This document shows, in pieces, positions 1-48,797 of a stretch of DNA of 48,797 nucleotides. Source of the stretch: Perkinsus chesapeaki ATCC PRA-425 (taxonomy: Eukaryota > Protista > Perkinsozoa); contig JAAPAO010000238.1 in NCBI GenBank assembly GCA_013115145.1, positions 1 to 48,797 on the forward strand. The letters run 5' to 3'. Each line of letters opens with the position of its first letter. The stretch's first letter is position 1. The translations under genes and the position numbers were made by a program. The notes under the pieces were generated by a model. The model had not been told where the DNA came from, made no database searches, and saw nothing but the letters and a program-made list of their open reading frames with translations.

Positions 1-1956
1 GCTCAATTTAACCGATAGGTCAAATTTCTGAGAAGTGATACTTTTGGGACCACCGTGTGATACATTTGGGACCACTGGCCTTGTTTGGTCATAGTTATAT
101 CTGACCATGGCTTAATGTGGCTCATCTAGGAATGTATGGAGTAAGCTTTGTTATTAGATATTTAAATCAGTGTATCTAATTGATATAATTCTCATTATAA
201 TATTACTGTGTTTATAAGTTGTCTAATAATAGTATTTATATTATGCCAGCAGTAGCATCCCGGCCTCCTATACGAACACCTAGAGGGGTCATGTTAGGGT
301 AAGATAGTAGATTACTACCTTTGCGTCATCACTTTAAGTAGTATTATTTTTATTGCTCTAACGGTGCTCACGGGGGCCTATGAATTGATAGATAACGTCC
401 GGTGATAGTTGGGAATGAGTGATAATGGTATTCTTAATTGTATATTAACCTTAAGTCTGGGCTTGGGTTATAGCAGCTGCTCAAATGATGTTTAATAATA
501 GTATCTTCACCTCCTAATCAGATACTTCTTCCCTTGCTGCTGTGGCTGTGGCAGTGGTAATGTATTGAGTAGACTATGCCATTGTGATGCTATATATTTA
601 AGTGTAGCTCCATACTTCATACCGGGAATATCAATAAGAAAGGGGGTAATACCAAATACCCAGTCATCATCATCCACTGCTTACTAAACTCATTAACTTA
701 TCCTCAAAAGCAACTTTGTCGGCTTTTCTATTCTTTAACGACTCGAGTAGAGCCGAGAGGGGAGGCCTTTAGTCCCGGTGAAAATGTAATGTTCAATGAT
801 ATCACTTTCTACTTTGTTTCAGTTTCTAATATCAATGTTTGGTGATGGTATTGCCATTATGTTGGTATTAACATGGCTTATAAAAGGAGTACCAGGAACT
901 ATTACATTATCATATCGACAACAAAGTGTATCTTATATATTAATAATGATGATGATGGTAATAGAAGGTTCGATCAAGCATTGGGGTGTGCGTGCTCTCA
1001 TTCTCAAAAGTACCCAGAGGGACAGCTGGTTCTATTTCGGACGCCTCATGTTAATAATGAGATAAAAATTATATGGAATTCTCCTCCGGTCCACGTGAAT
1101 CGCTTGTTTTTCCTGACCACTATGTGATAATTAATATACAGTCATATATGACTGTCTCCTAGTCGGGATCTAGGAGTAACCGGAAACACGCGACAGAGTG
1201 GAAAGGGTCGCATTGACAAACGCCGATGGTAGTCTTATGAGGCTCACTAACGTCTGAACTCACCTAGTCTAAACTAGATACATTATCGCCTTGTGAGGCT
1301 TCCTTTTTTATTGTTAGATAATAGTAGGGCTGATTGGTTATTATAGACGTAAAAGTAGCTCTGGATGTGTACTAATACGTTTATATGCATCAATGAAAGG
1401 TATTTTATATATTGTAATAATAACAACAACAACAACAACCACAAGTCCATCTAGTAGTTAACTATCATCATCAGTTACGTATAATACTTATACCATTATC
1501 ACTTGGTTTTAATGACTTTAACGGTCATTGGCGAATTTGCTGTAAGTTACGATGATGATGATGAAGTACACCTTATATTATCTACCCATTAGGCTCCGGT
1601 CTGGAGCTGAGCTCAAGTGCATTATTTTCTGTGATATGGATCCTTATAGATATGTATATGTTATGGGTATGTCCTTAATGGCTTCAATGAGTATTATATC
1701 ACACTTTAGATTGCTAATAGCTTTGCAGTTCATTGTGATTATCGACATTACATAAGACAACAACGTAGGAGTGGACTCACAGGATTAGCTCAAGGTTTGT
1801 TGCTAGTATACATCGTCAGTAAAGGGAAGGATTCGTTCCTGCTGCTGCTGTTAGGGTCGGATTTGGAACGCATGCTCATATTGGAATGATAATATTAATA
1901 ACAAGCAATACTGTCAATGCCACCATTTTTGAAGCATTTTTCATTAAAGTTGTTTT

Positions 1957-3138
1957 GTGTTCATCTCTATCTCTATCATCATCATCATCATTGCCGTCAT
2001 CTTGCCAGTTCTATCCATGTCATCATCATCATCAGTAACACCTTCACAAGAAAGAGCATGTTTGAATTTGTGGGCACTCTCTCAATGGGGTCCGTTTCAC
2101 GACCCTGTTAATAAGTTGGTGGATCGAACACCATATGCACTGTCTATATTAGAGTATAGTAGAGCTAATCCTCAGCAACAGATGGAAATAGTAGCATGCT
2201 GGAAAAAGGGATGTATACAAGATATGGATTCATCAATATGTGTTTTAAAAGATTCGGGGCATCTATTAATAGTAGATTCTGTCCGACTTGAAGTTCGAGA
2301 GATATCTTTGAAAGATATAAGCGAAGTTAAAGTAAGAAGTATGCTGATGCAAGGAGTTGATGGAGGCATGGAGATCAGCGAGTGGCAGGAAAGTTGTGCA
2401 AATAGTCGGCTTATATGCAAGTTAAATACAATGTGTTTTTCGATGTGTGTGGATGAGAAAAATAATGAAGTATTAATAACGCATCCGAGAGGCATTACTG
2501 AAGAAGAGCAACGGGAACGAATAATAGCTGTATCATTGGGAACTTCACTGGAGCAAGTAGTTATTAATACTACTTCACTGAATCTGGGGTACTGCATTCC
2601 TGCTATAAAATACTCCTCAAAGAGCGGATATATTTACATACTTGATCACGAGAATTCGTCATTATTACGCACTCAACGTGTTGGTAATGAACTGAATCTT
2701 GTATCGATACTTTCGCTCTATCATTCAAAGATTGGCGGTCACGTTCAAAGATTATCTCTTCCGGAAGACTTTGATATTTTCATAGACCAAGAAGGCAGGG
2801 AATGCATAGTAGTAGCTGACACCGACAATAAGCGAATAGTTTTGTGGCGCGGTGACGATCCTATTGGTATTGACTTGACTGGTCGTATGAGTGGTGAGCC
2901 TATCTCTGTTGAAGTTGATACTACCAGACGATTTGGTTCTTCTCGGGGCCCTCGAGTTTACTTTGGTATGCTACCTACTAATAACATGTTGGAACTTGAC
3001 TTAACATCATTAAATATAGTTGAACGAATGTCGGAAGTGATACCATTAGACATAGCCATTGATAAGAGGAATGGTAGAGTATTTGTAGCAGATGATATTA
3101 CTAAGAGTATTATACAAGTTGGTTTTGCTGTTTCATAA
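1957..3138 (+). CDS. NHL-repeat / beta-propeller protein, intronless; start uncertain (first in-frame ATG is 2017)
   Basis: 393-codon uninterrupted ORF with repeated NHL-like blades (LPEDFDIF...IVVADTDNKRIVLW; PLDIAIDKRNGRVFVADDITKSI). The ORF track starts at GTG 1957, after an in-frame TAA at 1945. Confidence 0.7.
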   Translation: MFISISIIIIIIAVILPVLSMSSSSSVTPSQERACLNLWALSQWGPFHDPVNKLVDRTPYALSILEYSRANPQQQMEIVACWKKGCIQDMDSSICVLKDSGHLLIVDSVRLEVREISLKDISEVKVRSMLMQGVDGGMEISEWQESCANSRLICKLNTMCFSMCVDEKNNEVLITHPRGITEEEQRERIIAVSLGTSLEQVVINTTSLNLGYCIPAIKYSSKSGYIYILDHENSSLLRTQRVGNELNLVSILSLYHSKIGGHVQRLSLPEDFDIFIDQEGRECIVVADTDNKRIVLWRGDDPIGIDLTGRMSGEPISVEVDTTRRFGSSRGPRVYFGMLPTNNMLELDLTSLNIVERMSEVIPLDIAIDKRNGRVFVADDITKSIIQVGFAVS

Positions 3139-3548
3139 TAATGTAGTCTATTTGAGTTAAGTATGTTAAAGGCAAGTCATATCAACTAAATAGTACTCAA
3201 GTACTATTTTAATAATACTTCTATTTTACCTGTTTATAATACGTGAAGTTAGATTGTGTACGTCGCGTAATTACACGTTTACTACTCATTTTTTTGTGGT
3301 GGTTCAGTTGGTTTATCCCACAGCAACTCCACTTACTGTAATTGATCGTATTGATATGAGAGTATACAGTCAGGCTACGGTATGTGTAATGCTATTATCT
3401 ATGTAATGTTGTTTTGTAATATTTTTCAATGAAAAATTTTCATAGTTTCAGTACACCTTACGGTTCAGAGTAGATTAATTCCTCCACATATTGTACTTCC
3501 TCGTGGTTTATTATAAATAATAATAGTTAGTTGATAACGATTGCCGGT

Positions 3549-6500
3549 ATGTTAATATCACGCTCATCATCAACCTCAACACTTACGTCACTACAACAAC
3601 AACAATACTATATAACTAGAATATTGCCCATTTTGACAAGTAGAAGATCGTTTAGAGCTCGTGGTAGAGTGAAGCGCGGTGAACTAATACAGAACATACC
3701 TATAGAGAGGCTTGATGCTGATGGTAATGAAATTGATACAATGGTTACTACATCACCACCTCTAACTCAGGTAATGGTCGAACAACTATTGAATGGAACA
3801 GGTTTCGAGGTTGCTCCTTTAATGATACCGAACTTGTCGTTCCTGGTGCACTACCAGGTGAAACTGTTACTGTTAAAATAGGAGGGGTAAGCAAAACGTC
3901 TTAGATAGGGTATTCAATGTAAATATTCTTACGTCGATGTACTCTGTATAATAATACATCGAAGTCGTCGAGTCCTGGACTAAGTCATTGCTCTAGGAAC
4001 CTCCTTAGAGCATCTACTTAGGCATTCCATACCATCTCACAGGTATCACTGTAATAGGATAGTCTTACTGGACCCAGCGTACTCTTATCTGATATTACTC
4101 ATCTTGTTTGTTACAGCACCATTCTTTTTTAGGTAAGAGGTAATGGTAAAAAATATAACGAAGTTTTCGTACATGTATTCGCCCGACGAAATTGGGCAGT
4201 TGAACCCGGAAGCTTTGGTAAGTTCCACCTACTACTTTATCAAGGATAACTAGATCCTCAGCTTTATGTATTCACTAACGTTTGATTTGATTGTTGTTGA
4301 TAATAATAGTGTAGTTGGTTCGCATCATCTTTCGAGTATTGTAGAACATCATCCGTTGTCTACAGTATTCTCAGTAAATCGAGTCTTATACTTTTTAACT
4401 CTATAACAGTTAGCTCGATGCATTTGAAACATTCTGAAGCGACGCACTTGTTGTTGAATTCGGGAACATAGAAGATATCAGCAGCATCAGTTCACCCCCG
4501 CCCCCTGATTCCTAATATTTGCTATCCCTCCTTCATTCCTACTCAAATAGCTGCTCTATTCTACTCTTATCCACGGCTACCCCTATCCCGACATTCCCTT
4601 CACCATAGGTTCGCCCATGCTATGGATGAATAGTACTGAGATACTCGACTATCATAAGAATTCACCATATGAGCTACCAGAGGAAGAAGTATGCTTTATA
4701 TTACCACGATACTGAGTATGTTATCATCGCATTCGCAGGTTTGTGGGTATTTCGACAAGCGACATGATGAGCTCAGCTGTAGTGGATGTCAAATACCACA
4801 TTTGCAGTATCAGCGGTACGTATAATGGGAAGCATAGTCATTAATAATGCATTTCAGGCAACTATTGTGGAAACGTAAACTGCTGTCAGAGATGATACCA
4901 AATGAATTCCAACATAAACAAGATAATGATAAACTTATACCAATAGTGGCTAGTGGCTTAGAGTCATTTAATGAGCATCGAACATGTACATAATAATATA
5001 ACATTATACACCTCCTCAAATATCTAAATCAATCTATATTTAGATTCCCAAATACTCCACTCACCTGATAAATGGGATCCTCCTGTTATTGGACATTATG
5101 CTAGAAAAGCCAATGCTCCAGGAGAGAGAAGAGAAGTGTAATAGCAACTATAGCATCAATAATCGCCTACATTATTGAAGCATTGTCATTTATTCGTGGG
5201 CTTCAACGGGGCCCATATATGGAGGTAATCAAGTTTTCGTTCCCCCTAGTGTTGTTACTGGTGGACATTGTCCACGTAAAGAGCCACCAGCATCCGAAGC
5301 TGAGAGAGCTATTATGGAGGTATTGGCTGAACACTATAAGATCGACCGAGAATACTACAGCGCGTAGGAGCATAACCACTCTATCACCACTTGATCGTTG
5401 TTTATAGGTATGATTTCTGGCGACATAGAGGTAACTTTATGGGTATTAACTTCCACATTGGAAAGGATAAGGATGGTCGGCGACATGTACTTGTTAACAT
5501 TCTAATGACAATGGATATTATAAGAGATAAGATGGATCCGTTAGTGGATGCTCTTATTAAAGTAAAAAGTGAGTTTTAGTAGGTAGATCAACGCAAGTTG
5601 TTCAGGTACCGCAAGTTGATGCCATCGTTGCCAATAAAGTCGATAAAGTATATTATCCGGGCTTTAATATTAAATCTGATGATAAGCATCAAATGGTAAA
5701 CCTTAATACCGGATATTTTAATTGTTAATATCATTCAGCTACTATATGGTGATGAGCCTTATATACCACATACACTAACTGTTGGTGCCGATAATAGGAA
5801 AATACCTATTAAGATAGGGGTTGGGGATGTGTTATGGTCTAATGCAACTATACATAAAGAGATACTCGATACTGTGGCTGAGTTTGCTAAACCTAATCAA
5901 AGTGATTAAATGACATGTACATTTTACAGGACAATATCTTCCCTTATTAGATGACGTGATTTGGGATGTTTGGTCCGCTAATGGAGCATCAACTTTAACA
6001 TTAGCCGATAAATGCCGGCATATAGTATCATTAGATGCTTCTAGAACACGGTGAGAACTGATATATATTATATCGATACTATCGAGTATATTATACTGAT
6101 CGATATATATATTATCATTTCATAATTGTATTTAGAGTCAACGGTCTTAAGGAGAATCTACGACTAAATCCAGATATAGCATCAAGAGTTACACCAGTAT
6201 TAGCCAATATGTATAGGGAAGATACTTTAGTGTAAGTAGTCTTTTAATAATAATGATCGCAAACCACTTTGATTCTATCACCGACATACTGGCATTCATG
6301 AGGCGTGTATGGAGCAGCTGCTATAAGTCAGCAGTATTATCTATGTTCAAAGGATATTCCACCGCGATAGTTGACTCAAATTAAATACCATTCATACGAC
6401 ATGACTAGTGTAGATACCTATCTGGTCACATTCATCGTAACCGTGCTCTGCAACTACTCGATACCGCTTACAAAAGCCTTGAGGATGCCCGGAGACTGAG

Positions 6501-8423
6501 GAGTATCGGTGTGGTCCAAGGAATCAATAGAACTAAAAGTCTAGTGGGTTAATGAAATAATAATACTTCTGTAGAACTGATGCCTATGATAGGAGCGAAA
6601 ACATGCCAAGCAGTTCACTGAGTTGCCGGCTGACGTCTCGGAAGTTTTGAAGGCCGAAGCTAAACTGGCATTGGCGGAGGGGACAATTGAAGGGGATAAC
6701 AGATTCAACTTACTTGTCAAGTATGTCGTCGTTAGGATGATGAGGGAAAGTCGGTATGAGGAATTAATGCTTCAGACATATGAGATCGACCAGAACACCA
6801 GAAGGGCTACAGCCTATGTTACCGATAAAACAACCCTGGATGCTCGAGCTTACTCCACAAATGCAGAAGAGCATTACAGCAGCGTAAGGAATCATAAACA
6901 GAATGATTGTTAGATAACTTATATTAATGAATATCGATTTGGTCTTAAAAATGGTTACGTGGTGTGGTATATCAACTTTTAAGCTGGCACAAGTTAGAGG
7001 CCGTTGCATTAAAGAATATTTACATCAATTTGTAACTCTTTTTATGTTCGTGTTTTGGTGTACTCTCTATTGAAGTTGATCGATTTGATAGATACCAGCA
7101 AGTTCGGAGTAGAATAGATAGAGGTGAGGCTGCTGATGATGTTATACAAACACCTGATGAGGCCGAGAGGGAATCTCAATTAGTTGATGCGGCATATATG
7201 TGGCTTATGAATAAAGTATTATTTTATGCCACATTAATTGCAAACATCCATTCAGTCTAAACCAACTACCGTAGAAAAGCAACTTGCAGAATCAGAGAAT
7301 CGAAGAAAAGACTTGACAGCAGGGATAAAAAGCTCGAGTGTTGAGCCAACTGAGAGATCACCTGCATTGCCTGGAGCTGGCCGACCGTTTTATAGTTGGG
7401 ATACACTTGATAAGGCGAAAGAGAAGGATGATGTTAAGGTAAACGCTCTGCGCGCATAATCATCCAAATATGCTTTCAATGGTTGTGACGGAATCTCAAG
7501 AATTCCAGTCAATTCCTTCTCTATCGGTAAGCATCTCAGCGACCGCTCACTTTCAGGAAGAGCTAAGTATGAATATGGATGCTATAGAGCAATTGGAAGA
7601 GGAAGGCCCTGTCTTTGAGATCACCCCTCCTAACGATGGACTTACGAAGCAAAGGGATGAAGAAGATGAACATCAAGCTGGAACAGCAGCAGCAGCTGAA
7701 GAGTGAGTTATCATTTACATGTAACAACTAGCCACCGCTTGTAGGAGAGAAGTTATAAAATCACGTACCGATGAATGGAGAACAACGACTTTACCATCTC
7801 CTGATATTGTGGTCATCAGTTTCCCACCTAAATCTAAAAGAAGGTATAAATGCTTGTTCAACGCGTGTGTGACGTTATCATTATCAGTGAAAAGGAGGGT
7901 AATCTCCCCAAACTATTCCGTCGATGGCTCAGAGCTTCAGCAGTTAAACGTATTGTTGCTGTATTCACCGATCCTAAAGGTCTATCTAAAGATGTTGGGT
8001 AGGAACAACCTATCTTATAGACTTATAGACTGTCACTTTGCTGCCATTGCCTCATCTGTGACGATAAAGATATCATCATCAAAGCAGCCGCGGCATCGAC
8101 CGTCGACGTAACGTCGAGGCTCGACGTAATCATGAAGTCTAAACCTTTTCCGTATAACTTGTATGATTTAACTGTTTGAATAGAATGGTACTAAGCGTAA
8201 GTGGTTGAGCACACTTTAATGATTTGCACATAACAGATATTTACATTACCACTAAAACATAATGCCTAAATCGAATTAAGTGGGATGCTCGATAAAAGCG
8301 CAACTTCGACCCAATCTTATTCTAATATGTTCTAGGCACTTGAAGCAGCTGGGCTATTCAGCAGATGATATTAAAGTTATTGATGCACAACCAGGAACGA
8401 TGGATGTAGGGGATGAGGATTAA
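3549..8423 (+). CDS. RlmD/RumA/TRM2-family RNA m5U methyltransferase homologue, about 23 exons, probably catalytically inactive, with an organellar presequence
   Basis: Hand-spliced continuous model. It shows a TRAM domain (LDADGNGR...VVPGALPGETVTVKI), a Cys cluster (CGYF...CSGCQIPHLQYQRQLLWKRKLL), VGFNG...GHCP, a SAM-fold segment (DVIWDVWSANGASTLTLADKCRHIVSLDASRTRVNGLKENLRLN) and the C-terminal PDIVVISFPPK...KRIVAVFTDPKGLSKDVGHLKQLGYSADDIKVIDAQPGT. Stop TAA 8421-8423. Confidence 0.75.
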
Positions 8424-9589
8424 GCATCCAAACTCGTTGAATATATCTTTGGTATTCAGGTGGTTGTGGTAGTTCAGTTAAACCTCAAGTCTGCGAAATC
8501 TGATAATGAAGAGATCATCGACATCCCACGACTTCATTATCACAGCCATGAGAATTCCCCATAATGAGTGATGATGCCACCTCCTCCCTTGTCATGTTGT
8601 TTCTAAGTATGTCATTCTTGTGAATCGATAATTCATCAGAGTTGCATTTCCAGTGACATGACAGTGAATGAACTGCAGGCATAAGGAGGCTACTGCTGCT
8701 AATCCTTATCACTACCGTGTACAGTATATGGCTTGTCAACAGTACTTTATTACAGTTCACACATTTCTTGATTTCTTGCGGCGAATAAGAATTCACAGGC
8801 CTCTAGAAAAGTGAAACTCAACGGCCTAGTAAGATCGATACCATGCAACCCATCCAAATTGAACATGTGAGGTTTATGAAGTTGGCCTCGTTGTCTAGTT
8901 GACATCGTCAATTTTGGCACGCACGCGCGGGCAGCTGGTCGCGCATGCCACCTCCAAACACAGTATCCCAGGGGATACTGTGTTTGGCTTCATATTTGAC
9001 CTTCCTCTTCCTCCTTCCGTTCCCAGGTTGGACATCATTACCTGACTGAGTTTAGGTTGGATACATGGTCGTACAAGAGCTTCGGGGTTCGGGTTCGCTG
9101 CGCTGCTGCAGCATTCGCCCACTCGAGAGGAAGAGTTGGTTGATGATGTACAACTGGCAAGCAATTATCACCTAGCAGCCACAGAAAGCGAAGATCGCGA
9201 GATCACTGCCGAGACGAGCTATCTTCATACCGAGTCGTAGTCTTTGTAATAGTCGTCATGTGAGCTCCTATGCAAGTCAATAGCGGAACATCTTGAACAT
9301 CACAAACTCCAGAACATCTTGACGAGCATACTGATGATATCAATGCCATGGGCTTGCAAAGGTGCAACTACCGGGTCCGATGCAAATTCAATTTGCATCG
9401 TGCAATCCTCATTTTGCTTATTACTGCTTACTCATGCTCAATACTCATCTCAGGACTGCTTGCCCAAATTGCGTTTATGCACCTTCCCTTTGTATGGGCA
9501 AGTGGTTTATTGTTTCAACCAATTTGGTTGATACCGTAATAAATGTACCCACTCAACAATGTTGATGCCCTCACAGGCGATCCTCAAAG

Positions 9590-10256
9590 ACGATCATGCC
9601 CATGACTGGACTCAACGATGGCCAAGAGCAAGTTGGCACATTGTTGTCCTCTAACCGCACTTAAGTACTACGAGAAGCATGGCACGGAGCGTTATTTTGT
9701 TGGAAGATCATGTTGGCTTCTAAAACCGGGAGGAGGTGGTAGGTTAGGAGCTGCTGGTACTTCGCAGAATCCAAACGAGTATCCACCACTACCAGCGCGA
9801 GCTTCTGGTTCTCGCATATGGCTTCCCCGAAACCCGAAACCATCACTGACCCTCCACCGAGGCTGCGCTTCGACCTCTGTAGCCCACAGAGACTTGGGGA
9901 GCAGTAATGATAGACTCCATCTCGGCCATCCAAATCAATTTTTTTCTCATCGGTAAAAACGGAATTTCCGAAATTCCATCAATGAGATATTAGGGGCGCG
10001 ACTAACATCTAACCCAAGGTCCCTGACTACCCCGGCGCAGCTGAGTTCCGGATCCTAGACCAAAGCTCGCACAATTCTTCGCTTGTCGGCTGGGGATATT
10101 TTGGGCTTAGGAGTTCTAGGTTAGAACCCCTTCTCTCACGTGATTTTCTCCCTCTTTGACTATTTTGCTGATCACGCTCTGGATAACTTGGTATGCAGTA
10201 GCCCGATCTTTCTGCGTGAACTTCTTCTGACCGTTTGATCCCAACTGGGCAGACAT
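9590..10256 (-). mobile_element. Degenerate Tc1/mariner (DD34E-type) transposase remnant
   Basis: Fragments PKISPADKRRIVRALV*DPELSCAGVVRDLGLDVSR (HTH), VFTDEKK..LDGRDG, GGGSVMV, LDSAKYQQLL..HLLP, IFQQNNAPCHASRST and WPSLSP, with stops, frameshifts and an internal deletion. No TIR pair found. Confidence 0.85.
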
Positions 10257-10921
10257 TTCTCTAGAAGAGCTCCGAGCGCCAAGATATCAATAGTTAGTCA
10301 TGGAACGGTTGATCGATTCCGAGTTGTGTTTTTGGTTTTTATGATAGTACTCGTGTTTGCAATTTCACATTACGACGCTAGATATTAAGTGAGAAATCGA
10401 AAAAAAAACGAACTATTCTCTTTTATTGCGTCGGGCTGTTATATTATCGTAAGATTGTTATTCTGATCTAGAATCTCTGAGCCTTCGTAGCCCACTTTGG
10501 TTGGGGAGGGTGCAATTTCTAAAAGTTCACACTTCGATGTTTTCTGTGAATTCACACGTAAGTCTTCTGTGTTAGGGTTATAATGAACGACACCTGCGAT
10601 AGATATGCAATGTAACATGAGCTCGACGTTGTTACAACGTCGTTGTACAATCAGCCCCATGTTAGACAAGCACAGCAGCAGCACTCGTGACAAATGCGGT
10701 GCGAACCTAGCAAGTGCTGCTCGATTAAGTTGGAGTACAAGACGTAAGCTTCTAAAATAGGGGAATCTTGAAGAAATTCCACGGGGCACTCGAAGGGTTC
10801 TCTACAGCGACGATACTGTGTGACTGAAACTGATATGGGCTGGCAGAGGTGCAACCACCCAAGCGGCGTATGACATACAACGTTGACCAAGAATGTTAGA
10901 ATCGTTACCGCGACAAATCAA

Positions 10922-12470
<1,549 letters not shown>

Positions 12471-13991
12471 CTTCCTTAAGAAGGGGAAAGCTTTAACTAA
12501 ACTGACCAATAACTCTAAAGGATGATGAGCAAGAACACCACGAAGTAGGTAATGATCTGAGAAACTAGGAGAACAAGAAGTAATATATTTCGCCTTCCAT
12601 AATGTAGGTAGGATGTGAATCATATGGACGATGGACGATAACCCCTCAGCTGATGGCATCGGTCTATCATAAAGGAATTCCTGAACATTCTTATGTAATC
12701 TAAAACACGAATTTCGACACCAGTGGAGCATGCTCCATGTAGAGCATGTGCAGCAGTTCCGCACGGGAAAACTCTTTATCATCTAGAACTGAAGCGGAGT
12801 GGTTAGTTATTAACGCGTATTCCTCAGTGTTAAACTGACAGTGTTGAGAACTAACTTTGTAACGAGTCATCAGTAGGCGGATTTAAATTGCCTAATCTCT
12901 CAAGCTCTGAAGCTGCACATGGAATGGATAGTCTAACTAAGCCAATTTTCGGCGTTGGACTATAAACTCACACACACGCCTAATTATTAGTAATGAGTTA
13001 CGGTACTCTTAGATGAGTGACACCAAGGCTTACGCATGCGTGCTCAACTCTGGGCTGAGCTAGTACACATTGTCTCCAGACAGTCGCTAGACATCTGTAG
13101 ACAATCATCAAAGGGTCAAGGAAAAGTATCATTCAGGTCCTCTCACACTCGTACGTATCACGGCTTCCAATCGATCGAAGGAGGCTTTCTGTCGGCATGT
13201 TACGGATAATAACCGTCTCAATCCGTTTTTTTCTGTGTTCTGCACTGATATGGTAGCCCAGTATCGAACAGTACAGTATTAACCCTATTACCCCTCCAGG
13301 TTAACTCTATCGTCACCAGTGTGAGACAATACAGTCGTCTGATCGTCAGGCCTACACAGTGGATCGCATATAAGTCTGACGACAAGTCCGTATTTCCGCG
13401 TTGTAGTTGGTTTTTTCGGATAGGAGGGACAATTCTCGGTGTCACGAAGCTTCGTGAGACATCCGAGTTTCAACAGACCCCGCTTTCCGAATGGCCCTTG
13501 GACAAGATCGATTTTGCCATGAAGCTTTAGTAACAATACCCGCCTTGCACGCAGCGATATATTCTCACTGGGTTGCGGAGTATTCTGCTGTCAAACCACT
13601 CGACAGTGCTTACTCGTCCTGACCCCAGACGAAAAATCCATGTCGCTCGGAACTTCTCAATACTAGAGACTGAATGAGACGGAACTTCCTGCTTTCCTAC
13701 GTGACTTGCTTTTGTGACTGCTTGCCATCCGCTTCTCTAAGTTATATCCATAAAGTATAATGTGCTGTTTTTTTTTCGCTTTTTCGACATGTTGCGTAAC
13801 AGTGAAGTCACAAGAACATTTATTCTCGCAATATGCGTGACATGAATTCCTTGTGTTATCGAACGGATGTAAATAAGACTTGACCAATGTCTGTGATATG
13901 ATATCAATCAGTTACGGCATTAATAGTTATTACTCCAAGCAAGGGAAATACACTATCTTTAAGGCCATCCTTGAATGAAGTACTTGAAGAT

Positions 13992-14851
13992 ATGAAACGT
14001 CGAGCAACAGTCGAGGCACGACTCCGTGATGCGGTAGAATATATTATTATAGAAGATGAGGAAGCCCTCATTTAGGCTTCTATTCATGATAAGTTACGAC
14101 TGGATGTGGTTGACTGTCAGGATGAACTCTCAACTCAAGTCAATCGTCGATCAACCATCAATCGATATTGGCGTGACAGATATCAGAAACTTGAAGAAGA
14201 ATTAATTGATTATCGTAACAACGCGGAATCCGTAAAGTAGGTAATTTGTCGACAGGGTTCGAGTATTACTCCCAATAGGCTGGAAAACTGCTTACTGAAA
14301 GAGGATAATGAAAAGTTGAATTCAGAGGTGGATAAACTTCGTAGTGAGGTAGCGAACATCACAGGAATCCACAGCAAGCTTTGGTTCAGATCGACCGCTT
14401 GAAGCTATCACTAGAGACGAAGAATGCAGGCGAAGACGAGCAGGCCGATGGTAGAATTGTCCTCATGTCAATTTCTACTTCCCCGTAAGCGTTTTCAGTT
14501 AGCAGAAACCCCAATGATAGTAACCGACCAACGGAGGCGTCCAATAATAACAAACTGGGAATGTCTTGTTATGTCACAACGCAACATTCCTCGATGGAAT
14601 GCCCTTCAACTTCGCATACCACCGCAATCGGAAAGTTATTCAAGAGCTCACAATTCCATAACCAAAGGCAAAGGATTGCACCATTTGGAGGAATGTCGCC
14701 TCAACTATCGAAGCAGCAAAGCATGCCTCCTCTTGGACGCTACAACCACTCCCTTTTGCATCACTCCTACGAGCATTTCGTGGCTAATCACAACGACTCC
14801 AGCAAAGCAATGTATAATGCCCAGAATAACACAAAGTCCAATCCACTCTGA
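13992..14851 (+). CDS. Hypothetical coiled-coil protein X1, copy A (5 exons; start uncertain)
   Basis: Spliced frame MKRRATVEARLRDA|ASIHDKLRL...KLEEELIDYRNNAESVK|LENCLLKEDNEKLNSEVDKLRSE|QALVQIDRLK...|VSRNPND...KSNPL*. The frame is conserved in copy B. Confidence 0.55.
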
Positions 14852-14929
14852 ACCATAAATCATGAATTCCATTACTAGCATCATGGGTAAATACTTATTC
14901 AACTGGAAAGGAAGAGTCGAGTTAGAAAA

Positions 14930-15690
14930 CTAATGATAGCATTTACACAACTGGGCATAGTCAACTAACCCGTCATCAGGTTAAATCTCTCTGTGTGTTT
15001 ATGTCATCTGTTCTAGAAGCCGATGGTTATTCTACCATAGATGAGGCTTCAAGGAGGGAAAGGGATGCCTGCCAGTCAGTCGCTCGTCCACCTCAATCTT
15101 TACGCTCTCCATCCTCTTTTCCTTGAGGGAGACTATTGATGAATCAGATACCGTCTTTTGCGTCGAAGTCGTATTGCCGCGGTTGGACGATCACACACAT
15201 CGATCGATGACTCTTCCCGCCTGCCTTGCGTATTATCTTTGAAGGAAGACGAGGATTCCGACATATGTGCGAACACAGCTAGATTGAGGCTCTCAAGGTT
15301 ACGAAGTAGCTCTTCGGCATTCATCCGAAATTGATGTAGGATGGCATGCCGTGCGAAGATTCGTCCCATTTTTAAGAATGACGTGGCCGAGCAAGAGAAA
15401 GGACCGAAAGGTCTAACAAAAAGCTATGCATTGGCTGAAGTGAAAGAAAACGTTGCCGAGGACCCTTCAGAAGGTAGAAGTTCTATGAAATCCTTTGAAA
15501 GACTACGTGTTTATAGATTTAGTCGTAGAATCCAACGGAGATCCTCCAAAGGCTGGTCGTCGCACTGAGGTGACAGCAGATGACGATTTGGCTCTTACGA
15601 TAAGGTTAATTAGTATTGATCTACTTTCATAACAATTCTCTTTTTTCAGGACTACTGCATCGCTGATATGATTGGCACTCGAAAGAGACA
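14930..15690 (+). pseudogene. Hypothetical spliced gene X2, copy A, disabled
   Basis: Exons EADGYSTIDE...|...RLRLSR|MACRAKIRP...EDPSE|DLVVESNG...LTIR|TTASLI*. TGA stands where copy B has CGA, followed by an approximately 290-bp deletion. Confidence 0.4.
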
Positions 15691-16042
15691 AATATCTATA
15701 ACTGGACTACTGACTTCGACAATGTTCATTGGCATCCCCAAGCGAAGGGATAATAATATTTTCTTATCATAATGAGGTGAGATGAGACGAACTGTTTGCC
15801 ACTCCTTTTCTCCTTCATTTGCGAGTGTTTTAGTATTTATGTTGGGGAACAGTCTTCACAGTTCTTAACATCTGATCTACCCTACGAGTAGTTATTTATG
15901 ATTTATTGTCCTCTCTCGAAAAAGCGATCAATCAGTTAGCCAGTCACGAAAGAGAGTGACCGATCACTCACGTACTAGTGGGTTAGTTCAGTTACAAAGT
16001 GCCAAGAAGGGACAGGATATATCCGATAAAGTATCGCTTGAT

Positions 16043-16406
16043 CATATTGAAGCCCCTACAATCGTTCCATCGTTAACACATGTTCAGTATGTGCAGGAGT
16101 ACAATACACACTTCTTAATTGGCGGGGTTGCGTATCTGATCCAGTATAGTAAGCTCCTTTAGTTATCATCTCCATTTCTGTTGGTTAATAATGTCTCTCA
16201 TCTCCTTCATTGCCATCATCTCTTTTCTACTTAATTCTGTTCAAGCTGGTTCTGCCATTATGATCGCGGATAAGCTTCTTCGTGCAAGTGGTGAACATTG
16301 TCAACGCATTTGTGATGAACGTCCTGATTGTATCTTCATCTATTGCGGTGAGAATCATAAATGCCACAATCTTAAAGAGATTGGTACCGCCGTTGATATT
16401 CCTTGC
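16043..16406 (+). repeat. Duplicated unit Z, copy A (paralogous to 44840-45208)
   Basis: Upstream region and coding sequence align with 44840-45208. Confidence 0.9.
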
Positions 16407-16409
16407 TAA
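16191..16409 (+). CDS. Small secreted cysteine-rich protein (72 aa), copy A
   Basis: Hydrophobic signal peptide (MSLISFIAIISFLLNSVQA) followed by six Cys (C-x3-C-x5-C-x4-C-x5-C-x13-C). The ORF is conserved in the second copy. Confidence 0.65.
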   Translation: MSLISFIAIISFLLNSVQAGSAIMIADKLLRASGEHCQRICDERPDCIFIYCGENHKCHNLKEIGTAVDIPC

Positions 16410-17524
16410 GGTCTGAACCTGTTGCACACTATTCCTTGTGTGTGCAACTTTTGATGTATCCGTAATTGCATAGATTTTTTCTCTCTGCACTTCTTCTTTG
16501 ACTTTTCCCTAGTTATTTCCTAAAGTATGATGTCTCAGTTATAATTCTAAATCTTGAGCGTGTTGTGTACTCAGTTCATGGTCGTAGTAACAGGCACTTC
16601 TCGTGCGTATCACCACTTGTAGCGCGTGAAATAATTAATCGGGATATAGGGAAGGCCTGCACGTGCCTAGCTAAATGCTAGCTTAGATACCTTGTATGAA
16701 CATGCATGTGGTCGAGGGTCGATAACAGCTTTCGAATGGTGTTGGTCTGAGATATTAACAAAGTTATAATAAAAAGTTACTGGGGGTGGGTTCTCGTTTA
16801 ATTAACACCTTGTAATACATCAACTACGAATATCTTCTACAAATAACGAGGGAAACAGTTTAGAGTGTCAAAAAGATCCCTCGTGTTGAAAGGAACGAGG
16901 CATCCATTGGTAGAGGAGGTGATCCTAGTCAGTTGCAGTGTGATGAGCATTCCCTAGATTTTTCGACTCAACATTTAATTTGAAAGCACCTACTCTTGAA
17001 TAAGTAATATTGACCCTGGGATAGGCTCCTACTAGGAATCCATCCCAGAAGACTAGGAGCTTCCTAGTCTTCTCAGTTGGTCACATAGCCTTAACTATTG
17101 ATGTGGTATTTCAATATAAATTGCAGGTGTGCAAGACTATCAACTCCATAAGCTCGTCACTAACTCATAACTACATCTTAGTTGAGCCATAGCTGCTCAT
17201 TTTTTCTTGTTCAGGTTTATTGGTCCCGGTCAACTATCGATTGGAAATACATCTACGGTCGTGGTATTGCTCTTGTATTCATTCGCGTTTATGTTAGTTT
17301 TCTATGTTCATGTGGTGGTCAGTCAACTATCGACTGCCAACAATAAACAGGTTAATGGGCGTCTTGCAAAGTAACTTTTCTAACTCAACAACTCACTTTT
17401 TGTAACAAACCAGTCTAATAGTGACTTTTTATCACACTTCACCATTGAATGGTTCGAAGTAATAGTCTTCTATTTGCTACCATTAAAATAATAATATTTG
17501 AAAGCATTGCCTATTGGCGGGCAT

Positions 17525-19736
<2,212 letters not shown>

Positions 19737-20520
19737 TTGGTAGCAGTGATAACGTTATTATAAAAACCTCGGTAGAATACGTAATGTGTCACAACTATTC
19801 CTCGAGGATGAAAGCTTAGGACAACAGCCCAACACAATAATAACCCACAAACAACTTCTGGATCCATCACCGCCGCTTCACTATTCGTGTGCATGCGTGC
19901 TACTAATTTATTAACCAGTCCAACCAGCGACGTCCAATGAAGTGAATCAATCAGTAATAATCGACTATACAAAAGAAGGTGACGAAAGGTTTATTATTGC
20001 TGCTGACTCAAGACTATTTTCTTGATCATTTTTGTGACATCCAGCGCCAAGCTGTTGTCCCACCATTGGGAAGTCTACAACACAACAATTGTCCCCAAAA
20101 ATAAATTATCTAAATCAACGGGATGGGGGTAACCGTTTCCTTAATTAAACTTCCCCCGATTATAAATCATTATTAACAGAACTGAATTATCTAGTCTTGA
20201 CAGCAGCAGTATTAAGCAGCAGATGGAGGAGTCCTCGAGGAGGCAAGGGAATGTGTATTGATGATGGTGGTGGTATTGTACCTAAAGACGATGACGTAAA
20301 AAAGCTGGGTTGTTGTTGTTGTTGTCGGCATAGTATTCTATTTAATCACTAATATCTAACATTATATAACAAATGAGATAGGCATTTATCAGAATTGTGA
20401 ATGAGTTGGCCAGTATACGAAGATGGAGAAGAAGACCGGGCCGCCGCTGCCTTCAATGGATATTAACAACAGTGAAATTGAAATGTATTGTCTCTAGTGT
20501 GACAGAGATACATGAAATGA

Positions 20521-21949
20521 TCAAATGTACTGCTGCTGCTGCATGCTGCTGGTCCTCTTATTACTATCACCCGCTGTAGTAGTAGCAGTGCTGCCTCCTC
20601 TTCCTCTTTTTGTTGTTGTACTTAATAACATGATGATCTTAGTCTTAATCCAGTTAGACACCACAGATCGATATGCTCCTCCTAATAACATTTCTGAGCA
20701 GGAGGTAAAAGAAGTAGAAGGATTCCTTCGCAGTTTAAGTCGTCGTCTTTTAACCAATGCTGCAGTTATAGCGGTGGTAAGATGATAAACTATCATTGAT
20801 GCTAGAAAAGCAGTTGTCAATGGATGCCTAAACGACATATGACGGGATCGAACCTGTGCCTCATACCTTCGGCAAAGTGACACTAAAGATTCCATGCAAG
20901 TATTATCAGCCAAACAGCCTTCCAATTCCTTTATATCAGCAACTGAAGTTGCGCCTCTACCGGATACCTGCTGAGGCAAGCTCATCATCATCACCCATTC
21001 CAGATCACCGGGGTTCGATCCCCAGGTAAGGCATTTTTACTGTTCCTGCGACACTCGACGACGCTACTGCAGCAGCACATCCCATATCTCTGAGAACCGT
21101 CCTCACCAAGTCGTCCAAAGACGATGTTCGACGTTGTAAAGGACCTGTAATATAAATGATAATATAAAAGTTAATGGAAAGTCCAACATGTTGCAGACGA
21201 TGATGATGAGGATGATGATGATATGATAACACTTTCCTCTGTAACCAGATCGGATAGATTAACCGCACTATTGTTATCATTGAACCTGAACATGCTTCTT
21301 GCTGAATATATGTGAATATAGTTTAATATGACATAACCTACTCATTCTCTATTATTATCTGTCTTGTCTTTACTTTGGTAATATCTCTAATAACCTTCTT
21401 CTCTCCCTCTTCTTGTGCATCATCATCATCCTTAATACTTATCATTGTCAGTGTACTACTATCTGGTCTGAGTAAATCACGTACAGTGGCGGCCCAATCT
21501 TTGTCTGATGAGAATAACAACAGAAATAGTGGAAATAACAACAATAAAAGCTGTGTTGTTTTTACCCGAATCAATACAAGCATTCTCTCTTAACATTAAT
21601 GCCAAACGACGCTCTCTTTCCTCGATAATTGACCCACTAGATGGTATTGAATCGATCTTAACTGAAGCTAGATCGACGTAGCCACCGTCTCCTGCATCAT
21701 GATGATCAGCAACCTAACAATTCCGTAAAGGCATCCATAAGTGATAGTAATAGTTGCTATTGTTACCATTGTCCAGGATCGAGCCCCCTCTTCATCTGTA
21801 CCCTCATCTATCGATGTATCAGATGATGCTTGATTATCGGGGGAATGAGTGGAATGTAGACTAACTACTGTTATTTCTGGAGTTACTGACAATATCGTTA
21901 TAGATTCATTATCATCATCATTATCTATAAATGGTATATGTAGCATCAT
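20521..21949 (-). CDS. Hypothetical multi-exon protein
   Basis: ORF-track fragments join in frame through GT-AG introns (e.g. WTM|VADHHDAG, VAGT|QVSGRG). No recognisable domain. Confidence 0.5.
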
Positions 21950-22065
21950 TATTATTATTAAACTAATTTAGTGAACAACTATAACAAGTCCAGCAAACTC
22001 AAAGACAGTAATAAGTGTTGAATCAGAGAACTTGTTGTTGTTATTATTAATGTTGAGATAGTAGT

Positions 22066-23891
22066 TTAATAACCAGATGTAATACTAACTCGATTAGGCA
22101 AATGAGTAGGAGATACACCAGATACAAATTTCTCAAGAATATCGCGGAATAAATCGACAGTGAGAGTCACGTAATCATCGGTGTAGTCGGCACAATGTGA
22201 ACTTATTAGCATCCTAAAAATAGTGACTCGTTACTGGTAGTGGTAATAAACTAATGAGGTCAACTATGTTCGGATATGCTTATTACTTATCAGGTCCGAG
22301 AGTCCACAACTTTGATTCTGGGTTTAGTGGCTCATTCTCAAAGACGTCCAATGCTGCCGATGCAGGTCCACGATGAGGTGTCGATAAAGCAACATATAAA
22401 GCATCTTCATCAACACACACTCCACGTCCAATTGATATAAAAACAGCTGATGGTCTCATAAGGCAGAACTCCTAAATATGCCATGTGCCGGGATCGAACC
22501 TACGACTTACATGTGATCCACAAAAGTGTTTAGTTTCAGCCGTACCAGGAAGGGAACAGATAATGAAGTCCGACTCTCGAAACAACTAAGAGAGAAATTA
22601 TACAATCGATTGTTATGATCTATCGATACTAATTAATTTACTTTATTTTTCTCTTCAAGTACACCTACATTTAAAACCTCATCAGCAAGCTCATTACCAG
22701 GAACAGCAGCATTAGTATTATTACGAAGTGCTACTATTCTCATACCTGCAATAGTAGTAGTTATTCGATAGTATTGAAATATAATGATACCTACCGAGGG
22801 GTTTACACACCTTAGCTGTCTCTTGGGCAATACTACCAAACCCAACAAAACCAACAGTTTTACCCTTAACAACCGGCATCTTGAATTTACGCCATATCTT
22901 ATCACGTTGATATCTTTCAAGGTCTGGGACCTTCTTATTGAAATGTAGAATACACATCAATGAATATCTAATATACACAAAGAGTACATGAAACAGAAAC
23001 AACAACAATAACAATACCGCCATACTAACAATAATACTTGCTAGAAGAGCGATAACTAGATGAGAGTAAGACCACGAACCTTACTGTTAGGTAATATCCA
23101 AAGCTGATTAGGGCTAATTCAAGGCGAGAGGTGGACAAGGTCTTGCGTAGTCACCTTTATCTTATAATATCAACCACCACCATCAACAACAACAACAACA
23201 ACCATTCCTCCCTCTCCCTGCTTACTCTGCTAAACTGCTTGAAAATGCCCCACGTGCATTGGTAAGTGTTACTCTATCAACATACTCACTATCTAATATA
23301 GGTGGTATAATCTTATCAACACCAGCTGCAAAGGAATGTACCCAAGATATATTATCTATACCATAGTACTTGATTAGCTCCTACAACAGTAACAAAGTTA
23401 TATGTTCCCCACAAATACAGTAGTGTAATTTCATAAATATAGTACATAGGAGGGATACTAATTATGCGCATGTTAAGGCCGGTGGGCTTGGGATACTTAT
23501 TCGTAACATGAGTAACTGTTAAGTGCCAAGGAGGAGGTAATAGCAGCAAACGTAGTAGTAATAATAATTGTTATTATTAACATACCACAATCAAGTGTGG
23601 GTCACCAGCAGCCCATACAATCATACAATCATTCTTTTTAGCTCCTACTCCTACTCCTCCACCTGCTGCTGCTGCTGGAGTTGGTAATACTGGCAACTGT
23701 TTAGTGAACTCGTTTAATGTTGAACCAAATCTATAATAAGATCATTAAATATATACCGGCTATTATTACACTAGTTGTACTGGCATGGCCGATAAGGTAT
23801 CCATAAGAATATCCTTATAAATGCAATCAACTTGCTTTTGAACTACCAGCACTGTAGTAGTGTTATCATTATTATTATTATTTGTAGACAT
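22066..23891 (-). CDS. D-isomer-specific 2-hydroxyacid dehydrogenase family protein
   Basis: WVHSFAAGVDK, TNARGAFSSSLAE, GKTVGFVGFGSIAQ, SDFIICSLPGT, FISIGRG, AALDVFENEPL and SSHCAD. Ends ITSGY*. Confidence 0.9.
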
Positions 23892-24139
23892 CGTAGATAT
23901 ATTAAGACAAGGCTAAGATACGGTGTACGAAGGCAAATGAGTAACTCAAGGCTTGTAGATATTGTTATAGCATCATCTTCAGAATTAATGGTATTAATAA
24001 TAATCAACAGCATCGTCAGCATCAGTATGAGTAGTTAGGTTAAACCCCGCCGCATAAGCGATTAATATATAGAAGTATATGTACGACCAGCTCTAATAAA
24101 TAATAAAACCTACTACTACTAGAGTATATCATTATTATT

Positions 24140-26307
24140 ACTACCTTCCTTCTTTAGGTGATACGTCCATCCTCTTGGATATATCAAACTCATCTTCGTC
24201 TTCATCTTCATTATCATCAGAAGGTATATTATTATGATGTCCACTACTACCACCATTTAATACAGCTTTTAAGCCAAAACGATAATCATGTAACATAACA
24301 ACTATAGCACAAACGTTATCAACAGTTCCTCTAGCTAAGGCTTGTTTAACAAGTGTATATGCAGCTGATCCTGGTGTAGAACGCCTTCCTAATAAATGTA
24401 ATCGTACCTGGTAATATCGCCTTAGTATGGTTTCAGGTTAATGAAGTAAGCTTATAAGTATCTTACCGTTTCAACTGCAGTTTGAGGATCCATAACCTCA
24501 AAGATACCATCACTAGCTATTATAAGGAATCTATCAACTGGTTCAACCTCTACTTCAATAACTTCTGGATCACTTATTAAACCTTCATTCTTCTTACCAG
24601 TAGCAACCACTAGATCGCCTAGGGATCTTGTTACCTACGATAATAACGTATATACATATATAACTAATATAGCAAAGCCTTGGAGTTGTTTATACACACT
24701 GCTCAAAAATGTCCAGCGACGGTCTGAATGAGTTATCGATCGGATATAAGAATGAAGCATCCAAAAATAGTTATTTCCTAAAACTTCACAAAGTGAGGAG
24801 GTCCAGGCATCAACTGAAAGTGCAGGTCATTCTGATTGGAAAGATGCCCTCCCTGGTTGGTGTAAGGTCAGCCGATCAGGTTGAGGAGAAATGCTTAGAG
24901 ATTAGGGTTCGATATTCCATTACGTTTGGTCGACAGTAATTTTCTATTTCGGATTCATCAGGTATCGTAAACCTCTAGGGAGGGCTACAATCCAGTTTCT
25001 GATCCAGTGCTACCAAGCTGCTTTATCTTTATATTTGATCGATAACTCATTCACAAGGGCGCTGGACAATATTTTAGAGCGGTGTGTATCTAGCCTACAA
25101 GAGAGGGTAAACCCAGCCCTTTGTAATAATAGTGTTAAGCGGCGGCGGCAGCGGCACAAGAAGGGCACCTATTCATGGTTAATACTTACAGCTATACCAA
25201 ATAGATAATCACCCAGTTGACCGTTATTAAAATAAGGCATAACTCTAGCTCTCTCTTCAGGTAATGGATCTTTAAGATTATGACAACTAGTTAAACATAT
25301 TGCCTAATAAATATATTGTAACATTAATAATATGCTATAATGCCTACTCTACCGCCCCTATTTAAAACTGCTTTACAATCACCTAAATTAGCAACTGTTA
25401 AAGTTACTGGTCTCCTAGATGCATCCAACATACAAACACAAGCAGTAGTGCCAGATGATAGGACTGGATAATCCTCATCCTAATAATCAATTATTCTAAT
25501 TAAGATACACTTTCTAGGCTTACCAGCTCCTCATAGTTCTCATCTATATCGTATTTAGCCTTTAGTACTGGGAATTCCTCCTTCTTTAAATATTGTGACA
25601 AAGCCTCTTCAGTTCGTTTATATCTGTTATTACTTCAACTACTACTTTATAATAAAGTCACTACCCATCAACAAATGCATCAACTCTATCTTCCTTCTTT
25701 TCAAGTCCTTTCATAATAAAACTATCAATATTATCCCTTACAAAGTTAGCTGCCCCAGGCCCACCATGACCATCAAAAACCCCAAATATGCCTAAGTAGT
25801 AGTTATTAAAGTATGTTGCCAGCAATGAGATTGGAACTACCTCCACTATGATCAGGGAATTCATGGACCATGGGGGCATCTTCCATCCTATCTTTAGGTC
25901 CAATATCCTCATAATGTCCATAAAATGTATGAGGGAAATCCATTGATAAATGGCTATCAGCAGATAGATGGCCTGAAGAGACAGGGAATGTATAAACTGA
26001 TGGAAAAAGAGTAAATTGAAAAATATGAAATAATAGACCTACTGGTAGCCGAGCTTATTGCTCTATATCGGTTCCCAAATGATGGGCTTGATTTATGCCC
26101 ATCCGAGTCTGATGATGGTGTTAAATGTAATGTTATATTAGCTGAATAAGTAATTCTTTAAATATGATAACAACACTCTTATATATTTATAGACTACCAA
26201 CCATTACCATCAACAACCCTATTATTACTATCTCCCATGCTAGCTGCTCTAGTCCTCCTAGTACTACCGGGGCTCCAACTATTATAATGATGTTGCGGAG
26301 AAGTCAT
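24140..26307 (-). CDS. Protein phosphatase 2C (PPM family); 3' end approximate
   Basis: RMED, GVFDGHGG, SSGTTAC, CKAVLNRGG, AVTRSLGD, FLIIASDGIFEVM and GTVDNVCAIVV. Spliced N-terminus starts MTSPQHHY at 26307. Confidence 0.9.
24695..25086. mobile_element. Tc1/mariner-type MITE (392 bp) inside a PP2C intron
   Basis: Imperfect TIRs of about 70 bp (CACACTGCTCAAAAATGTCCAGCG... and ...CGCTGGACAATATTTTAGAGCGGTGTG), flanked by TA at 24693-24694 and 25087-25088. No ORF. Confidence 0.8.
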
Positions 26308-26478
26308 TACAACGCAAAACCAACAACAACAAGTACATATTCATCAAGCCCTTGCGTTGTGGACTTTGTCGCTCCGCCCAACGGCCGCAGGCTCGATCCG
26401 CGGTTGAGGTATTTTTAGTGTATTTAGTTCCGTGGTGTCACGTCGTAAGATTCTAGACTAATATTCTGTTGTAGGAAG

Positions 26479-28536
26479 ATGGTTTACGGTAAAGTATTTG
26501 GTCTGGATGGTGGTAAATACACATATAGAGGTTATATGGTATTATTAACATCAACTATGATAGCATGGAGTCTCCTGCTTAATATTATAACATATGCTTT
26601 TGTCTATTTCATTAATAGACGATATGTAGAATCACCAATAAATAAAGTTAATAAACCACATTGGAGTTGGTCGATATTAGTTGTTCTAACAAACGCTTGG
26701 CTTTGTGTATTCTTATTGATATTTTATGTACTTTTCGGTGCATTTATGTTTGGTGACTGGCACGCATGGATCTACTATGTAGCTTTACCTGCATTGTACC
26801 TAGTATACCTTATTGTTATAATATTATTACGCAATAAATCTCGTTCTTGTTGTCCATGGAGTTTGGGTACTCTAGGGTATCTATTAGCAATACAATGCTG
26901 GTTTATTATACAAATACCATCTATGTGGAGTTATACTTATCTCGTATGGTTAGTTGGTATAGCAGCGTCGATACCATTAATTCTTAAAGTAACACATACA
27001 TTACATCAAATACGACCTATACGATTATGGTTGAAGAACTGGAAGTTTTATGCCATTCAAACACTCGTTCTTGGCTTTGGTATATTTCTCACGTATCTAT
27101 CAGCTGGTTCATGTGTTGCAGTATACAATCCAATAGCTCCTGGATGGTGGATACCATTAGAAGGCACTTTGTTTTGGTCATCGAGGCTATTAAGATCGTT
27201 CGGTCCTCGTCCTTGCCCTCATGGTCAACGATCACCCTGTCATGTTTATTTAACACCTGCTAAGAATATGAGTAATAGTATGTTTGTCAACGTTCACACC
27301 TCAATTGCTATCAGTTCGCTTGATATCGAATATATTTCTCACAAAGGGGAAGAGAGTGTGAGTGGTTCAATAAGTGCTGATCAGTTCGAAGTACCTCATC
27401 TAGATGAACATGATCAACGTAACGTATATTCAGCTTATCTATCAGATTTAATACCAGATGCTATAGTTACCTTTACCATAAGAAGCAATGATAATAAACT
27501 ATCAGACACTGAATATACGTTTAGAACAGCTCCTATCAATGGGGAAGTAAAGTTCCTTGTTGGTGGTGACGCGGGAACATCTAAAGTTGTTGAAGAAATA
27601 AACTCATTGATAGGTGAACAATCACCATTATTTGCTATTAATGGTGGTGATGTTGCATACGATAATGGTATGTTTACATGTGCTTGTACTTGGGATCAGT
27701 ATCTTTGGGAATGGTCTAAAGTAACAACTCCAGATGGTCATATGATACCTTTAATATTCGCTATTGGTAATCATGATATTGGAGCTAATGATGATAATGA
27801 TGGTGCTATTGAAATGTTTATGGATCCAAAACAATGTGATAACAGTAAACGTGAGAATTCAAGACCGTTATATATTGCATATTTCCCGTTTGAGGAAGTG
27901 GGTGGCAGCGCCCCTGATATATGTGACAGGAAAGTTAATCATGTTCATACTGCTGGAACTGGTGTTACTATCTGGTCGTTGGATTCAATGTATGCTGGTG
28001 GCCCTATGGATGCTGTGCAGTTTGTTGACAGTATGATGCCTAATATGAGCGGTCAAATTAACCATTTTGCTGCTTATCATGTTCCAATGTATTCCAATTC
28101 TAAGGTTGAAAAAAATGAGAATAATCCAATGCGTAGAGTATGGCCATCTTTAATATTAGATAAATATTCATTTAAAGTTGGTTTCGAACATCATGCACAT
28201 ACATTTAAGCGTACTAAACCAATGACAAATAATAGTGTTGCTGATAAAGGTGTTGTATACATTGGTGATGGTAAATGGGGAACTACAGGTTCCCAATTAC
28301 CGAGTAATGATAGTATTATTAAAGGTGAACCCTTCGTAAAATCTGGTACTGACCATCATGTTTGGTATGTTACAGCAAATAGTGATGGAAGAGTTGGTCT
28401 TGAGGCCATCAATAACTATGGTATCACGATTGATAAAGTTGATAATTACGCTACTGGTTATTGGCAACTTCCATCTCAATATTATGCTAATCTAACAGTT
28501 CTATACCCTTTACCAAATCTGTTAAACGATTATTAG
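26479..28536 (+). CDS. Calcineurin-like metallophosphoesterase (purple acid phosphatase-like) with about 6 N-terminal TM helices, intronless
   Basis: 685-aa ORF with motifs GGDAG, GGDVAYDNG, AIGNHD, AYHVPMY and FEHHAHTFKRT, a beta-rich FN3-like segment before them and a hydrophobic N-terminal 210 aa. Confidence 0.9.
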   Translation: MVYGKVFGLDGGKYTYRGYMVLLTSTMIAWSLLLNIITYAFVYFINRRYVESPINKVNKPHWSWSILVVLTNAWLCVFLLIFYVLFGAFMFGDWHAWIYYVALPALYLVYLIVIILLRNKSRSCCPWSLGTLGYLLAIQCWFIIQIPSMWSYTYLVWLVGIAASIPLILKVTHTLHQIRPIRLWLKNWKFYAIQTLVLGFGIFLTYLSAGSCVAVYNPIAPGWWIPLEGTLFWSSRLLRSFGPRPCPHGQRSPCHVYLTPAKNMSNSMFVNVHTSIAISSLDIEYISHKGEESVSGSISADQFEVPHLDEHDQRNVYSAYLSDLIPDAIVTFTIRSNDNKLSDTEYTFRTAPINGEVKFLVGGDAGTSKVVEEINSLIGEQSPLFAINGGDVAYDNGMFTCACTWDQYLWEWSKVTTPDGHMIPLIFAIGNHDIGANDDNDGAIEMFMDPKQCDNSKRENSRPLYIAYFPFEEVGGSAPDICDRKVNHVHTAGTGVTIWSLDSMYAGGPMDAVQFVDSMMPNMSGQINHFAAYHVPMYSNSKVEKNENNPMRRVWPSLILDKYSFKVGFEHHAHTFKRTKPMTNNSVADKGVVYIGDGKWGTTGSQLPSNDSIIKGEPFVKSGTDHHVWYVTANSDGRVGLEAINNYGITIDKVDNYATGYWQLPSQYYANLTVLYPLPNLLNDY

Positions 28537-28607
28537 CTTTTGATAAACAACATCGTGTTGCGCAACAAGTTAAAAATGAAACAATAGTAAAGGAACAGGT
28601 AAGTGAT

Positions 28608-30462
28608 TCAGTGAAAGTTTGGTATTTCATATAGATGAGTTCGCAATCGCCAACTTGATATTAATTCATGTATTCTATCGCTTATTCCACCACTATTGAA
28701 TATCTTCATTAAATTCTGTTGCCATTTTTCAGCATTTGGATCGGTAGGATCAACTTTAGGATACCATGAAGGATGTTTACTGACAAACGACGACAGCATT
28801 AATAAACACAATGTAGACAAGTCACACTTACGCTCTAATACGATTAACTGTATCAAATATCTCCTTGTTGCGGAGCTCTGGCTTCACATTATCATTGTTA
28901 TCGATTTCTCCATCAGCCATGAGCTTCTGTAAGACTTCTTTAGTGAAATGTTGACAGCATCGATCGATTGTCATACCACCATCAATCATAACACCATTAT
29001 CTATCTTTCTAATAGAATTCCATATATCAGACAATCTAATACCATCACCTTTAGCTCGATAAACAGTCCCAAACTCATTAAATCTTTCCCAGAATGCACG
29101 ATACCGAAACCAAACTCCACCATCAGCTGTTTTATCCAACAATAAGTGGCTACCAATACCAGGACATCCTCGACCACATGCACCTCGATACTTCATATTA
29201 GTGTAATCAGTTTCAAATGCAATTACAGTATGGCGAGCCCTCAAGAACCATCCTATCATACCTAACTTTGCTGATCTTGATATCTCACGGACAGAGTGAA
29301 CCACAGGCCAGAAGAATCCTGGGTTTTCTTTGCAAATTTGATGGAGTGTTGGTAAAGGTCCCGGCAAATAATGTTGACAATACACTGGAACACACTTAAG
29401 AGTTGTTCTATTTCCTTCATTTGGTTTAGTATCTTCTTGCGCTGCTGCTGCATATAACTGTAATGGTTTGGAAATAGGTTCATTGGTATAAAGCTTCCCT
29501 TGATGTAAAAACACTTCATGTTTTCCATTATATAACGGCCAAGATAACTTAATTTCAACAACCATAGGATCATCATCATTGGATTTTAAAGGGTATCGTA
29601 CAAGCGATCGAATGCTCTCGACTTTATCAGGATCATCAAAATCATCACCGGTAAGGCCATTCCACATACCTCTGGGATCTGCAACTTTTACTGCAAGTTT
29701 AGGACGGCCAACACACCCTATTGTGCTTGTAGATTCACTATCGTTACCGCCATTATACAATACTTTAACAGAATCATCTAGTTGCTCTGATTCAGCTTCA
29801 CCAAGGTGAGGTAAGTGACGAATCTCCTCCATTACGCCTGTGGTACATCGATCTAATGCTTCATCGGTAACAGAATACACTTGTTCTTGTTGTTGATTGT
29901 CAACTTTAATACAGAGATGTCTTTTAAGTGTTAATGGTGATGGTAGAGGATCAATCAATAATGAAGCCATAACAATATACAAAACTATAGATTCTATAGT
30001 ATAGAATAGTTAATTTCATGGATGGCTAATAACAATACTCTATTCAATCCATCGATCAGACAAGTAATGAGCTCGACTAAAAAGGATTCGGAATGCATGA
30101 ATATGATGCTCGCAGGAGCCGGTACTCGCTCAACATACGGTAATAATACTGTGCTTAATGATAACAGTGTGTTAAATAACATATCAGGACATATCGATCG
30201 TACTTCTGACCACATCAATACAACACCTCTACCGTGTGGCTGCCAAGATGATCGTTATAATCATTATGTGCTTCAAAATATTAATAAATGGCACATGAGC
30301 CATCATGCACAATGTTATTGAAGCTGACTATTATATTATTCAATATAGAGGTTTCATGCTGGGCAAGTAACATGCCAGTCACACTACAGGCACTACCTCC
30401 CTAGCAAACCTCTCATTCTTATTGACCACGTATCTGGCCAAGGTTGCTACACTTTGCAACAT
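28608..30462 (-). CDS. Hypothetical protein with a possible permuted papain-like (PPPDE/LRAT-type) C-terminal domain
   Basis: A 384-codon central exon, a last exon joined by a GTAAGT...CAG intron (RIRA|KHPSWYPK...NFH*), and 5' exons from ATG 30462 that are less certain. Confidence 0.6.
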
Positions 30463-30647
30463 TGGTCTTATAATGGTCGTTGTTAGTTAAATTGGTATAT
30501 AAAATGTATTGATACACATATTGCTCAAATTGCAGATAATTAGCAGATTGAATCACTCAATAGGCGTTGTGCAACAATTGCACGCATGCGTTTGTCCCCA
30601 TCAACTGTAACACAATATATGAATGAATGATACGTCTTGGTAAGTCA

Positions 30648-32439
30648 TCACCCTCCCATCTGTTCATCCTCATCAGCTCCTGCTGGATCGACTGGTTGAC
30701 CAAATTCTAAAATACAAATTTGTCAACGCCAAGAATTGAACCAGGGACCTTCAGGTTACCCCCGAAGTTACAATCATAAAATACTATCGAGAAGACGGCA
30801 TCAGTTTACGAAAAGTTGTTTATACCGAATTATACATAAAATGACCATCTTTAATAGAGGCCGATATGATATCCGTCAGTTATTATCAATAATTAACTAT
30901 CCTGTCGTCGTAGTAAAACGTCGACGTTATGACCTTAATGACCTTACCTTGTTCCCATTTTCCAAGATCCTCGTAAAGCCTAATCCACTTCTCCTTGAAA
31001 ACCTTTATTGCTGCCATAACGATATCTTCTGGTGGTCTTGCACCAGTAGACTCAACAGTGAAATGTACCTATATTTATAATGCGGATACTTCTTATAGAA
31101 CACCCTCCTTACAACATCAGTTCGTTGTTTAACAGTAATCATGCCTCTTGCTTTAAAGTCGAAGTTGGCTTTAGTAACACACTCATCACAGAAACTAAGA
31201 ATACATCAATACTAAGGATGACATAATAATGAAGAATGAGCTCTCCTAGTAGTAGAATATGGCCCTATCGGAAGTATCTTACTCGCATAAGTCTTTCCTA
31301 ACAACCTGTATACGGTCAGCAGCATCTAAATCTAAAACCTTCTTAGGACATGATCTCACTATAGCCTTCCTTTGTGGTACAGATAATTGTTCATATTCAA
31401 TACCACGATCGATAGTTATAACAGGTTCATACTAAAAATAATAATGATATTACAATATTATATATTACTCTAATTGCAACTGTTCCAGTTGGATTCCATT
31501 TAGCATGCATTTTACCAACACCTTTACGTGCTTCCATATGCATAGTTAATTGTTGATTCCTTCTTAACTTTGCAATAACAATACCATTACGTCTCTAATA
31601 ATACAACGTATTAATATACATATAATAATAATACTAATATATACATTATCATCCTCTGTCTTGGTCCTATCCCACAATGGTACGGGTAAAGGCCTTCTAG
31701 ATTCTGGTATAGATGTACCTATTTATTATCACTCACCAACTGCTGCTGTCTACTTATACCACCTTGATCAACTGGTTGTATATCTAAATGGGTAACATCT
31801 GTTACACCATGTTCCTCAGCAATAACATCCAAAGTATACCTATTATTATTAGTATACTAATATTATTACTACTAGTTATTACTTAACAGTACAATTAGGA
31901 CATGATGAATAACATTGACAATCTTTAGGATCACTATAACTATCAACTTCTTTAGAGTTTATTGGTAATAATCCAAGTCTATGTGCAATAAACTAACAAC
32001 AACAATAACAATGATATAAGGTTATTACAATTATTACCTCATCAAATAATGGACTACTATTCTCCTCGATAGTTACTGTATCTATTGCTAATGTTGGTAC
32101 TTCAGCAATCATTATCCGTCTTAATGCATTAGCTATTGCTTGATTAGCATTAAACATAGTAAATTTAATAACCTCTGGTGTAAGGAGGGTTACCTAATTG
32201 AACCATAATTAAAGTATAAACAAGTGTTGTGGGATGTCCAAAAAGCAATTCTTGTGACTTTCGAAGAGCTTACTATTACGCATAAGTTGTATATCCCCAA
32301 TAGAGTTAAATGATAGTAAGTTTAATATGAACTTTATATCTGCCCTATCTTTCTATAATATCCCAACTTATACTACCTCGATAACAGGCATAGGTGTTGG
32401 ATTCTTCTTTAGTGCTGCTGCTGATGATGATGATGCCAT
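30648..32439 (-). CDS. RPB3: RNA polymerase II subunit RPB3 (POLR2C)
   Basis: [27 protein letters not shown], Zn site [20 protein letters not shown]...[15 protein letters not shown] and [15 protein letters not shown]. Confidence 0.92.
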
Positions 32440-32760
32440 ACTTACAACAACAACACTAATAACAACAAAAGTAACCTATATTATACTATAACACAATAAT
32501 ATAACATTATTATTGTTTATTATTATTAAGTATGTCATTAACATGTTGATGTTGTATATTCAATGCTTTAAGCCATGGTGAACCCTCTATATGCCTATAT
32601 GGTGGTAATGACTCTAGGGTATTTGGTGATGATGATAATGATAATGACGATGAACATAAATTACCCTAATAAAAATAATATTATTAATATAACTTTATCT
32701 AATACAGTTATATTCCTATATATGCTATACACCATCATTTACCATATATGATACTACTAG

Positions 32761-34698
32761 CTAATACTTTCCTAGTTGCTGCAGCACTATTGCTTTATAC
32801 AGTGATACTTCCATTTTACCCACCACGGGTAGGTATATGATTAATAACACATTCCAATACTGCATCCCCCATCTGTCCCCCCACACTACTTCTTTTAATG
32901 CCTTCTCCCTAATACTGGTATCCTGTCGTATGTCATGTAATGTATCAACTAACTTGGCATATTTATCACATTTATCTTCATTAACAATATTTACTTTACC
33001 ACCGAGTATAACCGACCAAAACATCAACTTAGCATTATACTCTTCAAAATACTATGATAAAAACTTAAGTTCCTTACGAGATAATTGGTATGAGCTGCTG
33101 CTGCTTTACCTGGGTGTGCCCTCCAATGATATCCATTGTCATAAGTTTCTTCTGTTTTTTCATAATAGCTAATGAATCACTCTCCTTGCCACCTTCATTC
33201 CTTAATTCAATTATTTTTAAATTCTTCAATCGTATAGCTACTAGTCCGATATCTCGTGGTGCCGTAAATGTACGTTCATCTCTGAAAAGATACCTTGCCT
33301 ACTGTATAGCAGCAATATTATTACCTTGCTAATAAACAAAGTGCTAATTTGTTAAGGTCCTTACAATCTTTAGGTAATTTAAGCTCAAAGGTATTCATCC
33401 ATTTACATTGTCTATCTACTTCACTTTTACATCTTGCTAATGCTGCACCAGATTCAATTGCTTTATTCGCCTGTGAAATACACCAATACATTGCCGGACT
33501 AGCGACTAACATATTTGTTACGTAAAGACTGCTGCTTACTGGGAATTGAACCAGAGTCATGAATAGCATTGGAACGTTGAAACTCGGTATCCATTTGACT
33601 ATCCCACCAATACCCCTTATTACCATATCACATGTAATCCCTCCAGTAGGCGGACATCTCATAACAAATACTTCAATATAAGGATCAACTGGTAATGGTT
33701 GCCAAAATGATGTTATATCAGTTATAGCAGAATGTGTAGGAAAGCCAACACCAACAGCTAAATGTACCCATAATATCAAAGGATCACGAGGCTTAATCAC
33801 CTGAATAGTACACTTTAATAGTGGTAATAATGTAATATTATACTAATACCATGGATGCCTCTGGCTCAGGCAATGGTGTATTCATTGCTTTCAATAACTT
33901 ATCAACATTATGGTTACTAGCTGTCCCCCCATTATATGGGTTAACCCAATTGTAACTATAAATATATACAACACACATTCCCTTACCTATTACCTTTTAA
34001 ATAGTGGACTGTTAATTACATTATTATTATCTTCATTATATTCTTCAAGTTCACCCCCAAATAGTCTATTAAATAATGAGTCGGTTGTCCTACTATCCCC
34101 CCCTTCCTTATTCACTACTACTTCTCTAGCCTTTTTAGCAGCCACCTTATACAATTAATACCATATTTTCTGTAAATATTAGTTACATTATAATCGCTAA
34201 TGCCTCGTTCTTTACATGCCCTCTTCCAAGCCTCCTCTGCCTCTGGATCCATTAACTGTATCTACTATCAACCCTTACCTTATACCATATAATAATTACT
34301 ATTACGGTAAGCTTCAAAGGACGCTGTTTCATAGCCTTTACAAATGTATAAGGATCATTAAACAATTTAACATGTACACCATTAACCTTTTTACTAAATA
34401 TATTACAGCATTATATCACATCATCATATTACATGTGTTATCCTATCACCAGCCTGTAACCCTGTATTAGCTGCCCAAGTCCCTCGTGATACAAATCCTA
34501 TCTATGACAACTTATTGAATGATAATAACCGTTGATATTCATTATTCCTACTTCAATTCCTTCTTCTCTTGTTGGTGGTAATGTATTAGGTCTAATACCA
34601 AGTATACTAGGAGCTGTACCACAATCAGCAGTTAAATGTACCACAGTTAATGGAGGATAACAATACGACGACGATGATAATACAGATGTGTTAGACAA
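32761..34698 (-). CDS. Hypothetical multi-exon protein, possibly with a C2-like domain
   Basis: 160-codon exon at 33321-33800 (..DPYIEVFV...VKWIPSF..) plus flanking exon fragments. Full model not resolved. Confidence 0.4.
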
Positions 34699-34870
34699 AT
34701 GTTAAATATATGGATAAATCAACTACCCACCCACACATGAGCTTCACATTCTCATCATCAATTTTTCATCATGCTCAAGATGATGATGACCAAGATGATT
34801 AAGATCGTTACGCGCTCGCCCGGCCAGACATGCGTAATTAGGATCGGACGGTCCGGACCATACGAGTAAA

Positions 34871-35405
34871 ATGAGAATAGTAAATGGCGTTAGTTGTACA
34901 AGTGGAGAAGTAATGCTATCTACTGGGCGGCTACTATTCAATGATGTACTTCTTATGAGTACGTCATCGACTGTGGCAGGATATAAAATAGTAAAGACTA
35001 TTGGATTGGTTAGCGGAAGTAAGAGGGAATACGGTTAAAGTTTAGTAGTAATAATACTAGGTATTATTAGGTACTGTGAGAACACGTGATGCTGTAAAAG
35101 ATATTCGATCGGGTTTACAAAGTTTATTCGGGGGAGAACTTGACCAGTACACCTCGCTGATGCATGAGAGTCGACAAGAGGCTATAGACAGGATGAAAGA
35201 AGTGATTACGGATAGGGTTGATAGTTGTATAAGGTATCTAGCTTTATTATAGGCTACATTGGGAAAAGGGGGCAACGCTATTGTTGGGGTGAGGTTCAAT
35301 TCCTCTAATATAGCAGCTAATGCATGCGAAGTGATGGTTTACGGTACTGCGGTGTCTGTTGAAGAAGAATCGATGACTAAGACAATGAAGAACAGTTCAA
35401 AATGA
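34871..35405 (+). CDS. UPF0145 / YbjQ-family putative heavy-metal-binding protein (3 exons)
   Basis: LMSTSSTVAGYKIVKTIGLVSG|STVRTRDAVKDIRSGLQSLFGGELDQYTSLMHESRQEAIDRMKE|ATLGKGGNAIVGVRFNSS...EVMVYGTAV. Confidence 0.88.
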
Positions 35406-35663
35406 TCATTAGGATCTATTATATGAATGCATAACAGTTTCAGTGCATAATATCAGGTGGTTGTGTGTTAGTTACAGGGTCCACGACAATGCCTCAAACT
35501 CGAAATCGTCTGAATATCAGAAGCAAAATTTTGGTACAAATCCATGCCCCGGACATTAAAAAAAGCTCAGTGGTTCAATAGGAGTTGTTGTTTCAAGTTA
35601 CGTGATCTCGTATACCCCAATTTCGGCCGCGAAAAAGCAGATGAGATGAAGCAGAATAAAGGC

Positions 35664-35735
35664 TGGACGTACCGGGATTTGAACCCGGGGCCTTCTGCAT
35701 GCGAAGCAGACGTGATACCACTACACCATACGCCC
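35664..35735 (-). tRNA. tRNA-Ala(CGC)
   Basis: 72-nt cloverleaf GGGCGTA...TACGTCCA with anticodon arm TCTGC-TTCGCAT-GCAGA, T loop GGTTCAAATC and the G3:U70 alanine identity pair. Confidence 0.97.
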
Positions 35736-35849
35736 TGACAAAAATATAGAGATTAGATTTTACTTGCCGACGGTTCTAACTGGCAAAAGCTTACAACTAG
35801 AGAGGTGAAAAATGTGTTAGACCCGTTCGAAGCGTCTTTCACCCCTCAA

Positions 35850-37903
35850 TCAGATTCAGCCATCCCTTGGCCTATATTGTGGTCTTTTGGAACTCGAGAC
35901 TGATCCAAACACATATGAAACAGACCCTTACACTACTGGGGTGGGAGAAAAGTTCAAATATTCAAATAGATGAACACCATTGAGGTGTATTAAAGGAAAG
36001 ATGTATCGAGTATAAGTCAGTAATCAAGATCACTCATCAGTGCAGCCTAAATCCTGGTACCCTGGTCAAGTAAAGGTCAGAAGATTTGACGCGATTCGAC
36101 GTTAGATGGAGTAGCAAGGTTCATTGGCTCCGCTTCAGCATCGTCATTCGCCTTGCCAACTTCTACTTCATTATCTTGCTGATCCGTGTTTGGTTGTTTG
36201 ATACACTTAAGATAGATAACTTCCAATATAACCGTAGCAGTCGCTATTATGGGGAAAATAAATCCAGCAAAACCTCCTATTAATGCGAGGATCTGAAATA
36301 TGAATCATTCATTAGTAACGAGAGAAGTGTACATCTGTAACAGACAACGCCACGCCCGTGGTGACAACAGTTGCAAACTGAGACGTCGTAAAGTATAGGT
36401 CAGCCGAACCTGTTAGGATAATTGCCGTGTTACATGAGTGTTATTGCTGCATTACCTCCGGTAGAATTTGATACACTACTCCTACCGCTATAAGATACTC
36501 CTTCTAATCGAGGTAGCTATACGAAAATAAATAACTATTGTCAAAAGCACCTTACCTCAGCGACAGTCCCATCACTATCTTTATCTCGCCGTACGGTCAG
36601 GCCAACTGTAACGAACTTAGAGTGACCAAATTGTAACTGCAGCAACAACAAGAATAACAGTTGACAGCAATTAAACTTGTTATATTTGTACTTCAATCCA
36701 TGATATCTCCCCCGATAGCTGACCATCTTTATCCGGTGTTTGCAGGCCAATAAACGCTCTCCCAGGCTAGCAAGTGATTAGCATTGATCCTCATTAAACT
36801 ATATATATATGGTACTTACTTGGGTACCATCAAATGAAGCACTATTAATCCAGTTAATCCTTATAAATGCACCTATCATGGCACTATGTCACTATTTTAA
36901 AATGAATTATAACTACTCACCATTTGGACTGATAGGAGAGTTTATTGTTGGACAAACCTTTAATGTTTTATTAATAGGATTAACCCATTTGATTGATGGT
37001 GGACTCACTGATGCACAGTTAGGGAATCTGATATCATTATTGAGAGTAGGTTGTGCTGTGAAGTCTTAACGTCTACTTATCAATATCATAATTCCAATAA
37101 AATTGCCAAGGTCCAACACAACCATCCACTTCATCACATTTTGCATATATAAATACATCCATAGGTCTAAAATGTGTTATATCCTCTAGTGTAACCTCTT
37201 CTTGAGGAACCTAATGACATAGTAATAGTTAAAGATAACTAAATGTTGATTTTTATTATAGTACTACTTGTTGTGCAAATCGTATAAATGTAATAGTAGT
37301 ATATATAATCATAGCAGCTATGAATACTATTAATGCTATTATATGTACACTAGGACACTTCACATCTTCTTGTACTGCGGCTTTAAATGGTGATAAAGTG
37401 TTAACATGTTCTTTAATAGGAGGTGCCATGAACAATAAACTTTAGATATTATTATTATGATCAAATAAATAGTAATCACAACACCATATACATACCAAGG
37501 TATATTTGAAGCACCACCACCATCACGCTAGTATTGTGATCTACTTATACAAGTATTATGTAACCGAATACTTTAAACACTATAAAGGAATTCATTATTG
37601 GGGCAGCAGCACATTGTTTAGGATGGTCTGTTATGTTGTTAATTTATGATATCATCTATAACATCTAAAACATCATACATATTTGAAACCATCATATTAG
37701 CTATTTATCCTATTGATGGTTAATAAGGCTACTTTATTATTATTGGAGAGTACATTCCCCTGTAGTATCATCATCATTACAGCAGATCTATAGTACAGCA
37801 GTAGTAGTGATTAAGTTGTATATCGATATAATTAAAGTATGCGAGGCGGTTAATGATGATGATAGTGATGCTCAAAACTTGTGTAGACTAGTACGATGAT
37901 CAT
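35850..37903 (-). CDS. Hypothetical multi-exon membrane protein (Cys-containing middle region, C-terminal TM helix); ends uncertain
   Basis: Joined exons ...GTVAE|LPRLEGVSYSG...STG|GSADLYF...SVTD|ILALIGGFAGFIFPIIATATV. There is an apparent 1-nt frameshift just after the TM segment. Confidence 0.35.
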
Positions 37904-38137
37904 GAGCAGCAGTAGTAGTAGTGGTGGTAGACTACCACTGGTAGTAGTTTATGCGGTTAAGGGGTTAGTAGTAGTAGTAGTTACTGCGAAGATGAGTTAT
38001 ATAATAAAATGATACCTATGACTATGATAATGATGATCAACTACACCGTCATAATATAACGGTAGAGATATTGACAATATTTCTACTAATGAAGAAGCAA
38101 AACTTAAAATCATTCAAAAAGTATCCAACATCACAAT

Positions 38138-38524
38138 TCATAATGACACAACACTTTTCTTTATCGTATCATCACCATCACCACTGAAACCATCAGCACT
38201 AGCAGCATGATGATGATGAGGAGTAGTAGTATTAGGAGTATTAGTTTCATCAGTTTCATGAGTTATGCCCCATGATTTATATATAGAAATCCTTATAGGA
38301 GGATCATCTTTATAATACTTCATCTCAATAACATCTCTATCAAACTTAACGAATAGGTTTACTGATGACGATGATGTTGATGTTGTTGATGCTGTTGATG
38401 CTGTTGATGCCCGTCTTATTTGCTTATCGATGCTGCGTACGGTGTTAGGTGATAATGGTGGGTTAGTAGTTGGTGGTGGTGTTGTCCTTTCATCAACTTT
38501 GAAGTAATAATCGTCATAATTCAT
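38138..38524 (-). CDS. Hypothetical low-complexity ORF (128 aa)
   Basis: ATG-started ORF rich in Thr/Ser/Pro. It may be part of a neighbouring gene. Confidence 0.35.
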   Translation of the reverse strand: MNYDDYYFKVDERTTPPPTTNPPLSPNTVRSIDKQIRRASTASTASTTSTSSSSVNLFVKFDRDVIEMKYYKDDPPIRISIYKSWGITHETDETNTPNTTTPHHHHAASADGFSGDGDDTIKKSVVSL

Positions 38525-38665
38525 AATCCCAATATATGAAGGACGAGAGGGATAACAACAATGAATAACAAAAACGAGAAATGTGAATTTAAACGAATAC
38601 TGCCAACAACAACATCACAATAATAACTATGTACGAAAGTTGATGAATATAATTTAATTATAATA

Positions 38666-41600
38666 CTAATCATCACCATTATCATCATCAGATGTCATCA
38701 TCATTCTTCTTGTTGTTGTTGTTCTTCTTCTTAGGCATCTCTTACTCTCTTCATCAAGTATAACGCTTTCCAATTCTGAACCCACAACTCTACGACATGT
38801 ACTCGAACCATTATTATATATCTGCCATAACATAATCATACTAAGCTTCACGCGCCACATTATTGAAGCCTTCAGTAATGATAAAGAATAGTAAAGGGCT
38901 TGTGTAGTAGTAATCTTATTATCATCTCTCCCTTCAAGGTTGGTATCTGATGAGAATAGACAATCGAGTGATGACTATAAGGTGGTACACAAGACTAGTA
39001 ATGTACTTTTATTAATGTAATCTACTTTATGATGATGATGACGATATGGAGATGATATTAACACTTGCCGTATACCAATAAGAGTATCCATTAATATATA
39101 AGTTAATATATATCGACACTCTTTATCATCATCAACATTATTATTAACCTAATAAACCTATAATCCACTACATACTATCATTACTCTTACCGTTACCTTA
39201 CTCAAACCATTCATCATTCCATTAGCCATACACTTTAACTTATACTCAACATCATAAGTTATTATATTATTGCTTGTAATAAATGGTTTAAATATGATAT
39301 TACTCCTTCCTAATTGTATAGGTTGTTGCCTATTAAAGGTATTATAAGCCTAAGGTTACCATTACCCAACGATACCTGCTGCTGCTGCCTACTACTACAC
39401 CTACCTTTTTACCATTTATTACAGCAGCAGCCCTCTTTGCCCGAGTTATAATATCCATTTTTAATTTATCACTATTCTTCCGATACTCTATTGCAGCTTC
39501 ATACATCGCTCCGGGAATCGCCTATGAATAATATGGTACTTGCATATGATGAATATACTTGATATGATGTGAATAGATCATGCAAGGGGTTTACCGTTAT
39601 GTCTACTACTGTATATCTTAAAAACAACAAGAAGATGAAGAAGTAAGAAGGACAGATAAAGAGATAACTTGAAGGATGGGATGATTAAGTAGGTAGTACC
39701 ACATTGTTAGTATGTACTCTCTACCTGTAGTTTCTATGCTTTACCAGCGTGGATTAAACATAATACGTGTAGGATAATAACTAAAGTCAAGATACTGTAA
39801 GAAATGTGAAAATGGAATACAACGCCGCCCCAAGATGTTGTTGTTGTTGTTGTTGTTAACAGTCTCAACTTTAAAATGAAAGCCGAATTATAAAATTGGT
39901 CCTATAGCCAAACGAATAGTTATTAATTATTATTAATGTACCTAAACCCTGATGCAGGAGGACGCAGAAAGCGATGCATAACATAAGCAGCGCGTCAAAT
40001 TCTTATCAACTCGTGTTTTTCAAGGGTTTGAGAACAACTAAGGTGTACTCATCGACGATTACCTCAAGGATATGTTCCATAGTCAAAATAAGTATATCCT
40101 CAAAGTTTCAGAGCCAAACTCCTTGTCAGTAGTGAGTAATTGGAAAATTTGTGCAAAATCGGTGCGACACATTCTTAGAAACCGCAGCCTAAAAATGCAC
40201 GCAAAATTCATGTTTTTGTTAGGGAAGTATATTAAAGCAGATAATTCAGACCTGATCACATACACCATTGGAAAGCTTATCCTTTCTTCACTACATGACA
40301 TGAGTTTCGTAGTCTAGCTCCGTGTTAATGAGACACACTCGGCCGTTGAAGCAAAAGTATCCCGACAGATGTCATTTTTAGCTGTGAAAGTCCATTTTTT
40401 GGCGATCACAACGCCTAAGGTCCGTGACAGCAAGCATAGTCGAGAACTGCGCTACGAAACTCATGTCATGTAGTGAAGAAAGGATGAGCTTTCCAGTGGT
40501 GTATGTGATTAGGTCTGAATTATCTGCTCTAATATACTTCCCTAACAAAAACATGAATTCTGCGTGCATTTTTAAGCTGCGGTTTCTAAGAATGCGTCGC
40601 ACCGATTTTGCACGATTCTTTTAATTACTCACTACTGACAAGGAGTTTGGCTCTGAAACTTTGAGGATATACTTATTTTGACTAGGGAACATATCCTTGA
40701 GGTAATCGTTGATGAGTACACTTTAGTTGCTCTTGAACCCTTGAAAAACACGAGTTGATAAGAATTTGACGTGCGGTGTAGAGGTGATATCATTATAAAC
40801 ATTGTATTATAAGGTGGTTGTTGTATTATTATAATTTATTATTAACCTCTACCATTACGTTATTATGTTACCTTATTATCAACATCTCTATGAGGTTTAT
40901 TATCCTTCCCTTCTGATACCCTTTCCAAACAGTTTCTGATCTTCTTTAAGAAAGCATCAGGTTTCAATACATCGTCTTCATTTGCCTTATTTATACAATG
41001 ATGGGCAGTATTATCATCGATTGGCATTATGTACCATAATGTATCGAAACCAGTCACCTACTGTGTTGTGATATTGACTATGGTTATAAGTGTCATCATT
41101 AAACAACAACGACAACTTACAACTGTATCTAAGATGCCTTTCCTAACCGAAACAATATCTTTATCGTATTGTTGTTTATTTAAATTAATCTGTTATGATA
41201 GTATTAGTATTATTAATGTCGTCCTAGGTATTATTATTTACTTTACATATTCCATCTTTAATATTATTATAAATTCCTTCACTATCTTGAATATCTTCAT
41301 ACAATAATTCCTAAATAATACTTATAAGTACTCCCTTTTCTACTTACTATTTTATCATTGACTAATCTTAGCTTATCTTTTATTAATTCATCATTATTAA
41401 ATGAATCGTCCTGTACCGTAACCTCCCTAACACCAATATAACACCATCAACCGACTCATTAATAACCATATTAACTCATTAACTATCTTTCTTGCAACAT
41501 CGGGTATATCCACTTTCATGAATTGGGATAATGAGGATGATGATGGTTTAATAGTTTCCTAAGATGCCAGAGGTCTCGGGTCCTATCCCTACACTTACCA

Positions 41601-42282
41601 TGTATTTAATAAATTTATCGTTAACCTCATCTCCATTTGCTATAACCATTTCCTTTATTAATAATTCCCTTTGTATCATTATTTGTGTATTATCCTTCCG
41701 TTTATCCCTATATAGGTTTATATCCCTTTTTAACTCTTCCATCCTTTCTTTCCTATATTAATAACTCATATTATATATAATAATCCATCATCACCTATAA
41801 TGATCAGTATCCTGTCGTATCTTATTAGCTATGTCATTAGGATTTATTATCATCTAACATTATTACATATCCAATGATATCATTTACCTAATACTTAAAT
41901 ATTCATCCCACCATCAAGAGGCCGTGTATCACCCCCACCCAGCTCCCAAACATCTTCAGCAACAACAACAACAACAACCAACCAGTACGAGCTTTTCTTG
42001 CAATTTTAGTGCATTAATCATCCTCCTCATCATCATTGTTTTGATATATCGGAAGAATTTGATGTATAAGCTATATATCCAAACACTTGAAGAAATTAAC
42101 AACAAAGTAAGAGCTGTAAACGATCGATTTAGTCGGGGGATAACAAAGAAAGGATCTCTATTATACAAGTACTGTGGTATTAAATACGGGCAACTGCTGT
42201 TATAGGAGGATATCTACGGTATATCTTATGTTACTCCAAGGGTTTCACTAATAACATATGAATGGTCTAATTGAACACTCAT
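38666..42282 (-). CDS. Hypothetical multi-exon gene(s), interrupted by the foldback element in an intron
   Basis: Protein-like exon fragments (MEELKRDINLYRDK..., DVLKPDAFLKKIRNCLE..., AIPGAMYEAAIEYRK...) bounded by GT/AG. Model not resolved. Confidence 0.35.
39991..40773. mobile_element. Foldback / long-TIR non-autonomous DNA transposon (783 bp)
   Basis: Arms 39991-40312 and 40452-40773 are near-perfect reverse complements around a 139-bp spacer. Termini are CGCGTCAAATT and AATTTGACGTG, with flanks CAG and CGG. Confidence 0.93.
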
Positions 42283-42373
42283 ATATCATTTACTCGTTAT
42301 TTTATAATATTAATACCACATTTCCCTCATATCTTACCATTATGATAGTTTTTCACTTGTCTTGTTTCATATA

Positions 42374-42858
42374 ATGGTATATTTCGAGGATTGGGATGAC
42401 TTCCAAACAGCAGCAAGACAAGTATTTATTCAACAACCTGATAAAGTAGTATTTATAATACCACTTTACTATTAAAACACTTTATTATTAGACACGATAT
42501 CAATTGAAACGAAAGCGATCGAACGATTCTCTTATCCTTAAGGTTACTGATGATGTTGTTGTAAGTAATTGTTGTTGTTGTATATAATTATAATATTATA
42601 TTCAGTGCGTAAAGTACAAAGGACCAAAGGCATCAACTGCGGCAGCAGGGCGGTTTATTGAACGAGTTGATATGTTAACTCGATGGTTTATTAGTCGAAG
42701 CTTTATGACATCTGATGAACTTAAATTAGAAGGAGAAGCTTTCCCTTCATTAGAAACAGCTGTTAATAAAGGTATAATTATAATATATTGTATTTAATAT
42801 CCATATAATAGATACAATGGGACAACAACAACATAGTGGAAAGAAAAGGCTTGGCTAA
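42374..42858 (+). CDS. SRP9: Signal recognition particle 9 kDa protein (4 exons)
   Basis: MVYFEDWDDFQTAARQVFIQQPDK|TRYQLK...LILKVTDDVV|CVKYK matches the SRP9 pattern. Confidence 0.85.
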
Positions 42859-42947
42859 TAGGTTATTGATACTGTTTCCTTATCCTTATCTTACTCTTAG
42901 TCTTACATAGAGTTATACGGTATTATGGTGTTAGTATCATTTTAAGT

Positions 42948-43989
42948 ATGGTATCAACAAGAACAACAAGAACAACGCCTGCAGTACCAGCTGAGACAGC
43001 AGCTGCAGCTGATTTGAAGACATTAATGAATAAAAAAGAAGGTATTGAAAGGGAAATAGATGATATAATGACAACATTAAACTCGGCAGAATGTCAAGGT
43101 GTAATAAGAGGGGACTATAGTGATGGTGGTGGTGGTGGTGAGATAATGATATATTATAGGTTGGTCGTGATGGTAGTCTAGTCGATAATGATGGCTTCCC
43201 TAAAGGGGATATTGACCTTTATCTTATAACATCAAGTAGTAAATATTATAATGATGTTGATGGTGGTGCTGGTACAGTAGTGATAATGATATGCTAGGTA
43301 GACAAAGATTAAGGGTTTTAGAGAATGATTTGAATGAAGTTATGAATTCATTAGAAAGAGGCTTACAACAATTACATCAAATAGCACGGTAAGTAGGTGG
43401 TATATATAATATTAATAATATTTAATAGGGATAATGGTACTATATCTAAGGGGACTATAAATCAAACTCATCATAATAATAACGATATAGATCAAACCAG
43501 CACAGTAGATTACAATAATAATAATGGACTACATGATGATAGTATTACTACACCCTCACCTAAACAGACAACACCACCCCCTCCACAGTACTACTCACCT
43601 GCATTTGCTTGCATCAGTGAGGTAGTATCATAATGTTTATAGGTTATTTCTTATTATTGTTTACAGGTTGCTCCAGGATCACCAGCAGCCGAGGCAGGGC
43701 TCTTGGATGGGGATAGAATAGTCGATTTTGGCGGATCTAAGAAATTGAAAGATTTGCCATTGAGAGTTCAAACTTCAGTAAAAGTATTAGTTGTTATATC
43801 ATCATGAATCACTGTTATTAGGCTTCTTCGGGAATACCATTGAGTATTGAGATACAACGGCCAACGGGAAGTAACGGATTAAGGATAGTTAATATTGAGT
43901 TAAGACCTCACGAATGGTCTGGTCGTGGTTTACTTGGCTGTTTAGTAACTCCATTATATATCATAAGTAGTTGGGTTGGTGTTAATTAA
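42948..43989 (+). CDS. PSMD9: 26S proteasome assembly chaperone PSMD9/Nas2 (p27), PDZ domain
   Basis: LMNKKEGIEREI, SLVDNDGFPKGDIDLY, LENDLNEVM, FACISEVAPGSPAAEAGLLDGDRIVDFG and LRPHEWSGRGLLGC. Confidence 0.92.
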
Positions 43990-44009
43990 CATGTAGGTCT
44001 ATGTTTCAT

Positions 44010-44413
44010 AGAGCGAGTTCTAGGACGAACTTGAGCAAGCCAGCGCAGCACCATGAAACGGTGGTGTTTGCTAGGCAAGATTCCTGCATGTTCGGGGAGT
44101 GCCGCGGCCGGCGGGGAGGGGCCTGGTTTTGGCACGGCCCTGTGGAGGACGCTGAAGCAGGTCAGCAAAGGATTCATTACATATTTTTTCTCTAGTGTTG
44201 GAGAGGGCGTTCACTCCTTAACAGCGACTGAGCATTGACTGCCGGCGGCAGTCAGCTGATATGGCCGCCGTATGGGGCGGAGTGTGTACCGCAGCGGCAG
44301 CACCTACAATAAGGGACGGGTGTTAGGTGCCGTGCGAATGTTAAAGTTACTGGAGTTTTAACGCGTCAGCACTGCGGTTGGAGCCTCAGAGCTTACCGCG
44401 TGCTGACCAACAC
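44010..44413. other. GC-rich, extensively self-complementary island (candidate structured ncRNA or TE fragment)
   Basis: Multiple nested stems seen by eye. No RNA family motif could be confirmed. Confidence 0.4.
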
Positions 44414-44839
44414 CCGATACCTTTCAAACTTTAGACAGTCGCTGGGGTCGCGAGAGGAGGAGTAGAAATTACATATAATAATAATCCTTAAGGTAATTGG
44501 TTACTCATATGGATATGAGTATAATGAACTTAATAGAGTGATAGGAAAATACAGTAGCATCTCTCTATACTCGGGCATCATTGGCGTTAACATTTTCAGA
44601 TAGTAGAACCTGCTTTGAGTAAGCGGCCTATCGTCAGCAGCCTGAAACTCAGCCTTACATCATCTTCAGGTCTCATACAACCCTGGGCGGCCTCAAGGTT
44701 AGGAAGTTATCCCACTCACTTACATACACAGCTTACAACGCGGCGCCCTGACTGCACTGCTCCGAAGACACTTCGAGCGTAATGCGGCAGCTCTGCCATC
44801 ACTCAACAACGACGAAGCACGGGCGTACTTCTCGCTAGC

Positions 44840-45208
44840 CCATACTGAAGCACCCACAATCGTTTCATCGTTACCGCATGTTCATTAATGTGCATGCGTA
44901 CAATATACACTTCTTAATTGGTCATATAACGAATCTTACATATCTGCCCCAGTCATCTCAACAGTTGTTATTTCCCCCTCTATCGGATAACAATGTCTCT
45001 CATCTTCTTCATTGCCATGATCTCTTTTCTACTTAATTCTGTTCAAGCTGGTTCTGCCATAATGATCGCGGATAAGCTTCTTCGTGCAAGTGGTGAACAT
45101 TGTCAACGTATTTGTGATGAACGTCCTGATTGCATCTTCAGCTATTGCGGTGAGGATCATAAATGCCACAATCTTAAAGAGATTGGTACCGCCGCTGATA
45201 TTCCTTGT
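44840..45208 (+). repeat. Duplicated unit Z, copy B
   Basis: Aligns with 16043-16406. Confidence 0.9.
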
Positions 45209-45211
45209 TAG
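44993..45211 (+). CDS. Small secreted cysteine-rich protein (72 aa), copy B
   Basis: Signal peptide plus the same six Cys. It differs from copy A at five residues and has no indels. Confidence 0.65.
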   Translation: MSLIFFIAMISFLLNSVQAGSAIMIADKLLRASGEHCQRICDERPDCIFSYCGEDHKCHNLKEIGTAADIPC

Positions 45212-45574
45212 AGTAAGAGGATCGGCCATGTCGGCTCATCGTCAAGTCAACGGCCCATCTGGCAGTTGTTCTGATGGTGCCTGTATCCCCGGATACTTCC
45301 TTCTTTCCTACGTGACTTGTTTTTGTGACTGCTTGTCATCCGCTTCTCTAAGTTATATCCATAAAGTATAATGTGCTGATTGTTTTTATTTCTCTCTTTT
45401 GACATGTTGCGTAACAGTAGAGTCAGATACCAGCAAACATATATAGACTTGGCTAATTTCTGTTATGTTCACATGTGATGGTTTTAATCAGTTGAGGTGT
45501 GCATGCTATCTCATTGTATTCTTCAGTAAACTCGACTTGTTATTGTTCCGAGCAAGGCAATACACTCTTTTGCA

Positions 45575-46467
45575 ATGACATCTTTGAATGGAGTACTTGA
45601 AGATATGAAACGTCGAGCAACAGTCGAGGCACGAATTCGTGATGCGGTAAAATAGATTATTATACAAAATAGTTAACCTTCGTTTTAGGCTTCTATTCAT
45701 GATAAGTTACGACTAGAGGTGGTTGATTGTCACGATGAACTCTCAAATCAAGTCAATCGTCGATCAGCCATCAATCGATATTGGCGTGACAGATATCAGA
45801 AACTTGAAGAAGAATTAATTGATTATCGTAACAACGCGGAAACCGCCAAGTAGGGAATTGGTCGACAGGACTCGAGTATTACTCCCAATAGGCTGGAAAA
45901 CTGCTTACTGAAAGAGGATAATGAAAAGTTGAATTCAGAGGTGGATAAACTTCGTAGTGAGGTAGCGAACATCACAGGAATCCACAGCAAGCTTTGGTTC
46001 AGATCGACCGCTTGAAGCTATCACTGGAGACGAAGAATGCAGGCGAAGACGAGCAGGCCGATGGTAGAATTGTCTTCATGTTAATTTCTACTTTCCATTA
46101 AGCGTTTTCAGTTAGCAGAAACCCCAATGATAGTAACCGACCAACGAAGGCGTCCAATAATAACAAACTGGGAATGTCTTGTTATGTCACAACGCAACAT
46201 GCCTCGATGGAATGCCCTTCATCTTCACTGCATACCACCGCGATCGGAAAGTTATTCAAGAGCTCACAATTCCATAACCAAAGGCAAAGGATTGCACCAT
46301 TTGGAGGAATGTCGCCTCAACTATCGAAGCAGCAAAGCCTGCCTCCTCTTGGACGCTACAACCACTCCCTTTTGCATCACTCCTACGAGCATTTCGTGGC
46401 TAATCACAACGACTCCAGCAAAGCAATGTATAATGCCCAGAATAACACAAAGTCCAATCCACTCTGA
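45575..46467 (+). CDS. Hypothetical coiled-coil protein X1, copy B (5 exons)
   Basis: MTSLNGVLEDMKRRA...KSNPL*, with the same splice sites as copy A and a 3-nt indel in the last exon. Confidence 0.55.
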
Positions 46468-46549
46468 ACCATAAATCATGAATTCGGGTTTACTAGCATC
46501 ATGGATTAATGCTCATTCAACTGGAGCGGAAGAGTCGAGTTGAAAGACT

Positions 46550-47533
46550 AATGATAGCATTTACACAACTGGGCATAGTCAACTAACCCGTCATCAGGTT
46601 AAATCTCTCTGTGTATTATGTCATCTGTTCTAGAAGCCGATGGTTATTCTACCATAGATGAGGCTTCAAGGAGGGAAAGGGATGCCTGCCAGTCAGTCGC
46701 TCGTCCACCTCAATCTTTACGCTCTCCATCCTCTTTTCCTTGAGGGAGACTATTGATGAATCAGATACCGTCTTTTGCGTCGAAGTCGTATTGCCGCGGT
46801 TGGACGATCACACACATCGATCGATGACTCTTCCCGCCTGCCTTGCGTATTATCTTTGAAGGAAGACGAGGATTCCGACATATGTGCGAACACAGCTAGA
46901 TTGAGGCTCTCAAGGTTACGAAGTAGCTCTTCGGCATTCATCCGAAATTGATGTAGGATGGCATGCCGTGCGAAGATTCGTCCCATTTTTAAAAATGACG
47001 TGGCCGAGCAAGAGAAAGGACCGAAAGGTCTAACAAAAAGCTATGCATTGGCTGAAGTGAAAGAAAACGTTGCCGAGGACCCTTCAGAAGGTAGAAGTTC
47101 TATGAAGTTCTTTGAAAGACTATGTGTTTATAGATTTAGTCGTGGAATCCAACGGAGATCCTCCAAAGGCTAATCGTCGCACTGAGGTGACAGCAGATGA
47201 CGATTTGGCTCTTACGATAAGGTAAATTAGCATTGATCCACTTTCATAGTAATTCTCTTTTGTTCAGGACTACGGCATCACTGATGCGATTGGCACTCGA
47301 AAGAGACAAAACACTCAAAACTGTGTGCTTGTGTTTTGGCTCAAATCTTCATTCTGAAAGTCCACTTGTCGAACACGCCATTCAGGTGGGTGCTAATTTG
47401 TACTCCCATTTCCCGATGGCCCGTTTTTAGCGTTTATCCTCAGCAAGCCAACATTCACGGAACTGTCGATATTACGGAAGACCGAAACAGTTATTGGCGG
47501 CTCTCATGGCAATTAACGATCGACGTGGCATAA
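46550..47533 (+). CDS. Hypothetical spliced gene X2, copy B; ends uncertain
   Basis: Same exons as copy A but open through RTTASLMRLALERDKTLK, and it retains the segment deleted in copy A. Confidence 0.35.
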
Positions 47534-47739
47534 AATGATACATGATGGTTGTTGTTGGCTCTCACCTCGAACTTTTGTTCCAAATACAAAACTAATGTCA
47601 ATAATTGGACCGCTGACTTCGACATTGTTCATTGGCATCCAGAAGCGAGGGGAGTATATTATTTTCTCATCATAGTGAGGTGAGATGGAACGAACTGTTT
47701 GCGACTCTTTTACTCCTTCATTCCCGAGTGTTCTAGTAT

Positions 47740-48797
47740 TGTAATGGATTAGATAGGTTCTGCTGGCATTGTGTATCCACAATATGGCGACACCTGACTA
47801 CGAGCAATTGGTCCCCCCTATCGGTGACTTCGAGGATAAAGCCGTTCATTCGAACATAGTCGACCTTGCCAAGGGCAGACAACTGGATGGCATAAAACAG
47901 TCCCTCTCTGCTTATCGTCGAAAGAGGACAGTTGCCCAAAATGCCATTAAGGACATTCGGCGCTTGATTGCCGACGAACCCTTGGGGGGGGGGGCTGAGA
48001 AGATAGAGCGGGACTATACCCTCACTAAGCAGATATCTATTTGGTCTGATGCTAATAAGGCTTGTCGTTCCCTGGAGAAGATCGAAGAGGCAATGTAGTA
48101 TGCGAATGTGTTCCAGGATACCCCAGGACAACAATCAAGCGACGATGAGGGCTGGTTGACAACTACATCGGGTCAGGAGGAGCCGCTTCCGCGGCCACGC
48201 CGATCTCCAAGGGTTGGTGCAGAGAGGCGCACGCCTCGCGATAACCTGACAACGGTTAAGGACCCGGTCTCCACTTCCCCAAGCCAACATAACCCTGCGA
48301 GGGGAGTCATCACTCAAACAGTGACGAAGATAGACTTGCCGAAGTTGAAGGATAAGTTCTCACTCCAACATCACCTCCGCGTATGTGAAAACATGCTTCA
48401 AGAGGCCGAGGTCGGTATCGACGTGGAGGGCCAGTTCAAGCCATTGGGTCGCCTGCAGTACAATGTGGTGACGAAGATCTTGGGCACCTTAGTGGACCAC
48501 AAGGACATCTTCCAGCTTGCGTCAGACACCGCTGAGCAGAGTGATCATGACTGGGTCTACGTTAGAAGAGTGTTGCTGACGACGTATGCCAAACGTGAGA
48601 CTTTGGTGGATGAATACAGAGCGGTCGTTCTTCGTATTAAGTACGTCAACTGTGATAGGTTCTGTGCCGAAGCTAGGAAACTCTACGCCATGGCTAGTCG
48701 ACTCTTTGGCATTGGCAACACTTACGAGATTCGGGGCCTTGTGGAGACGCTTGTCAGCAGGCTTCCACCAGAAAGAGCGTCTGCACTCATTTCAGAG
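47740..48797 (+). mobile_element. 5' end of an LTR retrotransposon: short TG...CA segment, PBS-like TGGCGACACC and a gag-like ORF running off the window
   Basis: Insertion breakpoint defined by comparison with copy A. The ORF from ATG 47784 continues in frame past a single TAG (48096-48098) for about 230 more codons with gag-capsid-like text (IDLPKL...DWVYVRRVLLTTY...FCAEARKLY). It is intronless and more GC-rich than host genes. Confidence 0.75.

Follow-up and report, generated by a model that had tools for sequence, protein, structure and literature searches.

This locus of Perkinsus chesapeaki raises the question of whether a gene built like an RNA methyltransferase, in which the catalytic residues appear to be replaced, still encodes an enzyme and, if it does not, what its product might do. 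The window, that is, the whole stretch of DNA analysed, comprises 48,797 nucleotides (contig JAAPAO010000238.1), and on its + strand a gene of about 22 exons (3549–8564) matches RlmD/RumA exon by exon (Table 1). The TRAM domain precedes a central domain with a four-Cys 4Fe-4S site, after which comes a class I methyltransferase (Rossmann) domain; the spliced chain runs for 923 codons without a stop codon. The first-pass annotation had ended the gene at 8423, which is wrong: in the NCBI model a donor at 8406 follows ...GTMD, and a further exon (C4), ending at 8564, contributes the final beta-strand of the RlmD-like fold. Upstream of exon 11, an intron of 49 nt (5902–5950) matches the family spacing better than a 28-nt alternative. 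Scans of the locus for tRNAs and Rfam families gave no match, and two RNA runs from the species yielded no transcript evidence for the gene.

Table 1. Exons of the RlmD-like gene, with their assignment to the RlmD/RumA fold. Exons C1–C4 follow the putative insert.
Feature	Position	Strand	Assignment and evidence
Exon 1	3549..3723	+	Start codon; basic, acid-free, presequence-like N-terminus
Exon 2	3771..3886	+	TRAM core (..VVPGALPGETVTVKI..); Pfam TRAM E=0.008
Exon 3	4133..4217	+	End of TRAM barrel; 96% identity and same intron position in P. olseni
Exon 3b	4609..4688	+	Lineage-specific 27 residues between TRAM and first Cys; 88% identity in P. olseni
Exon 4	4739..4815	+	Predicted Fe-S ligands C-x11-C-x2-C, codons 4742, 4778, 4787 = RumA C81, C87, C90
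Exons 5–9	4858-4985, 5044-5137, 5250-5363, 5408-5561, 5606-5695	+	Central domain
Exon 10	5739..5901	+	FxQxN-equivalent strand = VLWSN; HMM and hhalign, template 262-296, contiguous with exon 11
Exon 11	5951..6050	+	SAM motif I = DVWSANG (5965-5985); HMM 295-324, above all decoys; hhalign P 2e-4
Exon 12	6136..6231	+	Motif III region; hhalign P 0.066 at template 329-357, directly following exon 11
Putative insert exons	6414-6543, 6593-6908 (or to 6883), 7076-7215, 7256-7438, 7557-7702	+	
C1	7745..7843	+	Beta-4 and degenerate motif IV, DIVVISFPPK; FOL47_004137 model, hhalign
C2	7888..7998	+	Catalytic loop, RIVAVFTDPKGLSKD vs RIVYVSCNPATLARD; HMM 382-403, above all decoys; hhalign
C3	8336..8405	+	..LGY..IDAQPGTMD = ..AGY..LDMFPHTGH; HMM 407-426; hhalign
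C4	8460..8564	+	Last beta-strand VVVVVQLNLK, 24-residue tail, stop; beyond the end first assigned; FOL47_004137 model, hhalign

Membership of the RlmD/TrmA family, proposed at first from motifs, is borne out when the exons are compared individually with the family. A local profile HMM was built from 26 Pseudomonadota RlmD sequences, and 994 open segments of the window served as decoys. Exons 2 (5.9 bits), 4, 11 and C2 score above all 994 decoys and C3 above all but four, at colinear HMM positions (32–51 and 78–93 for exons 2 and 4; Table 1 for the other three). Exon-wise hhalign comparisons with the RlmD family gave P values of 6.8e-6 (exon 2), 8.1e-5 (exon 4), 2e-4 (exon 11) and 1.4e-3; exons 10, 11 and 12 tile the RlmD template from 262 to 357, and the placements of exons 5 and 6 are weak but in order. 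The C-terminal 118 residues of FOL47_004137, the NCBI model that covers the end of the gene, align with the family by hhalign (probability 89%, P 2.3e-6, 94 columns). In the ESM Atlas, all ten of its ten structure neighbours belong to PF05958 (TM 0.61–0.66), its feature neighbours are RumA/PF05958 fragments, and the Atlas model follows the PF05958 fold up to residue 162.

Standard searches were far less informative. A six-frame genome search with PF05958 and TIGR00479 (NCBIfam rumA) made no call at the locus, and hmmscan of single exons and FOL47_004137 gave no PF05958 match at E ≤ 10, which places them below the curated family thresholds. With the same queries, Pfam and NCBIfam searches returned nothing except the weak TRAM match, and PDB sequence searches were blank, as were metagenome scans with FOL47_004137 and exon 10. 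The AF2 single-sequence model of FOL47_004137 was too poor (pLDDT 47), and Foldseek comparison of AF2 single-sequence models of low pLDDT with the PDB found no match at E ≤ 0.001. The TRAM domain and the C...CSGC cluster, described at first pass as retained, are both present; to the three Cys codons of exon 4 a fourth predicted ligand can be added, in HCPRK (codon 5269), equivalent to RumA C162 (QCPIL).

Between motifs III and IV the first-pass annotation had placed an insertion of about 300 residues. As modelled here it has about 304 residues, is acidic (pI 5.15) and predicted to be helical, and its exons form an in-frame GT-AG chain, the boundaries of the first three being uncertain. Codon usage and this chain speak for its translation, but the acceptors at 6413, 6592 and 7075 reach only 1.3 bits each, a search of 1.84 billion representatives found no homologue of the largest insert exon (only three tandem-repeat artefacts were returned), and a direct splice from 6231 to 7745 that omits the insert is also in frame. 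A single-sequence AF2 model of an insert exon is all-helix, at low confidence (pLDDT 53). Origin from a repeat or transposon was considered and rejected, the insert being single copy in the genome.

The same dead fold could thus be made with the insert left untranslated, by joining exon 12 (donor 6232) to the acceptor at 7744 to give a compact, RlmD-sized protein of 618 residues, with the coding-like segments representing an alternative isoform or chance. No sites in the region are stronger than the two that such a splice would use (the GTAAGT donor at the end of exon 12, 8.1 bits, and an acceptor of 10.2 bits), and it would bring the spacing of motifs III and IV back to near-canonical; the weak acceptors and the empty homology search, in which P. 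olseni and P. marinus proteins would be expected, point the same way. Against it, no other + strand open segment in this region scores better in codon usage than the five that make up the chain (Fisher p about 9e-4), and the 97-residue insert exon has a protein-like PLM 'recognition' score of 2786. It also requires an intron of 1513 nt, about four times the longest otherwise (chain introns are 40–182 nt and the gene's others 42–391 nt), and the NCBI model uses the junction 7702|7745. Omission of the insert is, in our judgement, rather unlikely, and, judged from codon usage and reading frame, the RlmD-like protein probably includes the segment of about 304 residues as an acidic, helical insertion specific to the lineage.

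NCBI annotates the locus as two or more separate models, and FOL47_004137 (170 aa), annotated as a separate gene, starts inside the insert, at a Met at about 7581. The possibility that the two halves are separate genes, raised at first pass, therefore agrees with the annotation: an N-terminal TRAM/Fe-S RNA-binding protein would be followed by an independent small protein. One colinear RlmD fold argues against this, since exons 10–12 supply motifs I–III and C1–C4 motif IV onwards of a single template. Both parts share a strand and can be joined in frame, and strong splice sites (7439/7556) span the supposed boundary. Because the annotated arrangement would cut the Rossmann domain between beta-3 and beta-4, we consider two genes improbable and suggest that the NCBI models should be merged. 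Profile comparison identifies the locus as one nuclear gene, paralogous to RlmD/RumA, the 23S rRNA m5U methyltransferase of bacterial type.

Formation of m5U by RumA and TrmA requires a Cys nucleophile and a Glu base. The strings reported at first pass for the motifs (LWSN, DVWSANG, SFPPK, AVFT and QPGTMD, the last at about 8385–8405) all occur on the + strand in spliceable exons, and profile alignments support their assignment to RlmD positions far beyond chance. The loops at Q265, motif I, D363, C389 and E424 of E. coli RlmD align unambiguously, and the reported replacement of Gln, Asp, Cys and Glu stands. The uracil-holding Gln is replaced by Trp (Q265 to W, 5835–5837), the motif IV Asp by Ser with an additional Phe (D363 to S/F at 7818–7823, within SFPPK at 7818–7832), and the nucleophile by Thr in AVFTDP (C389 to T, 7967–7969). 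The general base is replaced by Val (E424 to V) at 8463–8465 in the NCBI-spliced form; in the unspliced reading, MDVGDED, it is Gly. The SAM loop, motif I, is degenerate: it keeps its Asp and second Gly, with the first Gly changed to Ala (GxG to AxG), and the acidic residue of motif II is Asp in place of Glu (6034–6036).

It can be asked whether the protein methylates RNA through non-canonical residues, or has some other SAM- or Fe-S-dependent activity. Such an enzyme would fit with what is retained in motif I (the second Gly), motif II (the Asp) and motif IV (PPK), and with the kept and conserved Fe-S site, but both residues required for m5U formation are lost, as are the Gln and the Asp. Nor does any other exon within 3300–9300 supply intact motifs: a six-frame scan of this interval for DP[PA]R, SC[ND]P, P[HQ]T.H.E and D..[CSA]G.G found none of them. 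Enzymatic activity is thus very improbable, and the RlmD-like protein, judged by its residues, probably binds RNA without modifying it.

A syntenic contig of P. olseni was reached by a word search with the neighbouring NHL gene. Exons 1–8 and eight intron positions and phases are kept in it, with amino acid identities of 81–97%, in comparison with only 64% for the NHL gene itself. In exon 1, residues 29–58 (RSFRxRGRVKRGEL...) are 83% identical and the first 28 or so are unalignable; exon 2 is 97% identical, and identity is 81–93% over exons 5–7 and the initial 15 residues of exon 8, with intron phases kept. All four Cys ligands, including those of exon 4, are retained. The contig stops inside exon 8, the remainder of which was modelled by hand together with exon 9, so that the comparison covers the N-terminal half only and the exons with the catalytic motifs lie outside it. 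Word searches with the C1 region and FOL47_004137 returned FOL47_004137 itself and no C-terminal orthologue. The 271 codons compared give pN 0.067 and pS 0.95, the latter saturated, and this pattern identifies strong purifying selection on the predicted RNA-binding and cluster-binding half. The many short exons and the split annotation might suggest a pseudogene in decay, or chance open frames mistaken for a gene, but either is hardly credible given these values, the shared introns, the stop-free chain and exon-wise homology far above decoys.

With catalytic residues replaced, the TRAM domain and Fe-S Cys residues kept, and purifying selection on the half that could be compared, a pseudo-methyltransferase serving as an RNA-binding scaffold, as the first-pass annotation had it, is the best reading. 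The N-terminus was correctly described there as rich in Arg, Ser and Thr: the first 45 residues include 9 K/R, 13 S/T and 1 D/E, and the unconserved first 28 or so differ in length in P. olseni. The basis for a putative mitochondrial location is confined to this basic, acid-free, poorly conserved N-terminus. By analogy with the systems discussed below, the mitochondrion is the most likely site of action, where the protein would act on fragmented rRNAs or on the mitoribosome. The mt-rRNA of Perkinsus is fragmented, and its mitoribosome migrates together with numerous uncharacterised proteins (PMC9550989, PMC13623125 and its preprint). The main texts on the Perkinsus and Toxoplasma mitoribosomes (PMC13623125 and its preprint, PMC11742926) mention no such protein.

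E. coli RlmD (RumA; 23S rRNA m5U1939 methyltransferase; PF05958/TIGR00479) has the same order of TRAM, central 4Fe-4S and Rossmann domains, and the four Cys ligands align to its C81, C87, C90 and C162. The Perkinsus protein differs in a spacer of 11 rather than 5 residues between the first two Cys, the 27-residue segment after TRAM, the probable insert between motifs III and IV, the presequence-like N-terminal extension and the 24-residue C-terminal tail. A functional parallel may be found in Trypanosoma brucei, in which deactivated MRM and RPUSD4 are structural mt-LSU assembly factors (PMC7957421). Common to these, to mt-LAF4 and to the Perkinsus protein are an rRNA-modification family, a disabled active site and a protist with unusual mitochondrial rRNA; the trypanosome folds, however, are a SPOUT methyltransferase and pseudouridine synthases, and their structural RNA-holding roles were seen by cryo-EM, whereas that of the Perkinsus protein is inferred only. 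METTL17 and Rsm22 combine a methyltransferase fold with a 4Fe-4S cluster that is needed for mitoribosome assembly (PMC11046306, PMC12375894); they act in assembly of the small subunit and are not demonstrated methyltransferases. In contrast to the Perkinsus protein, they belong to an unrelated class I methyltransferase subfamily, carry the cluster elsewhere and have no TRAM domain. We found no literature report, from myzozoans or within the RlmD/TrmA family, of a deactivated RNA-modifying enzyme reused in ribosome structure or assembly.

In summary, we assign a probability of roughly 0.6 to the reading that the locus encodes a non-catalytic RlmD/RumA paralogue, an RNA-binding structural or assembly protein that is likely mitochondrial and probably includes the insert. 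Methylation would have been lost, and the protein would have taken a structural or assembly role based on RNA binding and possibly dependent on the Fe-S cluster, akin on the mitoribosome to the deactivated trypanosome enzymes and to METTL17/Rsm22. A more specific proposal can be offered only tentatively: in Perkinsus, and perhaps in other myzozoans, a bacterial-type Fe-S rRNA methyltransferase may now serve the mitoribosome, with its fragmented rRNA, as a component or assembly checkpoint that carries the cluster but does not catalyse. The TRAM domain and the dead active-site pocket would grip the rRNA fragment that corresponds to the substrate hairpin of RlmD, and the acidic helical insert would serve as a new protein–protein module. 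A dead RlmD with its Fe-S site under strong selection is a candidate identity for one of the uncharacterised proteins migrating with the Perkinsus mitoribosome; as for METTL17, Fe-S supply and mitochondrial translation may be linked through it.

The gene model of the RlmD-like locus was rebuilt by hand from the open segments of the plus strand, where many short segments are linked via short GT-AG introns. The long form, joined by script, has 923 codons and no stop. A 49-nt intron (5902-5950) separating E10 from E11 yields exactly the 2 residues expected by the profile; an alternative 28-nt intron was rejected, leaving 7 residues too many for the profile spacing. The first-pass annotation had closed the gene at a stop at 8421-8423 (..MDVGDED), which must be moved: the NCBI model splices past ..GTMD, from a donor GTAGGG at 8406 to an acceptor at 8459, into VVVVVQLNLK..., and finishes at 8564. 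The exon so defined, C4, supplies the fold's final beta-strand and lies within both the Atlas structure matches and the hhalign alignment.

Exons and motif positions of the RlmD-like locus (window coordinates; motif residues in E. coli RlmD numbering)
Feature	Position	Strand	Remark
E1	3549-3723	+	hand model
E2	3771-3886	+	hand model
E3	4133-4217	+	hand model
E3b	4609-4688	+	hand model
E4	4739-4815	+	hand model
E5	4858-4985	+	hand model
E6	5044-5137	+	hand model
E7	5250-5363	+	hand model
E8	5408-5561	+	hand model
E9	5606-5695	+	hand model
E10	5739-5901	+	hand model
E11	5951-6050	+	hand model
E12	6136-6231	+	hand model
Putative insert exon 1	6414-6543	+	splice-graph chain
Putative insert exon 2	6593-6908 (variant end 6883)	+	splice-graph chain
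Putative insert exon 3	7076-7215	+	splice-graph chain
Putative insert exon 4	7256-7438	+	splice-graph chain
Putative insert exon 5	7557-7702	+	splice-graph chain
C1	7745-7843	+	C-terminal exon
C2	7888-7998	+	C-terminal exon
C3	8336-8405	+	C-terminal exon
C4	8460-8564	+	C-terminal exon
C81, C87, C90, C162 (Fe-S ligands)	4742, 4778, 4787, 5269	+	4/4 kept, also in P. olseni
Q265, FIQVN to VLWSN (Trp)	5835-5837	+	profile alignment
Motif I, DLFCGMG to DVWSANG	5965-5985	+	profile alignment
Motif II, Glu to Asp	6034-6036	+	profile alignment
D363, LLDPAR to VISFPPK (Ser and additional Phe; PPK for PAR)	7818-7823	+	alignment
C389, VYVSCNP to VAVFTDP (Thr)	7967-7969	+	alignment
E424, GHLES to MDVVV (Val)	8463-8465	+	alignment, NCBI-spliced form

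The upstream neighbour is an NHL-repeat gene (1957-3138, plus strand; Pfam NHL, E=2e-8) whose product is 64% identical to its P. olseni orthologue, KAF4702261.1. Through a cluster member of that orthologue we reached an 18-kb P. olseni contig, JABAHT010000617.1, on which the NHL gene is followed by the RlmD-like gene in the same orientation. E1-E8 were found there in order by tblastn with 81-97% amino-acid identity; the contig stops within E8, and the comparison thus covers the N-terminal half. The eight introns keep their positions, phases and GT-AG ends, whereas their sequences and lengths differ, the latter up to ninefold at conserved positions (50 vs 454 nt, over E2-E8). For the 271 codons compared, pN is 0.067 and pS 0.95, which is saturated, so any conservation at the nucleotide level between the two species is informative. 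Synteny, conserved introns and low pN against saturated pS show the N-terminal half to be part of a genuine gene that purifying selection constrains strongly.

Curated family models are silent at the locus. PF05958 and TIGR00479 gave no match in a six-frame genome search, exon-wise hmmscan returned TRAM only (E=0.008, on E2), and PDB sequence searches with the exons and with FOL47_004137, the NCBI protein covering the C-terminal part, found no match. A local profile was therefore built from E. coli rlmD plus 25 varied RlmD genes of Pseudomonadota, retrieved with TIGR00479. Homology searches were run exon by exon or with FOL47_004137; 994 open segments from elsewhere in the window served as decoys, with which the score of every single exon was compared. 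E2, E4, E11 and C2 each exceeded all 994 decoys and C3 all but 4; these five exons match profile positions 32-51, 78-93, 295-324, 382-403 and 407-426, in genomic order, with hhalign P values of 6.8e-6, 8.1e-5, 2e-4, 1.4e-3 and 0.05, respectively. Weak hhalign matches of E5, E6, E10 and E12 each fall at the expected place in the template, and E10, E11 and E12 tile its columns 262-296, 296-326 and 329-357 without gaps. FOL47_004137 aligns with the family across 94 columns (probability 89%, P 2.3e-6), and all ten ESM Atlas structure rows for its model belong to PF05958 (TM 0.61-0.66, residues 46-152). Its Atlas feature neighbours, RumA/PF05958 fragments at 0.88-0.89, are a lead only.

The best single match to the RlmD profile at the locus (6.3 bits) is a minus-strand open segment, 6395-6523, lying antisense to putative insert exon 1. 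It reads VSGHP...AEHGY, with the catalytic-loop/GY spacing of the plus strand but uninterrupted, and the Cys is absent here too. It is either a chance match (i-E 0.06 among 305 segments) or the relic of an inverted copy. Lone matches of about 6 bits can therefore be chance, and the case for RlmD homology is made by how many matches there are and by their colinearity, not by any single one.

All the Fe-S ligands are kept, the first Cys spacer having 11 residues vs 5 in E. coli RlmD, while the catalytic positions are replaced. RumA/TrmA enzymes use the Cys as nucleophile on uracil C6 and the Glu as the base that removes the proton from C5. With Thr and Val in their places the protein, as read from its sequence, cannot make m5U by this route. 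Scanned with regular expressions in all six frames, the interval 3300-9300 contains no DP[PA]R, SC[ND]P or P[HQ]T.H.E and no intact motif I; this excludes at this locus the hidden exon with intact motifs that the first-pass annotation had named as one case against its reading.

The size of the protein depends on the 1.5-kb interval between E12 and C1, which is single copy in the genome. A splice-graph search found an in-frame GT-AG chain linking 6231 to 7745 via five putative insert exons, with introns of 40-182 nt. By codon-usage log-odds trained on the long open frames of this genome, these five are the top plus-strand scorers of the region (0.19-0.32 per codon; Fisher's combined p ~9e-4), against 0.13 or less for its other plus-strand segments and a median of 0.05 over 965 null segments. 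The putative insert has 304 residues and a pI of 5.15, against 8.7 for the remainder; its largest exon is protein-like by language-model recognition (2786) and predicted with low confidence to be all-helical. If instead E12 is spliced straight to C1, skipping the insert, the region's strongest donor (6232) and strongest acceptor (7744) are joined in frame into a 618-residue protein of near-canonical spacing. Three acceptors of the insert chain reach only 1.3 bits, and a search of 1.84 billion representatives found no homologue of the 97-residue insert exon. We nevertheless consider direct splicing less likely, given the coding-like codon usage, the in-frame chain and the presence of the 7702|7745 junction in the NCBI model. 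The insertion of about 300 residues proposed in the first-pass annotation is thus probable in spite of its weak acceptors and lack of a homologue, and we put translation of the insert within the protein at roughly 0.65-0.7.

NCBI splits the locus, FOL47_004137 (7575-8564) modeling only the last 170 residues from a Met inside the putative insert. That these are two genes is very improbable, since motifs I-III in E10-E12 and motif IV onward in C1-C4 follow one colinear template, half a Rossmann fold is implausible as an independent protein, and strong splice sites (7439/7556) span the supposed boundary. We take the split to be an annotation error for these reasons; the locus is probably one gene, and the NCBI annotation probably needs merging.

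Elsewhere in the assembly, one contig (C1391, ~34.4-34.6 kb) carries TrmA/TRM2-type exons with apparently intact motifs (..VDPPRSG.. and ..PHTYHCE..), and another (C3237, ~77.8 kb) a TrmA/TRM2-type open segment with ..KYVSCNP... Because of these intact motifs, P. chesapeaki seemingly retains active m5U enzymes alongside the dead RlmD-like gene. On the minus strand of contig C3193, a single-exon ORF of 461 residues matches the rumA model over positions 284-373, the Rossmann part only (E=5.9e-4); the ORF has an N-terminus rich in R, L and S and an apparently intact DPP motif. It may encode another kind of SAM-dependent RNA methyltransferase, one that is possibly RlmI-like and perhaps organellar. 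Within the window, a minus-strand open segment at 9661-9933, ending ..QQNNAPCHASRST, presumably resembles a Tc1/mariner-type transposase fragment, and a single open frame at 26479-28536 (plus strand, 685 residues) has weak Pfam matches to the purple acid phosphatase N-terminal domain (E=5e-5) and metallophosphoesterase (E=0.007).

The first 45 residues of the RlmD-like protein include 9 K/R, 1 D/E and 13 S/T; the first ~20-28 differ in length and sequence in P. olseni, and conservation begins at RSFRxRGRVKRGEL. Such a pattern is typical of mitochondrial presequences, and this N-terminus may be one. Fragmented rRNAs and frameshifted genes are found in the mitochondria of Perkinsus (PMC9550989), whose mitoribosome has in common with that of Toxoplasma a protein set that is enlarged and repurposed (PMC13623125 and its preprint; PMC11742926). 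Among the proteins that co-migrate with the Perkinsus mitoribosome, many are uncharacterised (PMC13623125 and its preprint); the main texts of PMC13623125, its preprint and PMC11742926 do not mention an RlmD-like protein. A non-catalytic role has precedents in the deactivated MRM and RPUSD4 of a trypanosome mt-LSU assembly intermediate (PMC7957421), and in METTL17/Rsm22, which depend on a 4Fe-4S cluster (PMC11046306, PMC12375894). By analogy with these precedents, a role in the mitochondrial ribosome is plausible. The locus is, on the sequence evidence, a real, selected and catalytically dead RlmD-family gene, and is a new variation on a theme already familiar from other deactivated RNA-modifying enzymes.
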